Positions 1-64,000 of a stretch of 64,000 nucleotides of DNA are shown here, one piece after another. The notes beneath the pieces were generated by a model that was not told where the DNA came from, did no database searches, and worked only from the letters and a program-made list of their open reading frames with translations. Where the stretch lies: sequence record PP449093.1. One strand, given 5' to 3'. How positions within the stretch are numbered: the stretch's first letter is position 1; the number at the start of each line of letters is the position of its first letter. Source of the DNA: Escherichia coli phage phiS. A program made the translations under genes and the position numbers.

Positions 1-1
1 T

Positions 2-247
2 CCATTTGATCCACTGTTTGGATGCGATCTCAATAAATCACTGTTTGAGAACATGAACCCACTGACAGTGGATACCTTATCAAAAAACATCAATGAGGCG
101 ATCCGAAACTATGAACCACGGGTCCGAAACCTGACAGTAGAAGTAACTCCGCAGTACGACGATAACTCGATCATAGTATCAATCTACTTTTCAGTAATAG
201 ATAACCCAGATGATCTTGAACAACTACGCATAAGACTTGCAAAGTGA
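2..247 (+). CDS. 25: baseplate wedge protein gp25, 3' portion (gene starts upstream of window)
   Basis: Frame is open from the window edge to TGA at 245-247; C-terminal sequence (FDP.FGCDL, RNYEPR, SVIDNPDD) matches the conserved C-terminus of T4-family gp25 as recalled. Confidence 0.8.
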   Translation, partial: PFDPLFGCDLNKSLFENMNPLTVDTLSKNINEAIRNYEPRVRNLTVEVTPQYDDNSIIVSIYFSVIDNPDDLEQLRIRLAK

Positions 248-294
248 TTTTGTGTGTGATATGATATAGGTCTTAGTGTGAATAAGGGGATATT

Positions 295-702
295 ATGGAC
301 CTAAACGATTTGAAAGAACAATTAGAAGCTGACATGAAGATCGATGCGACTAAGTTGCAATGGGAGGCGCTGAATAATCCGGTAGTATACTCAAAGTGGT
401 TAAGGATTTACAGCGAGGCGAAAAGAGAGACGATTGCTCTTGAGGCTAAAAAGAAAAAGGCTATGAAAAATCGTCTTGACTTTTACACTAACCGTAGTGA
501 TGACTGGTGTCGCGCTGAATATGAGAAATCAGAATTGAAAGTTGTCATGGCAGCAGACGACGAGATCTTACCGCTTGATACGAAAATTGCATATTACCAG
601 ATGGTAATGGATTTTGCTGGTCGCGCACTTGATATCGTTAAATCTCGTGGATTTGCGATCAAGAATGCTATAGAATTGCGTATGCTGGAATCTGGACGCT
701 AA
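295..702 (+). CDS. uvsY: UvsY recombination mediator protein
   Basis: 135-aa ORF with AAGGGGA RBS; similar to T4 UvsY (KLQ.EA.NN..YSKWL, KSRGFAIK) and syntenic with 25 and uvsW. Confidence 0.85.
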   Translation: MDLNDLKEQLEADMKIDATKLQWEALNNPVVYSKWLRIYSEAKRETIALEAKKKKAMKNRLDFYTNRSDDWCRAEYEKSELKVVMAADDEILPLDTKIAYYQMVMDFAGRALDIVKSRGFAIKNAIELRMLESGR

Positions 703-723
703 ATACATGCAGGAGGAATTTTT

Positions 724-900
724 ATGAAAATCTGTATTTGTTGTAAACAACCTGTCGAGGATGCGTTAGCCGTCCAGACAGAAAACGGCGTTGTTCACAC
801 TGGCTACTGCTTACAGCTAGTAACAGAACGTTCGATTAGTGAAGATGCGAACGGCGAAGAACAAGAACAACTCGTAGAGCAAACAATGCTGTTAATGTAA
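724..900 (+). CDS. small Cys-rich protein (58 aa), position of T4 uvsY.-1/-2
   Basis: ATG with AGGAGG RBS 8 nt upstream; not in ORF track (<60 aa); followed by terminator. Confidence 0.4.
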   Translation: MKICICCKQPVEDALAVQTENGVVHTGYCLQLVTERSISEDANGEEQEQLVEQTMLLM

Positions 901-933
901 TTTGTTGATAACCGATTTTAATTGGTTTATTTT

Positions 934-958
934 GCCCCATCATTGATGGGGCTTTTTT
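934..958 (+). terminator. rho-independent terminator
   Basis: gccccatcattgatggggc hairpin followed by tttttt; sits at the convergent junction between uvsY unit and uvsW unit. Confidence 0.6.
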
Positions 959-963
959 ATATC

Positions 964-1200
964 TTAAAAATCCTCTTCCGGCTCCTCTTCTGGCTCGTTG
1001 TCCGCTTCCAGTTGCTTACGGCGTCCAGCGATGGCATCACGGATCGAAATATCATCAGCAGGTTTCAATTCTGTTTCTTTCTTGCGCTTCTCATAATATG
1101 CCTCAAGTTCATTTAATCCCTCGATAGTATTACAAGAATAAATCTTACGCATGAAACCGTCAATAGCGGCCTCAACCAAAAAACGTTTAAAGCTAATCAT
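964..1200 (-). CDS. uvsW.1: UvsW.1-like small protein
   Basis: 78-aa ORF immediately downstream of uvsW on same strand, acidic C-terminus; synteny with T4 uvsW.1. Confidence 0.5.
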   Translation of the reverse strand: MISFKRFLVEAAIDGFMRKIYSCNTIEGLNELEAYYEKRKKETELKPADDISIRDAIAGRRKQLEADNEPEEEPEEDF

Positions 1201-1243
1201 TTTTAATCTCCGTAGAATAAAGGGGCATTAAAGCCCCTATTTA

Positions 1244-2746
1244 TTAGATCTCGATTGTTTTCGTGACATATTCGAATCGATCGGTGTTATAAATTTTTAT
1301 TCTTTCAAGCGCATGTTTAAGAGCATAATTAAGGTGGCTAAACTGTTTCTTAGCATTCTTGCTCTTTGTCTTAACCGCCAAATGATCGATAAGATCCCAG
1401 ACCGTTGCAATATCCTTAGAACCATGTTTACGCAATGCACGACCGATACTCTGACGAACGATAGTTGATTCCTTCACTGGATGACCGAAAATAACATGAT
1501 GCAAATTCTTAATTGAAACACCAGTAGAGAATACACCATAAGACGCAACACAAATGATCCCGGTGTCACCCTCCGCCATTTTCTTAAATTCATCACGTTC
1601 TTCTGTCTTAACTCCACCGTCAATATAATAAACCTTGTCGTGTACCTTCTGTAACGCGTCATACATAAGTTTTCCGTGCTTAGTATTGCGGAACATAAGG
1701 AATACGTTTTCGCCCTTCTTAGCGAGTTTTAGCGCCAAATTACAAGCAAACTTATTACGTCGTGGGTTAGACGTAATATACTTGATCTCTTCCGCATATT
1801 CTCTACCCTTAACCGCGCTACATTCCTCATCGGTATAACGAAGGAAAAGACAGTTAATTTTCAGTTTTGTCACCTGGCCTTCTTCCATCAGGCGGTCAAT
1901 ACTCACGATCTTAGAAATATCACCGAAAAGCCCGACATACTGCATCATGTTAGCTTTCCCGTCACGAGGGGAACCAGTCATGCCGATCTTAAATTGGCAA
2001 TGATCCATATCAGTAACGATGTTTAGCAGGTTTTTAGCAGTAGCCTTGTGACATTCATCAACAATTACCATCCCAAATTGTTGGAACCACTCACGAGGCT
2101 GTTTACATGCTGACTGCCACGTACTAACAACGATCAGGCGATCACCTACGTGTTTACTAGTACCGCTCATGATAGTATGAATTGCTTCATACGGAAACTG
2201 GCGATAATCAACAAAGTCATCACGCATTTGCAGCACTAGCGACGTGGTAGGAACGATGATCAGCACTTTCCCTTCGTAGTTCTCTAAGTACCAACGAGAC
2301 AACATACAAGCAATCGCAGATTTACCAGCGGACGTAGGCAAAACTAACATACGGCGTTTATGATGAATACCTTCAAAGACAGCCTTTGACTGATACCAAT
2401 GCGGGGTGATCCTGTTAGCACCGGAATATAATTCTAAGTCATTACACCATTTTGTAATTTCTTCTTCTGTAACTTGTTCTTTTTCGAATAAGCGAGGATC
2501 TACCCATACGCTATAGCCCATATTTTTAGCGAAGATTCCCACGGTTTTAGTTAGGCCGATTGGCAGCTTTCCGTTGTAATCTAAAAGACGAATACGCCCA
2601 TCCCAGCCGCCGTATTTTACTCGTTTTTGAAATCTTGCTCCCTCGACTTCAAAACTAAAATAATCTCGCATTTCTAATAAAATTGAATCGCTACATTCAA
2701 TTTGAACATGGGAATAGTTCAGAAAGTGAATTTTAATATCTTGCAT
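1244..2746 (-). CDS. uvsW: UvsW SF2 DNA helicase
   Basis: ORF track 1244..2761 starts at an upstream GTG; ATG at 2746 aligns with T4 UvsW N-terminus (MQDIKIHF); helicase motifs PTSAGKS and DECH present. Confidence 0.9.
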   Translation of the reverse strand: MQDIKIHFLNYSHVQIECSDSILLEMRDYFSFEVEGARFQKRVKYGGWDGRIRLLDYNGKLPIGLTKTVGIFAKNMGYSVWVDPRLFEKEQVTEEEITKWCNDLELYSGANRITPHWYQSKAVFEGIHHKRRMLVLPTSAGKSAIACMLSRWYLENYEGKVLIIVPTTSLVLQMRDDFVDYRQFPYEAIHTIMSGTSKHVGDRLIVVSTWQSACKQPREWFQQFGMVIVDECHKATAKNLLNIVTDMDHCQFKIGMTGSPRDGKANMMQYVGLFGDISKIVSIDRLMEEGQVTKLKINCLFLRYTDEECSAVKGREYAEEIKYITSNPRRNKFACNLALKLAKKGENVFLMFRNTKHGKLMYDALQKVHDKVYYIDGGVKTEERDEFKKMAEGDTGIICVASYGVFSTGVSIKNLHHVIFGHPVKESTIVRQSIGRALRKHGSKDIATVWDLIDHLAVKTKSKNAKKQFSHLNYALKHALERIKIYNTDRFEYVTKTIEI

Positions 2747-2782
2747 AGCGAATAGCCTCACTCAATAAATACAGTATACAAA

Positions 2783-2790
2783 TATTTATA
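2783..2790 (-). promoter_or_regulatory. T4-type late promoter TATAAATA upstream of uvsW
   Basis: Plus-strand tatttata = TATAAATA on minus strand, about 37 nt upstream of uvsW ATG. Confidence 0.55.
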
Positions 2791-2816
2791 CAAACACCCC
2801 CAATCAGGAGAATAAC

Positions 2817-3542
2817 ATGTTTGATAAAGAATATTTCGAAGAACTCCTCGCTATTGCGGCGTCCGACGACAAAGAAGCACAGAAAACAGCTAAAACAGAA
2901 TTAGCGGACTACGCAAAACAATTTGACATCAAGGCCAAAAAGACTTTATCACTAGAGAACATGATCGAGTTCGTAGAAACCGAATTAACTAAACTGGCTT
3001 CCGAAATGGAAGAAGAAACTCCGGCAGAAGGAACCAGTATTAACGATCTTATTCTGGCAGCAGACACCGCAGAGGATAAAGTGGTATTCGACGAAGTTGA
3101 CCCGTCTCTGGTTGAAGCAATGAAAGAACCTGAGATCGTCATTGAAGAAACAAAAGAAGAATCTCCAGCAGTTGAACCAGTGGTCGAAGAAGTTAAGTCA
3201 GATGTTGAAGAAGCACCGGAAGTTAAAGTGGAATCTCCGGTAGCAAACATTTTCTCTGACGAAGCAGAACATCGTTCCCCCGCACATGACACTGATTCAT
3301 TTTGCGATCTTACTGGCTTCCGTCCGACCATTTGCTTGATCGGTGGCGGTCGTGGTTACTACTCCTGCCCGTGGTGGATTTTCGACTGGATCGTTAATAC
3401 TCCAGATTGGAAGAAGTATCCAGAACGTTTCCCGCACGCGTATGTACACGACACCCTCAAGTCACTGATCTATTATATCAAACGCGATGGGTCTGTCAAG
3501 GTGCGAGAGACTAAACATAGCCAATTCCACACACTCAAGTAA
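2817..3542 (+). CDS. acidic Glu/Val-rich protein (241 aa) at the position of T4 inh
   Basis: ORF with GGAG RBS; assignment by position only (between uvsW and hoc). Confidence 0.4.
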   Translation: MFDKEYFEELLAIAASDDKEAQKTAKTELADYAKQFDIKAKKTLSLENMIEFVETELTKLASEMEEETPAEGTSINDLILAADTAEDKVVFDEVDPSLVEAMKEPEIVIEETKEESPAVEPVVEEVKSDVEEAPEVKVESPVANIFSDEAEHRSPAHDTDSFCDLTGFRPTICLIGGGRGYYSCPWWIFDWIVNTPDWKKYPERFPHAYVHDTLKSLIYYIKRDGSVKVRETKHSQFHTLK

Positions 3543-3807
3543 TTTTTGGGTGATAAAAGTTGTGAAATATTTGTTATAATTTTAATTGTAGTTCCGTTAT
3601 GCAATTAAAAAGAGGATACTACATGTCTAACAAAATCAATGTATTACATCAAACAGAACAAATACCCAGACGAGATCGATACTATTTCGGCCTCGTTGCA
3701 TCACTATTCTAATACTCATGTATTGGAATCTCGCAATGGTTATCTGGTTGATGGCAATCAACTATTTCAATTAATTAAATTCGGATTTTCTATGGGAGTG
3801 GCTTTAT

Positions 3808-5022
3808 ATGGCTTTCACAGTATCAATTAAATCTAACAAAAGATGTTTTCTTGCTGGAGATGGTTTCACCTTAACGGCGACTTTAGCGGGTGACGACCCA
3901 TTACCCAGCAATTTGACATATACATGGACAAAAGACGGCCAACCGCATGAAAATAAAACAGCTACGCTAACTGTAGAAGGCGCAACAAGTGAAAATGCGG
4001 GTAGCTATAAAGTAACGGTACAAGATACCGATACGATGGCATCAGTAGAATCTGAAGTTTTCCTCATGGAAGAAGCGGAATTAATCGTAAATATCACCGA
4101 ACCGCCGCATTTCTACGTATCATCACAAAAAGACGTAGAATTACATGCAACAGTAAATTTTTCGGGTGGGAAGACTCCAGCAGACAACTATGAACTACAT
4201 TATAGTTGGAGTAAGGGCGAAGAAGTTATAGACACAAAACAGAATACTACAATCAAAAAATTTACAGCAGATAAAAACGGCGTGTATACTGTAAAAGTGT
4301 GGGGTGAGTCGGAAAATTCAGCCGATAGCGCATCGACTAAAATCATGCTGGCAACAATGAACGTAGATCAGGATGTGGTGGAATCAAAGACCGTGGCACT
4401 AGGTAATGAGATCTTACTTAATTATGTTGTGTCAGAGGACATTGTAGGCGATTCTAGCGGTATGCCTGAATTGACGATCAAACATAACTGGTATTTGCAG
4501 CGCGAAGGGCAACCGTCACCGACTCTAATCGGTAGTGAGGACGGCGAAGCACTGGAAGGATTTTCTATCACTCCAGACGGTCATCTGTTCAAAGAGAGTG
4601 CTACTTACGATGACACAGCCAAATTCTGGTGTGTTGCTAAACTATATCAACAGATCGAAGATGAAACAGTAGAAGTTGCAGCAAGTACAAGCAGAAAATG
4701 TTCCATTGAAGTTGTTAAAATGTTTCGTTACGTACACCCGATCCCGTGGCGCAAAACTTCATTTATCTACATTGGATGGTGGGTATTTGACGAGATTGTT
4801 AAATTCAATGAGGCTGGGTTAGAGTGGCGTGACCGAGAAGTTTATTCTACCAGCAAGTACGCCAAAGATCTGGAGACAATCGCGGCAGCGGAAGAACAAT
4901 ATAGTGATTGCACTTGCATGGAATCTCGCAATGGTTTCATGTATCATTCCAAAGATTTACATAAACTGGACCGAGATACGTTAGAGCGAGTTCTACGCAT
5001 TCGTGAAACGCATCCTGCTTAA
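3808..5022 (+). CDS. hoc: Hoc outer capsid decoration protein (Ig-like repeats)
   Basis: Ig-like repeats (YTWTKDGQ, SYKVTV) and conserved C-terminal capsid-binding region (YVHP.P.R...GWWV.DEI, ESRNG) as in T4 Hoc. Confidence 0.8.
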   Translation: MAFTVSIKSNKRCFLAGDGFTLTATLAGDDPLPSNLTYTWTKDGQPHENKTATLTVEGATSENAGSYKVTVQDTDTMASVESEVFLMEEAELIVNITEPPHFYVSSQKDVELHATVNFSGGKTPADNYELHYSWSKGEEVIDTKQNTTIKKFTADKNGVYTVKVWGESENSADSASTKIMLATMNVDQDVVESKTVALGNEILLNYVVSEDIVGDSSGMPELTIKHNWYLQREGQPSPTLIGSEDGEALEGFSITPDGHLFKESATYDDTAKFWCVAKLYQQIEDETVEVAASTSRKCSIEVVKMFRYVHPIPWRKTSFIYIGWWVFDEIVKFNEAGLEWRDREVYSTSKYAKDLETIAAAEEQYSDCTCMESRNGFMYHSKDLHKLDRDTLERVLRIRETHPA

Positions 5023-5023
5023 T

Positions 5024-5050
5024 GAAATCTATCAGCCATCCTTCGGGGTG
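5024..5050 (+). terminator. rho-independent terminator after hoc
   Basis: agccatcc-ttcg-gggtggct hairpin followed by tttttt. Confidence 0.7.
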
Positions 5051-5222
5051 GCTTTTTTGTTTTTGTGCTCGACAGAGCGATTTAGAGGCATATAATGGCA
5101 CGCATCGACCTGCTACTGTCATAGTGAGGCGAAGAAAATATTATGAATATGGGGTTGAAAATGGCGTTGATAACTGTTACTGTCCTATTCGTTGTTGTGT
5201 TTATGAATGTATGAGGTGAAGT

Positions 5223-5420
5223 ATGAATGAGATTGTACGATTGATCAAAGAAGCATCAATCGAGATGTATTTTCTGGCTTTGGTTGCAACAATGGTCTAT
5301 CAGCTAGTCGCATGTCATGTGTGGAAGTCAGAAAATGCGTTTATCCGGTTTATTGGTACTGTCATGATCCAGTTTCCGGTACTGATCACTATCCTGTTAA
5401 TCGTCAATGGGGCGAAGTGA
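5223..5420 (+). CDS. small hydrophobic protein (65 aa)
   Basis: ORF with predicted transmembrane stretches; stop overlaps next start (TGATG). Confidence 0.35.
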   Translation: MNEIVRLIKEASIEMYFLALVATMVYQLVACHVWKSENAFIRFIGTVMIQFPVLITILLIVNGAK

Positions 5421-5695
5421 TGGACAAGAAAACAGCGTTAATGGTTTACATGCTACGCGAAGACCACGGTCTTAATTTTGTTGATATTGCTAAGAAGATT
5501 GGCGGGATCAGCGGACAAGATGCGGCTAAGGCATGGTTGATGGTAAAAGATGCACGCGAGGCTTACGCCAGCCGTGAAAAGGTTGTTTATCGTAAACACC
5601 ACATCAACAAAAAATTTAAAAATAAAGTTCAAAAACGTGTTGACATGCCAAATAACACTGTTATAATGGACGCATTCAAACGGGCAATGTCCTGA
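5420..5695 (+). CDS. hypothetical basic protein (91 aa)
   Basis: ATG at 5420 (M37 of track ORF 5312..5695) overlapping upstream stop; coupling typical of T4 early genes. Confidence 0.4.
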   Translation: MDKKTALMVYMLREDHGLNFVDIAKKIGGISGQDAAKAWLMVKDAREAYASREKVVYRKHHINKKFKNKVQKRVDMPNNTVIMDAFKRAMS

Positions 5696-5741
5696 TTTGT
5701 AATTAATATTCTGAATAACTAATCAATAGAGGTGACTAATT

Positions 5742-6179
5742 ATGAAATTCCGTAAAAACCACGTAGCAATGAAAAAGGCAATGTTCGAAGCATTCAAAGC
5801 AGTTGATCAGGGCGGTGTTACTCTGATTGAGCAAATTAATGTTGATGTTTGGCAATCTCCGGCGATCACTTGCTCCCGTCTTGCTACGGCTGGCCTTCTG
5901 AAAGTTCACAGCTCTACCGCATACGACGAAGCATTGCAAGTTATTAAGGCTTTTGCTGGAGACGTTACCAGCAAGTGGGTCTATGAGAATAAAGGTGAAA
6001 TTGCGGTTGCTCACGTAGGCAACAATATCCAGATGGAAATCAAGATTAAGGAAGGGTCTAAACGCAATCAGATGCTTGTTCGCTTCCAGCCATACAAAAC
6101 TAACGTAGTGCCGGATGATCTGATCATCTCTAAGAGTAATGTTACCATTCGCCGAAATCAGATCGTTATCAACAAATAA
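5742..6179 (+). CDS. hypothetical protein (145 aa)
   Basis: ORF with GAGGTGA RBS, followed by strong terminator. Confidence 0.5.
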   Translation: MKFRKNHVAMKKAMFEAFKAVDQGGVTLIEQINVDVWQSPAITCSRLATAGLLKVHSSTAYDEALQVIKAFAGDVTSKWVYENKGEIAVAHVGNNIQMEIKIKEGSKRNQMLVRFQPYKTNVVPDDLIISKSNVTIRRNQIVINK

Positions 6180-6188
6180 TTAACATTA

Positions 6189-6212
6189 GCCGTCCTTCGG
6201 GGCGGCTTTTTT
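6189..6212 (+). terminator. rho-independent terminator
   Basis: gccgtcc-ttcg-gggcggc hairpin followed by tttttt. Confidence 0.7.
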
Positions 6213-6269
6213 GTATCTGTTATTAACATAATTTTAGTTTACATGTGCACAATATTAATACTGTTTGAT

Positions 6270-6330
6270 TAAATTATGATCAAAACGAAGAAAGATCTTT
6301 AGAACATAGAAAATGTATCTTTGGTTAATT
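6270..6330. repeat. intergenic repeat copy R1 (caaaacgaaga..atctt.tagaa family)
   Basis: Shares tgattaaattatgatcaaaacgaag core with 6420-6480; diverged 3' half. Confidence 0.5.
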
Positions 6331-6419
6331 ATTAATCACTACATATTGTAACACAAATGTTATACTCCGTAGGAGTTCGCGAAGCGATATCCTTTTGTGT
6401 AGTTTTTACATGTATGATT

Positions 6420-6480
6420 AAATTATGATCAAAACGAAGACTTATCTTATAGAATAATAAAAATTTGTTTCGAACATTTA
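6420..6480. repeat. intergenic repeat copy R2
   Basis: caaaacgaagacttatcttatagaataataaaaatttgtttcg; near-identical to 43596-43640. Confidence 0.6.
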
Positions 6481-6539
6481 TTAATCAATTACTGGGAGTG
6501 TTTTATTGCTCGCTGTGCTCGCTTCCGCTACGCGGATAC

Positions 6540-6568
6540 TTGTATTTGTTATTAACTTGTAGTATGAT
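6540..6568 (+). promoter_or_regulatory. sigma70-type promoter (TTGTAT-17-TATGAT) upstream of 6593 gene
   Basis: -35 and -10 hexamers with 17-nt spacer, about 25 nt upstream of the GGAGG RBS. Confidence 0.45.
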
Positions 6569-6592
6569 ATTGCTTTCTATGGAGGAAATATT

Positions 6593-7180
6593 ATGTTTGA
6601 CCAGTTACAAGATCTATTTGGAGTAAAACCACTTCGTAGATGTGCTTTAATCGGCTCTAGAAAAGCGCCTAGCGACATTTTGATAATGGCTAGTACCATT
6701 GGGAGGGTATTGTCAGAAAATCGCGTTGTAGCGCATTCTGGAGGGGCTTACGGTATGGACAATGCTTTCATGAAGTATTACGATCCAGATTATAGAAAAA
6801 TTTTCATTCCAAATTGGAAGTTTTATGACCACAAGCATAACGGGCATGATGTGATTGCATGGCAAACCTTAGAACAAAAAAATCTGGCGATGGATGAATT
6901 AGAACATGTTTATGATAATCCTCGTTCTATACCGTTATACATGCAAAATCTGTTTTCTAGAAATGTTGCTCAAGTCTTAGGTGAGACACTTGATGACCCT
7001 GTAGATTGTGTGATATTTTGGGCGAAAGAAGTTAATGGAATCGTTTCGGGAGGAACTAGAATTGCTGTTTATGTTGCCCGTAGACATGGGATACCATGTT
7101 TTAACTTATATCATCAAGAAAATAGATCCGCCGTCGAAAAAATCTTGGGCGGATCTGACTTGTCTTGGTTAGATATTTAG
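6593..7180 (+). CDS. DprA/Smf-like Rossmann-fold (SLOG) nucleotide-binding protein
   Basis: Motifs GSRKAP and HSGGAYGMDNA resemble the DprA/LOG Rossmann core; remote, by eye only. Confidence 0.4.
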   Translation: MFDQLQDLFGVKPLRRCALIGSRKAPSDILIMASTIGRVLSENRVVAHSGGAYGMDNAFMKYYDPDYRKIFIPNWKFYDHKHNGHDVIAWQTLEQKNLAMDELEHVYDNPRSIPLYMQNLFSRNVAQVLGETLDDPVDCVIFWAKEVNGIVSGGTRIAVYVARRHGIPCFNLYHQENRSAVEKILGGSDLSWLDI

Positions 7181-8422
7181 TTAAGCGTTGTCAATCTCAA
7201 GCGGTGGCAGTTCGATTCCTAAAATGTAGGACATTTCTGAACGTCCAGCCATTTTACCCCAATCGTCACCCTTGATGACCTGGTGTTCTTCCTGATCAAC
7301 TTTTGATGTATATGGGTTGACAGAGAGTGAATAACGATTCATAATAGCTACATGATGCTGGAAGCTATTAGGGTCAATTACACTCTTATACGCGCCAGCG
7401 CCGTCGGCTTCTGTATATGGGGAGTAGAACAGAGAACCTACACTCTCCATATCACCGATCATGTGCTTACAACCAACGAGCATATAATCGAAAGGTGTTG
7501 TCGTGTCTGCGTACACTTCCAGACCGCAACGTAGACGACCTTCGCTTAGAGCATTGTCGGTTTCTTCCATCCATCCGGTAGATTGCAGGAGGCCAACCAC
7601 GCGAGAAGACGCCAAAACGTATGTACCAGCAAAGGAGGAAGTCCGCAACATTTGATTGCTCATTTCGCAAGCATAGCGGTAAAGTTCACGCGCTTGTGTT
7701 GGTGCATCCTGAACGCTAACGAGAGAAAGTATGCCATCAGGGGTGATCCCTTTAATTTTATAGCGAGATGATACAGTGATCAACTTCTGAATAATATCTT
7801 TGTTGATCTCTTCGGAAGCAACAGTAGCCAGAAGATCAATTACAGAGTTTTCAGAGTTGATTTGGCTTGCCTCAAGATCCTGCATTAATTCAGTGGTGAA
7901 CGAGGTTTTCAGTTTACGGGAACCTACATTAACCTGCCATTTATCAAACTGCATAGAGGTAGACGAAATTTCGGTGTTTTTATCTTCAAAGTATTCTACC
8001 GATGCACAATCGCTATAGAAACGAATTTTGTTTGTCATTATGCCTTTAAAGATTGCAGCTTCTGGAGTTTCGGCATCTTCACCGACTGTACCAGCGGTTA
8101 CAACTTCGTATACAACATCGTCTGATTTGAATAGTGCGCCTTCGTCATAAGATTTTTCTTTTGAAAACTCTTCAATCTCTGTGCGATCACCAGCCGCGCC
8201 ACCATAGGTTGTAGCAGTTCGGAAAGTCATCTGACCATCACGATTAAGATAACGTAGGCCGTACAATGCAGATACTGGTTGATCCGTTGGCTGGATTGCT
8301 ACCAGGTCAGAGAAAATCAGGTTGTTTACCGCGCGAGTTAATGATAATAGTTGCGGTCGCGCTGTCTGGTTAGCTACTGAGGAAGTAGATTCCCGCAACA
8401 GTTCAGTAAAAATATGAGTCAT
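7181..8422 (-). CDS. 24: head vertex protein gp24
   Basis: Paralog of gp23 fold; ATG at 8422 aligns with T4 gp24 N-terminus (ELLREST); track ORF extends to 8470 via a non-ATG start that would overlap the late promoter. Confidence 0.85.
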   Translation of the reverse strand: MTHIFTELLRESTSSVANQTARPQLLSLTRAVNNLIFSDLVAIQPTDQPVSALYGLRYLNRDGQMTFRTATTYGGAAGDRTEIEEFSKEKSYDEGALFKSDDVVYEVVTAGTVGEDAETPEAAIFKGIMTNKIRFYSDCASVEYFEDKNTEISSTSMQFDKWQVNVGSRKLKTSFTTELMQDLEASQINSENSVIDLLATVASEEINKDIIQKLITVSSRYKIKGITPDGILSLVSVQDAPTQARELYRYACEMSNQMLRTSSFAGTYVLASSRVVGLLQSTGWMEETDNALSEGRLRCGLEVYADTTTPFDYMLVGCKHMIGDMESVGSLFYSPYTEADGAGAYKSVIDPNSFQHHVAIMNRYSLSVNPYTSKVDQEEHQVIKGDDWGKMAGRSEMSYILGIELPPLEIDNA

Positions 8423-8459
8423 GTTTATGAATCCTGTATTTGCCTTAATGGATATATCA

Positions 8460-8467
8460 TATTTATA
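8460..8467 (-). promoter_or_regulatory. late promoter TATAAATA upstream of gene 24
   Basis: tatttata on plus strand, 38 nt upstream of the 8422 ATG. Confidence 0.55.
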
Positions 8468-8470
8468 CAA

Positions 8471-8496
8471 AAAGAAAAAGGAATCCGAAGGATTCC
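8471..8496 (-). terminator. rho-independent terminator (minus strand)
   Basis: ggaatcc-ttc-ggattcc hairpin followed by tttttcttttt on minus strand. Confidence 0.55.
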
Positions 8497-8649
8497 AAAA
8501 ATAAACTTACTTCTTCCTAGAAACATTATCAACGCTACGGTTAACTTTGTTTACCAGATTAATTGCATGATCAGAACGAATAATTGCATAAGCTAATGCT
8601 AACATCAATTCGTTGTATTCCTTACGAGTCATAACATAGCTGTTTTCTT
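8497..8649 (-). CDS. small protein (50 aa) between genes 23 and 24
   Basis: ATG preceded by AAGGAGG RBS; below ORF-track size cutoff; terminator immediately downstream. Confidence 0.35.
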
Positions 8650-8933
8650 TCTTACTCATGCATTTCCTCCTTATGGAGAATTTGTGGTTAATTCAGGGAA
8701 CAGCGTACCAAAACCAAAATTACCGCTAGCGTCACGCTGAAATGTCATAACAAGGTCGGCATACACCAGATCTGTATATCTACCAAATCTATCCGACCTA
8801 ATACTCATTTCATTCATTGGTCCTTTGCCATGTAGTTACTACGAAAATTGGTGGAATTGTTTGTTGTGTATATCTATTTTAGCTCCCAATAGAATATAGG
8901 CTTGCAACCTTATTTATGACGGGTTATAATACG

Positions 8934-8963
8934 CAAAAAGGGAAGACCCTTTCGAGTCTTCCC
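8934..8963 (-). terminator. terminator hairpin downstream of gene 23
   Basis: gggaagac...gtcttccc 8-bp stem followed by ttttt on minus strand. Confidence 0.5.
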
Positions 8964-9048
8964 TTTGGAATTAACACTTTACACTGTCATAAGGTTTATG
9001 ATAGGTCGGGTATTGCACCCGACCGGAGTTTTTCAGGAATGGCTTATA

Positions 9049-10635
9049 TTAGCAACCTTTAACCCATACACGACGGAAGTATGCGTTTTTACCTACGCTG
9101 TCTTTGCTCAACATACCGGAGGTGATGCGAGCGGACGGCGCCTGGGATTTGCTGTCAGCAAACGGGTTGATGCCAATGCCATAGCGAGTCTTGAAGCCCA
9201 GAACCGGGTGGAAAGACTGCGGATCAGTTGCACGCAGCGGAGTCAGAGCAACATACGGAGCATAGTAGATACCAGCATCCATTTCGTTGTCACCTTTGTA
9301 ACCTACGGTGAAGTAGTCCTGACGAGCATACTGGTCGATGAATACTTTGTACTTACCAGCCAGAACACCAGCGAAAACAGCTTTAGTGGTGTCGGTATTC
9401 AGACCTTTTGCAGCACCCTGCATAGCAAGACTGATACCCTGATCAGCAGAAGCCAGAATGTTTACAACGTTACGGGAAGCGATAACAAAGTTACCAGCAC
9501 CGCGACCAGTCTGACGAGCGATTTCAGCAGCTTCTTTGTCGATCTGGTAAATCAGAGACTTGAAGGATTCACCAGCCCAACGAGCACCGCGAGTATCAAT
9601 CGGGTCTTGCAGGTCAAATACACCAGCTTTAGAACCAACGGTCTGAGTCATACCAGTCTTACCAACCTGAGCGGTAAAGTTGATCACATCAACGATTTCA
9701 CGGTTGATTTCCAGCAGAACTTCGTTAGCCAGAATAGCATTCAGTTCAGCGTCAGCGTCCATACCGTGAACAGCACGCAGATCCTGCGCAACTTCGATAG
9801 AGTAACGAGCTTTCAGTTGGCGAGATTTCGCTTCAACAACCTGTTTGTCAATACGCATTGACATTTCAGCCCACGGGTTATTCTGAGAACCGTTAAAGCC
9901 TTCCTGAATTTCGGCAATGGAGGTCGCCATACCGAAAGCGATTTCAGCCAGATCGCCTTTTTCGATCAGTTTCATAACCGTTTCGTCTGGGGTTTCTTGA
10001 CCTGCTTTGGTCGGGGTTACTGCCCCTGCGGTAACGTTTTGCAGATATGCAATGCCAGTTTCTGCGAAGGTGTGGTATACAATATCACCTGCGTCAATCT
10101 GAGTACCGATTGCCAGTTGCTTGAATGCAGTACCAGTTGGAGATTCAGTCGTTGCACCTTTAGCAGCAAGAGAGCTATGGAAAGCATCAGGCGCATACAT
10201 CGGGTGGAATGCTTCTTTAGCCTGAGGCGCCAGCGGGTTAGGACCGTATACAGAACGGATTGCAAAGATCTGGCTAGTCGGAGTGCTCATCGGCTGAACG
10301 CCACAAATATCAAATGCGATCAGGTTAGGAATAGCACGGCGAACCATACCGATAACAGCCGGACCTACGTTGGTGATTGCGCCAGTAGTCTGACCAGCCG
10401 CGATGTGAGATGCGTCATAACCGTGGTCGCCAGCAACTTCGGCTTCTGCGATAAAGCCACCAAATGCTTCAACAACTTTTTCATCCTTATAGATCGGGTC
10501 TACAGCAAAATCCGCTTCCTGAGATTCCAGAATTTTAGCAACCAGTTTCTGCTTAGACGCAGTTGCGATTTCCGGCAGTTTTTCGTTCTCCAGCAGCGGG
10601 GACCATTTTTCCATCAGTTCTTTGGTAGTTTTCAT
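9049..10635 (-). CDS. 23: major capsid protein gp23
   Basis: 528 aa; near full-length similarity to T4 gp23 as recalled (RRAIPNLIAFDICGVQPM, GIYYAPYVALTPLR, FRRV.VKG). Confidence 0.95.
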   Translation of the reverse strand: MKTTKELMEKWSPLLENEKLPEIATASKQKLVAKILESQEADFAVDPIYKDEKVVEAFGGFIAEAEVAGDHGYDASHIAAGQTTGAITNVGPAVIGMVRRAIPNLIAFDICGVQPMSTPTSQIFAIRSVYGPNPLAPQAKEAFHPMYAPDAFHSSLAAKGATTESPTGTAFKQLAIGTQIDAGDIVYHTFAETGIAYLQNVTAGAVTPTKAGQETPDETVMKLIEKGDLAEIAFGMATSIAEIQEGFNGSQNNPWAEMSMRIDKQVVEAKSRQLKARYSIEVAQDLRAVHGMDADAELNAILANEVLLEINREIVDVINFTAQVGKTGMTQTVGSKAGVFDLQDPIDTRGARWAGESFKSLIYQIDKEAAEIARQTGRGAGNFVIASRNVVNILASADQGISLAMQGAAKGLNTDTTKAVFAGVLAGKYKVFIDQYARQDYFTVGYKGDNEMDAGIYYAPYVALTPLRATDPQSFHPVLGFKTRYGIGINPFADSKSQAPSARITSGMLSKDSVGKNAYFRRVWVKGC

Positions 10636-10668
10636 GTTCTTTAAACCTTGTTTGTTGTTAACCTAAAG

Positions 10669-10676
10669 TATTTATA
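10669..10676 (-). promoter_or_regulatory. late promoter TATAAATA upstream of gene 23
   Basis: tatttata on plus strand 34 nt upstream of gp23 ATG. Confidence 0.6.
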
Positions 10677-10694
10677 AAGTAGATTTGAATTACA

Positions 10695-11489
10695 TTAGAT
10701 GAAATTCAGGTAGCGGGATACGCCGGAATCTACAGTTGCCTTTTTCTCTGATTCTTCGACAGCTTCTGCAATAACATTCAGCTTGTCGGCATCAGTATTT
10801 AGTGATTCTTCAATCTTCGCTGGTTTGTCTTCTTTCTTAGCCACCATTTCGACAATTGCAGTTAATTTCTTATCGAAAGTTTCGCTATATTCCAGACCTT
10901 CAATCAGCGCGGTTACTTTTTCTTTCTGAGTATCGGAAAGATCACGAGTGCTTTCATTGATCGCTTGTTCGCGCTTCATGTCACGAATTTCGCTTTCAAG
11001 TTGCAGTTTGGCATCAAAGAGTTCAGAGGTTTTTTCTTTTTCTTCTTTGAGTGCTTCGTCAAGTTCAGCAACAACGTCTACAGATTCTTCCGGTACTACA
11101 ACATTGTGAGTAACGAAAACATCTTTCAGAGAACCAATCAGGGATTCGCACAGATCCGCTTTAATATTACGGGTGACGGCTTCTTTATTTTCTGCCAGCC
11201 ATTTAGCGCCTAAGTGATTCAGGAATTTATCTGCATCTTCGTACAGTTTGGTTTCAATCTCGGTGCGTGCTTCTTCGACCTTTGATTCTACCAGTTCATC
11301 GGCTTTAGCGGCGATTTTTTCAAGGTGGCTTTCTGCCAGTGCAACAGCATTAGCTTTTACCGCCTGAGCGTAGATAGTACCAAAATTTTCTTTTACTTCC
11401 GGCGACAGTTCGACGGATTCAAACAGGTCATCGAGAGCAACGTCTACGGTGATCTGTTTTGCTTCTTCGAGCAGCATTTCTTTAAGCAT
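10695..11489 (-). CDS. 22: prohead scaffold protein gp22
   Basis: 264 aa, highly charged coiled-coil protein between genes 21 and 23. Confidence 0.8.
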   Translation of the reverse strand: MLKEMLLEEAKQITVDVALDDLFESVELSPEVKENFGTIYAQAVKANAVALAESHLEKIAAKADELVESKVEEARTEIETKLYEDADKFLNHLGAKWLAENKEAVTRNIKADLCESLIGSLKDVFVTHNVVVPEESVDVVAELDEALKEEKEKTSELFDAKLQLESEIRDMKREQAINESTRDLSDTQKEKVTALIEGLEYSETFDKKLTAIVEMVAKKEDKPAKIEESLNTDADKLNVIAEAVEESEKKATVDSGVSRYLNFI

Positions 11490-11520
11490 GGTTATAACCT
11501 TCTTGTTGATAACGACGTTA

Positions 11521-12216
11521 TTATTTATAGCGTTTAGATAACGCTTCTGCGAGCGCCATAAACGCGCTATTATTCGATTCTACGATGTTTTGTTGTGAGG
11601 CTGTAGGGTTAGTCACTTTTTCGGTTTTATCGCTTTCTGGTGCGTCTGACGCGCTAGAATCGCTATCCGTTGACTCAACCACCGGAGTTACCCACGCATC
11701 CGGTGCGCTCGGACCCCAAACAACATCAACACCAACCGTCAACACAAAACCTTCCTGTACAATATTGTATCCGCGACCAGAGTCTTTCAACCGACCCAAC
11801 CCACGGGAGGAAACGCCAGGAATCCAGCCAGCGCGAATCAGTGCAGCAAGTTTATCACCTGCGCCTTTATCCCCTTCAATAACACGGGCTTTACCCATCA
11901 CGTTATTACCTTCCCACCATAATTTTTCAATTATGATGCAAGCATTAGATGGATCTGGCATTGCTCTTGCTGGGTGATTAAGTTCGCCTAGAGCTTGATG
12001 TGTCTCAACTTGTTCATGTATGTATTTAGTAACCGCATTTTCTAGAACACTGCGAGGATACCAGCGTTTATTACGGTTTACCGTTTCGGCTTGCAGGAAA
12101 ATCCCTTGAATATAGAGATTTCCTGTAGCCTTATCATCAAATGATTCAAGCAATGACGAACTACCGCGAGCACAAGGAACGCCCCATTGTTCGATCAGTA
12201 ATTCGTTCTTTTCCAT
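11521..12216 (-). CDS. 21: prohead core protease gp21
   Basis: 231 aa; position and size match T4 gp21. Confidence 0.8.
   Translation of the reverse strand: MEKNELLIEQWGVPCARGSSSLLESFDDKATGNLYIQGIFLQAETVNRNKRWYPRSVLENAVTKYIHEQVETHQALGELNHPARAMPDPSNACIIIEKLWWEGNNVMGKARVIEGDKGAGDKLAALIRAGWIPGVSSRGLGRLKDSGRGYNIVQEGFVLTVGVDVVWGPSAPDAWVTPVVESTDSDSSASDAPESDKTEKVTNPTASQQNIVESNNSAFMALAEALSKRYK
11522..11529 (-). promoter_or_regulatory. late promoter TATAAATA upstream of gene 22 (overlaps gene 21 stop)
   Basis: tatttata on plus strand, 33 nt upstream of gp22 ATG. Confidence 0.5.
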
Positions 12217-12227
12217 GTTGTTTCCTG

Positions 12228-12635
12228 TTATAATCCTAACGCCTTACGTTTACGCATTGCTTTTTTGCGCTTACGTTCCGCATGACGTTCGATAGATGGA
12301 TTTGCACGTTTGGTTTTTGCAGCACGACGGGCAATTTGACGGCGTTTAGCTTTGCTTAGGCCAGTAGTCATGTAAGCATTACGCTCACGGGTTTTGCGAT
12401 CTTTCTTACGTTCAACTTCCCCGCGTGCGTTTACATGTTTAACCATTGCTTCATTTACAGTAATTCCGTCGATGATAGACAGCATTGCTACCGCCAGTTC
12501 AGGCTCATCCTCGGAGATACCTTCAACGATTTTCAATAGTTCTTCTGACTCAAACATAGCCAACATGTCCAATTTTTCCTGTGCTTCCGGCAGAAAAGTT
12601 TCTAAGTCAGCTTTAGGAGTAAAATCTTTAATCAT
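12228..12635 (-). CDS. 68: prohead core protein gp68
   Basis: 135 aa with basic C-terminus; synteny. Confidence 0.6.
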   Translation of the reverse strand: MIKDFTPKADLETFLPEAQEKLDMLAMFESEELLKIVEGISEDEPELAVAMLSIIDGITVNEAMVKHVNARGEVERKKDRKTRERNAYMTTGLSKAKRRQIARRAAKTKRANPSIERHAERKRKKAMRKRKALGL

Positions 12636-12647
12636 GTTGGCTTCCTA

Positions 12648-12890
12648 TTATTCGTCGTCTTCTTTGTCTTTTTTATCGTCTTTGCGATCTTCGTCTTCGT
12701 CGTCCTCATCTTCCATATCTTCTTCATCATCGCGGTCTTTTTCTTCTTCACCTTCGATCATGATACTGGATGCGATTTCGACACGCTGGGATTCGATGAT
12801 CTGGGCTTTTTTAGCCTCCATGATCTTATCAAATTCTTTTTCGATCAGCGTTAGATCGCGAGTTTTAATTGCTTCGATAAATTGTTTCAT
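12648..12890 (-). CDS. 67: prohead core protein gp67
   Basis: 80 aa with poly-acidic C-terminal tail as in T4 gp67 (IEAIK, IEGEE). Confidence 0.65.
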   Translation of the reverse strand: MKQFIEAIKTRDLTLIEKEFDKIMEAKKAQIIESQRVEIASSIMIEGEEEKDRDDEEDMEDEDDEDEDRKDDKKDKEDDE

Positions 12891-14456
12891 TTAAAAATCC
12901 TCTATTTCATCGGGAGTTTGTTTAAAGCGCGGATCGTTCGCTTCTTCTTCGATCTGTTTCTTCTCGGTGTCCATCTGGTCATCGGTATATTTCAGAATGT
13001 CACGCATCACTGTCTGGTTAGAGAAATATTTACCAATGTAAGGTGTAATACGTTCGATTAGACCGATTCGACGTTCTAAAATTTCCGCGTCTTTAACTTC
13101 TGTATAGTAAGAGTCCCGATGGAAAACCACCTTGATATTATTTATTTCACGATCCCAATCGTCTTCCGTAATTACATTTTTGAGAATCAGATTATATTTC
13201 AGAGGATCGCGCAATACTTCCGAAAACTGTGATTGCAGAGTTCTAATGAATTTCGAAAATTCCAACTCATCGCGAGTAATTTCTGAACCGTCACCACCGA
13301 TCACCATATTAGCATCGGAGAGATTACTACGTGACAATGGCACACGCAACGCTTCATACAACTTACGGTTAAAGTAGCGAATATCATCGATATCACTCAT
13401 ACCGGATGCACCGGGTAAAGTAGTAACGTCGGTGATTGCTTTACCATCTCGACGCTGTAACCAGTAGTCCTCTGTCATTGATAGATTTGCTTGCTGGTTT
13501 TTAAGTTTACCAGTCGATGCATCATAAACAACGCGGTTTTTAAAAGACTGTGCCACTGAGTTCATGTGCTGTGCAGCCTTGCGGTTGTTCATGTTTCCGG
13601 TATCAATAAAGAACACTCGGCGTTCCGGTGCACGCGTGATACGATAAACGACCATTGCGTCTTCCAACAATTTAAGCTGGTTTGCTGGCTTAACCGCCCG
13701 ATGCAAATAACCAATGATATATTTATCATCGCAATCCATCAAGCCGCTGTGAGCGTATGTAATAGCACTACGCGGGATTTTAACGCGACTATTAGGAGAG
13801 AATACTTGACCACCTGCGCAATAAGAGCTATTACCTACAGTGTAGATGAAATATTCTTTCGTTGCTTTATAAATTTTACCTTCCGGTGTGTCTTCTGTAA
13901 TGATCTCTCGAACGTATTCAAGATTTCGTGGATCAAGCTGGCGTAATTCTACGATACCATCTTTTGGATTTTTGCCGATGATTTTATGGAAGAAAATACG
14001 AGAATCGACATACCAGCGACGGAACATATCCTGACCACGCTTATCAAACTGGATAGTGTTTAAAAGATCTTTAAATTCTTCATGAATGCGCTCTTTTACA
14101 GATTCACTAAAGCCAGTCGCCTCAAGATTTAATGAAACAACGTCATGACCGTCTTCGAATACAATAGCATCGTTAACGATATTTTGTACAGCGTTTTCGA
14201 CTTCATGGTTATTCATCAAACCGCGATATGTGTTAACTAATTGCTTAGTTGTACTGATTTTCTGGTCGGTGCTGTAAAATTGCTGGGTAAGAGAGTTCCA
14301 CGCGCTAGCAGGTGAATTATCATTAATTTCTACTTCCGTAGCACCATCATTGTTTTTAGGTGCGGCGATAGACTCTGCTTTATCTTTAATTTGTTCTTCG
14401 TATTTGTCGTTGTCAAAATCAGCCCAACGCGCAAGCATTTTTAATCTACTAAACAT
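12891..14456 (-). CDS. 20: portal vertex protein gp20
   Basis: 521 aa, ATGA overlap with gene 67; size and synteny match T4 gp20. Confidence 0.9.
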   Translation of the reverse strand: MFSRLKMLARWADFDNDKYEEQIKDKAESIAAPKNNDGATEVEINDNSPASAWNSLTQQFYSTDQKISTTKQLVNTYRGLMNNHEVENAVQNIVNDAIVFEDGHDVVSLNLEATGFSESVKERIHEEFKDLLNTIQFDKRGQDMFRRWYVDSRIFFHKIIGKNPKDGIVELRQLDPRNLEYVREIITEDTPEGKIYKATKEYFIYTVGNSSYCAGGQVFSPNSRVKIPRSAITYAHSGLMDCDDKYIIGYLHRAVKPANQLKLLEDAMVVYRITRAPERRVFFIDTGNMNNRKAAQHMNSVAQSFKNRVVYDASTGKLKNQQANLSMTEDYWLQRRDGKAITDVTTLPGASGMSDIDDIRYFNRKLYEALRVPLSRSNLSDANMVIGGDGSEITRDELEFSKFIRTLQSQFSEVLRDPLKYNLILKNVITEDDWDREINNIKVVFHRDSYYTEVKDAEILERRIGLIERITPYIGKYFSNQTVMRDILKYTDDQMDTEKKQIEEEANDPRFKQTPDEIEDF

Positions 14457-14471
14457 TATTCACCTCGAATT

Positions 14472-14502
14472 GGGAGAAATTAAGCGGGGAACTTCTCCCC
14501 GC
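14472..14502 (-). other. intercistronic G-rich stem-loop (GCGGGGA...TCCCCGC with alternative GGGAGAA pairing)
   Basis: Inverted repeat between genes 19 and 20 with two mutually exclusive pairings. Confidence 0.4.
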
Positions 14503-14514
14503 ATGATAATATAT

Positions 14515-15009
14515 TTATTCTACCCAATCGATAGCAAAAGTAACTTCAAACGTTTCAACTTCGTTGTTTTGTTCCCAATCGAGGGTTACTTCACCAACGT
14601 TGGTCGGGAAAATACCGTACAATGTTTTTTCGCTAGTTGATTCGGTGTTACGGTTAAGTTGACGAACAATAGCTTGTTTCTTATATTGTGCAGGAGTTGC
14701 ACCAGTGATCGCCGAACCTGTGCCATGTGTCTGATCGCTCCATGCAACGATAGCATCACGGATCTTGTGTGCGTCATCGTTGAATACAGTGATGGTCCAG
14801 TCGTCGTATACACGGTCGCCAGCGATGTTAATTTTACGGTTTTGATAGCCTACAGCAATTTTTTCTACGGTTGCGGCCGGGACAGTCGCAGCCTTACACA
14901 TCAGCTTAAAGTTTTGCCCCAGATACGGGATCTCAACTTCAAACAGGTTAGGACGAGCAAAATCGCCAGACTCGAAACCGCGTGTAATATCATTCAAATC
15001 GAGTGCCAT
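14515..15009 (-). CDS. 19: tail tube protein gp19
   Basis: 164 aa; size and synteny with T4 gp19. Confidence 0.85.
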   Translation of the reverse strand: MALDLNDITRGFESGDFARPNLFEVEIPYLGQNFKLMCKAATVPAATVEKIAVGYQNRKINIAGDRVYDDWTITVFNDDAHKIRDAIVAWSDQTHGTGSAITGATPAQYKKQAIVRQLNRNTESTSEKTLYGIFPTNVGEVTLDWEQNNEVETFEVTFAIDWVE

Positions 15010-15028
15010 AATTGATATTCCTTAATAG

Positions 15029-15049
15029 AGCGGGGATTTTCTCCCCGCT
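15029..15049 (-). other. intercistronic G-rich stem-loop (AGCGGGGA...TCCCCGCT)
   Basis: 8-bp inverted repeat between HNH gene stop and gene 19 start. Confidence 0.4.
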
Positions 15050-15052
15050 TGA

Positions 15053-15613
15053 TTAATCTAATAATTCCCAGACGTCAATACTATTTTTAGTGTATTTCTG
15101 TCTATTGTTTTCCCATGTGATTATTTCTAAATTCTTTATGCCGCCTATGATATGCGGCGGGATGTGATTATCAAATCCATAACGTATAGAAACTTTATGG
15201 TCTAGTTGATATGCACCTTTTTTACCACACATTCCTAACTTATCGGCATTTTCCCATTTAGACCATATTGGCTTATGTTTTCGTGTCTCTGAATAAACAC
15301 GGGCTTTATATTCCGCCAATTTATCCTTATCAGTTTTCCATCTTGGGTGATTTTCACCGCTAACGTGAGGGCGATGTGTGTTTTTTGTTTTTAACCCAGA
15401 TTTGCGAGATGCATCTTTCTTTGCACAAGAATAACATAAATGAATATCCCTTTTCATTAAAATTTGAAACTGTCTTTCAAATTTAGACCCGCATTCATCG
15501 CAAATACAATTTACTTTTTTATTACTATTGATCGGTAGATTTTCTACAGGAACTTCAATAATAGAAAATGGTTTAACTTCATATCCTAAATGCTCTGTCC
15601 ATCTTTTAGACAT
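15053..15613 (-). CDS. HNH homing endonuclease inserted between genes 18 and 19
   Basis: Cys-pair zinc motifs (CICDECG, CYSC) and HNH core (QLDHKVSIRYGFDNH, WENN); ATG at 15613 (M49 of track ORF); track start 15757 is TTG overlapping gene 18. Confidence 0.7.
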   Translation of the reverse strand: MSKRWTEHLGYEVKPFSIIEVPVENLPINSNKKVNCICDECGSKFERQFQILMKRDIHLCYSCAKKDASRKSGLKTKNTHRPHVSGENHPRWKTDKDKLAEYKARVYSETRKHKPIWSKWENADKLGMCGKKGAYQLDHKVSIRYGFDNHIPPHIIGGIKNLEIITWENNRQKYTKNSIDVWELLD

Positions 15614-15672
15614 TGCTCTTACATTTATAAAGACCGGTTTAGTAGTAATCACATGGGAATCCTCGCTTGTTA

Positions 15673-15692
15673 ATGGGGGGAGTTGACCTCCC
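15673..15692 (-). other. intercistronic G-rich stem-loop (GGGGGAG...CTCCCCC)
   Basis: 7-bp inverted repeat between gene 18 stop and HNH gene. Confidence 0.4.
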
Positions 15693-15704
15693 CCTTCATT
15701 AATG

Positions 15705-17705
15705 TTATGCTTGGTTGGGTGGACCGATAATTTCGTCAAAATCAGCACCAGTTGCAACAGCCGTGAAGTTCAATAGAATGTAGTTAATCGATTTTGCTGG
15801 TTTGATGAACATACTGGCAACAAATTCGTTACGATCAATTACATCCGGCGTGTTATTCGTGGTGTCGCATTGTACTCGGAAGTCATAAATGCCGCCCAGA
15901 GAGCGAATCGTGCTGAGATATTGCGAAACCTCCATACGGAAGGAAGCGCGAGTAAAGTTATCGTTGTTTTCAAACAGTTTGTATTTGCTTGAATCGCCGA
16001 TATTCTTTTTCAGCATGTTAAACAGACGACGAACGTTAATGCGGTCAAACGGGCTAGGAACAGTCGTAGCGGTTTTATCACCCATCAGGATAAACCCTTC
16101 ACCACCAGCACCGATCACCGGGTTAATTGCGGACTGATACAGACGATCGCGGTGCGCTTTGCGAGGCTCAATTGCCAGTTTAACCACGTTCATGATCTGA
16201 CCACGGTTATAACCTGCCGGACTCATCCACGGCTGGGATACAGCATCAGTACGAGCGCACAGACCAGCAATATCAGCAGCCAACGGAACCCAACGGTTTA
16301 CGTCGTTGTATTTGTCATACTGATATTTGTAGTTACCATCAATAACCGCGTAAGTGGTATTAATGTTCATGTTGTTTTCATTATAGTTTCCTGAACCTTC
16401 GCGCCATGCAATCAGGTTATCAATTGCGGTAGTCACCGGAATATTAACAACAGTGCTACGCGGCGGAGAAACCATTACTAAGCAATCCTGACGCTCATCA
16501 CCGATGGAAACAGCATGTTTCTGTACGGTAGAGAACGCATCGCCTTCGCCAGCACATGCACCAGCGATCAACAGGTTTACGTGAATAGATTCACGTTCAG
16601 CAAACAGATCCCAACCTTGCATCATCGCACCGATGAACGGATCAGCACCAACTCCACCAGTCGTTGCTTCGTTAGCAGAAACACCACCAGCAAGAGAGAT
16701 AATACCACTGAAACCATCTACCCACCCTTGAGCGGTTGCATAGATGTACTGGCTAGAACCACGAGCAAAGAAGTCGTCCATGTAGATAGAATTGCCGTAT
16801 ACGTCTTTATCCCCTTTCAGAGTAGACAGTACATAGGATTCTACCACAACACCATCGCGACGAACAATAAATGCATATTGATTATCATTCTGCGGTGCAT
16901 ATGGAATCAGGTTGCGTGCTGCGGTGCGCTCGCCACCATAAGGATACATGGTCAGATCCGGTGCAGTATTCTTAAACGCACTACGTGCCAGAATTTCAAC
17001 TTCCAGAGAGTTACCAATCTCACCAGCATAGATCGCGCTTACCGCTGGCATGTCATATTTCTTGAGTTTAGTCAAGAAAGTTTGACTTGTGATATTGGCA
17101 CGGGAAGTTTCCAGATCCGTTAAGAGAAGACCGGAATCGGTAACAATTTTAGTTACTGACAGCGCCGCACTACCGTTACCTGACGAAGAAGTGAACTCTG
17201 CCGTCCAACCTCCATCAAGTTCTGGATATACACCGATTGCTTTAGCGTGAGCGATAATTTTACCAGTTGGGATAAATACGCCCTTAACTTTACCATCACC
17301 ATCAACTTTAGTTACTTTACCTGCCGTTTCAATCTCTTGACGGTTATGTTTAATCTTGATGGTATCGCCTACTTTATAGTTTGAACCTTCGTTTGTGATT
17401 TCAAACTCTACGTTACCAGCTAGGGCAGTTGCGTTTTTTGCTTTTTCTTTATTGAGTACACGAACAACACGCAGGTCATTGCCATACTGGAGGAAGTTAG
17501 CCCCGCTCATGAAATAGTCTGCGGTGTTATTATCCGGCTGACCAAATTTATTAACTAATTCAACTTCATTAGTTACTTGAATAATCTGGAAAGCTGGACC
17601 CCATTGGAATTTACCCACCAGTGCCGCGCGACCAGTCGCAGATTGCACAATGGTAGTGGAGAGAGTAGTTTCTTTCGTTTCGAAACCCGGTGATAATAGA
17701 GTCAT
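15705..17705 (-). CDS. 18: tail sheath protein gp18
   Basis: 666 aa; N-terminus MTLLSPG and overall similarity to T4 gp18. Confidence 0.95.
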   Translation of the reverse strand: MTLLSPGFETKETTLSTTIVQSATGRAALVGKFQWGPAFQIIQVTNEVELVNKFGQPDNNTADYFMSGANFLQYGNDLRVVRVLNKEKAKNATALAGNVEFEITNEGSNYKVGDTIKIKHNRQEIETAGKVTKVDGDGKVKGVFIPTGKIIAHAKAIGVYPELDGGWTAEFTSSSGNGSAALSVTKIVTDSGLLLTDLETSRANITSQTFLTKLKKYDMPAVSAIYAGEIGNSLEVEILARSAFKNTAPDLTMYPYGGERTAARNLIPYAPQNDNQYAFIVRRDGVVVESYVLSTLKGDKDVYGNSIYMDDFFARGSSQYIYATAQGWVDGFSGIISLAGGVSANEATTGGVGADPFIGAMMQGWDLFAERESIHVNLLIAGACAGEGDAFSTVQKHAVSIGDERQDCLVMVSPPRSTVVNIPVTTAIDNLIAWREGSGNYNENNMNINTTYAVIDGNYKYQYDKYNDVNRWVPLAADIAGLCARTDAVSQPWMSPAGYNRGQIMNVVKLAIEPRKAHRDRLYQSAINPVIGAGGEGFILMGDKTATTVPSPFDRINVRRLFNMLKKNIGDSSKYKLFENNDNFTRASFRMEVSQYLSTIRSLGGIYDFRVQCDTTNNTPDVIDRNEFVASMFIKPAKSINYILLNFTAVATGADFDEIIGPPNQA

Positions 17706-17736
17706 TAGAATTTCCTCATCTTTTTATGCATTATCG

Positions 17737-21345
<3,609 letters not shown>

Positions 21346-21358
21346 AATAAATTACCTC

Positions 21359-22222
21359 TTAAAATTCTCTTACAATACGTGGACCCGGTGGAGTCGGTGC
21401 AACTGGTATTGGAATATCACTAGAATATGATTCTTTGATAGTTCCGTCCCATTCTTCTTGCTCGACGTCACGTTTAACGACCTCGTGATCCACAGATTCA
21501 AAATTACCGCTAGGATTTAATTCACGAGAATTAGCATGAAAATCAAGATAAATCGTTCTGATTTCCCCCTTAACGTCGGTAGCTGGAGGATAGATAAACC
21601 CGATGAACTCAAACATAATGGTCCACTCAAGACGACGACGAGAAAACTTATCTTCGCCTACCTGTTCATCTGGAGTAATAGAACTAATTGTGACCTGAAT
21701 ATCTCGATCAATCCATACATCATTACCGTGTAGTTCTTTAATCTTACAGTTAAAATGAGGCTGGAAGTAAGGAAGAATCTGTTCAATTATCTGAAACATA
21801 TCATCTTCGTTACGTGTATAAATCCCCAGCTCGAAGGTAAACTTATATGGTACAGGATTATATTGTGTCACACTCCTGATACCATCAGCCGTATATTTTG
21901 GTACTGTCTTATTTGCAATATTTGTTTTAAAGTTCTGGGCGTATGTCATATCAATCAAAGAAAGACACATACGAGGTAAAATAGTTTCTACCTTTGCTAC
22001 GTCTTCCTCGCTTAAGATATTGTTATATTTGTCCAGACTCATCATGAATTTTTCTTTCTTTGCGTAGGTGATAGGAACTTTAATAAAACGCTCACCGTCA
22101 CTACGCACCCTTTTAATTTGTACGCCGGAGAATAAATTACCCAGCAATACAATATATCTTCTAATTGACGAATTATAGTGCCAACCGAACATTTGACCCC
22201 CTTGTTTATGAGTATTTATCAA
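21359..22222 (-). CDS. 15: tail sheath stabilizer / tail completion protein gp15
   Basis: 287 aa; size and synteny. Confidence 0.8.
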
Positions 22223-22959
22223 AAATTAGCAAAAGGTGAACCAGTGCCATTAATAGGATCAAACGGGTCAATAAAATCTTGTCCTTCGCTTCTGAATTGC
22301 TTATCTTCTTTGTACTGATCTAAGTTGATATCTGTTAACCCGTCCAGATTAGTGATCGGTGCAAGGTCCAGATCCGCAAACTCATCAACATTAATTCCCT
22401 CATTGCGTTGTAATTCTGGTCGCAATTCCTCACCGCTATACACGAATTTCTCTGCAATAATTTTACGCATGGCATTTTTGCCAGCCTGAAAAAACGGCTG
22501 ATATGGCTCTACATATGAGATTTCAAATAAATCATTGCTCATAGGAATGTAAAACAAATCACCGGATTTAGGCTCTTGGTTATCTACTTGATGTTTAAAT
22601 AAATTTGGATTTATAGTTATGGTTAACTCATCATTAGCGGTATAACCGAAAGATTGAAAGAAATTGCCAGCACCCTCATACCCATCGAAAGAATTTATGT
22701 ATGCTGCAAACTTCCACGCCTTAGTGAATTTGCTTTGCACGTCCTCCCCAAATATCATATCAGGTTTCACAAATTCTCTCGGTATGTAGTACATCTCGAC
22801 GCCGCGCATTTGTATAGACTCGGCAACCATAATATCGGCTAGAGTTTGTGTATTTGTATGTGAATTGAAATTCACATAAGGATTGAGAATTTCTGTTTGT
22901 CTAGTGTTCTCATAATCCTTCTGTGACTCCAATCTGGCAAATAATGTAGAGTCAAACAT
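22219..22959 (-). CDS. 14: neck protein gp14
   Basis: 246 aa; size and synteny. Confidence 0.8.
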
Positions 22960-23536
22960 AATAAAACTCCTTCCATTTTTCTGCGGTTGACTTTACTCGT
23001 TTCCTCATAGAAGCGGCTGATATCCCATACTTTCTACAACATTCTTGAGTGGTTAAGTATAGAACACCTTCTGCCATAATTTTTCTTGCGCCTTTAAAAT
23101 TTTCCCAATCTCTATTTCTATTTTTTGCCGATTGACTCATTTTATTTTTAGTCTCGTCTGAGTGAGATTCTCTTTTTCGACTGGATGCTTTTTCAGATAT
23201 TTTTCTTCTTGCTTCATTTTTGGTTTCTTCGTCCATGTCATCCCACAAAGAACCTCTATTCACTCCACCCAGAGCAATATTATATGTATCTTCTCTTTCT
23301 ACAAATTCCTTAGTCACTATCTTTTTTTCTGCTAAAGCTAGTTCTTCTAACGTGTTGTGTGTGGAAAGAATAGTTTTTGTGAAGTTCTCTATTCCATACT
23401 TTTTTATTGCTCTTTTAATTCGTTTTCCGCTCCCCCAATAAGAATCCTTTTCTATTGGTTTTCTGGACGTTCTCATACCAACATAGACCATCCCATTTAA
23501 ATTATTTGTTATTTGATATAGATAATAATATGCCAT
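22952..23536 (-). CDS. GIY-YIG homing endonuclease (Seg-like) inserted between genes 13 and 14
   Basis: N-terminal [18 protein letters not shown] core, C-terminal HTH-like region; own promoter. Confidence 0.7.
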
Positions 23537-23564
23537 ATGATTCTCCTTTTTATGTTCTCGTCAG

Positions 23565-23594
23565 ATCATACACTAACGAGAACATATTAGTCAA
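23565..23594 (-). promoter_or_regulatory. early-type promoter TTGACT-18-TATGAT with stem-loop over the -10, driving the GIY-YIG gene
   Basis: Hexamers plus inverted repeat GTTCTCGT/ACGAGAAC; AAAGGAG RBS before ATG. Confidence 0.5.
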
Positions 23595-23603
23595 CACATT
23601 TAA

Positions 23604-24536
23604 TCAAATCATGAGGATGCCGAACGGAGGATCTAATAATTCTAGTTCTTGTCGCAATTTCTCAATGTCGGCTCGTGCTTCTTCAATGATTCGGATACCA
23701 TCAACAGTGACACCACCGGGTAATTGCAGACCTTGATGTTTAGCCATGATGGACCCCCAAACCTCCTTAGTGAAGGCGGTGGCCATATCTTTCACCCAAC
23801 GGTTATTATATGCGCCCTGCTTGTTCTCACTGATCGGTCCCATGCCAGCAACAATCCCGCTTAAACCAGCAGTTGGGTTATCATAAACGGCGCTAATCCC
23901 GCCAGCGGTAGAACATCCTCCCGCATGAGCATAACCAGCAACCGCACCGATCATATCAGGAACGTCTATATAGCTTTTAACATATAATTCAACAACAATG
24001 AGATCACCTTCTCGGAAGTTTCCTGTAATCTTAAGTTGTCCGTTTGCGCTATTATACCAATAATCTGGAAGCGGATTGAGCATATTTTGCATAGTTGCGC
24101 GATAGCTCATAAGCTGTTCGAAATATCCCAGATCACCGCCCATTGCATTTGGACCATAAAATTTACTACAGCCAGATCCTAAACCGCCATTTACACCCGC
24201 TAAACCCAACAGAAAGTCAGTAAACCACGGATAAACGGCAGTGCCATCCATCGTAGCCGCGCTACCTACGTTTGTTCGAATTATTTTAGTTACTGCGAAT
24301 ACTCCAGAATCGCTTAAATCAAATACCCCGTGTTGCGCTTGCTCTGCACTAACACGAAATACTTTATATCCTTTATTCACACCATCGAAATGATATTCCC
24401 CATAGAGTTCTAGTGCTCTCTGAATACAATCGTAAATCTGGTCTTCTGTGACTTCTACGTTAATTACTGGTGCGCCTAAACGACGCAGAATAGCGTCTTT
24501 TAATTCTCTTGGGTTATTGGTTACATATCCTGACAT
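23604..24536 (-). CDS. 13: neck protein gp13
   Basis: 310 aa; size and synteny. Confidence 0.8.
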
Positions 24537-24582
24537 AATATCACCTATAAACGGAAAAGGGGCTTAACGCCCCTTTAATTTC

Positions 24583-26352
24583 TTATACCGGAGAAATTCC
24601 AAAGAGGAACTCTTTAATTTGTAGCTGTTGCGCTAATGCTTCTTCGGATACGCCCTTAATGCGAATATCGATCCGGTCGCCCTTTTCAATATTTAGGAAA
24701 GCACTGGTAGAATAGCTAATTAAATCATCAGGTCCATAATGACCATTTCGTACCTCATGTACAATCAGACCATTTTTAGCAATACCGACTACGAAAGTAG
24801 CGTTATGTGCCGCATTTACAGAACAACGGAAATCACAACGGAATAAGCCTTTGTCGTTAACCGTAACAAGAGATTCGCTCTTAACCATTCCACGCGCAGG
24901 AACTTCTTCGGTCATATCGTTTAGCGGGATTCCTTTGTATTGATCTTGTCCGTCGAGAGTAATATCAATCTGAGCGGTGTTTTTAAATGCACCAGCCGCC
25001 CATGCGACCTGAACCCATTCCCCGTGCTTACGTAGATAATGGAAACCATCATCAGGAACGTCTGTTACCTTGCTTGCATTTGATGTGCTCAATTCCTTAA
25101 CAGTTTTCACGATCCCATCTTGTTCAAGCTGCGTGCTTCCTTCTGGATTGCCGTACATGTCGCTTGACAGCTTAATAACCCCGGCGGTTAGACCGGAATC
25201 TCGATCTCCGATCATTTGCTCGATATCCTGTACGCTAGCTTCTAGTCGTCCCTGTGTATTTTCTACAATTTTTAGACGACCTGCGATAGTATGACGCTCA
25301 CTATCAGTACCAACTGTGTTAGAGATTCGTGCAACCTCACCACGTAGACCATCAGCACCACTAACACCGACAATAGATTTAAGATCTACAAATTCCCGTT
25401 CTTGATTAGTCAATCGATAATCAATACTTCCAGCGGCTTGAGGACTGCCAATCGTATTTTCCAGAAGAGTTAAACGAGGACGGATACCAGCGTCAACCCC
25501 GTTGACTTCATCATTAAGCTGTGTATAATCAGATTGTAGCTTAGTTACTTTAGTACCGATATCAGGAATTGATTCAAATAGAATCGCTTTCTTTACTTCC
25601 TGAACTTCGTTTGATATACTAGCGATATTGCGAGTATTTGTGCGAAGACGAAGATAAACATTGTCCTGTGTTGCTAGTGATGTGTCGCCTAGCTCGCTTC
25701 GCATTTTGTTAACTTGTTCTGTTAGCTCTCCAACGTCAGAATCTTGCCAGTCGTTTTCTAGTTGGCGGATTCGCTGACCGTGGTTGTTTAATGCTTCCGT
25801 ATTCTGGATAACTCGATATTTGATACCGGAACCGGAACTACCCGGATCTGGAGAGCCGTTGATATTGAAGTTAGGGAAAGCGCCCAATTCTTGTTTGATG
25901 AAAGAAATATCATCATATATTGTTCGTGTACTCGGATCTGCTGCCGGACGAACACCAATTTTCTTTCCTGTCTCTGCCAGTTCATCTACTGTGGTTTGTA
26001 ATGTCCTTGAAGTTTCTCCTAAATTTTCTTCTACAGACTCAACCTTTGAAATAGTTTGATTGACAATATCAATAATACTACCATCAGCAACCGCGCCTAA
26101 AGTAGTTTTAATATCATTAACTGCTGTAACAACTTCGTTAACTTTTGTTACCGTTGTCTTAGAATTTTCATCCAGACGAACAATATTTTCTTGAATAGCA
26201 TAAGGGGCGCGGTTAAGCGTCCCCTCATGTCCTGTTTCTGTGGTTGCTGCGCTTAGACATTCACCATTTTTAATCCAGCTAATAGAATGCTGTCCCTCTC
26301 CAGGGACACCATCGACGTTAGGGATCTTTCGAATGTTTAACTGTTCGATCAT
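24583..26352 (-). CDS. wac: fibritin (whisker) with extended C-terminal domain
   Basis: N-terminus similar to T4 Wac (DG.P.EGQ..ISWIKNGE); coiled-coil body; foldon-like motif (DGFHYLRKHGEWV) followed by an extra 140 aa. Confidence 0.8.
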   Translation of the reverse strand: MIEQLNIRKIPNVDGVPGEGQHSISWIKNGECLSAATTETGHEGTLNRAPYAIQENIVRLDENSKTTVTKVNEVVTAVNDIKTTLGAVADGSIIDIVNQTISKVESVEENLGETSRTLQTTVDELAETGKKIGVRPAADPSTRTIYDDISFIKQELGAFPNFNINGSPDPGSSGSGIKYRVIQNTEALNNHGQRIRQLENDWQDSDVGELTEQVNKMRSELGDTSLATQDNVYLRLRTNTRNIASISNEVQEVKKAILFESIPDIGTKVTKLQSDYTQLNDEVNGVDAGIRPRLTLLENTIGSPQAAGSIDYRLTNQEREFVDLKSIVGVSGADGLRGEVARISNTVGTDSERHTIAGRLKIVENTQGRLEASVQDIEQMIGDRDSGLTAGVIKLSSDMYGNPEGSTQLEQDGIVKTVKELSTSNASKVTDVPDDGFHYLRKHGEWVQVAWAAGAFKNTAQIDITLDGQDQYKGIPLNDMTEEVPARGMVKSESLVTVNDKGLFRCDFRCSVNAAHNATFVVGIAKNGLIVHEVRNGHYGPDDLISYSTSAFLNIEKGDRIDIRIKGVSEEALAQQLQIKEFLFGISPV

Positions 26353-27755
26353 TATTGTACCCTTATCATGTAGTTTAATGCAAGGCTTTTAACGCGAGTT
26401 TCGCCAGACGTTCTAACCTGTCTTGCGCTGTCAAAGTTAACAATACTACCCCAATCATCACCACCACCGTTTTTATAGTTCGTGCTCCATTGACCACCTG
26501 TGATGGAAAATGCACCACCAGTCCAACCGCGCCAACGGTTAGCTACAGGGAAGTTACCTGTCATATGTTGCATGGTGTCGTCTTGATAAGTACCAAATCC
26601 ACGACCTGGGTCTAGTCCTCGACCGTGGTCGCATCCTCTAGCAACAAGCCCTCGCATATCGGGTAGAGCAAAGTTGTCTCCGCCATCTCCGCCGTAAGTG
26701 AAACCGATTCGTGAAAATAATACTGGATATTGGTGTTTATTTAACCATTGACCGTTACAGATTTTGAATTGTGCGTGGTCGAAACTGTTAAATGCTGTAA
26801 GAATGATGCCACCAATAGGCATACAAAGACCATCCAGTTCATTTTTAATGATAAACTGGTTTCCGTCGCCTCCGCTATGACGATACACATCACCAGTAAC
26901 GACACCACCACTTAGAGGCAATACACGAGCATTTGCCGACAGTGCTGTGTTTGCCTCGCCTGATCCTGGGTTATCTGTTAGCTTAACAACACCGAATTGT
27001 CCAGTGGTTGCTTTAGTGTTCGCAAATTTTTGTGCTGATACTACTACTGTGTTGTCATTGCCGTCAATCATTTGTTGGGATGAGGCAATTTTAACAGTAC
27101 CCGCCTGATTTTCATTGGCTCTTGCGTTGGAAAATGCATATGGACTAACGGCAAATCCTTCTCTGATAGTACCAGCAAGCGTTTGTTGGCTTGTCGCCAG
27201 TCTAACTAAACCCTCACGGGACTCGGTCGCCGTGTTTTGTTCTGGAATCAACCCAGGAACAATCTGAGCAATAGCAGCGTGCATCTTTTTAGGCGTTACT
27301 GCCATAGTGTCATCGCTACCTATTTTTGCCGCATCCATAGAACAGATTTTAATTGTACCCTGTACGGTTTCCGTTGCTTTCTTGTTCTCGAATACATGGG
27401 TTAATGTATCAGGACCAATTGCAATATTTGGAGTATCGCCCATAGCTTCATCGTTATTAGCATAGCGAGTGATCCCTTTGACAAGTTTTGTTGCGTCCGG
27501 TCTTGACAGCTTAACAGCCAATGTTTTTGGGGTAACAATTTTAGTTCCATCCAACCCATCATCTACTTCTTGTTGAGTAGCAATTTCAGCAATACCCGCT
27601 GTTTCTTCGGTTGCCGTTGGAAGACCTGCAATCGCAAATCCCTGAATAGCGGCTAATGCCGCTTGTACGTTTTTTATATTGCTAGGCCAATTTCCGGTAG
27701 GGTCAAACTTAACATACTGTGCATCGTCTTTTACGTGATTAATAGTGTTATTCAT
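26352..27755 (-). CDS. 12: short tail fiber gp12
   Basis: Similar to T4 gp12 (YVKFDP, ATESE.G..LAT, ALPDMRGL). Confidence 0.85.
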   Translation of the reverse strand: MNNTINHVKDDAQYVKFDPTGNWPSNIKNVQAALAAIQGFAIAGLPTATEETAGIAEIATQQEVDDGLDGTKIVTPKTLAVKLSRPDATKLVKGITRYANNDEAMGDTPNIAIGPDTLTHVFENKKATETVQGTIKICSMDAAKIGSDDTMAVTPKKMHAAIAQIVPGLIPEQNTATESREGLVRLATSQQTLAGTIREGFAVSPYAFSNARANENQAGTVKIASSQQMIDGNDNTVVVSAQKFANTKATTGQFGVVKLTDNPGSGEANTALSANARVLPLSGGVVTGDVYRHSGGDGNQFIIKNELDGLCMPIGGIILTAFNSFDHAQFKICNGQWLNKHQYPVLFSRIGFTYGGDGGDNFALPDMRGLVARGCDHGRGLDPGRGFGTYQDDTMQHMTGNFPVANRWRGWTGGAFSITGGQWSTNYKNGGGDDWGSIVNFDSARQVRTSGETRVKSLALNYMIRVQ

Positions 27756-27766
27756 AATTTTACACC

Positions 27767-28411
27767 TTACGCAATACGCTTAAAATAAAATAGTGTTGAA
27801 TCAAATTTTTCTTCCGTTCCCAATCTGGACCATGCACCATAACCATAACGAGCAGGGGAATTTATTTCCCCACGAACGCTAATACCATATTTTTCTACGA
27901 CCGTTGCTTCGTGTGCGTTTGAATCAATATACTGAATCTCTATTTTATCATTACCAGTGCCTTTCCGCTCAACTTTAGAGAATAAGATACTTTTGTCTTT
28001 CAATTCAGTAAATTTTGTTGTGACCATTTCGCATAATGCAACATTCGATGTTCCAACATTAACAACAAATGGATAACCCAAAACTTCAATTACAACTTTT
28101 GTCGCGGCTGGATCGTGTTTATTTGTTACCGTTCCAGTGAAAGAAAGAGTTTCTATTTGTCCCGCCGCTTCCGGTGGAGTTGAATTTGTAGTTACCAATA
28201 CATCACCGACATTAAGCATAGAAATGCTATACAAATCATCAATGGCTGATTGTACGTTGTTAATAAAAGAACCTTTGCGAGATTGGTCTACGTTTAATCC
28301 ACCAATTGGGCGAATGTCACCAATAATGGGGTCTTTCGACCCCGGATCGTATGAAATGAATGCTGCGTCGCTAGAAAATACGCTTGCTTTAGAACGTGTT
28401 TTAGAAATCAT
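27767..28411 (-). CDS. 11: baseplate wedge protein gp11
   Basis: 214 aa; size and synteny. Confidence 0.75.
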   Translation of the reverse strand: MISKTRSKASVFSSDAAFISYDPGSKDPIIGDIRPIGGLNVDQSRKGSFINNVQSAIDDLYSISMLNVGDVLVTTNSTPPEAAGQIETLSFTGTVTNKHDPAATKVVIEVLGYPFVVNVGTSNVALCEMVTTKFTELKDKSILFSKVERKGTGNDKIEIQYIDSNAHEATVVEKYGISVRGEINSPARYGYGAWSRLGTEEKFDSTLFYFKRIA

Positions 28412-28412
28412 A

Positions 28413-30215
28413 TTAACCTACCCTTAACCAGCGATGAACGGTACGATATGGAGGAAGAATACCCATCATTGATGGATCAGCATTTCCAGAATTAACTTTT
28501 ACGATATCCTCTCTATATTTCGTAAACGCTGGACCTGCCGCATCAGGATCAACTTGACAACCACCAATGATAATTGACCCTGTATCGTCTTTCACCAAAA
28601 CACGATCGCTGGATTGTAATTCAGGAATCATATCTTTCTTGATTTGATAGGCAACTTCACCACCAGTACCACCAGCGGTGTGTGTAGGTTGTCCATGAAT
28701 ATCAAGATCGTTATTGTTTAATGCAAAATTCTGGTCGCTGGCATCAGAAGACCAACCAGCAAGAAATTCTCCTTCCGCATACCGAACCCAGATACCAATA
28801 CCCATATATGTCGCTGGGTTAGCTGGGTTATGTGCGTTTTCGTATATCGTGCCGATCGGATGGAAAATATCAAACAGTGCATATATATCCATAATTCGAC
28901 CTGAATACTCTTCTGCCGGACGAGTGTTTTTCTGGCTAGGATTCTGGAAGTCGGTATATTCAATTTGTTTTGTTAAATTAACTTCGTCTTCGTTATTGAG
29001 ATAAATCTTGTCTGCTTTTTCTTTAATTCCGCCGACACCATCCCATTCTAATAGAGTTCCGATATCGTTATTAAACCAACGAATTGTTATAGTATCTCTA
29101 TTGTCCAACGCTTTAGCTAATTTAATCCCTGTTACAATGCTATTCTCATCAAATACCAGTGAATAATCTTCTCCAGACTGTACCCACTGACCGCCAGCAA
29201 GTGCGCAACTCTCTTCGGTTTCTCCGTCAGCACCTTCACAAACAAACGAAGGAAGATCAGCATCACCAGCTTTAATCATTTGAGTACCATTTATTAATAA
29301 CTCAAATGAATTTGGGTTAATTATATCACGTTTACTAACTCCCAAATCAGCATTGGTAAATTCTTTTTTCGTCGATAAATCACCTACCCACACTTCACCC
29401 GGAATAGTTTCTAGTGCTGTCATTCCGGTATCATACACTCTAATTGTGTGTGTGATATAACTAGATCGGAATGATGCAATTCCGTCCATATATGTAATAA
29501 TTTGAACGGTGTCCCCAGCCGAACAAGGAAAACGAAGTTTTATGCTTTTGCCATCAAGTTCAACAAGTGATCCATCCTCACCAATTGAACCGTAGTTAGA
29601 GTCATTACTAAAAGACTTGCCATAATATAAAAGGTTTCCTCGATAATATACTTCAACATTTCGAGTGTTATATGTGTTAGAACCAAATACATTAGGGAAA
29701 TCTGTTTGCCCTTCTGTGGCAATATAAACTTCCTTAGCTACTGTGCTTAGGTCAGACGTGGTGATCGTGTCAACTCGCTTGTTTTCGATATATTCCCAGC
29801 GTCCAGGCGCACAATAAACCAGTTCAACATCCATAAAATCTTTATACAACTCACGGTCGATTGGAGATCCCTTAATGGTATCACCTTGTGCTGGCTTCAA
29901 TGTTACGTTATGTGCAGCCCATGAGCGCCAAACATCACGAAGTTTAATTGTTTTATTGTAATCACTCGCGCTTCCTTTAGGCAATTCAACAGAAACAGCG
30001 TTGTTCGTTGTATTAATTGCCCATGCATCACCAAAATTTGGTTTTAATACTGGTTGTGTGTGAGTTTTCCACGCGCCGGATGCATGGGGGATATCACCGT
30101 CCCCCAGCTTAGTATAAAGTTCAGAAAAGTTGTCATTAATCTTTTGACCGCCTTTTCTTAGATAATCACCTGTACCGTCATCAACAACGTTACCGATATT
30201 AATTAATTGTTTCAT
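28413..30215 (-). CDS. 10: baseplate wedge protein gp10
   Basis: N-terminus INIGNVVDDGTGDYLRKGG as in T4 gp10. Confidence 0.9.
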   Translation of the reverse strand: MKQLINIGNVVDDGTGDYLRKGGQKINDNFSELYTKLGDGDIPHASGAWKTHTQPVLKPNFGDAWAINTTNNAVSVELPKGSASDYNKTIKLRDVWRSWAAHNVTLKPAQGDTIKGSPIDRELYKDFMDVELVYCAPGRWEYIENKRVDTITTSDLSTVAKEVYIATEGQTDFPNVFGSNTYNTRNVEVYYRGNLLYYGKSFSNDSNYGSIGEDGSLVELDGKSIKLRFPCSAGDTVQIITYMDGIASFRSSYITHTIRVYDTGMTALETIPGEVWVGDLSTKKEFTNADLGVSKRDIINPNSFELLINGTQMIKAGDADLPSFVCEGADGETEESCALAGGQWVQSGEDYSLVFDENSIVTGIKLAKALDNRDTITIRWFNNDIGTLLEWDGVGGIKEKADKIYLNNEDEVNLTKQIEYTDFQNPSQKNTRPAEEYSGRIMDIYALFDIFHPIGTIYENAHNPANPATYMGIGIWVRYAEGEFLAGWSSDASDQNFALNNNDLDIHGQPTHTAGGTGGEVAYQIKKDMIPELQSSDRVLVKDDTGSIIIGGCQVDPDAAGPAFTKYREDIVKVNSGNADPSMMGILPPYRTVHRWLRVG

Positions 30216-31066
30216 GTAGCAACCCCGATTTTAATAGTGTCTACGGCTTTAACTGCTAAACGAATATTTTCGCCAGTAGCCTTATACTCTGCATATACTT
30301 TATCGCCGGAACCGATGAAATAACGAACTTTGTATAGCTCATCTTCTGTCTTCTGCAAAACTGCATATTCCGTCGCATAAACTTTTCCGGCTTTAGAATC
30401 AATCATCAGTAGCGTTTCACTTGAACGCATTTTTGAACCGGATGTATTGCTAGCGGTAGTTAATAATTTGATGGAAACGTATTCTGTTTTTGCGGCAATA
30501 GCAACGTTTGTTGCTACTCCAGTTACGTTAACTGTTTTATCTAATGGCATTGTTGTATCGGTAAACATACTTTCGATACCCAATCGCCATGTTACGCGAC
30601 TACCTTCAACGGCAGTACACCAAACAGTGACTTTTGAGAAAGGTTGAGTTATTACCGCGTCACCTGAATACCCGCTAATAGAATCACCTGCTTGAGTTCG
30701 AATATTGAGCGGTGTCGTCGTTGAAAAGCTACCGTTACTATTTATGAATACAACACCCTCACCAACCTTTGCTTTAGGTAGAATAGCAATAAGTGCGCCT
30801 TGAGTTGTATCGATATCGTGTAGACTCCCAATCTCAACAGCGGAACCAGCGTAGCTTTGACGTGGATGTTTCTGATAGTATCCGGTTGCATGAATAACCA
30901 TTCTTCCCACGCCGTGGTCTATGTCTTTAAACCGTTGATCAGCGAATGCGTCATAGATTGAATCAAAGTTATCGTTAATTTTATTACCGCCATCATATAA
31001 GATATCGCCAGTCGATGGATTGCCGACAGTACCTGTGTCTATTCTTTTCTTTGGAACTTGTGCCAT
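30212..31066 (-). CDS. 9: baseplate wedge protein gp9 (long tail fiber socket)
   Basis: Similar to T4 gp9 (PKK.IDTG..GN.STGDIL.DGGNKIN, HATGYYQKH). Confidence 0.85.
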   Translation of the reverse strand: MAQVPKKRIDTGTVGNPSTGDILYDGGNKINDNFDSIYDAFADQRFKDIDHGVGRMVIHATGYYQKHPRQSYAGSAVEIGSLHDIDTTQGALIAILPKAKVGEGVVFINSNGSFSTTTPLNIRTQAGDSISGYSGDAVITQPFSKVTVWCTAVEGSRVTWRLGIESMFTDTTMPLDKTVNVTGVATNVAIAAKTEYVSIKLLTTASNTSGSKMRSSETLLMIDSKAGKVYATEYAVLQKTEDELYKVRYFIGSGDKVYAEYKATGENIRLAVKAVDTIKIGVAT

Positions 31067-31093
31067 TGTTTAATTCCTCATGTTATGATGTAT

Positions 31094-31101
31094 TATTTAT
31101 A
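31094..31101 (-). promoter_or_regulatory. late promoter TATAAATA upstream of gene 9
   Basis: tatttata on plus strand 28 nt upstream of gp9 ATG, just downstream of the MTase cassette terminator. Confidence 0.55.
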
Positions 31102-31111
31102 AAATACATAC

Positions 31112-31137
31112 AAAAAAGCCGCCCACAAGGACGGCTT
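31112..31137 (-). terminator. rho-independent terminator after methyltransferase gene
   Basis: agccgtcc-ttgt-gggcggct hairpin followed by tttttt on minus strand. Confidence 0.65.
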
Positions 31138-31141
31138 ATAA

Positions 31142-31981
31142 TTAAATGTCAAACAAATCTGAGAGCGTCCCAGACTCGCTTTCCTGTTTCGGTAAGGTAA
31201 TATCCTTACTTTCTTCTATTTGTTCGTTAGGACGTGATTTAGGCGCTTCTACGGCTTCTTTCTCGTAATACCGAACCTCAACCACTTCTGTTAAAACGTT
31301 GGTACTATGCCATTCATCGCGATAGATTGATGTATCGATCCCGCATCCGGCGTAAGTCACCAAACCAGTTTGTTTGCTCCATTTTAGATATTTATTAGAC
31401 TTCACTGATTCATCATAATAAGGTCTGCCGGAATAAGCAAACCCAGCGGAACTAGCAGGAACAATAAAATAACCTACATCGGCAAACTTCTGGCCTAACG
31501 TCATAACCTTAAATTCAAACTCACCGCCAGTATATTCAAATACATCCTTTGTGTCTGTAGTATTGATTTTACCGAAAGGTGGATTGCTGATCACCACATC
31601 GAATTTTTCGTTTGACTCAAATTCGAATACATCGCTGGTGATCCATTCTGCCTCCGGTAATAGTCGCTTGCCAATCAGCGCAAATTCTGGATTGAGTTCG
31701 ACGCATACGATCTTTTCTGGCTTACAACGATGTAACATACAAAAAGATAAGCGACCGATCCCCGCACAAAGATCTAATACTTTTCCGGTGCAATATGCAT
31801 CAATGGTAAAATCCCAGGCAAGCCATTCTGGGGTAAAGAATGCACCGGAACCACCTAGTCCATCGCCATGATAGTTGTTATAGCAAAATTCTTTTTCTTC
31901 AAATGTCAATGGACGATCTGAATTAATCAACTCCATCACCCGATCGTGTAATTTTTGTTCTTGTTTAGAAAGTCGTGCCAT
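31142..31981 (-). CDS. gamma-class N6-adenine DNA methyltransferase (NPPF)
   Basis: FFTPEW then motif I VLDLCAGIG then motif IV NPPFG (order I before IV); DNA versus RNA target not provable from sequence. Confidence 0.65.
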   Translation of the reverse strand: MARLSKQEQKLHDRVMELINSDRPLTFEEKEFCYNNYHGDGLGGSGAFFTPEWLAWDFTIDAYCTGKVLDLCAGIGRLSFCMLHRCKPEKIVCVELNPEFALIGKRLLPEAEWITSDVFEFESNEKFDVVISNPPFGKINTTDTKDVFEYTGGEFEFKVMTLGQKFADVGYFIVPASSAGFAYSGRPYYDESVKSNKYLKWSKQTGLVTYAGCGIDTSIYRDEWHSTNVLTEVVEVRYYEKEAVEAPKSRPNEQIEESKDITLPKQESESGTLSDLFDI

Positions 31982-32313
31982 TATTTAACCTTTGCTGTGA
32001 CGGTAACGCTATGTCCCAAATAAACATGAGACATAAAGAACACAAAGTTTTTAAATTGCGGATTCTTACGAATCCATCGTTTCAATTTTCGAATGCAAGT
32101 TATACGATGGTCATAATTAGAATAACTAAATTCAATACCCTGTTTCATCATCTCGTGCATTTCTTCGTATGTGTGCCATTGGTTATCATGTTTACAAAAC
32201 CAATGAGTACCATAGAGTTTAGGATCTTGTGCACGTAGACCATAGTAATGCTTTTGCATTGGGAACTTAGCTTTATTCATTGTGTAGTGCAATTTAATAT
32301 TTACGCGTGCCAT
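31981..32313 (-). CDS. hypothetical protein (110 aa) co-transcribed with methyltransferase
   Basis: ATGA-type overlap with downstream MTase ORF. Confidence 0.45.
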   Translation of the reverse strand: MARVNIKLHYTMNKAKFPMQKHYYGLRAQDPKLYGTHWFCKHDNQWHTYEEMHEMMKQGIEFSYSNYDHRITCIRKLKRWIRKNPQFKNFVFFMSHVYLGHSVTVTAKVK

Positions 32314-32558
32314 TTTCTATTACTCCACATACCGAAAGTTGGATTATACACAAAATAGATAGCTTCGTCGATAGTCTTGAATCGTTTAGTGTCATTCATG
32401 AAGTTGATACCCTCCCATAGTTCATCGGTGTAATCGGCTAATGATGAATGAGTATGATCGATGATCTCTCCGATCTTTTCACCGTTCGCGATCACATCCC
32501 AACCGCAAGGGGATACCTGAATTGCTTCACAATTATCTGTAAATTTACGACGTGCCAT
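32301..32558 (-). CDS. hypothetical protein (85 aa), first gene of methyltransferase cassette
   Basis: ATG preceded by GGAGGA RBS and early-type promoter. Confidence 0.45.
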   Translation of the reverse strand: MARRKFTDNCEAIQVSPCGWDVIANGEKIGEIIDHTHSSLADYTDELWEGINFMNDTKRFKTIDEAIYFVYNPTFGMWSNRKWHA

Positions 32559-32587
32559 AATTTATCCTCCGTTGTTTAGATGTGTGT

Positions 32588-32615
32588 ATTATACCTTACC
32601 AAATAAGATTGTCAA
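32588..32615 (-). promoter_or_regulatory. early-type promoter TTGACA-16-TATAAT with conserved acacacatc leader, driving the methyltransferase cassette
   Basis: Same architecture as the early-region promoter cassettes; lies between the gene 8 terminator and ORF 32301..32558. Confidence 0.55.
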
Positions 32616-32625
32616 CACCAAAAAT

Positions 32626-32653
32626 GGAAAAAGCCAACTCTCTCGAATTGGCT
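32626..32653 (-). terminator. terminator after gene 8
   Basis: agccaa...ttggct hairpin followed by ttttt on minus strand. Confidence 0.5.
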
Positions 32654-32668
32654 TTTAAAATCATACAC

Positions 32669-33664
32669 TTAGAACTCAAACAATACAGAAACAAGTTCTG
32701 TTTGATCTAATGACCGAACGATAGGTTGTCGGTTTTCCATGTAGACCATTTCGCCTGAGTGTGGCTCTAAGTCTTGCGGACGATACTTATCTTTAACCGC
32801 TTTAACGTCTGGATCGCTAGGACGTGCTTTCTTTTCCAATGGGTTAAGGATAATGCTTAACTGACGGAAACCAGTATTACCCACTAACGCGGTAGTTGGG
32901 AATTGTGCAGAGTCCATATAAGCCTGAAAACGCAAAGTTACTACTTTCAGCCGATAAAGCAGATTATAGTCATTATACCAGGTGATCACATTGTCATAGC
33001 CCCAACGCGCCGGATCTTGTCGCAGTTCATCGGGGAACGGTACAACAATATGTTCATTGGTGCAACGGTTGATCGCCGCATCAGGTGGAATTGTGTACAG
33101 ATATTCCCAACGATACCCATCACCCATATCAATAGAATCGCCCTTTCCTACAGGTGGCGCAATTGATTCATGAGTGGGGGTCCACTTTCCGCCCAACTTC
33201 AAACACTCTACTTTATCGTCAATGCTTGAAATCGAGCAGTAACCGCGATCAGGAACATCGGTTACGCGATACACCATCCAGCCGCTACCAACATCAGTTC
33301 GGTTATATGGTGCTGAGTTGACAACAACAATGTCATTGATAAAGAATGTGCGCGGGTTATCCTGTCCGGTATCACCCCAATCTTTACGAGGTATAACCGC
33401 ATCAAGAAGTGATTTGTTAATCTTAACCGCCCCCAACATATGGGTCCACATATCAACAACGCCAGCCGTTGAATCGGTCGGATAAGGTGGGGCAAAGCCC
33501 ACCTCTTTTTCGTTTTCTGACCACGGCTCCGAACGTCCAAACGTTCCATAAATTGTAATTTGATTTGCTCCATCGCCTACAGAATTATAGAAGTTCAGAA
33601 GTTTTTCTGTTCTGAATTTGCTAGTAATGATTGAGCGATAGATCACACTATTTTCATTAGCCAT
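32669..33664 (-). CDS. 8: baseplate wedge protein gp8
   Basis: Strong similarity to T4 gp8 (SVIYR.I.TSKFRTEK.LNFYNS, GDGY.WEYL, INRCTNE). Confidence 0.9.
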   Translation of the reverse strand: MANENSVIYRSIITSKFRTEKLLNFYNSVGDGANQITIYGTFGRSEPWSENEKEVGFAPPYPTDSTAGVVDMWTHMLGAVKINKSLLDAVIPRKDWGDTGQDNPRTFFINDIVVVNSAPYNRTDVGSGWMVYRVTDVPDRGYCSISSIDDKVECLKLGGKWTPTHESIAPPVGKGDSIDMGDGYRWEYLYTIPPDAAINRCTNEHIVVPFPDELRQDPARWGYDNVITWYNDYNLLYRLKVVTLRFQAYMDSAQFPTTALVGNTGFRQLSIILNPLEKKARPSDPDVKAVKDKYRPQDLEPHSGEMVYMENRQPIVRSLDQTELVSVLFEF

Positions 33665-36600
33665 TAATTTTCCTCTGTGTCGGATTCTTCGGATCGCGTG
33701 GATTCCCTATATTATCCTTCAACCGTTTATCTACAAGTTCACGGAACATAGAGAATGTTACCGCCGACTGGTCAAACAGTGGACTCATTGCAAATCTTCG
33801 TTCGCTTGCTTTAAGTCCGTGGAACAATTCGCTGTTCTCCTGATCATATTCAGGAGGAACGGGGAACTCTTCGCCCATTGTCGGTGACGTTAAGTATAAT
33901 GCTTTCCCTGTTAGTGGGTCAATCTTAATGTTTCCGTCAACGTCAAGGTCTGCCACCCGATCAGGATACACGCTAGGCAATCCGCTGTCAAACTTATAAT
34001 TTTTCAGAGATTGAATTATAGTCTCGGTGTGCTTCATGCTCAACCCGCTGTTAATGAACATCGTAAGCAGGGTAACACCGATAAACCCAAAGCCGACAGG
34101 ATGAACGAATCGCATTACATCATTTGCATAGCGCGAAACTGGCAATGCACTTTTAATCTTCATGGTGTATTGGCTTCGTGAGCGGTTGATATAGTCGATT
34201 GAACTACTCAACAACTCTTTACCACGTACACCAACAAGGATCATCCCCTCAAACGCTGTTTTCTCTGATTTGATCACTTGACCTTCTTCGAACCGTCCGA
34301 TCAGGTTATGAATGGTTACTCGCCAGCGTAGGCGACCACCTTCATATTCCCTTTCAAGATACGTCACGTTAGCCCGTCCGGTTGGAGTATAGATCGTGCG
34401 ACCTACGATATCCTCGTCAATGTTCGTTGAACTAACAACAATATCATACTCTAGTCCGGCTTGTGATTCAACCTCAATTTCCACATCTTCATTATAAAGT
34501 AACTTAAACAAGAACTTGTAAGAAGCCTCCACGCCCTTAGTGGAATAAAAATCTGATTTGCGGGATTCAAAGAATCTTACGACCGCATCTCGCTTGTTTT
34601 TATCTGCATAGATGTTTCGTTTGTTCATCTCTGACCAAAGATACTCATATGCATCTTGCTCGCGTGGATATTTGTTTTTAATCAGATTTTTTAGTTTATT
34701 ATAATATGTTCCTGAACCATCACTTAAGAATTGCAGATAATATTCAGAGAATTTTCTGAAATTTTCGTTCTCAAGTAAAAAGCTATCAGGTGTCATCTTA
34801 TTCAGTAAAGGTCGCAAATCTGGGTCTTGCTCTCTGTCATAATGAACAGGAACCCAGGGAACCTCTCGGACCTGATTTTGCAGTTCAGCAACAAATGCTA
34901 CATTTGTAGGTTTCCAATATACACCAACCAGATCGCGAACACGATAGTTAAATTGATAGAATCCAATGATCTCTCCCGTGTTTTTATGGAACATTACACC
35001 GGATGCATATTGTTTGAACCCTTCAAATTTAACATTGTTAAGATAACAGGTCACGGTCCCTTTATCATAAACTTCACGGTTAATTCTGTTTTTATCAAGA
35101 ATGCCGGAAGTATCAACGTCTTGAGTATAGATAACCTCTGGATAAACAACCAACGGGCGATTATCATTTGTGATCCACACACGAACACCATTTCGACGCA
35201 TCCATGTATAATCAGCCTCATTATAATACGCTTGCGGTCCTAATTCCCAAATACGCAAATCATCATAACTTGCTCTGAAAGTAGTTTGATGTATTTTCTT
35301 ATCAGTTAGATAAGTTGGCTCCTGAGAATATTTTACAGCTTCGCTTAATTCATATTTCGCGGCAGTTTCTGGATCAGGTAAAATGCTTTCGAAATGATGA
35401 TTATAATGGCTTATGAACACCTCATCACCATTGGTTGACATATTACTGAACCCATGCTGAATATATTCCCTTTCCTGCGGAGTGTTGCCAAATACTCTCT
35501 GAAAAGACAGACCATCACTCCCAATTAAGTATACACCCGCATCGTCTGACGGAACAACGTTTTCTGGTTTAGTTGGATCTTGATAACGCTGTTTAACTTC
35601 ACCCGTAACAAATACAAGCAATTTACCGTCGATCACATCCATTTTCTGAATGACAGCTTTATCATTTCCTGTTACTCGGATAACATCAGGATCGAATATT
35701 TTTTCTCCAAACGTAGGCGAACCCTGTACGGTATCGACCGGAGTATTCTTAAGGCGAATCCTGCGAATAACATCCTTAGCACCAACCCACAAATAATCGT
35801 CACTACACGCCATCGCTTCGGCGTATTTTGTGGTGTCGCCTGTTAATCGGGAAAATACGCCAAATACCTCAACGTCAAACCCTAAATCGTTCTCGTCACC
35901 AACCTTTGCAAAAGTGATCGTATCATCACTAAATCGAACATCGTCCGCGCTCCATCGAGTATCGCTCGCTTGTCGTCCGTAAAAGATTCGGTCATAACCT
36001 AAAACGTAAGTAGTTGTTTTAGACTGATAAACGCATGTACGGGAAACCGGATTGCCTACACGGTCATTAAAAGCCTTGTATGCTTTCCATGATTGACCTT
36101 TATCATTTGACACTTTCACGATCGGCTGGAACCGTTCGAAAAGGTACAAAACACCGTTCATTTCCGCTAACATAGTGCGGTTTATATCAATACAAACTTT
36201 TTCTATGTGATCCTGTATTTCATGAAAGTTCTCATCAACTACAATGTAGTTTGAGATATTTGTCATGTTTGCATATTCAGGACTAAAGACAAAATCTTCC
36301 TTCATCAATGATGCTTGAATCAGGTCAGTATTAAACTTGACATACTCTCGATTATCGTATGTAAATTTTTCCTTTATAAACTCATTTGCAAGGTTGAACT
36401 CTCGCATCATAGAAAAATTATATGCGTTTGTTTTAAATGTCTGAAACTCTTCTGTTTCAACCCATTTACTTTGTTCAAATCCTTCTGCGGCTACTGCTAC
36501 ACGAAACTTGTAATAATATTCTGGAAAAAGGTTTTTATCCTCAAACCAGTTTTGTTCGGCAGTATATCCCAGGTTTACCCAGCTTAACTCATCGACGGGG

Positions 36601-36743
36601 ATGATCTCCCCGTCTCGTGTTCTGGTTTCGGCTAACTCCACAAAATAAAAGAAGTTTTCGCCTACGTCATCCCATGTGATATACGCCTGATTAGCAGACA
36701 ATTTTTCTATTGTCAAGCTAGTTACACTAGGCGCTTTAATCAT
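33657..36743 (-). CDS. 7: baseplate wedge initiator gp7
   Basis: 1028 aa; size and synteny with T4 gp7. Confidence 0.85.
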   Translation of the reverse strand: MIKAPSVTSLTIEKLSANQAYITWDDVGENFFYFVELAETRTRDGEIIPVDELSWVNLGYTAEQNWFEDKNLFPEYYYKFRVAVAAEGFEQSKWVETEEFQTFKTNAYNFSMMREFNLANEFIKEKFTYDNREYVKFNTDLIQASLMKEDFVFSPEYANMTNISNYIVVDENFHEIQDHIEKVCIDINRTMLAEMNGVLYLFERFQPIVKVSNDKGQSWKAYKAFNDRVGNPVSRTCVYQSKTTTYVLGYDRIFYGRQASDTRWSADDVRFSDDTITFAKVGDENDLGFDVEVFGVFSRLTGDTTKYAEAMACSDDYLWVGAKDVIRRIRLKNTPVDTVQGSPTFGEKIFDPDVIRVTGNDKAVIQKMDVIDGKLLVFVTGEVKQRYQDPTKPENVVPSDDAGVYLIGSDGLSFQRVFGNTPQEREYIQHGFSNMSTNGDEVFISHYNHHFESILPDPETAAKYELSEAVKYSQEPTYLTDKKIHQTTFRASYDDLRIWELGPQAYYNEADYTWMRRNGVRVWITNDNRPLVVYPEVIYTQDVDTSGILDKNRINREVYDKGTVTCYLNNVKFEGFKQYASGVMFHKNTGEIIGFYQFNYRVRDLVGVYWKPTNVAFVAELQNQVREVPWVPVHYDREQDPDLRPLLNKMTPDSFLLENENFRKFSEYYLQFLSDGSGTYYNKLKNLIKNKYPREQDAYEYLWSEMNKRNIYADKNKRDAVVRFFESRKSDFYSTKGVEASYKFLFKLLYNEDVEIEVESQAGLEYDIVVSSTNIDEDIVGRTIYTPTGRANVTYLEREYEGGRLRWRVTIHNLIGRFEEGQVIKSEKTAFEGMILVGVRGKELLSSSIDYINRSRSQYTMKIKSALPVSRYANDVMRFVHPVGFGFIGVTLLTMFINSGLSMKHTETIIQSLKNYKFDSGLPSVYPDRVADLDVDGNIKIDPLTGKALYLTSPTMGEEFPVPPEYDQENSELFHGLKASERRFAMSPLFDQSAVTFSMFRELVDKRLKDNIGNPRDPKNPTQRKING

Positions 36744-38644
36744 TGAGCAATTGCCTCCAGACTAATAGTTGTGTACTGAGGACGGAGATCGTTTTCAAAC
36801 ACGATCAAAGAACCGTCTTTAGTAAAGATGTTATCAGCAATCGGTTTAGCTGTCAACTCAATATATGAACCAGTAAAGCGATCGCTATTGATATTCAGTT
36901 TACCCAGATCCCATGAAATAAGGTCGTCATAATGCTTAACCTCTCCAACCTCAAAGTATAGGTCCGCACCGTCGATAACCTCTTTATCAAAATCAGTGCC
37001 GGAATAGTGCGGTAAAGCGATTGTAGAATCAACAGGGAAAGGTCCAACCAGCAATTTAGCTAAACCGGATTCTTTGTTCATTTCTGTACTTACATAATGG
37101 ATCGGATATTGCTTGTCGTCCTTTTCGAAGTTGAATGAACTAGACTTGATTCCGCTCTTATACTGGTTTAAAAACTTGATTCCAGCCATCGGTGCTTTAT
37201 AGAAGTTGTCGATCTCTCGCACCATCTCGATTTCTGCACTAGAACCTATCACAGATACATCAGCTTTGTCAATACGCGCAAGCATTTTAGACTTACTAAA
37301 GGTCTGGTTAAAAATTTCCACTTCGTCGTTATAATATGCATCAATCTGATCAATAACCGCACCGCGCAGCCACTGTTCTGATTCAGACAAGTCATTTATT
37401 GAATATGAAACTTTAATATTCTGTTTAATATACAGATAGTTAGGGTCAATGATGCTCGGTGTGATAGGGGCAAGATTATATTTTGCCAGATAATCCCGCA
37501 TATCTTCTTTTTGAACAGTTGTCAAGCGCAAGCCAGATTTCGGCTTAACAGCAACAAAAGCATAACCTGGCTTTTCTCGGTCGGTGAAACATTGTACCGC
37601 CTGAACAATACTACCAAAACGGCTAGATACAAAAGCCTCATAGTCGGAAGCAGTAACACAACGACGCTGAGATTCACGCATTACCGGAGCAAGTTCACGA
37701 ATACGTTCGATTGATTCAGGATCACCACCACCATCTGCGCCGACATAATCACGATCATTTGTCGGATTCTCAATAATTTTAACAATAGAGATAGATGCAA
37801 GGGTATCCGCATATGTAAAATTAACTGAACCGTTTGCTTCCGCTCCCTTAGTGCTGATATATTCGATAACAATATTAGCACCAGTTGACGGCTTAAGGCC
37901 ACCAATATAATTTGCTTCCAGCGCCCCGCCAGCCGCAGATAAGGTTGATTCACCTTCACCAAAGAAGATTTCTGTATGTCCGTCTACGGTTTCGCGCATA
38001 TAGAAAATATTGCTTGCACCAGTTGCATTAACAATACTTTCGCGCGTCCAGTCTTTCCATTCAGCACCGTCTACCCACAACTTAACCTGAGCGCGGTCAA
38101 TATCAGGATCGCGGATCAGAATTTGTTTCTTCGGATCAAATAACATCTCTGTACGAACGATACGACCTTGTGCGACTTTAAGCATAGGCGTATATAAACC
38201 ATTTGAACCTAAAACGCTCACAACGTCTTCTGTAGTAACAAATGGGTAAGAAGTCTGGCGATCCACACTTGCAATAAATTTAGTTCCTCGTGGGATTCGA
38301 ATACTTGCCGGATTTCGCGGATGTGTTACGTGCAACATAATTGTAGTCGATGCACTAGTTTTACTTGCTGGCAAATATCCTAAATCTTGCGCGGCTTGAA
38401 CAACTGAACTACGCTTAATTGCAGTTCTGATAAAAGATTCATATAGCGCGGCGTTAGCGAATTGCTGAATATACAGAGTGTTATATGCGAGCAAGTCCAT
38501 CAATACGTTAATACCAGCACCATTAAAATCAAAATCTTTAAATTCTTCCTGGTTTCTCATCCAGTCTGTTAATGCGCTTTTAATTTCATCGAATGTGGCA
38601 GCATTAAAAATGTCAGGGATTTGTGTAATCTTTTGCTTTGTCAT
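36740..38644 (-). CDS. 6: baseplate wedge protein gp6
   Basis: 634 aa; size and synteny. Confidence 0.85.
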
Positions 38645-38934
38645 TTTATAAACACCTTCGGTGATGCCATAGCGACGGTATCGCCACAGCTAATACGGTC
38701 TGCCATTTGAATTGCTTTCTTTCCGGTAACAAATACTTTCGGGGTACTGGCGACCGTAGTTCCCCCGTGTGTATCATAAGGTTTTGTTGTTCTTGTATGT
38801 GGGATTATAGAATCACCTTCCACCAATACCGGAATACCTTCAACGAATACTTTAGATTGAGATGCATTAATCATTGTAGGCGGAAAATTTGAATGCCCTG
38901 TTGTTTTTGCTTTATCATAAGATAATCCAGCCAT
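38641..38934 (-). CDS. 5.4: PAAR-repeat spike tip protein gp5.4
   Basis: 97 aa beta-rich protein; same size and position as T4 gp5.4. Confidence 0.75.
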
Positions 38935-39500
38935 TAAACACCCCTATGTACATAATCTCTTAATTGCTCTGCCCAGATATCCCAATTACCGAAAACTGTT
39001 TGAGTATAAACTTTCTCTATTGTGTGCTCGGTTACTACCGGAGGCGGATTAGTTTCACCAGCACCCTCTCGGCTATTGGAACCACCACTATTTCCTTCAC
39101 CGGAACCACCAGAAGACTCCGAAACAGATTGGATATAGGTTAGGGTTACTTTATAAGTATAAACCTCCTGTAGACGTGTAGGAGCGTTAAAATAATATAG
39201 ATCTGCGGTAGTTGGATCTGGTAAATCATCAAAACTTCCGGCAGATTTTTTAATTCGATCTTTCGTTATATATTTAAGAGAATCCTCGCCAAGCGAAAAA
39301 CTATCCCGATACTCACCAGATATTTTAGTTTCTTCAACGGTAACGCCCTTATTAGGGCGATACTCGATGATCTTAAACTCTTTAATCGTGTATGTGGTAT
39401 TTGCATCAGGTGGCGTTGCTTTATAAGAGAACACCACCTCAAAGATTTCTCGCTCGCTGATATCCTCCAATTTTGAACTCATCGGAAGAATTTCAACCAT
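38934..39500 (-). CDS. 5.1: gp5.1-like protein
   Basis: 188 aa with Gly/Ser-rich segment; position between genes 5 and 5.4. Confidence 0.5.
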
Positions 39501-39508
39501 TAGTTACC

Positions 39509-41308
39509 TCACCCAAGATCAATACGGCTACCATCAATTTTAACTGTACCCGATGCAATATCTTTAACGTTTGCACCACAATTACGGGACCAGTCACCAT
39601 TAACCTGATCTGATTTAGTGCCATTGACGGTCATATTAAAATTACCTTCAACGGTTAAATCATAGTTACCTTTAATTGTCTCGGTAGTATTACCCTCGAT
39701 CATTAATTCAGCATTACCCTTGACGTTAGCCGTCAAATTAGCGTCAAGCTGTGCGGTAACATCACCTACAACATGCATATTCGCAGTACCCTCAACGGTC
39801 TGATTAACATTGCCACGAATAAATTCAGTGACGTTACCATCAACGGTTTGCATCACATTACCCATATAATAAACTTGCGCGTCACCTTCAACAACAACTT
39901 GCAGATTGCCTTTAACGTTGACTTTGCGACCTTGCTTAACGATCAAATAATCATCACCTTCAATCTTTTCTACCCTCGTTCCGTCCGGTCTGGTTTCTTC
40001 AAATGTACCAGAAGGATGTTTACGATGATATCGCTCGTGAGAAGGAGTATCATCAATCTCTATAATATGACCGCTCTCTGACTCGTATACATGGTTATAA
40101 GGATACCTTGCAGAATACGAACTCTTAGGCTCTTTAAACATGATTCGTGTGTCTTGTGGGGTAAACGGTGCTTCTGGGTCTTCTTCTGCTCTCTGTGTCT
40201 TATAGGCAGCAATACGGGCTTTTCTTAAACGCTCTCTAGGATCATCAGAAATTGATTCCTCTTTCTTTGTAGCAATTACGCCATATGATTCTAAGTTACC
40301 AGTAAGAATAATTTTAGAAACACGGTTGGAGCGTCCTGGAGTTTGACTAGCCCATACAGATTGACGTAATCCATCATAGGCTTGTTTCCATTCTTCCGCC
40401 AGCATTGCAGCAAGACTATTCTTAAATTTACCCAATCCACCAACGCCCATTTGAAACGCCATATTTTCTAATGCCATACGACGAGAAGCATTACATTTAT
40501 TATAGACAGGTGCAATACGTGGATGTTTGCGCATATCACGACGGGTCTTTTCTATATCGTCAGCAAATACTTTACTAACTTCTTCGGCGGTAAGTCTTCC
40601 GTTTGTAACTTCACGCCCTACCAGCTTAGAAAGTTCATTATTGATAATACCCAGATCACTGGTTTTCTTATAAATGATCAAATGCCCGATCCCTATTGTC
40701 GGATATCCTTCTGAATCAAGATACCATTTCTCGCGATATCCCTCATCGCCCCGCAGCATTTTTTCTATTGTAAAATCAGGATTATCATCAACCGGAATTT
40801 GGTCTAATGGCTCGTCGTCTGGATTTACTGCAACTCCAGTGTTTTCATCTCGAATATAGACACTATCAGGTTTTGTTGTTTGTCCGGTTTCTGGGTTAAT
40901 ACCGCCACGGGCAAGAATATTAACATCATTACCAATATAACGAGGATATGCACCAGAAGGGTCACAAAAACCTTCTGTAGTGAGTGGTTTCTCTGTATAT
41001 TGTCCGGCAATAGTACCCAGAATAACGCAGTTTAAATAACGTTCATCTAAAGCCAAACCAAATACCATTGAACCTTCAACAATACCAGTAGGACTTTGAC
41101 CTATACCGGAGATCGCCGCGCTTGTAATATCTTGTACTGGAGTAATCCATAATAGATCTTCGGTTGGGAGACCTTGAATGTCACCGTGTGCGGATAGCGA
41201 AGGATGTATACCATGAATCCTAACCTGAACACGCCCCAGCATTAATGGGTCTTCCCTGTTTTCTACAATTCCGGTAAACCATTTAACGGAGTTATTAAAC
41301 ATTAGCAT
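39509..41308 (-). CDS. 5: baseplate hub and tail lysozyme gp5
   Basis: OB-fold N-terminus, T4-lysozyme-like domain (DSEGYPTIGIGHLI), C-terminal VxGxxxxxG beta-helix repeats. Confidence 0.85.
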   Translation of the reverse strand: MLMFNNSVKWFTGIVENREDPLMLGRVQVRIHGIHPSLSAHGDIQGLPTEDLLWITPVQDITSAAISGIGQSPTGIVEGSMVFGLALDERYLNCVILGTIAGQYTEKPLTTEGFCDPSGAYPRYIGNDVNILARGGINPETGQTTKPDSVYIRDENTGVAVNPDDEPLDQIPVDDNPDFTIEKMLRGDEGYREKWYLDSEGYPTIGIGHLIIYKKTSDLGIINNELSKLVGREVTNGRLTAEEVSKVFADDIEKTRRDMRKHPRIAPVYNKCNASRRMALENMAFQMGVGGLGKFKNSLAAMLAEEWKQAYDGLRQSVWASQTPGRSNRVSKIILTGNLESYGVIATKKEESISDDPRERLRKARIAAYKTQRAEEDPEAPFTPQDTRIMFKEPKSSYSARYPYNHVYESESGHIIEIDDTPSHERYHRKHPSGTFEETRPDGTRVEKIEGDDYLIVKQGRKVNVKGNLQVVVEGDAQVYYMGNVMQTVDGNVTEFIRGNVNQTVEGTANMHVVGDVTAQLDANLTANVKGNAELMIEGNTTETIKGNYDLTVEGNFNMTVNGTKSDQVNGDWSRNCGANVKDIASGTVKIDGSRIDLG

Positions 41309-41319
41309 AATTAATCACC

Positions 41320-41874
41320 TTACACATCAGCCTTTTCCATTTCTCGAATGAATGCGTTAATAAATTGTTTAATTTGTGTAGGATCTATGATCTTGATCTT
41401 GCGTCGTTCCTCGTTGCGGAGGATCGCATCTTCCAGTGTATCTACTGCCGATAATGCACCATGAAACTGCAAATGACGGTGATGAATATCACCTTTATCA
41501 TACCAATTGCTTGATCCTTTCGGATATTCGGTAAGATTCCAATACTTGTTTCCGTCAATATCAACGTGGTATAATACTTGATTTCCTCCTACATTTGCAT
41601 ATCGTTGTTCGGCTGATTCATATGCTGTCTCTTGATCGGTGATCCAGTCATGAAACGGATCGTATACGTCATTAAGCATCAGCAAGATCCAATAAAGTTG
41701 CTGGTTTCCGTATACTTCATATGCAACCTGTTCCGGTCGTGGGCTACCTTGAATGTAATATGTTTGTATGTTATAATCAGAAATTATTGCATTGAAATAT
41801 GCGCGGTAATTGCGCACAATGTCAGTAATCATCTTGCCGTTGTATTCAATGGCAGGGAAGAAAGAAAAGAGCAT
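41320..41874 (-). CDS. 53: baseplate wedge protein gp53
   Basis: 184 aa; size and synteny. Confidence 0.7.
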   Translation of the reverse strand: MLFSFFPAIEYNGKMITDIVRNYRAYFNAIISDYNIQTYYIQGSPRPEQVAYEVYGNQQLYWILLMLNDVYDPFHDWITDQETAYESAEQRYANVGGNQVLYHVDIDGNKYWNLTEYPKGSSNWYDKGDIHHRHLQFHGALSAVDTLEDAILRNEERRKIKIIDPTQIKQFINAFIREMEKADV

Positions 41875-41906
41875 TTTAGCACCCTCAATTGATAAATAGT
41901 ATTATG

Positions 41907-41914
41907 TATTTATA
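41907..41914 (-). promoter_or_regulatory. late promoter TATAAATA upstream of gene 53 (divergent region with gene 4)
   Basis: tatttata on plus strand 33 nt upstream of gp53 ATG; plus strand carries near-consensus GATAAATA 24 nt before the gene 4 ATG. Confidence 0.5.
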
Positions 41915-41921
41915 ATAAAGG

Positions 41922-42407
41922 GTGCTAAAAATGGGAGGATCTAACACTTATAAGGGCAAGTATAAGCCAGAAAATCCTGAGAAGTATAAAGGGAATAACT
42001 TACACAAGATCACGTATCGGTCAAGCTGGGAGTTGCACATTTTTAAGTGGCTAGACCGTAACCCTAGAGTCGCTAAATGGGGGTCGGAGACCGTAGTGAT
42101 TCCATACTGGTCCAGCGCCGATAACAAAAAAAGGCGCTACTACATGGATATATACGTTAAGTTTGATGATGGTAAAGAGCATTTATGGGAAATAAAACCA
42201 GCAAAAGAGACAAGGCCACCAGAAAGGCCAAAAAGAATAACCACTAAGACTAAGCAAAGATATATGCAAGAGTGTTACACATACACAGTGAACACAGAAA
42301 AATGGAAAGCTGCGGTTGATTTATGCCAAAAGCATAACATGGAGTTTAAGATCATAACTGAACACGCATTAAAGAAAGTATTTGGCTTTAAAGGGCTTAA
42401 CAAATAG
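41922..42407 (+). CDS. 4: head completion protein gp4-like, PD-(D/E)xK fold
   Basis: 161 aa at the gene 4 position; motifs SSWEL, D, WEIKP; paralog of the C-terminal domain of the gene 17 N-fragment ORF. Confidence 0.65.
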   Translation: MLKMGGSNTYKGKYKPENPEKYKGNNLHKITYRSSWELHIFKWLDRNPRVAKWGSETVVIPYWSSADNKKRRYYMDIYVKFDDGKEHLWEIKPAKETRPPERPKRITTKTKQRYMQECYTYTVNTEKWKAAVDLCQKHNMEFKIITEHALKKVFGFKGLNK

Positions 42408-42418
42408 AGGATAATATT

Positions 42419-43240
42419 ATGAGCGTATTTGAAATAATCACAGAAGACGAAAAGCCGTCTCCCCAAAAGCGAAAGTCTAAACAGTGGGTCGAATTGGGCG
42501 TAGAATTTGCGAAAGCAAAAGCCAAAGGCATGACAGCTAAAGCATTCGCAGATTCTAAGGGAATAGCCTATGCGACTTTCACTAAAAGTATGTCTCGTTA
42601 TGCCAGCGAAATTAAAACAGCAATAGAAGTTGAAAAACTAAAAGGGAAAGGTGCAAAGGGTCTCAATAAGCAGCAACGCGCAATGATGATGATTAATGAT
42701 TTTCGTGCGTCTATGCGTGCTGTATCAAAGAGTCGTCCTAAAGAAAAATCACAAGAGTGGTTTACTAAAACAATAAAATCGGGAATAAAGGGACACCAGA
42801 TTGTAAAACCGCAAGTAGGGAGAATCTATACCTTTATGTATGATGCGAAGTATAAAGACACTTTGCCATATTGGGATGTTTTCCCGCTGATCATTTGTCT
42901 GGGTGATTCTAAGACAAAGGCGGGTAATACTGTAATGCTGGGTCTTAACTTACACTATGTAACGCCTAAAGCCCGTCAGCAGTTTTTAGAGGCACTTTTA
43001 AAGCAATATGCATCTACTCCTACCTTGAGTAATAAAACACGCTTAAAAATCAAATGGAGCGATGTAAAAGGTATGCGTGGAAGTGATCACATGATCAAAG
43101 CATATCTACCGGGACACATTAAAACAAAACTTGTTGAGATTAGCCCGAAAGACTGGAGCAATATCATCTATATGCCAACATATCAGTTTATGTCAAAAGG
43201 CAAGAAATACGACGCAAGGAAAGTCTGGAAGGATGCATAA
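42419..43240 (+). CDS. 2: gp2-like DNA end-protector protein (by position)
   Basis: 273 aa basic protein between genes 4 and 3; assignment mainly by synteny and size. Confidence 0.5.
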   Translation: MSVFEIITEDEKPSPQKRKSKQWVELGVEFAKAKAKGMTAKAFADSKGIAYATFTKSMSRYASEIKTAIEVEKLKGKGAKGLNKQQRAMMMINDFRASMRAVSKSRPKEKSQEWFTKTIKSGIKGHQIVKPQVGRIYTFMYDAKYKDTLPYWDVFPLIICLGDSKTKAGNTVMLGLNLHYVTPKARQQFLEALLKQYASTPTLSNKTRLKIKWSDVKGMRGSDHMIKAYLPGHIKTKLVEISPKDWSNIIYMPTYQFMSKGKKYDARKVWKDA

Positions 43241-43245
43241 GATTA

Positions 43246-43269
43246 AGCCCGTCAATGACGGGCTTTTTT
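43246..43269 (+). terminator. rho-independent terminator after gene 2
   Basis: agcccgtc-aat-gacgggct hairpin followed by tttttt. Confidence 0.7.
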
Positions 43270-43270
43270 A

Positions 43271-43525
43271 TTATAGATCGATAGCATGAGCATAACCATG
43301 TAAGAAGTCTTTTAATTCTTCCTTATTGGTAACACGCTGTAAAATCTCTAATGCCTTGTCGCGATCACGTAATGCACCTGAAAGGGATTTTATTTGTTCA
43401 TCCCTTTCTGCAATCTGCTTAAGCAGATCTGTATTGCATTTAGACAAATAGAGAACTTCACCCCGCAATGTTGCTAATTCGTTATCCAAACGATCATAGA
43501 GTTTTAACAAAATGTCTTCTGTCAT
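43271..43525 (-). CDS. coiled-coil protein (84 aa), inserted between genes 2 and 3
   Basis: ATG with GAGG RBS; heptad-like Leu spacing. Confidence 0.4.
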   Translation of the reverse strand: MTEDILLKLYDRLDNELATLRGEVLYLSKCNTDLLKQIAERDEQIKSLSGALRDRDKALEILQRVTNKEELKDFLHGYAHAIDL

Positions 43526-43589
43526 AAGAAGTCCTCGTATAGTACCCGTTTTATTTATTACTGTATAAAAATATAGTTATTGGTTAAAA

Positions 43590-43640
43590 CATAACCAAAA
43601 CGAAGAAAGATCTTATAGAATAATAAAAATTTGTTTCGGT
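43590..43640. repeat. intergenic repeat copy R3
   Basis: caaaacgaagaaagatcttatagaataataaaaatttgtttcg; near-identical to 6432-6478. Confidence 0.6.
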
Positions 43641-43681
43641 TAAAAAGTAGTCAGTGCCTCCGGCACGTCGCAAAGCGACAA

Positions 43682-43710
43682 TTGACATTATATACTAGAT
43701 ATGTTAGATT
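43682..43710 (+). promoter_or_regulatory. sigma70-type promoter TTGACA-17-TAGATT upstream of HNH-AP2 gene
   Basis: Hexamers 35 nt upstream of AGGAG RBS. Confidence 0.4.
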
Positions 43711-43743
43711 GATGTTGTTATTAATATTATCAGGAGAAAATGT

Positions 43744-44277
43744 ATGTCTGGTTTTAAGATGTGGGATGATTTTACACAAAAAGAAATTAGAGATAAGTAT
43801 AAACACGTTAATGGTATATTGTACCATTTGAAAGACAGTGGAAAGAATGGTCGATGGTATAAGGCAGGAGACCCGGTTAAAGTTTATAAAAATAGTCGAG
43901 GTTATCTATGTTTTAAGTTTTGGCGCAGTGATGGCTATTCTTTGGTCATTAAAGTTCATAGGGTTGTTTGGTATCTTGAACATGGTACGCAAGTTAAAAT
44001 GATCGACCATGTAGATAGAAACCGAGAAAATAATGCACCGGATAACTTGAGAGAATCCACTTCTCAGGAAAATGCATTCAATCGCGGAAAACTTGATGGT
44101 TGTAAGAGCAAGTATAAAGGAGTGATTAGAACACAGAATAACAAATGGTGTGCTCAGATATCAATCAATCGTAGAAAGGTCCATTTGGGCGTCTTTCTTG
44201 ACGAAGTTGATGCTGCAAAGGCTTATGACGAAGCAGCAAAGGAACATTTTGGAGATTATGCTAGTTTAAATTTTTAG
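43744..44277 (+). CDS. HNH-AP2 homing endonuclease (copy 1)
   Basis: HNH core (HRVVWYLEHG, IDHVDRNRENN) followed by AP2-like DNA-binding domain (YKGV, KW.A.I, LG.F, EAA.AYD); paralog of 52200..52775. Confidence 0.75.
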   Translation: MSGFKMWDDFTQKEIRDKYKHVNGILYHLKDSGKNGRWYKAGDPVKVYKNSRGYLCFKFWRSDGYSLVIKVHRVVWYLEHGTQVKMIDHVDRNRENNAPDNLRESTSQENAFNRGKLDGCKSKYKGVIRTQNNKWCAQISINRRKVHLGVFLDEVDAAKAYDEAAKEHFGDYASLNF

Positions 44278-44308
44278 TTGATAAATATTTTCATTTAAGG
44301 AATCGTAA

Positions 44309-44899
44309 ATGTCCAATCTCTTTAACTATGCTAACCCTAGCAACTGGCAGATTGCCATTCCAGATGGTCAACTAACAAAAGGCTTTACTTTAAACTGTCA
44401 AGGTGTTACACTTCCGGCTATAACCATTCCACCGACTAAACAAGTTGCTGGTCAATATGGTTTGGCGGTTGCTGATTATCCGTCTAGTCATGTAGAGTTT
44501 GACCCGCTGGTAGTCCGGTTTATTGTCGATGAGCATTTGGAAAGTTATCTAAACCTTTACACATGGATGCTTTCTATAGTAGACTACAATAACGGTAACT
44601 CCACAGCGTGGAAGGATTCAATGCCGGAAGCCGTTCAAGTTCACATGATGGACAACGAACGCCGTAACATTGTGTGCACTTTTAACTTTTATGGTTGTTG
44701 GTGTTCACAATTGGGGGAACTTGAGTTAACATACACCGATGATATGCATGAATCTCTGGTGTGTACTGCAATTCTTCCCTTTAAAACAATGAGCATTGAA
44801 CGTGATGGTCAACTGATCGTTCCTCGCCCAGCAATTCAGGCGGCGGATCGTCAGAGGGTGGAAGGTATTAAAGCTATGCACCCTGCTTTTAGAAAGTAA
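44309..44899 (+). CDS. 3: gp3-like tail completion protein (by position)
   Basis: 196 aa between genes 2 and 1. Confidence 0.45.
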   Translation: MSNLFNYANPSNWQIAIPDGQLTKGFTLNCQGVTLPAITIPPTKQVAGQYGLAVADYPSSHVEFDPLVVRFIVDEHLESYLNLYTWMLSIVDYNNGNSTAWKDSMPEAVQVHMMDNERRNIVCTFNFYGCWCSQLGELELTYTDDMHESLVCTAILPFKTMSIERDGQLIVPRPAIQAADRQRVEGIKAMHPAFRK

Positions 44900-44914
44900 T
44901 AAGAGGCTTATATA

Positions 44915-45571
44915 ATGAAATTGATTGCACTTTGTGGTAAAAAGCGAGTAGGAAAAGACACTGCCGCGTTAATCATTGATGGACATAGTTATCAACTGGC
45001 AGCACCGATCAAAGAAATATTGTGCGAATGTCAACCAGACTTAGGTCTGACTTATCTTGACTTTGACGGGTTAGGGCGTGACAGAGAATCCGATCTAGGT
45101 ATTGATACCTATACCGCGCATAAGTGGTTTATTCAGTGTCTTCTTATGCTAGATTCGAAGTATGGTGGTAGTTCCTTTACTTGTGATCGTCTGGCTGAGA
45201 TTTACAAGGTCGTTAATGAGATTGGCGAAAAACATAATAACGTCTGGTCTATTCGTCTCATGTTAACCACTCTCGGTACTGATATAATGGTTAACTTGAT
45301 CAATCCGCTTTATTGGTGTAATCTCTTCGTGGATGAGTTTATGAAGCGCAAAAATGAAGAAGGTTATTTTGTAGTGGTTGATGTGCGTCAGCCTATTGAA
45401 ATTGCTCTCGTGCGTGCTATGGGTGCTAAGGTGTTGCATATTCAGCGTGATACTGGTATTGTATCGACTCACTCCACCGAAAAAGGAATTTTGCCTATTG
45501 ACGGTGAAACCATTATCATAAATAATGGTACATTAGAAGAATTTGAAAGCGCGATTCTCGCGAACATTTAA
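44915..45571 (+). CDS. 1: deoxynucleoside monophosphate kinase gp1
   Basis: P-loop GKKRVGKDT and similarity to T4 gp1 (LGTD..VN, YW). Confidence 0.85.
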   Translation: MKLIALCGKKRVGKDTAALIIDGHSYQLAAPIKEILCECQPDLGLTYLDFDGLGRDRESDLGIDTYTAHKWFIQCLLMLDSKYGGSSFTCDRLAEIYKVVNEIGEKHNNVWSIRLMLTTLGTDIMVNLINPLYWCNLFVDEFMKRKNEEGYFVVVDVRQPIEIALVRAMGAKVLHIQRDTGIVSTHSTEKGILPIDGETIIINNGTLEEFESAILANI

Positions 45572-45603
45572 TAAAAAGTTATCAACAAGTAGGAGATGTG
45601 AAT

Positions 45604-45864
45604 ATGTCCAATCAGCATGAACAAATGATTAATGTCCTGAAAGTACGTCTGTTTGACACTCAAGAAAAGGCCGCATTCTTAGAAGGCCAACTGAAAGATC
45701 GTGAGCGTGTATTGATGGAACTGGTACGCATTCTGGGTATTCAGCCAGACGAAAACGGCACTGTTTCCCTTGATGCTATTGTCGAAGAAGTGAAAGCACT
45801 TCTCCCTAAAGACGAAGCCGCAGAAGAAGCAGAAGAGGAAGTAGAACTGATCAAGGAGGCTTGA
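45604..45864 (+). CDS. 57A: gp57A-like coiled-coil chaperone
   Basis: ATG with AGGAG RBS (track start 45598 is GTG); acidic C-terminal tail; position. Confidence 0.5.
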   Translation: MSNQHEQMINVLKVRLFDTQEKAAFLEGQLKDRERVLMELVRILGIQPDENGTVSLDAIVEEVKALLPKDEAAEEAEEEVELIKEA

Positions 45865-45866
45865 TT

Positions 45867-46331
45867 ATGACCCCGTTTAGAGAATCCGTTAAAGGTACAT
45901 ATGCGGCGGTTAAATTCACTGAGGATACACTAGACCGCATTGAAAAATTGCAGGAGTTCTACGATCTGCCTAATGCCGTTCCTCGTGATAAACTGCATAG
46001 CACTATCTTATATTCTCGTGTCTATGTTCCGTTTATCCCAGAAGAAGGGGAGAAGTTCTTAGGCTCTCTATGCCATCTGAAAGTGTTTGAAACTCAATCC
46101 GGTACTAATGCGCTTGTGCTGGCATTTGAAAGCGACTACATGCAATTCAGACACGATATCGGCACTGCTTTAGGTGCGACGTGGGATTATCCTGAATATG
46201 TACCGCATATCACGCTTTCTTATGATGTTGGTGCGCGTAAATTTGGCACTGACCTAGAGTTTGATTTAGAGATTGTCCGATCTCATGAGTATGTCGAAGA
46301 TCTAGACCTGGAGTGGACGACCAAACTGTAA
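45867..46331 (+). CDS. 2H phosphoesterase superfamily protein (position of T4 57B)
   Basis: Two H-x-T/S-x motifs (LHSTIL and PHITLS) with appropriate spacing; AAGGAGG RBS before ATG at 45867. Confidence 0.55.
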   Translation: MTPFRESVKGTYAAVKFTEDTLDRIEKLQEFYDLPNAVPRDKLHSTILYSRVYVPFIPEEGEKFLGSLCHLKVFETQSGTNALVLAFESDYMQFRHDIGTALGATWDYPEYVPHITLSYDVGARKFGTDLEFDLEIVRSHEYVEDLDLEWTTKL

Positions 46332-46338
46332 TTTTATA

Positions 46339-46363
46339 CCCCGAAAATTTTTCGGGGTTTTTT
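46339..46363 (+). terminator. rho-independent terminator
   Basis: ccccgaaaa...ttttcgggg hairpin followed by tttttt. Confidence 0.7.
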
Positions 46364-46374
46364 GTTTTTAGGTG

Positions 46375-46403
46375 TTGACAACCATAAACGACTATAGCAT
46401 AAT
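46375..46403 (+). promoter_or_regulatory. early promoter cassette P1 (TTGACA-17-CATAAT + conserved leader)
   Basis: Followed by atcgaaacgaaacac leader and ggagaatcaaaATG. Confidence 0.6.
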
Positions 46404-46440
46404 GCACATATCGAAACGAAACACATTTAGGAGAATCAAA

Positions 46441-46818
46441 ATGATGATGATGTTTAAAGATAAGTTCGAATGTCACTACACCCGTAACTTTTACTTAGTA
46501 TCCCGCTACTACATTCATAAAGAAACTGGTACGCAAGTAGTTCTTGAATCTCACAGCGAAGTAGGATTCGATTCAACAAAAGTAGCAATTAGTGCTCGCT
46601 TCTGGGATAACGGCAAATTTGCTTATATCGCTTGGAACGACGACGAAAATGTAATTACAGTAGCTTTCGGTGATGACTACTACACTAAAAAGACTTTCGA
46701 TAGCAAGCCATCAAATGAATACCTGAAAGCGTATGTGCAGCACATGTTCCAACGTGTTCTGACCGGAATGGAAATCAATGTCATGAAAGACATTGTAGAC
46801 GAAGTAAAATTTTCTTAA
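46441..46818 (+). CDS. hypothetical early protein (125 aa)
   Basis: ATG at 46441 with conserved RBS (track ORF begins upstream inside the promoter). Confidence 0.5.
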   Translation: MMMMFKDKFECHYTRNFYLVSRYYIHKETGTQVVLESHSEVGFDSTKVAISARFWDNGKFAYIAWNDDENVITVAFGDDYYTKKTFDSKPSNEYLKAYVQHMFQRVLTGMEINVMKDIVDEVKFS

Positions 46819-46824
46819 AAACAG

Positions 46825-46853
46825 TTGACAACATGAAACGGGGGTAGTAAGAT
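46825..46853 (+). promoter_or_regulatory. early promoter cassette P2 (TTGACA-17-TAAGAT)
   Basis: Conserved leader and aggagaatcaaaATG. Confidence 0.55.
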
Positions 46854-46884
46854 ACACCCACAAACAAACGAAAGGAGAATCAAA

Positions 46885-47043
46885 ATGAAATTTATCGGTA
46901 AAACTTTTATGTTCGTAGCTGGTACTCTGTTTACTGCAACTCTGTTAGCTGGTGGCTTAGATATCTTTACTGCATTTGAAACTTTCGGGTATACTGTAGC
47001 ATCGGGTGCTCTCTTCGGATTGGGTTTAGCGATTAGCAAATAA
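46885..47043 (+). CDS. small membrane peptide (52 aa)
   Basis: Hydrophobic, Gly-rich; conserved RBS; below ORF-track cutoff. Confidence 0.45.
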   Translation: MKFIGKTFMFVAGTLFTATLLAGGLDIFTAFETFGYTVASGALFGLGLAISK

Positions 47044-47052
47044 GGTGATAAT

Positions 47053-47256
47053 ATGGAATTTGATATGGTTAAAGCAAAATTTATGGGTAAGGATAAGAGC
47101 GGTAAAACATTTGTTATTAATAGAACATTGTTTCGCTCTGACCTTAAGTGGGTAACACAACAATTTGCGGAAGTCAACGAGGCAGTTGTGACATGCTTCG
47201 TTGATGGTAAAAAAGTTTTTGAAATTGATCGTCGTGGGATGTCTAATGATCACTAA
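47053..47256 (+). CDS. hypothetical early protein (67 aa)
   Basis: ORF in tight array. Confidence 0.4.
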   Translation: MEFDMVKAKFMGKDKSGKTFVINRTLFRSDLKWVTQQFAEVNEAVVTCFVDGKKVFEIDRRGMSNDH

Positions 47257-47443
47257 ACTGTTTAGCAATACTTTGTTTCTGATTGTATTTGTTTTCTTTC
47301 TGTGTCTGATGACCGGTGTTGTTACAGTAGGTAGCTATTCCGGTATTACCTTAGATGATTTTTGTGATCTTGTTTTAGTGTCGTTTATTCCTAGTCTACT
47401 GGTCGCTTTATGTAGTGCTTTAATGTGGGTTTGTAAGCTATGA
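47246..47443 (+). CDS. small membrane protein (65 aa)
   Basis: Internal ATG (M16 of track ORF) overlapping upstream stop; two hydrophobic segments. Confidence 0.35.
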   Translation: MITKLFSNTLFLIVFVFFLCLMTGVVTVGSYSGITLDDFCDLVLVSFIPSLLVALCSALMWVCKL

Positions 47444-47531
47444 ACGAAATAGACCGAATGATGTTGATAGGTGGACCGGAGTCCACTAAATTTGATGCAA
47501 TTCTTATTGCGTTGGGTTTTCTTATGATCTT

Positions 47532-47771
47532 TTGTATGGTTGCGCTATGAGTAGTATAAAATATTTCGCTTTCTTGTGCTTTATGATGTTCTTTACATTC
47601 TTAGCATGTGTTTTCTTTACCTGGCTTGCTCATGTTGATAATGCAACCGGACCGTTTTACTTCTTCTGTGTATTGTCTGTGTTGACTGGTGCTCTTGTTA
47701 CGTGGATGATTCGAGATTGTTATGGAATGTATAAGTTTGAAAAGACTCGACCGAAATTGGGCAAACGATGA
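47532..47771 (+). CDS. small membrane protein (79 aa)
   Basis: Two hydrophobic helices. Confidence 0.4.
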   Translation: MYGCAMSSIKYFAFLCFMMFFTFLACVFFTWLAHVDNATGPFYFFCVLSVLTGALVTWMIRDCYGMYKFEKTRPKLGKR

Positions 47772-47950
47772 AATTATTTGCGTGGCTAATTATTTTAAAT
47801 GTAATTGTTAAGACCGTTCTCGCTGGTCTGATGATGGCGCATAGCACCGAACCAGAAGAAGCATTAACGTATTTTGTTGCTTATGTGTTGGGATTCTTGC
47901 TTACTGCGTGGATGTGTGATGAATATCGAAGAATTGAGGTAAAACCATGA
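47768..47950 (+). CDS. small membrane protein (60 aa)
   Basis: ATGA overlap; hydrophobic. Confidence 0.4.
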   Translation: MKLFAWLIILNVIVKTVLAGLMMAHSTEPEEALTYFVAYVLGFLLTAWMCDEYRRIEVKP

Positions 47951-48165
47951 AAATGACTTTTTATATCTTAGCAAGTATCATGCTTGTGATCTCTTCTGCA
48001 CTATTTGCATTTCTTACCGTTTGGGGGATCTGTACTGATGCGAAGCCGTGGGATATCGTAGAAAATACGGTTATGTTTATTATTAGTGTCATGTGTCTTT
48101 TTGATGCATTTAACTCTATCAAGGAAGAAGATCAAAAACGTCGCGAGAGAAAGCGATATAAATAA
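47947..48165 (+). CDS. small membrane protein (72 aa)
   Basis: ATGA overlap; hydrophobic with basic C-terminus. Confidence 0.4.
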   Translation: MKMTFYILASIMLVISSALFAFLTVWGICTDAKPWDIVENTVMFIISVMCLFDAFNSIKEEDQKRRERKRYK

Positions 48166-48316
48166 TAGTGAACTAAAGACAGCGCGGTTAGAATGATTTG
48201 GACGTCACCTAGCCGCATTTATTACAGCGTATGTTGGCGATCCGGTACGCTAAAGCATTCACTTGCTAGGCCGCTAGCAGGTTGGAGACAAGGAAGATTC
48301 GCTACCTTCCCTATAA

Positions 48317-48340
48317 GCCACTCTTCGGAGTGGCTTTTTT
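48317..48340 (+). terminator. rho-independent terminator
   Basis: gccactc-ttcg-gagtggc hairpin followed by tttttt. Confidence 0.7.
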
Positions 48341-48367
48341 ATTGCCTAAAATTTTTTAAAAAAGTTG

Positions 48368-48396
48368 TTGACACCAGATCCGGCCTATAGCATAAT
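48368..48396 (+). promoter_or_regulatory. early promoter cassette P3 (TTGACA-17-CATAAT)
   Basis: Conserved leader acacccatcgaaacgaaacac. Confidence 0.6.
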
Positions 48397-48442
48397 ACAC
48401 CCATCGAAACGAAACACACTTTCTTAAACGGAGAATCAAATT

Positions 48443-48628
48443 ATGGCACGTCGCATCACTAAAGCACTGAAAGCAGTAAGCAAAGAAAACGTAGTAGCTA
48501 TTCTGGTAATCTGGGGTTATAACGAAGAATCCGCTAAACAGAAAGTTGAAGCAGGGTTTGAACTGGCAGTAAAAGCAATGCCGAATGATGACTCTGTAGG
48601 ACTGGCAAACTATATTGCATATTTCTGA
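48443..48628 (+). CDS. hypothetical early protein (61 aa)
   Basis: Conserved RBS. Confidence 0.45.
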   Translation: MARRITKALKAVSKENVVAILVIWGYNEESAKQKVEAGFELAVKAMPNDDSVGLANYIAYF

Positions 48629-48636
48629 TAAAAGTG

Positions 48637-48665
48637 TTGACAGGGGAGGATAACTCCCCTACAAT
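48637..48665 (+). promoter_or_regulatory. early promoter cassette P4 (TTGACA-17-TACAAT, palindromic spacer GGGGAG..CTCCCC)
   Basis: Spacer is a perfect inverted repeat. Confidence 0.55.
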
Positions 48666-48694
48666 ACAAACATCAACGAAACGGGAGAATCAAA

Positions 48695-48916
48695 ATGATT
48701 AACTTTAAAGACGCAGCAAAAGAAATTATCGACTTTGAGCGTGAACTGTTTGAGATGGAACCAAATATGAGTAAACTGGAATTGGCTAACCAGATCTGGT
48801 GCTCTAAGATGAATCCATCCGACCGCTTAGAAGTTATGAACATCGTAGGCGAAGTGAAAGGTAGTGCATTAATGAAACTCCGCGCTTGTCACGCTTACAT
48901 CGCTGATCAACTATAA
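48695..48916 (+). CDS. hypothetical early protein (73 aa)
   Basis: Conserved RBS. Confidence 0.45.
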   Translation: MINFKDAAKEIIDFERELFEMEPNMSKLELANQIWCSKMNPSDRLEVMNIVGEVKGSALMKLRACHAYIADQL

Positions 48917-48925
48917 GGGGGTAAT

Positions 48926-49120
48926 ATGGGGGATAAACCATTAGTACAACTAAGAGTACGCTATAACCAGATTTTAGCATTACTTAAAGCTGAGGGTGTA
49001 GACCCATCGGACCGCGAGGCTGTAAAAGCGTGTCTATCTGATACGGTACAGCCAAAACATAATTTTGCTTGTTATATGTACTTTTACAATAGGTTGAATA
49101 GACCGTTTGAGTTTGAATAA
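48926..49120 (+). CDS. hypothetical early protein (64 aa)
   Basis: ORF with GGGGG RBS. Confidence 0.4.
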   Translation: MGDKPLVQLRVRYNQILALLKAEGVDPSDREAVKACLSDTVQPKHNFACYMYFYNRLNRPFEFE

Positions 49121-49142
49121 CGTTAAGTGTTGAGGTGATACT

Positions 49143-49331
49143 ATGGAAGACCAAATTGAACAATTACGCGAATCCGCTAAAGAGCATGGTATGAGCGAAG
49201 CGTTTGTAGAATGGTTTATCTCTAAAAAGGTTGATTCCTGCGGGTGCTTTAACTTCCTTACTATGTCCATTATGTGGGAAGGTTGGAAAGGTGCTGTAGA
49301 AACTGCTCTAGAAATTATGAAAAAAGACTAA
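49143..49331 (+). CDS. hypothetical early protein (62 aa)
   Basis: ORF with GAGGTGA RBS. Confidence 0.4.
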   Translation: MEDQIEQLRESAKEHGMSEAFVEWFISKKVDSCGCFNFLTMSIMWEGWKGAVETALEIMKKD

Positions 49332-49339
49332 AAAAGTTG

Positions 49340-49368
49340 TTGACACGCGAGAGGGTGTATAGCATAAT
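49340..49368 (+). promoter_or_regulatory. early promoter cassette P5 (TTGACA-17-CATAAT, inverted repeat GGGTGTA/TACACCC around -10)
   Basis: Conserved leader. Confidence 0.6.
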
Positions 49369-49410
49369 ACACCCATCGAAACGAAACACGAACTACTAAG
49401 GAGTATCAAA

Positions 49411-49737
49411 ATGAAACCAGTATCTGTTAAAGTTATCTTCTCTGAATCTTCTGTATTCGCTAACGCAAACGAAGTATTCCACTTCGAAGACTTCGAGCGT
49501 AAAGCACAGGACGCGGCAGCAAAAGCCTATGAAAGCGAATATGACAAAACTCAAATCGAGGTTACTTTCGAAAACGGCACTACTTACGCTTGCCGCCTTG
49601 ACCTGGGTGATCGTCTGTCTGGCTTCCGTCACCATGTAGAGAAGACAATCGCTTTCTCTAAAACCGAAAAAGGAAAACACTACTTTTCTGTTTTCGGTAC
49701 TAAAAATCTGGATTTCTTGAAAACTGTTTCTTTCTAA
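49411..49737 (+). CDS. hypothetical early protein (108 aa)
   Basis: Conserved RBS. Confidence 0.5.
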   Translation: MKPVSVKVIFSESSVFANANEVFHFEDFERKAQDAAAKAYESEYDKTQIEVTFENGTTYACRLDLGDRLSGFRHHVEKTIAFSKTEKGKHYFSVFGTKNLDFLKTVSF

Positions 49738-49745
49738 GGTATATT

Positions 49746-49928
49746 ATGAAAAAGATTAATTGGTTAGCGAACATAGGCGCGGTCTGCGCCTTTAACATCC
49801 TCGGATGGATAATGTTACATTTTGATGAGCGAGTTTCAAAATGTGAGGGTGCATTGATTCTCGGATCTGCTAGCATATTCATTATGCTGTATGTAATTGC
49901 TGTTGACTTAAGCCGCGAGGATTGTTAA
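49746..49928 (+). CDS. small membrane protein (60 aa)
   Basis: Hydrophobic. Confidence 0.4.
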   Translation: MKKINWLANIGAVCAFNILGWIMLHFDERVSKCEGALILGSASIFIMLYVIAVDLSREDC

Positions 49929-49929
49929 T

Positions 49930-50124
49930 ATGAATATTACTAATACGGCTATCGGATTTTCTAGCGCCTTTGCTAGTTTCTTTGCGCTGGTCTGTATGTT
50001 TGTTTTTATTCCTGTTGTATATCTTGGATATTGTGATATTGAAATTGCATTGATTGCTGGGATCTATATGTGGGTTGCGGTCTTTGTTCTTTCTGTTATA
50101 ATGTGCAAGATTATTGACCATTGA
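49930..50124 (+). CDS. small membrane protein (64 aa)
   Basis: Hydrophobic. Confidence 0.4.
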   Translation: MNITNTAIGFSSAFASFFALVCMFVFIPVVYLGYCDIEIALIAGIYMWVAVFVLSVIMCKIIDH

Positions 50125-50146
50125 TTAACTATGTGAGGATTATACT

Positions 50147-50467
50147 ATGAGCAAACTGTTTGAAACTCCGCGTGAAATTCTAATTGATAAGCTGAAACAA
50201 CGTGGTTTTAAAATCAAAGATGCAACCAAATACAGCCGAATTGATGAAATTAAGTTGCATTCTCTTGATGAACTGGTAGAATATGTTGCGGCAGTGGCTG
50301 ATCCGCAGTTTGATGTGATTGTAGGTGACGTTGAATATCTCGATAATGTATATTCATTCTTCACTTATGGTAAAATTGTGTCTGTGAAAATATCATTCTG
50401 TGAAAATGTGGAGGTGCTTGCTAGTGAACCAGAAAAACCAACTGACAACGGTCCTACGGCAGCGTAA
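50147..50467 (+). CDS. hypothetical protein (106 aa)
   Basis: GAGG RBS. Confidence 0.45.
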   Translation: MSKLFETPREILIDKLKQRGFKIKDATKYSRIDEIKLHSLDELVEYVAAVADPQFDVIVGDVEYLDNVYSFFTYGKIVSVKISFCENVEVLASEPEKPTDNGPTAA

Positions 50468-50738
50468 CAAGGAAGACCGTCTGATTTATGCGCTGGCGGT
50501 TATCCTTGAAAAAGAATTACCGGATCTTGATGTAGTTTTTACTGACCGACCAGTAGGCCAACGTTACGGAGGATATGACAGCCTAGTTTATCCATCATAT
50601 AGCATTGAAATGTGGGTAGAAGATTTTAAAAACTTGGCTGATACATCTAAACCGCTTTATTTGTGGGATGTTGAGTATAATTGCGATCCTAACTGGCCTG
50701 GCATTAATGTTTATGCGTCTATGACTTTAAAGGTGTGA
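50400..50738 (+). CDS. hypothetical protein, 5' end overlapping previous ORF by 68 nt (true start uncertain)
   Basis: No in-frame Met downstream of the overlap; possible frameshift or long overlap. Confidence 0.3.
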   Translation: MKMWRCLLVNQKNQLTTVLRQRNKEDRLIYALAVILEKELPDLDVVFTDRPVGQRYGGYDSLVYPSYSIEMWVEDFKNLADTSKPLYLWDVEYNCDPNWPGINVYASMTLKV

Positions 50739-50960
50739 TAATGGTTGAACAAATGTTAACTTCAATGGTAATGGCTTTCTGTGTGGGTGTTGTTCTGTTT
50801 GCGATGATTCCAAAAGACCGAATGAATCTGCTTGTTGCTGTGTGTTTGGGTGTGGTTAGCGGTTGGTGTGGAATCGTTCTAGAACACGCTCTGCGATGAT
50901 TAACAATGCGGGTAGGGTAATGTACTACCCGCACTAAATTAGCTCACTGGAGGGCTTTCT

Positions 50961-51149
50961 ATGGCGTTTTGTCTATGGTTGCTTATAGTATGCTTTGTAA
51001 TTGGTTTATGCTTCTATACTGGCGTATTCTGTTTTGTCGCCTGGATAGACGGCGGATTCTCTAATATCATTTTGCTTGCAGGATCAATTGCCTCGTTTCT
51101 GTTTATTTGGCTATTTTCATATTTGATTGGTGAATGGGATTTATTATGA
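50961..51149 (+). CDS. small membrane protein (62 aa)
   Basis: Hydrophobic. Confidence 0.4.
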   Translation: MAFCLWLLIVCFVIGLCFYTGVFCFVAWIDGGFSNIILLAGSIASFLFIWLFSYLIGEWDLL

Positions 51150-51325
51150 ACAAATATATGTTTTGGGCGACCATTGCCTATGTTGTGATTGCGGTAGTAT
51201 GGGGATTCTGTGTTATTGTCGCTTCTCTGATCTGGTGGGAATCACTTGGTGCGGGTTGTCTGATTAGCGGCGCATCATGTCTTATCACTGGCGTGATTGT
51301 TGGTTTTCTTGTGTCGGAGGCTTGA
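51134..51325 (+). CDS. small membrane protein (63 aa)
   Basis: Hydrophobic. Confidence 0.4.
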   Translation: MGFIMNKYMFWATIAYVVIAVVWGFCVIVASLIWWESLGAGCLISGASCLITGVIVGFLVSEA

Positions 51326-51327
51326 CA

Positions 51328-51543
51328 ATGGTTTTCTTCGGTCTTATTATAATGGTGCTTAATGTCATTTGTGGCGTTGCTATGTTAGCTATGGCCTTTA
51401 CTGTTCCTATGTCTGTTGATAGCGCCGCATCCGTAGGTGTGTTGGGAATTGTAAACCTGTTTACCGCCCTAGCATGTTGGATCACCGGACGCGATGAGGT
51501 AATGTATTACTTTTATAAACGTAAACAGAGAAAAGGAAAATAA
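51328..51543 (+). CDS. small membrane protein (71 aa)
   Basis: ATG at 51328 with GGAGG RBS (track ORF starts upstream). Confidence 0.4.
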   Translation: MVFFGLIIMVLNVICGVAMLAMAFTVPMSVDSAASVGVLGIVNLFTALACWITGRDEVMYYFYKRKQRKGK

Positions 51544-51544
51544 T

Positions 51545-51736
51545 ATGAAATTTGCATTTGGTTTTACCGTGATGTTGATTATTGCTCTGAGTATGTGTAC
51601 CGGAATGCTTGTATTTGGTCTTGCAAACGGGTTTAGCATTTATAATAATCAGTGGGTTGATTGGGGAATGGTTGTCGTTAATGCGATCCTGATTGGTGCT
51701 AATACAAGAAATCTATGCAGGATCGCCGGAATCTAA
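51545..51736 (+). CDS. small membrane protein (63 aa)
   Basis: Hydrophobic. Confidence 0.4.
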   Translation: MKFAFGFTVMLIIALSMCTGMLVFGLANGFSIYNNQWVDWGMVVVNAILIGANTRNLCRIAGI

Positions 51737-51764
51737 ATATTATCACTCACAAAGGGGGTGAATA

Positions 51765-52154
51765 ATGTTTAAATTATCTCAAAGAAGCAAAGATCGGCTT
51801 GTTGGTGTACATCCTGATCTGGTAAAAGTCGTTCATCGTGCGTTAGAACTGACTCCGGTCGATTTTGGTATTACGGAAGGTGTGCGTAGTCTAGAAACGC
51901 AAAAGAAATATGTTGCGGAAGGTAAATCTAAGACTATGAAATCTCGTCATCTTCACGGTTTCGCGGTTGACGTTGTAGCGTATCCGAAAGATAAGGATAC
52001 ATGGAACATGAAATACTACCACATGATCGCGGATGCATTTAAACAAGCTGGTCGAGAATTGGGTGTTCCTGTTATCTGCGGTGTTGATTGGGTTACTTTT
52101 AAAGACGGACCGCATATGGAACTCGATAAAAAGGTATATCCAGACCCGGTATAA
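51765..52154 (+). CDS. M15-family L-alanyl-D-glutamate peptidase (T5-type endolysin-like)
   Basis: Motifs SRHLHGFAVD and DGPHMEL; overall similarity to T5 endolysin as recalled. Confidence 0.75.
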   Translation: MFKLSQRSKDRLVGVHPDLVKVVHRALELTPVDFGITEGVRSLETQKKYVAEGKSKTMKSRHLHGFAVDVVAYPKDKDTWNMKYYHMIADAFKQAGRELGVPVICGVDWVTFKDGPHMELDKKVYPDPV

Positions 52155-52199
52155 CTAAAATCAAGCCAGCTTAATCGCTGGCTTTGTGAGGATTATAAA

Positions 52200-52775
52200 A
52201 TGGCTTTTAAATATTGGGATGAATCCCTACAAAACGAGATAAAACTTAGATATGCTCATATAGAGGGTATCTTATATTATAGAGTCGATAGTAAAGCTAT
52301 CAAAGGACGACCATTAGGGAGTAGATATAAACACGGCGATTTAGTTAAAGTCAGAACAAATAAAGATGGTCATCTTAGATTTTGGCATAGTAGAGATGAC
52401 GGTCTTCCTAGAGTTCATCTATTCGTGCATAGGGTTGTTTGGTTTCTGGAACATGGGACGCAAGTTAGATTAATTGATCATATTGACGGGAATCCTGCTA
52501 ATAACAATCCTCCAAATCTTAGGGAGGCAACCGACGCGCAAAATCAACACAATAGAAAGAAGAAGTCTAAAAAGTTTTCTAGTGTGTATAAGGGTGTTAG
52601 TAAGTGTAACAGGAAGGATTTGCGTAAGAAATGGAGAGCTAGTATAATGGTCAACCTAAAAAGACATGTTCTTGGACAATATGACACAGAAATCGAAGCT
52701 GCAATCGCTTATGATAATGCAGCTAGGAAATTTTATGGAGAATATGCTCTATTGAATTTCCCAGATCCAAAATAA
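52200..52775 (+). CDS. HNH-AP2 homing endonuclease (copy 2)
   Basis: HRVVWFLEHG, IDHIDGN..NN HNH core plus AP2-like C-terminal domain; paralog of 43744..44277. Confidence 0.75.
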   Translation: MAFKYWDESLQNEIKLRYAHIEGILYYRVDSKAIKGRPLGSRYKHGDLVKVRTNKDGHLRFWHSRDDGLPRVHLFVHRVVWFLEHGTQVRLIDHIDGNPANNNPPNLREATDAQNQHNRKKKSKKFSSVYKGVSKCNRKDLRKKWRASIMVNLKRHVLGQYDTEIEAAIAYDNAARKFYGEYALLNFPDPK

Positions 52776-52837
52776 AATATTAACCATCAACGGGGAGACA
52801 ATCTAAGGATCTCTCCCCGTTCACTGGAGACTTTACC

Positions 52838-53323
52838 ATGAATATTGATGTAAAATTAGAAAGTAAAGATTTGATTTATGCTGCGTGTGTATCTGCCGTA
52901 AATGGCATCATAGAACGCCGTAAGCGACGAAATTTTGCTGATGACCTAGATTCCATCGTCTCAATCAATTTAGGCCGTCAAACAGGGCATACAGACGCTA
53001 CAATCAAGCTATATGACCATTATACGCGAAAAGGATATAGTGTCTTTATCGTTTCAACGACGCGGGAACATGCCAAAACGATCCGAGATCGCGGTCGCGG
53101 TGAAAATGTAAATATTTCAAATGTAGATTGTACGTCGATCCGAACTTTCCTGAATCCGATCACATGGCGAGGGCGTAGTCTTGACAAAACAATTTTTATC
53201 CTAGATACTACCATGCGCGGATTTACTGACAGCGTATTGCAGTTTTTAGAAGTAAATCGACTTAGTGTTGGGATGGGTAATGTAGAAGACCAACCTATTT
53301 TCATTGGCTTAGGTATCAACTAA
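52838..53323 (+). CDS. hypothetical protein (161 aa)
   Basis: ORF with GGAGA RBS. Confidence 0.45.
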   Translation: MNIDVKLESKDLIYAACVSAVNGIIERRKRRNFADDLDSIVSINLGRQTGHTDATIKLYDHYTRKGYSVFIVSTTREHAKTIRDRGRGENVNISNVDCTSIRTFLNPITWRGRSLDKTIFILDTTMRGFTDSVLQFLEVNRLSVGMGNVEDQPIFIGLGIN

Positions 53324-53458
53324 TGAAAAATAAAGATAGCGTAGCTCGTCGATTCCGTGCTACAATCAATAAGAATCGTAAAGTCCAACCTGATAAACTC
53401 TATGGTGTTTTGGTTGGTAAAATTAATGACGAACGTCCTGATCTATAAGAGGTGAATT

Positions 53459-53875
53459 ATGGAATTTAAAGCAATTCAAATCATGAAAGGTGAGCATAAA
53501 GGTACTATTATTGGTGGACACTTCGCGCCTATGATTCTGGTATCCGAACCGAAAGCACTGATCGGCGCTAAAGTAATTGTTAGTAAAACTTTCGCAGAAG
53601 ACCATGTGATCACCGCAGAAGACGTCGATTCTCTGGCACTGCACACAACTAGCTTCCGTCCTGTTTATATCGAAGATAGTATTGGTATGAAGCGAGGATC
53701 TCAACATCTCAACGTCAATGTAATGAATCGCGACCTTCTTCTGGATGCGGTAGAGAATCCGGATAAATATCCATCACTAACTGTACGAATTTCAGGCTAT
53801 GCGGTCAGATTTAATGCACTTACGCCGGAACAACAACGAGATATCATTACCCGAACCTTCACGGAAGCAATGTAA
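53459..53875 (+). CDS. autonomous glycyl-radical cofactor (GrcA/YfiD-like; T4 Y06I-type)
   Basis: C-terminal glycyl-radical motif (HLNVNV, TVRISGYAVRFN, LTPEQQRD) near-identical to GrcA. Confidence 0.85.
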   Translation: MEFKAIQIMKGEHKGTIIGGHFAPMILVSEPKALIGAKVIVSKTFAEDHVITAEDVDSLALHTTSFRPVYIEDSIGMKRGSQHLNVNVMNRDLLLDAVENPDKYPSLTVRISGYAVRFNALTPEQQRDIITRTFTEAM

Positions 53876-53882
53876 TTTTTTA

Positions 53883-53915
53883 AGCCAATCCTAAAGGGTT
53901 GGCTTTTTCTTTTTA
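53883..53915 (+). terminator. rho-independent terminator
   Basis: agccaa...ttggct hairpin followed by ttttt c ttttt. Confidence 0.6.
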
Positions 53916-53958
53916 TTGTGATATGATGACAAAACTTAACAACATGGAGATTGACATT

Positions 53959-54486
53959 ATGATTAAAAGATATTGTGACGACCATCCGGTGGAAGAGTGG
54001 AAAGTGATTGAGGATCTTTATCCGTTAACTCATTTTGAGATTAGCTCTCATGGTCGAGTTAGAAATTCTATTACCGGAAAATATTTGTCTATTGTTGAAA
54101 CGAAAGATTATACTAAAGTTTCTTTTAAGCATCGTCCTAGTAAAACGCATAAAACTTTAAACATGCATAGGATGATGGCTGTTGCGTTTATTCCTAATCC
54201 TAATAATTATCGTGTAGTTAACCATAAGGATGGAAACAAGAGAAATTTTGACCTGTACAATCTTGAATGGACTACAGACACGCGAAATCTTGCTCATGCA
54301 AAGGAAGAAGGGTTAAACAAAAATTGGGGAGAGAACCACGGAAACGCAAAACTAACAGATAAGCAAGTGAAAGAGATTTTAGCTTCTCCACATATGAAAG
54401 GTGTAGAGCTTGCAAGAAAATATAATGTTACCCCTGCCACAATTAGCCGTGTCCGAAATGGTAAAGTCCGTAACGTCAAATACTAA
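53959..54486 (+). CDS. HNH homing endonuclease with NUMOD4-like N-terminus and C-terminal HTH
   Basis: HFEISSHGRVRN, NHKDGNKRNF..NLEW HNH core, C-terminal helix-turn-helix; ATG at 53959 follows the terminator (track start lies inside it). Confidence 0.7.
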   Translation: MIKRYCDDHPVEEWKVIEDLYPLTHFEISSHGRVRNSITGKYLSIVETKDYTKVSFKHRPSKTHKTLNMHRMMAVAFIPNPNNYRVVNHKDGNKRNFDLYNLEWTTDTRNLAHAKEEGLNKNWGENHGNAKLTDKQVKEILASPHMKGVELARKYNVTPATISRVRNGKVRNVKY

Positions 54487-54499
54487 TGAGGGTTTAATT

Positions 54500-55198
54500 A
54501 TGCATACAATGGTTAAAATGGTTTTCGGATCTCACTTATACGGCCTTGATACTGAAAATTCCGATAAAGATTATCGTGGTATCTTTGTTCCGACTGCGAA
54601 AGAAATTATCTTAGGATCGATGAAAGAACACTATGACCAAAGCACTAGCGGTCAAGGTATCAAGAACACCAAAGACGATATTGATGTTAATATGTTCAGT
54701 CTAAAACGGTTTATCAATCTGGCATGTAAAGGCGATATCGGCGCTATTGACATGGTGCACGCTCCTAGTAACATGTTGATCGAATCCTCCAGAGAATGGG
54801 AATACATCCGAACACATCGAGATAAATTCTATCATGTTGGTATGTGGGGTTTGTCTGGCTATCTCAAAAAGCAGGTAGCCAAATCTGAAAAGTATTTCAG
54901 TAACTGGAAAGATCTTTCTCATGCTCTGCGTGTTGGTTATCAGCTACTTGAAATCTATCAAACTGGTGATCTACAATTCCCGCTCGCGCGACGTTCTTCT
55001 ATTTTAGCGTGTAAGTTAGGAGAAAGAACCTTTGATAATGTGCGGGAAGAATTGAAAGATCTCTACGAGCGTGTTAAACTCGCGCGTGAAGAGGCAAAGA
55101 AAAACGGTATGCCGGAAGAACCAGATATTGACTTTTGGAAAGATCTATTAGAATATATTCATCTGACAGTTGTTCTGGAACACTATACCCGTGGTTAG
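54500..55198 (+). CDS. nucleotidyltransferase-fold protein (Pol-beta superfamily GS..DxD motif)
   Basis: FGSHLYGLDTENSDKDYRG matches the minimal NTase signature; ATG at 54500 with GAGGG RBS. Confidence 0.45.
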   Translation: MHTMVKMVFGSHLYGLDTENSDKDYRGIFVPTAKEIILGSMKEHYDQSTSGQGIKNTKDDIDVNMFSLKRFINLACKGDIGAIDMVHAPSNMLIESSREWEYIRTHRDKFYHVGMWGLSGYLKKQVAKSEKYFSNWKDLSHALRVGYQLLEIYQTGDLQFPLARRSSILACKLGERTFDNVREELKDLYERVKLAREEAKKNGMPEEPDIDFWKDLLEYIHLTVVLEHYTRG

Positions 55199-55219
55199 TT
55201 AATATAGGAGATTAAGAAA

Positions 55220-55414
55220 ATGCAAGTTTATACCAATAGCAATAAAGGACAAGATATTACGCCCGGAAAGATGTATGATTTTACCCCGGCACGAGACGAC
55301 GAAAATCCACCGACAATCGGGTATATTGAAGATGATGCGGGGTTTCGTATTACAATACTTCTTAAGGATGGATGTTTTCATCTTCGCGGTGATCGTTGGG
55401 AGTTAGTACCATGA
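55220..55414 (+). CDS. small protein, tandem paralog family member A
   Basis: Shares motif with 55411..55656 and 55716..56051. Confidence 0.45.
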   Translation: MQVYTNSNKGQDITPGKMYDFTPARDDENPPTIGYIEDDAGFRITILLKDGCFHLRGDRWELVP

Positions 55415-55656
55415 TGTATGTGATGACACCTTATAGTAACCGCAAGTATATTACACCTAATACACTGTATGAATATACACCACATGAAAGATTTTCGAAT
55501 AGTGGTTATATCCGTGATGATAAGGGACACCAGATTTTTATTTGTCTTAAAAATTGTGCACACTTAGACGGTCGAACCTGGACACTGGTCGAAGAACCAA
55601 AACAACATGAGAATAAAGGTCTTTGGAATGTGCTAAAAAAATTCTTGAAAAAGTAG
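55411..55656 (+). CDS. small protein, tandem paralog family member B
   Basis: ATGA overlap with A. Confidence 0.45.
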   Translation: MMYVMTPYSNRKYITPNTLYEYTPHERFSNSGYIRDDKGHQIFICLKNCAHLDGRTWTLVEEPKQHENKGLWNVLKKFLKK

Positions 55657-55687
55657 TTGACAGCATGAAACGGGGGGGTAGTAATAT
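55657..55687 (+). promoter_or_regulatory. early promoter cassette P6 (TTGACA-19-TAATAT)
   Basis: Same cassette as P2 with two extra G in spacer; conserved leader. Confidence 0.45.
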
Positions 55688-55715
55688 ACCCCCATCGAAA
55701 CAAAGGAGTATTAAA

Positions 55716-56051
55716 ATGAGTGTTAAAGAAGTGTTTGTTTATACCGACTATGACGGGTGCGCCTATCTCACTGCTGGAAAACTTTACCGTTGTGAGATTA
55801 TTCATGGTACGCTAGGTCGAATTATGTGCGATCCGATTACAAAATTGTGGAAAAATAATCCTAGTGAGCGAGAAACTCTTATTAACCTAGATCCAGACGG
55901 TTGTTCACATTTGGACTATAGAAAATGGCATATAGTTACACATGATGCTTATGGTATTCATCTTGCTACTAAAGAATTAACTATTGACAAGTTCAAGTTT
56001 AAAGAAATCCCGTTTGTATACTGGCTTCGCAATTTGTTTAAGAAAGGATAA
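55716..56051 (+). CDS. small protein, tandem paralog family member C (111 aa)
   Basis: Weaker similarity to A and B (LT.GKLY, HLD.R.W). Confidence 0.45.
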   Translation: MSVKEVFVYTDYDGCAYLTAGKLYRCEIIHGTLGRIMCDPITKLWKNNPSERETLINLDPDGCSHLDYRKWHIVTHDAYGIHLATKELTIDKFKFKEIPFVYWLRNLFKKG

Positions 56052-56055
56052 TAAA

Positions 56056-56478
56056 ATGGAAACAATTAACGTACATGTTCGCCGTAGTAAGCTGCGTAGA
56101 TTCTTCGAAACCGAAATGCGCAAAACCAATGCGCAGATCAAAGAAAAGTGCTTGAATGATGGTTACGGTGAGTATATTTTCATTCGCTTTAGTCCGCATA
56201 TGATCGACCGTCTAACCGATCGTCATATCGATGAACATAAGACAATGGAACTATTCAATAAGATAGAAACTCGTTTGCCGGAGATCTTCGACTTCCTGAA
56301 AATGGAAGACCGTCCGAATCGATTAGAAATTACTGACGGTAACATGTGGATCGGGATGACAGTAGATCTAATCGAAGACGGCAAGCCATATCACGGTCTA
56401 TGCTGCCGAATGATTATAGAGAATCCAAAACGACTGGCGGGTAAAATGTCGGCGGTTGTTTTGAAGGTAGACCAATAA
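56056..56478 (+). CDS. hypothetical protein (140 aa)
   Basis: ATG at 56056 with AAAGGA RBS. Confidence 0.45.
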   Translation: METINVHVRRSKLRRFFETEMRKTNAQIKEKCLNDGYGEYIFIRFSPHMIDRLTDRHIDEHKTMELFNKIETRLPEIFDFLKMEDRPNRLEITDGNMWIGMTVDLIEDGKPYHGLCCRMIIENPKRLAGKMSAVVLKVDQ

Positions 56479-56501
56479 TGGAAATTGGTTAAAAATAATG
56501 C

Positions 56502-56530
56502 TTGACTTTCTGGTGATAGGGCTATATTAT
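56502..56530 (+). promoter_or_regulatory. sigma70-type promoter (TTGACT-17-TATTAT)
   Basis: Hexamers 35 nt upstream of the 56565 ATG. Confidence 0.4.
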
Positions 56531-56564
56531 GGAATCAGAAAGTTAAGCCAAACAGGAGAAATTA

Positions 56565-57155
56565 ATGTTAAAAGTTCTAAAAGCGATAGTATTGAGTCTG
56601 TCACTAGCCGTTGGTGCTACACACGCATCGACTAGCGCACCGATCAAAAAAGCGCCGATAGACAACTTTACAGCACACCAACTAGATAATTTACATTTCG
56701 CCTATCAATACGGCGAGCAATTCGAGAAAAGCGGTAAGTTGAAAAAGTACCATCCGAATATTCGCTATAACGGAAAGGGTTTAGGTCACATCCTGGCGGG
56801 TATCGCATGGCAAGAATCAAGCGCGGGTGCAAACTTAGCACCAAAGAAAAATCATCATGCTTATGGATTATTTCAAAATTACCTTAAAACGGTGAAAGCG
56901 AAAAATGCAAAGCGCGGTGTTAAAATGAGTGATCGCCAGACTATCAACTTTATCATGAATCGCGAGGTTTCTGCATTCTACGCGATGGATGAGTTAGCAT
57001 ACTGGCTGGATGTTCGAAACGGTAATATCCGACTCGCGCTAGCTTCTTACAATGCAGGGTGGAACTATAAAGCCGGGTTAGGTTATGCTGATGACGTACT
57101 AAAAAAGGCTAACCATCTAAAGAGTAAAGGCATTCTTAAGACTAAACGCTATTGA
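56565..57155 (+). CDS. secreted lytic transglycosylase (SLT domain) with signal peptide
   Basis: N-terminal signal peptide; SLT motifs AWQESS, YGLFQ, ASYNAG. Confidence 0.7.
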   Translation: MLKVLKAIVLSLSLAVGATHASTSAPIKKAPIDNFTAHQLDNLHFAYQYGEQFEKSGKLKKYHPNIRYNGKGLGHILAGIAWQESSAGANLAPKKNHHAYGLFQNYLKTVKAKNAKRGVKMSDRQTINFIMNREVSAFYAMDELAYWLDVRNGNIRLALASYNAGWNYKAGLGYADDVLKKANHLKSKGILKTKRY

Positions 57156-57162
57156 GGAATAT

Positions 57163-57522
57163 ATGAAAAAGTTGACAATAATTGCTATGATTGCTATGAT
57201 GTTCTCGGCTGGTGCGCTTGCTAGTAATGAGCGCCCTTATCCAAAGTTTGAATACAAAGGATTTGAGATCAACAAAAAGATCATTAAAACTTTCTGTGAT
57301 GATGATAACATGTGTAGTGATTTTATCGCGCTCGAACTTGATGAAGCATACAAACAAGGTAGAGACGAAAAACGAAAAAATCGAGCATGGGATCTGAGTA
57401 TTGCCAGCTTTGCTAAAACAAAACGCAACCTGTGTGATACTGCCCCTGATAAGCAATTATGCTTTGCTTATCGCGACACACTGTTAAGCCGTTTTATGGC
57501 TGGGTTGTCGTCCCGTGACTAA
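57163..57522 (+). CDS. periplasmic protein with signal peptide and 4 Cys (119 aa)
   Basis: Signal peptide MKKLTIIAMIAMMFSAGALA; adjacent to SLT gene. Confidence 0.5.
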   Translation: MKKLTIIAMIAMMFSAGALASNERPYPKFEYKGFEINKKIIKTFCDDDNMCSDFIALELDEAYKQGRDEKRKNRAWDLSIASFAKTKRNLCDTAPDKQLCFAYRDTLLSRFMAGLSSRD

Positions 57523-57537
57523 TGAGAGGTTTATATT

Positions 57538-57993
57538 ATGATTATTGATACTGTAAAGGGCGATCTCATCGCCCTGTTTAAACAAGGAAACGGTCATTTA
57601 ATTCATGGTTGTAATTGTTTTCATACTATGGGCGCTGGTATTGCTGCAAAGATCGCGAAAGAGTTACCGCAAGCGTTAGAGATTGACAAGCAAACTTCTC
57701 GCGGTAAGGTAGAAAAGCTGGGTGGGTTTAGTGTCTGGACGCATCAAGTTAATGGTTATAACTGGTGCGGGGTGAATCTCTATACCCAATTCCGACCGGG
57801 TCCAAATGCTGAATATGGTGCTATCCTGAAAGGATTTGAGACTATCAATGATGTTTTTGAAGGTGCTATACAGCCTTTCTATATTCCTAAAATCGGTTGC
57901 GGTATCGGTGGCCTTGAGTGGGAATGTGTAGAAGAGATCATTAATATTGCTACTCCAGACATTAACATTGTGGTGGTTGAATATGACAAATAA
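57538..57993 (+). CDS. macro-domain protein (ADP-ribose binding/hydrolase fold)
   Basis: N-terminal pattern GDL...LIHGCNCF..MGAGIA and later IGCGIGG resemble the macro-domain Gly-rich loops. Confidence 0.5.
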   Translation: MIIDTVKGDLIALFKQGNGHLIHGCNCFHTMGAGIAAKIAKELPQALEIDKQTSRGKVEKLGGFSVWTHQVNGYNWCGVNLYTQFRPGPNAEYGAILKGFETINDVFEGAIQPFYIPKIGCGIGGLEWECVEEIINIATPDINIVVVEYDK

Positions 57994-58177
57994 AAATGAT
58001 CTATATTCCGGTGATTGGGTGAAACGTCAGTCTGTAGAAAACGTAACTTGTTTTCGTTGTTTCACTGAATACAATATAAAAACCGCTCCTGTTAGTGTTC
58101 CAAAGACAGACGGGTATTATATTAAAGAACCGCATTGCCCTAAATGTAAATGTCGATTATATTGGAGTCATCTATGA
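57983..58177 (+). CDS. zinc-ribbon small protein (CxxC...CxxC)
   Basis: CFRC and CPKCKC pairs; ATG at 57983 overlapping previous gene. Confidence 0.4.
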   Translation: MTNKNDLYSGDWVKRQSVENVTCFRCFTEYNIKTAPVSVPKTDGYYIKEPHCPKCKCRLYWSHL

Positions 58178-58392
58178 AGAAGCCTAATACCGCTCACATG
58201 AAAGAAAACTGCCGATGTGTTAGATGTGGTTGGCCTATTATATTCACTTGCTGTAACGACGATATGCAGCGTTTACCGTGGGGAATGTGGGATTGGTGGA
58301 TGTATTGCAGCAATAAAGGTTGCGACCATCATGAAGGTGAAGGAGTCTTTCAGGAAACACCTGATTGGGTGGAGGTGATAGAAAATGCTTGA
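58174..58392 (+). CDS. Cys/Trp-rich small protein
   Basis: CRCVRCGW, CC, C..GC; ATG at 58174 with GGAG RBS. Confidence 0.4.
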   Translation: MKKPNTAHMKENCRCVRCGWPIIFTCCNDDMQRLPWGMWDWWMYCSNKGCDHHEGEGVFQETPDWVEVIENA

Positions 58393-58678
58393 GACTATCA
58401 TTAATCTTGTTGTGTGGACTTTTATTTTCGTTATTGTTATTATGGCGGGTGTAGAGATTGTAAAACAATATCTATTGCAATCTCGAAATAAACATGTTGT
58501 CGTTGATATGGACTCGCAAGGCAATAAGTTGATCCGGTTAGAAGATGGTCGGGAATATTGGGTCGGGTATCCCAAAACTCTGAAAGGGTTTATCCTTGCC
58601 ATGAGCATTAACATCTTTTTCATTGGTATCTGGACTTATATCGGTTTAGGTCTTGTTGGATTTTTGGAGATTAATTAA
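58385..58678 (+). CDS. membrane protein (97 aa)
   Basis: Two hydrophobic helices. Confidence 0.45.
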   Translation: MLETIINLVVWTFIFVIVIMAGVEIVKQYLLQSRNKHVVVDMDSQGNKLIRLEDGREYWVGYPKTLKGFILAMSINIFFIGIWTYIGLGLVGFLEIN

Positions 58679-59274
58679 TGGCGCAATTATATTTCTACTA
58701 TGCATCTATGAACGCTGGCAAATCAACTTCTCTGTTACAAAGTGCTTATAACTATACCGAACGTGATATGCGAGTATTAATTCTTAAGCCAGCGATTGAT
58801 AATCGAGATTCAGAAAGTGAAGTCGTTTCCCGAATTGGCCTAAGTGCCCCAGCGATCACCTTCACTAAATCGGATGATCTTTTCGATTTGGTTTATCGTG
58901 AATCGTTAGGTAAGCGTAGACCGGATCGATGGCGTCCAGATGCAGTTTTTGTAGACGAAGCCCAATTTATGACTAAAGAGCATGTTTTAGGCTTGTGTGC
59001 GCTTGTTGATGATGCTAATATCCCTGTACTGTGCTATGGCCTTCGCACTGACTTTCAGGGCAATCTATTTGAAGGATCTGCGGCATTAATGGCATTTGCT
59101 GATAAACTGGTCGAAATGAAGGGTATTTGTCATTGTGGCAAGAAAGCGACTATGGTCCTTCGCGTAGATAAAGATGGTAATGTTATTCGCGATGGTGCTC
59201 AAATAGAAGTTGGTGCAGAGGATAAATATGTTTCGGTGTGCCGTAAACATTTTATTGACGGTACTACCAAATAA
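58678..59274 (+). CDS. tk: thymidine kinase
   Basis: P-loop MNAGKST, VDEAQF, GLRTDF, zinc ribbon CHCGKKA...CRKH; similar to T4 Tk. Confidence 0.9.
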   Translation: MAQLYFYYASMNAGKSTSLLQSAYNYTERDMRVLILKPAIDNRDSESEVVSRIGLSAPAITFTKSDDLFDLVYRESLGKRRPDRWRPDAVFVDEAQFMTKEHVLGLCALVDDANIPVLCYGLRTDFQGNLFEGSAALMAFADKLVEMKGICHCGKKATMVLRVDKDGNVIRDGAQIEVGAEDKYVSVCRKHFIDGTTK

Positions 59275-59342
59275 GAGTTAATCATAAATAAAGCCCCGGA
59301 TTATAAATATAACTGAATATTTTCAATCTGGGGGAATGACTT

Positions 59343-59645
59343 ATGTCATTTATTCGTAAAACTCTAACAGCGGCAATATGCTTGACTGCGGTCGGAAGTG
59401 TCAGTGCTGACCAATATGATCCAACTGGTGATTTTACTGATTATTTCGACGGCGCAATGATAGTATATGTAAACAAAATATCTCCTTCCATTGAAACCAG
59501 CCAGAAATTTCATGCCCATATTATGAAGATGTATGCTCGTAGTAAATGTATGGATTCTAGGCAGTGTTTTATTATGGGGGGATATGCCGCACAACAATTT
59601 GTTCTGTTGCATAATATGGAGAATCGAGAACATGAAATTCAGTGA
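59343..59645 (+). CDS. secreted small protein with signal peptide (100 aa)
   Basis: N-terminal signal peptide. Confidence 0.45.
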   Translation: MSFIRKTLTAAICLTAVGSVSADQYDPTGDFTDYFDGAMIVYVNKISPSIETSQKFHAHIMKMYARSKCMDSRQCFIMGGYAAQQFVLLHNMENREHEIQ

Positions 59646-60030
59646 TTTTCTAAAGACTTCCGAAGAGGGAAAGGCTAATAAAGTTGACCGCTTTATCGGT
59701 GAATGTCTGATGAGTGTTACTTATATGCATTCTGCGCATTTTGGGGTAACTGGTCCTGGATCTTATGCAAAACATAAGGCTCTAGAAGAGTTCTATCTTG
59801 AAATGCAAGAATTGGTTGATAATTTCACTGAAACCAATATTGGGATCACTGGTCGTTATCAGCCAAAGTTGGTCGTCCGCAAGGAGATTAGCGAAATTGC
59901 CTATTTGCAAGAGTTAACGCAAATGGCTAGTGAGATTTATAATGATGTTGATAGCTCGTTACAGAGCGTTTTAGACGATATCAAAGCTCTATGCTTTAAA
60001 ACAATTTATAAACTCACTCGACTGGCTTAA
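59632..60030 (+). CDS. hypothetical protein (132 aa)
   Basis: ATG at 59632 overlapping upstream stop. Confidence 0.45.
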   Translation: MKFSDFLKTSEEGKANKVDRFIGECLMSVTYMHSAHFGVTGPGSYAKHKALEEFYLEMQELVDNFTETNIGITGRYQPKLVVRKEISEIAYLQELTQMASEIYNDVDSSLQSVLDDIKALCFKTIYKLTRLA

Positions 60031-60263
60031 TGTTAGCCACTGTGGGATGCATACCAGAAGTAAAAGAATACTAGCATTAACACAACTATTTGGCTTCCTC
60101 ATACTTTCTCGTGTTCAATTACTACCGAATCGGAAGACCCGTCTAAGACGAGGAAGGGTTATCATTGGAAAGGGATGGTGAATTGGTTACTATGTTTAAC
60201 TAGTTTAGCAAAGGTCGATTCAAACACTACTATACAAATGGACGTGAATAAAATATAATCAAA

Positions 60264-60294
60264 AGCCATCCGAAAGGGTGGCTTTTTCGTTTTT
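60264..60294 (+). terminator. rho-independent terminator
   Basis: agccatcc-gaaa-gggtggct hairpin followed by ttttt. Confidence 0.7.
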
Positions 60295-60299
60295 AGGTG

Positions 60300-60328
60300 T
60301 TGACAACCGGAATAGGGTATAGCATAAT
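60300..60328 (+). promoter_or_regulatory. early promoter cassette P7 (TTGACA-17-CATAAT)
   Basis: Conserved leader and ggagaatcaaaATG. Confidence 0.6.
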
Positions 60329-60357
60329 GCACACATCGACAACAAAGGAGAATCAAA

Positions 60358-60567
60358 ATGATTAATCCAGTAGCCGCAGCACTTGCCCCCGAAGAAACTT
60401 TGAAGTATATGGTAGAACATGCAGCAAAGAAAGGAGAAATTGTTACTGCCGATGAGATCGTAGAAACCATGCTCCGCGATCCGAAGGGTAACACTGCAAA
60501 GTTTTTTGGTGATCATCTTAAACTGGCTTACAAAACAATTATGGAGACCGTGAAGAATGCAAAATGA
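60358..60567 (+). CDS. hypothetical early protein (69 aa)
   Basis: Conserved RBS. Confidence 0.45.
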   Translation: MINPVAAALAPEETLKYMVEHAAKKGEIVTADEIVETMLRDPKGNTAKFFGDHLKLAYKTIMETVKNAK

Positions 60568-60895
60568 TGTGATTGAAATTATTATGAATCAATACCGAAA
60601 CCGGATTTGGTCTGGACGTATCAAAGAAGAAAAGGCAAAACGGATCATCGAAAAATATGCTGAAAAGACTAAGCAAGCGCCAACGGCTAACAGAGTTATG
60701 ATTCTTAAATGTCTGGTGCTTTCAGGTGACGATATGCCGATTGATGCAGAGACAGCTACCGATTTTCATAAGACCTATCGTCAGTGTGATGTAATTTTTA
60801 CTTCTGGCTTCGGTAGTTATGACTCTATTATGTGGAATTTAATGCACCTTGACGCAACGATCTGGGATGTACTTTCAGAGGAGGGTTACAATTGA
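60557..60895 (+). CDS. hypothetical early protein (112 aa)
   Basis: Overlapping start. Confidence 0.45.
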   Translation: MQNDVIEIIMNQYRNRIWSGRIKEEKAKRIIEKYAEKTKQAPTANRVMILKCLVLSGDDMPIDAETATDFHKTYRQCDVIFTSGFGSYDSIMWNLMHLDATIWDVLSEEGYN

Positions 60896-61242
60896 ACATT
60901 GATATTCAGCGATTAATTGATCATATTCACGCGGGAATACCTTATCATGGCGACGTTACCCGCGATATTCTTGATGTGTTGGAATATACCCAGCAAGTGA
61001 TCAACGAAAAGCAAGCATTAGAATCACGGATCGACGAGGCAATAGGAAACATTGCAACCGAAGATGAATTAGATAATCACTTTGGACCTGTTCTTGATGC
61101 TCTTATGGCTGCGCGTGATACCAAACTGAAACAGGATAAACAAGAATTTATCCTTGATGGTTTAGCTCGCTATCACAACGCAATTGATATTATGAATAAC
61201 CAGCATGATTATGCTATTAGTGTTTTGCGAGGTCTGGCATGA
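60892..61242 (+). CDS. hypothetical early protein (116 aa)
   Basis: Overlapping start. Confidence 0.45.
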   Translation: MNIDIQRLIDHIHAGIPYHGDVTRDILDVLEYTQQVINEKQALESRIDEAIGNIATEDELDNHFGPVLDALMAARDTKLKQDKQEFILDGLARYHNAIDIMNNQHDYAISVLRGLA

Positions 61243-61523
61243 AAGACACAAACGGATTTAACAGCATTCAGGTAAGCCCGAATTTTATTGTTCCATCACT
61301 GGTGACTAAGCTGAATGGTCATATGGTCGCTTTGTCTTCCACACCGCCAGAATCAGGAAAGTTTATCACTATCGTAGTTTATGCGGGGCAAATTTTCTCT
61401 CATGATTGCTGCATGAAAAATGATCAGTTGATGGTTGCAAATTATGACTACGGCGACCTTGAATGGGAAGTTTTAGACCTGGCTAAAAGTGCTGAAATTC
61501 TGGGCTATATTCGATTAATTTAA
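61239..61523 (+). CDS. hypothetical early protein (94 aa)
   Basis: ATGA overlap. Confidence 0.45.
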   Translation: MKDTNGFNSIQVSPNFIVPSLVTKLNGHMVALSSTPPESGKFITIVVYAGQIFSHDCCMKNDQLMVANYDYGDLEWEVLDLAKSAEILGYIRLI

Positions 61524-61541
61524 AATTTTTCTTAGAAAGTG

Positions 61542-61570
61542 TTGACAGCGATCCGGTGTTATTGCACAAT
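61542..61570 (+). promoter_or_regulatory. early promoter cassette P8 (TTGACA-17-CACAAT)
   Basis: Near-palindrome GTGTTATTG/CAATACAC around -10; conserved RBS. Confidence 0.5.
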
Positions 61571-61609
61571 ACACACATCGAAGCACGACACTTTCTAGGA
61601 GAATCAACA

Positions 61610-61900
61610 ATGACCACTGAACAATTAATCAAACATATCCGCAGTATTATCTGGGATCTGTCTGGCGATAAAGAGGAACAAGCCGAACGCATTTTAGCTA
61701 AACTGTATAAACGCCGCGATCGTGGAGTATCAGCAAAGAAAGTAGAAACTTTCAAAGAATTGTCTTTCATCGAAGCTAAAAAGGATGGATTAATTTATCA
61801 GTTGACAGATGGTTACTGGTGCTATGATAATACTCGCTATGACACCTCGACTGATGCATTAAAAGCATGTAATGACCATCTTCGCAAAACTACCATTTGA
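61610..61900 (+). CDS. hypothetical early protein (96 aa)
   Basis: ATG at 61610 with conserved RBS. Confidence 0.45.
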   Translation: MTTEQLIKHIRSIIWDLSGDKEEQAERILAKLYKRRDRGVSAKKVETFKELSFIEAKKDGLIYQLTDGYWCYDNTRYDTSTDALKACNDHLRKTTI

Positions 61901-61910
61901 GGATTATATT

Positions 61911-62108
61911 ATGAAGGTTAAAACATTAGCTGATATGGATGAGATCGAGACTCAAGTACATGCGGCGTTAGTCGGTTATGAGTTTGGTCGATTCCTTAAT
62001 AAGTTCCATGATTATAAATGTTTAAATTGTGGTGCTCATAACGTAATTGGTGCTTGCTGTATTAATCCTGTTATAGTACCATATAAAAGAAATGAAACAG
62101 AAGAGTGA
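61911..62108 (+). CDS. Cys-rich small protein (65 aa)
   Basis: CLNCG...GACC; GAGGA RBS. Confidence 0.4.
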   Translation: MKVKTLADMDEIETQVHAALVGYEFGRFLNKFHDYKCLNCGAHNVIGACCINPVIVPYKRNETEE

Positions 62109-62118
62109 GGAATATAGA

Positions 62119-62337
62119 ATGAAGACCAACGAATCAGTAATACCGCCAGCTTTCGGATATACTCCGGTCGAGATCACAAAATCTAATACTTCTTTCGTGA
62201 AAGTGGGAGAGAAAACGCATATTTCAACTATGCAGGACGGCACACAATATCTATGGTCCGATTTCTGCCAGCGTTACGAGCGTTTATCATGGGCTACCCG
62301 CTTATGGTGTGTTGAGTATAAGGAGATCACAAAATGA
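62119..62337 (+). CDS. hypothetical protein (72 aa)
   Basis: GAGGA RBS. Confidence 0.4.
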   Translation: MKTNESVIPPAFGYTPVEITKSNTSFVKVGEKTHISTMQDGTQYLWSDFCQRYERLSWATRLWCVEYKEITK

Positions 62338-62582
62338 TCGTCGGATACATCCCATATTCAACAACAAAACATATTGTCGGATTCGAAGACATAGAAAAGT
62401 CTTGCTTTCCTCTTAAGGTTGAAGTAGACTTTATTACAGCGAACGGATGGGCTTACGTTACCGTAGAAGAAATGAAGCGCGTAGGATGGGAAAACTGCAT
62501 TCACCTACCGCATCTTATCCTAGATGTTCGCGCTGGTGAAATTGATATTGATGGAAAGATCTATGGAGATAATGTAAAATGA
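62334..62582 (+). CDS. hypothetical protein (82 aa)
   Basis: ATGA overlap. Confidence 0.4.
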   Translation: MIVGYIPYSTTKHIVGFEDIEKSCFPLKVEVDFITANGWAYVTVEEMKRVGWENCIHLPHLILDVRAGEIDIDGKIYGDNVK

Positions 62583-62782
62583 AAATTAAAATTGAAATTT
62601 TTGACAATGGCGGATATTCTTTCATGAAAGGCGTTGAACTTCCTATCATCGTGGAAGGTCGACCGTATGGGCATGATTATCTTGTTGAAACGCAGGAATT
62701 ACGCAAAGCTGGCGTACCGATTAAAGGTTATTCTCCTGAGTATAAATGGTGTTTTCTTAGCAAAGAAGCCTGGGAAGTGTAA
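62579..62782 (+). CDS. small protein, tandem paralog 1 (GGYSFMKGV family)
   Basis: MKIKIEIFDNGGYSFMKGVELPIIV. Confidence 0.45.
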   Translation: MKIKIEIFDNGGYSFMKGVELPIIVEGRPYGHDYLVETQELRKAGVPIKGYSPEYKWCFLSKEAWEV

Positions 62783-62839
62783 TTAATTGAGGATTATATT
62801 ATAAAGATTGAAATTTTTGGTGATGGCGGATATTCTTTC

Positions 62840-63058
62840 ATGAAAGGTGTTAAACTTCCGATTATTGTTAGAGGAACTCCCTTCTATGATAGTTTCTTGA
62901 TACCAACAAGAGAACTACGCAAAGCTGGCGCTTCCTTTGAGGGAATTTATAATGATGATTATGAATGGTGTTTCTTGGATAGGTTTGCCCGTAAAGCAGA
63001 AGAAGCACGAAAAGCATCATTGTTTGCTCGTTTTAATAACTGGTTGAGGAAGCTGTAA
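62840..63058 (+). CDS. small protein, tandem paralog 2 (first ATG; homologous region begins 13 codons upstream at an ATA codon, 62801)
   Basis: IKIEIFGDGGYSF precedes the first ATG in frame. Confidence 0.4.
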   Translation: MKGVKLPIIVRGTPFYDSFLIPTRELRKAGASFEGIYNDDYEWCFLDRFARKAEEARKASLFARFNNWLRKL

Positions 63059-63396
63059 TGAACGAACTGAAAATGTATTTGTTGCTGAATGATTCAGGGT
63101 ATACCTTCTTACAAGGTGTCGAACGTGATTCGCGTCCTATTGTATATGGCAAGGGACATCCGACCATTCCTGGGATCATTGTTGTTACGACAACATCACT
63201 TCGTCGTGTGTCGGAAAGCCCATACCTACAAAACGTAAAGCAGGACCGAGAATGGGCTTTCGAGTTAGGTAAAGATCTTGTTGAATGGGTAAACTGTGAA
63301 GACAAGAACCAACGAAATCATGAAAAGAAGATTGCACGACTTGAACATAGAAGAAAACTTGATGAAATCAAAAACAGGATTCTACAATCAATGTAA
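63058..63396 (+). CDS. small protein, tandem paralog 3 (112 aa)
   Basis: LNDSGYTFLQGVE motif related to the two upstream copies. Confidence 0.4.
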   Translation: MNELKMYLLLNDSGYTFLQGVERDSRPIVYGKGHPTIPGIIVVTTTSLRRVSESPYLQNVKQDREWAFELGKDLVEWVNCEDKNQRNHEKKIARLEHRRKLDEIKNRILQSM

Positions 63397-63633
63397 CAGA
63401 GTATTCATTGTCCTGATGGAGTCCGAAAACTATCCCGAACTCGCTAAAACGCGTTTTCCGTGCGTTGTTGAAGCATATAAGACAGATGCGCCAGATAAAC
63501 AGTTTATCGTGTTAGCGAGCGAAATAGAGCGGTTGGGCGTGATTCCTAAACATGATGAATACGTGTTTCGTAATGTGTACTCTGTACATCATTTTGATGT
63601 AGTAGTTAATTCACTAATATCATAAAAAAGTTG

Positions 63634-63662
63634 TTGACAGGGGATCGCGTATCCCCTATACT
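63634..63662 (+). promoter_or_regulatory. early promoter cassette P9 (TTGACA-17-TATACT, palindromic spacer GGGGAT..ATCCCC)
   Basis: Conserved leader and aaggagaatcaaaATG. Confidence 0.55.
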
Positions 63663-63704
63663 ACACACATCAAAACGAAACACACTTTCTTAAGGAGAAT
63701 CAAA

Positions 63705-63983
63705 ATGAGCAACCTTTCTTTCGCTAAAGTAGAAATTTCCAAAACTCGTGGTGGTATCAAAATCAAAACTTCCAATATCACGTCCTGCCGTGGTTGCGAC
63801 CAGTTTGCTCGTGACCTGGCTGTTAAGCTGGGTATTAAAACCTTTACCGTTGAGAGCGGATCTAACTGGACCACTCTGATTGTTACTGCCGCTTGGATCA
63901 ATGGCGAGTATGTGGAAAAAGCATACTTTGACATTTTCTATGACTACGAAGAAAAATGCTTTTATGCACTGCAAGACATGTAA
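63705..63983 (+). CDS. hypothetical early protein (92 aa)
   Basis: Conserved RBS. Confidence 0.45.
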   Translation: MSNLSFAKVEISKTRGGIKIKTSNITSCRGCDQFARDLAVKLGIKTFTVESGSNWTTLIVTAAWINGEYVEKAYFDIFYDYEEKCFYALQDM

Positions 63984-64000
63984 GGAGGTATTATGGATTT

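Follow-up and report, generated by a model that had tools for sequence, protein, structure and literature searches.

The tk.4 protein of the window (the whole 64,000-nucleotide stretch of phage DNA that was analyzed) is most likely a putative free-standing ADP-ribosyl-glycohydrolase that would act in counter-defence against DarTG2-type toxin–antitoxin systems. DarTG systems stop phages by ADP-ribosylating phage DNA, and phage-borne erasers decide which phages grow on which strains. The anti-DarTG2 function of the tk.4 orthologous group is already known, having been published for T4. A T4 transposon library screened on DarTG2-expressing Escherichia coli gave tk.4 as its one significant hit, and T4 became sensitive to DarTG2 on clean deletion of this gene (bioRxiv preprint, November 2025, 10.1101/2025.11.20.689424). 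The authors named the gene adfM (for anti-DarT factor macrodomain), remarked on the structural similarity of its product to Mycobacterium tuberculosis DarG, and proposed removal of ADP-ribose from DNA as the putative activity of T4 AdfM (10.1101/2025.11.20.689424). The name AdfM was independently given to gp104 of phage PhiKZ, which removes DarT2-made ADP-ribose from a TNTC oligonucleotide in vitro and rescues DarT2 toxicity, its N23A mutant being impaired (Cell Reports 2026, PMC13309987). T4 AdfN (30.3, a NADAR protein) plays an analogous role against DarTG1; it resembles Tk.4 in strategy, as a phage antitoxin-like ADP-ribosyl-glycohydrolase without a toxin, but its fold is unrelated and its target is guanosine-linked, not thymidine-linked, ADP-ribose (PMC11825919). 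Our literature search found no paper joining Krischviruses with DarTG2. The identification of the gene as tk.4/adfM predicts DarTG2 resistance of RB49-type phages, and it corrects the labels "phosphatase" and "hypothetical protein." The initial annotation had put forward an anti-defence candidate that processes ADP-ribose without recognizing the gene as tk.4, and the DarTG2 phenotype of the T4 ortholog supports that candidacy.

Locus and orthology of tk.4

The features of the locus, all on the + strand, are as follows.

57524..57529 (+), Shine–Dalgarno-like GAGAGG, 8 nt upstream of the tk.4 start codon, read off the sequence
57538..57993 (+), tk.4 (adfM ortholog), macrodomain protein of 151 aa with a single domain, ALC1-like/TARG1 class
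57598..57645 (+), first ADP-ribose-binding loop, residues L21–A36 (LIHGCNCFHTMGAGIA), with invariant Asn26 and His23, from alignments
57613..57615 (+), Asn26 codon
57787..57789 (+), Gln84 codon, at the position of DarG catalytic Lys80, TARG1 Lys84, and SCO6735 Gln85
57892..57912 (+), second loop, phosphate-binding and Gly-rich, I119–G125 (IGCGIGG), from alignments
57983..58177 (+), 64-aa Zn-ribbon mini-protein, Pfam PF23903 (Phage_zn_bind_2), E = 1.1e-23; its start overlaps the end of tk.4 by 11 nt
58174..58392 (+), second Zn-binding mini-protein, Pfam PF23895 (Phage_zn_bind), E = 5.6e-34; ATG 58174 overlaps the preceding stop codon
58385..58678 (+), 97-aa hydrophobic small protein, PHROG 16027; start and stop overlap the neighbors
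58678..59274 (+), thymidine kinase (tk), directly after the PHROG 16027 gene

The tk.4 reading frame (151 aa, + strand) starts with ATG and stops with TAA. It is a genuine gene and not a chance frame, because its product exceeds the gathering cut-off of Pfam PF01661 (Macro; 27.0 bits against 22, E = 4.5e-6, profile positions 1–118 of 118), matches PHROG 335 (E = 1.5e-60), and matches solved macrodomains both as a single sequence (E = 2e-7) and as a profile of 80 homologues (E = 1e-15). The window belongs to a Krischvirus (Straboviridae), a T4-type coliphage of the RB49/Phi1/JSE/E26 kind, and the 2.8 kb around tk.4 is 97.8–99.3% identical to Escherichia phages E26, JSE, Phi1, and RB49. The gene is annotated as tk.4 in Phi1 and JSE (98% identity to the window at this locus); the RefSeq label of the relatives' gene is "phosphatase," and many further records carry "hypothetical protein."

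The gene order of the window is regB, vs.1, vs, tk.4, three small genes, tk, and rI, and that of T4 is regB, vs.1, vs, tk.4, tk.3, tk.2, tk.1, tk, rI.1, and rI, so that the order regB–vs.1–vs–tk.4–…–tk–rI is common to T4, Phi1, CC31, and the window. In BLASTP searches against the T4 interval genes, only tk.4, vs.1, vs, and tk had T4 counterparts, and Tk.4 was the sole T4 protein of the interval that the window protein matched significantly. T4 Tk.4 resembles the window protein in its position between vs and tk and in its length class (151 vs. 155 aa), and the two have invariant residues in common, including HGCNCFHTMG, NLYTQF, and IG-G-G; their identity is only 43%, with 150 of 151 residues aligned (E = 6e-44). 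Because of this full-length identity and the conserved vs-to-tk position, the window gene is assigned as the Krischvirus ortholog of T4 tk.4. Outside Krischvirus, the closest relatives are found in Vequintaviruses (68% identity) rather than in T4 (43%), which implies exchange between coliphage groups.

The gene had initially been placed in an early hyperplastic region. The block of small ORFs is indeed plastic, but the vs-to-tk position of tk.4 itself is conserved from T4 to this phage, and early expression would follow from the T4 gene order alone. A promoter and terminator scan of 55500..59500 gave 15 promoter-like sites where chance alone would give 12.6 and was uninformative on timing. A near-consensus sigma-70-like promoter (TTGACA, 17 nt, TATGAT, with an upstream TG) lies at 57172..57200 (+), just inside the start of vs and ~340 nt upstream of tk.4, in a region whose total of such sites is not above chance.

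Fold class and active site of the Tk.4 family

The AlphaFold2 model of the tk.4 protein, built with 80 homologues, had a mean pLDDT of 96.7 and a pTM of 0.91. The protein has the three-layer α/β/α macro fold, including the pair of Gly-rich loops that bind ADP-ribose. The original call of a macrodomain protein was confirmed by searches with profiles, against solved structures, and by fold; the three Gly-rich motifs quoted for it, including IGCGIGG, are present. The top matches of Foldseek against the PDB were TARG1, Poa1p, DarG, BT1257, and SCO6735, with TM values of 0.80 for Thermus aquaticus DarG, 0.79 for BT1257, and 0.77 for M. tuberculosis DarG. In the fold-class table, BT1257 (18.5), M. 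tuberculosis DarG (18.2), Poa1p (17.9), TARG1 (17.1), and T. africanus DarTG (17.0) stood ahead of the next best coronavirus, alphavirus, and PARP macrodomains (about 14). These comparisons firmly place the protein in the ALC1-like/TARG1/DarG class, nearer to TARG1, DarG, SCO6735, and Poa1p than to the MacroD, viral, PARG, or further classes of macrodomain. The known thymidine-ADP-ribose DNA glycohydrolases belong to this class (PMC9411070).

DarG, the DarTG2 antitoxin (PDB IDs: 5M3I, 5M31, and 7OMU), was the sole match of the protein in the PADLOC and NCBIfam libraries, and the match covers the N-terminal macrodomain half. The NCBIfam equivalog NF048014 scored 43.7 bits against a cut-off of 250 over model positions 2–141 of 338, and the PADLOC DarG model was matched over positions 3–141 of 329. 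Neither the C-terminal DarT-binding domain of DarG nor the adjacent darT is found in the window protein and its locus. Since the protein is a single domain without the DarT-binding C terminus and has Gln84 in place of the lysine (Lys80 in DarG), the Tk.4 family is no plain copy of DarG. We did not find the glutamine at the lysine position of DarG, or the missing toxin-binding domain, described for the Tk.4 family in the literature searched; because of these two features, Tk.4 should not be regarded as merely mimicking DarG. Some family members are fused to an uncharacterized C-terminal region, because the Tk.4-like macrodomain forms the N-terminal part of a 261-aa "putative phosphatase" in Felixounavirus vB_EcoM_Shy (locus L006, 2995..3780), and the PHROG 335 profile has 422 positions with the macro part at 54–205.

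The first loop, in which G24, N26, M31, G34, and A36 are invariant among 80 family members, aligned with "AHVCN" of SCO6735 (containing Asn27), "NTVNC" of DarG, and "LIH23SCNC" of Poa1p. At the second loop, P117, G120, and G122 are invariant in the same number of members, and the aligned segments are "IGCGLDR" of TARG1, "LGVGNGG" of DarG, and "IGCGLAGG" of SCO6735; Gly124 sits at the position of TARG1 Asp125. The placement of Gln84 was taken from HMMER alignments to 5m3i, 4j5r, 5e3b, and 2fg1 and from a MAFFT alignment; as the MAFFT alignment, which comprised seven macrodomains, put the central segment of SCO6735 and BT1257 in the wrong place, the HMMER alignments were relied on. Gln84, Asn26, Asn80, and Tyr82 are invariant among 80 phage and metagenome homologues, and Gln84, Asn80, and Tyr82 are also invariant in 80 of 80 bacterial homologues, whose retrieval pattern did not include these three positions.

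A parallel at this site is provided by SCO6735 of Streptomyces coelicolor (PDB ID: 5E3B) and BT1257 (PDB ID: 2FG1), Gln-type ALC1-like proteins with ~25% identity to the Tk.4 family. As in Tk.4, they have a glutamine at the position of the catalytic lysine and an asparagine in the first loop, and Asn26 and Gln84 align with SCO6735 Asn27 and Gln85. In SCO6735 and BT1257, the Lys-to-Gln replacement is accompanied by a mobile loop ~5 residues longer than that of DarG or TARG1, which these enzymes use on DNA (PMC9411070). On DNA carrying thymidine-linked ADP-ribose, SCO6735 removes the modification more rapidly than either DarG or TARG1 does; guanosine-linked ADP-ribose is not a substrate, and the enzyme can rescue E. 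coli from DarT. Asn27 positions Gln85, and both residues are required; activity is lost in the N27S and Q85A mutants (PMC9411070). The longer mobile loop is absent from Tk.4, where the profile alignment has a gap of 5–6 residues opposite it, after the glutamine. The first loop of Tk.4 ("TMGAGIA") is like those of TARG1 and DarG and unlike that of SCO6735 ("GWGKGFV").

The eukaryotic top matches of Foldseek, human TARG1/OARD1 (PDB ID: 4J5R, 27–29% identity) and yeast Poa1p (PDB ID: 6LFQ, 22–24% identity), act on proteins or ADP-ribose-1''-phosphate and share with Tk.4 the histidine in "AH/IH-x-C" and the Gly-rich phosphate loop. The LIHGCNC…T30 segment of the tk.4 protein is almost identical to LIH23SCNC…S30 of Poa1p; within this motif comparison, His23 is kept and Ser30 corresponds to Thr30, the bacterial homologues having Thr, Ala, or Ser there. 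Because of the short mobile loop, the TARG1/DarG-like first loop, and the Poa1p-like LIHGCNC, the family lies outside the SCO6735 subgroup and fits neither characterized subgroup exactly.

PhiKZ gp104 of the chimalliviruses is, like Tk.4, a phage-encoded single macrodomain that counters DarTG2, and its conserved asparagine (N23) is needed for function (PMC13309987). It differs in being imported into the phage nucleus and in having a DarG-type "FPTK" lysine. Because of this lysine and an identity to the window protein of only 25.6% (E = 2.5e-5), the two phage proteins called AdfM, Gln-type T4 Tk.4 and Lys-type PhiKZ gp104, belong to separate lineages within one class. If annotations were transferred from one to the other, a real difference in the active site would be blurred.

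Proposed mechanism and alternatives

[quoted passage not shown] On infection, host DarT2 would ADP-ribosylate thymidines in the TNTC motifs of single-stranded phage DNA, and this modification would block phage DNA replication. TNTC motifs occur in the window DNA at about 18.6 per kb per strand. The cleft of the macrodomain between the HGCNCFHTMGAGIA and IGCGIGG loops may bind the ADP-ribose, and cleavage of the ribose–thymine bond would release it and restore normal DNA. The catalytic mechanism probably follows that of SCO6735 and not the lysine type of DarG and TARG1, with Gln84, held by Asn26, positioning the distal ribose for water-mediated hydrolysis. The Gln-type site is fully compatible with the proposed anti-DarT2 activity because the Gln85/Asn27 site of SCO6735 removes thymidine-linked ADP-ribose and neutralizes DarT. 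From these analogies, we infer that the 43%-identical window protein does the same as T4 Tk.4. The idea in the initial annotation that the gene might reverse host ADP-ribosylation gains genetic support from the T4 ortholog, but the substrate is most likely thymidine-linked ADP-ribose on phage DNA, not on protein.

The main alternatives to this reading are a different ADP-ribose substrate and inhibition of the toxin without catalysis. The main substrate may lie outside DNA, the protein being a general ADP-ribose eraser or a metabolite enzyme: a TARG1-like eraser of Glu/Asp-modified proteins or RNA ends, a Poa1p-like ADP-ribose-1''-phosphate phosphatase (the basis of the database label "phosphatase"), or an O-acetyl-ADP-ribose deacetylase. 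TARG1 and Poa1p were ranked first by Foldseek, the Poa1p motif matched by LIHGCNC..T30 comprises residues mutated in deposited Poa1p structures, SCO6735 also acts on Glu/Asp-ADP-ribosylated proteins (PMC9411070), and bacterial homologues occur in housekeeping contexts without DarT. We nevertheless consider this unlikely, as a DarTG2 host is the only condition reported to make T4 tk.4 important, and the Lys84/Asp125 dyad of TARG1 is replaced by Gln84/Gly124. To our knowledge, there is no relevant source of ADP-ribose-1''-phosphate in T4-type infection of E. coli. The Poa1p-like N-terminal motif makes other substrates possible, and the presence of the family in ~2,700 phage records and many bacteria without a DarT nearby may indicate that its primary role is broader or different. 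DarT2 might also be countered mainly without catalysis, by binding and inhibition of the toxin or by shielding of modified DNA, with the macrodomain as a binding module. The canonical catalytic lysine is missing from Tk.4. The inactive SCO6735 mutant Q85A remained an inhibitor of DarT in vitro, and a stronger one than inactive DarG or TARG1 (PMC9411070), and direct interaction is how some further anti-DarT factors of phages, ICP1 AdfB among them, work (PMC11481870). The ADP-ribose-binding loops and the Asn/Gln pair are, however, invariant across 160 homologues, including bacterial ones without a DarT nearby, and a protein of 151 aa without the dedicated DarT-binding C-terminal domain of DarG makes such a mode of action quite unlikely.

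Two further roles appear very improbable. Degradation or sequestration of ADP-ribose-derived immune signals (Thoeris gcADPR or other NAD-derived messengers), which the initial annotation had also suggested, found no support here, and we give it hardly any weight. T4-type phages encode ADP-ribosyltransferases of the Alt/ModA/ModB type, and an eraser paired with them, taking their marks off proteins or RNA of the host or the phage, would be logical. These transferases modify arginine, though, and we know of no cleavage of that linkage by this macrodomain class; moreover, the phenotype in the T4 screen was specific to DarTG2, and members of the family are common across many unrelated phage groups, so that tempering of the phage's own enzymes is likewise scarcely credible.

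Origin, neighboring genes, and other genes of the window

Of 50,697 phage records, 2,724 had a tblastn match to the macro protein. They include Straboviridae, Vequintavirinae, Felixounavirus, Pakpunavirus-like Pseudomonas phages, Ackermannviridae-like phages, and cyanophages. When one genome per bacterial species was scanned, 376 bacterial relatives were obtained; the best 80 of these 376 show about 36–47% identity over the best aligned segment, and the majority belong to marine and sediment Desulfobacteraceae, the Roseobacter group, Shewanella, Pseudoalteromonas, and Bacteroidota. Most of these 80 are stand-alone proteins of 147–190 aa, with a small number of longer ORF calls reaching 262 aa. 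No DarT2-like gene was found by tblastn within 3 kb of any of the best 80 of 376, and darT had no significant match in the window (best E = 0.19); the query was P. aeruginosa DarT2 translated from PMC13309987, and tblastn with a single sequence can miss divergent DarTs. Neighbor clustering of the 80 bacterial loci revealed no common gene family beyond lineage-specific synteny and spurious GC-rich antisense ORFs. The lack of a DarT near these 80 homologues and in the window argues, for 80 loci and one DarT query, that the phage gene stems from a pool of free-standing Gln-type macrodomains and not from a DarTG2 operon.

A more far-reaching and rather doubtful reading is that Tk.4-type AdfM is an independent Gln-type lineage common to phages and bacteria, and no captured DarG. 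Its hybrid site would combine the Asn/Gln pair of SCO6735 type with a Poa1p-like His/Thr motif and a short DarG-like loop, and its substrate range may extend beyond DarT2-modified DNA. Together with a translationally coupled PF23903 Zn-ribbon gene, tk.4 would form a two-gene cassette in Krischviruses and Vequintaviruses, in which the PF23903 partner could supply the toxin- or DNA-binding role of the DarG C-terminal domain.

The two zinc-ribbon mini-proteins noted next to the gene in the initial annotation are real, being matched by Pfam Phage_zn_bind_2 and Phage_zn_bind. Stop and start codons overlap in a chain from tk.4 through the two Zn genes and the 97-aa gene to tk (ATGACAAATAA, ATGA, ATGCTTGA, and TAATG), and for this reason the genes from tk.4 through tk are very likely co-transcribed and translationally coupled. 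The start of the PF23895 gene is most likely ATG 58174, not 58150 (frame 58150..58392). In Phi1, ORF089 (168 nt; locus L002, 4675..4890) is shorter than the 72-aa frame, which tblastn found intact in that phage, and the end of ORF089 looks mis-annotated in the record. Equating the three small genes with T4 tk.1–tk.3 was rejected, as BLASTP detected no homology; the T4 interval has DUF7438 and DUF7202 where the window has Phage_zn_bind_2 and Phage_zn_bind. No PF23903 gene lies between tk.4 and tk in T4, and no PF23895 homologue was found in the T4 interval.

An obligate partnership of the PF23903 Zn-ribbon with the macro protein was likewise rejected, since the Zn-ribbon was found in 233 phage records and the macro protein in 2,724, and the T4 interval has no PF23903 gene. 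A looser link is indicated by three observations. In the neighborhood of Vequintavirus AlexBoehm, 2 of 11 genes match the window, namely the macro gene (68%) and the PF23903 Zn-ribbon gene (78%). Record counts for macro and PF23903 run in parallel, with 57 and 57 at an identity of at least 95% and 119 and 127 at 60–80%. In CC31 the PF23903 gene is ~950 bp downstream of tk.4, and in the jumbo phages GAP32 and CBB it stands between Acb1-like and SIR2 genes, beside NUDIX/cREC_REC, NAMPT, and NMNAT. By association only, the PF23903 Zn-ribbon is thus loosely linked to the macro gene and to NAD-related genes, and a counter-defence or NAD-related role is possible for it. The copies of the PF23903 gene in other loci are at the following positions.

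L004, 3713..3904, PF23903 gene copy
L005, 4403..4531, PF23903 gene copy
L007, 3974..4207, PF23903 gene copy

Elsewhere in the window, the following genes were identified.

43744..44277 (+), HNH_3 homing-endonuclease-like ORF
45861..46331 (+), Acb1 (anti-CBASS), Pfam E = 1.5e-51; "57B RNA ligase" in RefSeq Phi1
47053..47256 (+), Dmd (anti-RnlA/LsoA), E = 1.5e-14
52200..52775 (+), HNH_3 homing-endonuclease-like ORF
53899..54486 (+), HNH_3 homing-endonuclease-like ORF

Acb1 and Dmd are known counter-defence genes upstream of tk.4 on the same strand, and they were counted for the counter-defence reading. The ORF130.1 endonuclease and the gene 38 region of Phi1 had no match in the window. Conversely, the stretches occupied by the three HNH_3 ORFs have no counterpart at those sites in the otherwise collinear Phi1; two of these ORFs carry an AP2 domain, and one carries NUMOD4 and HTH.
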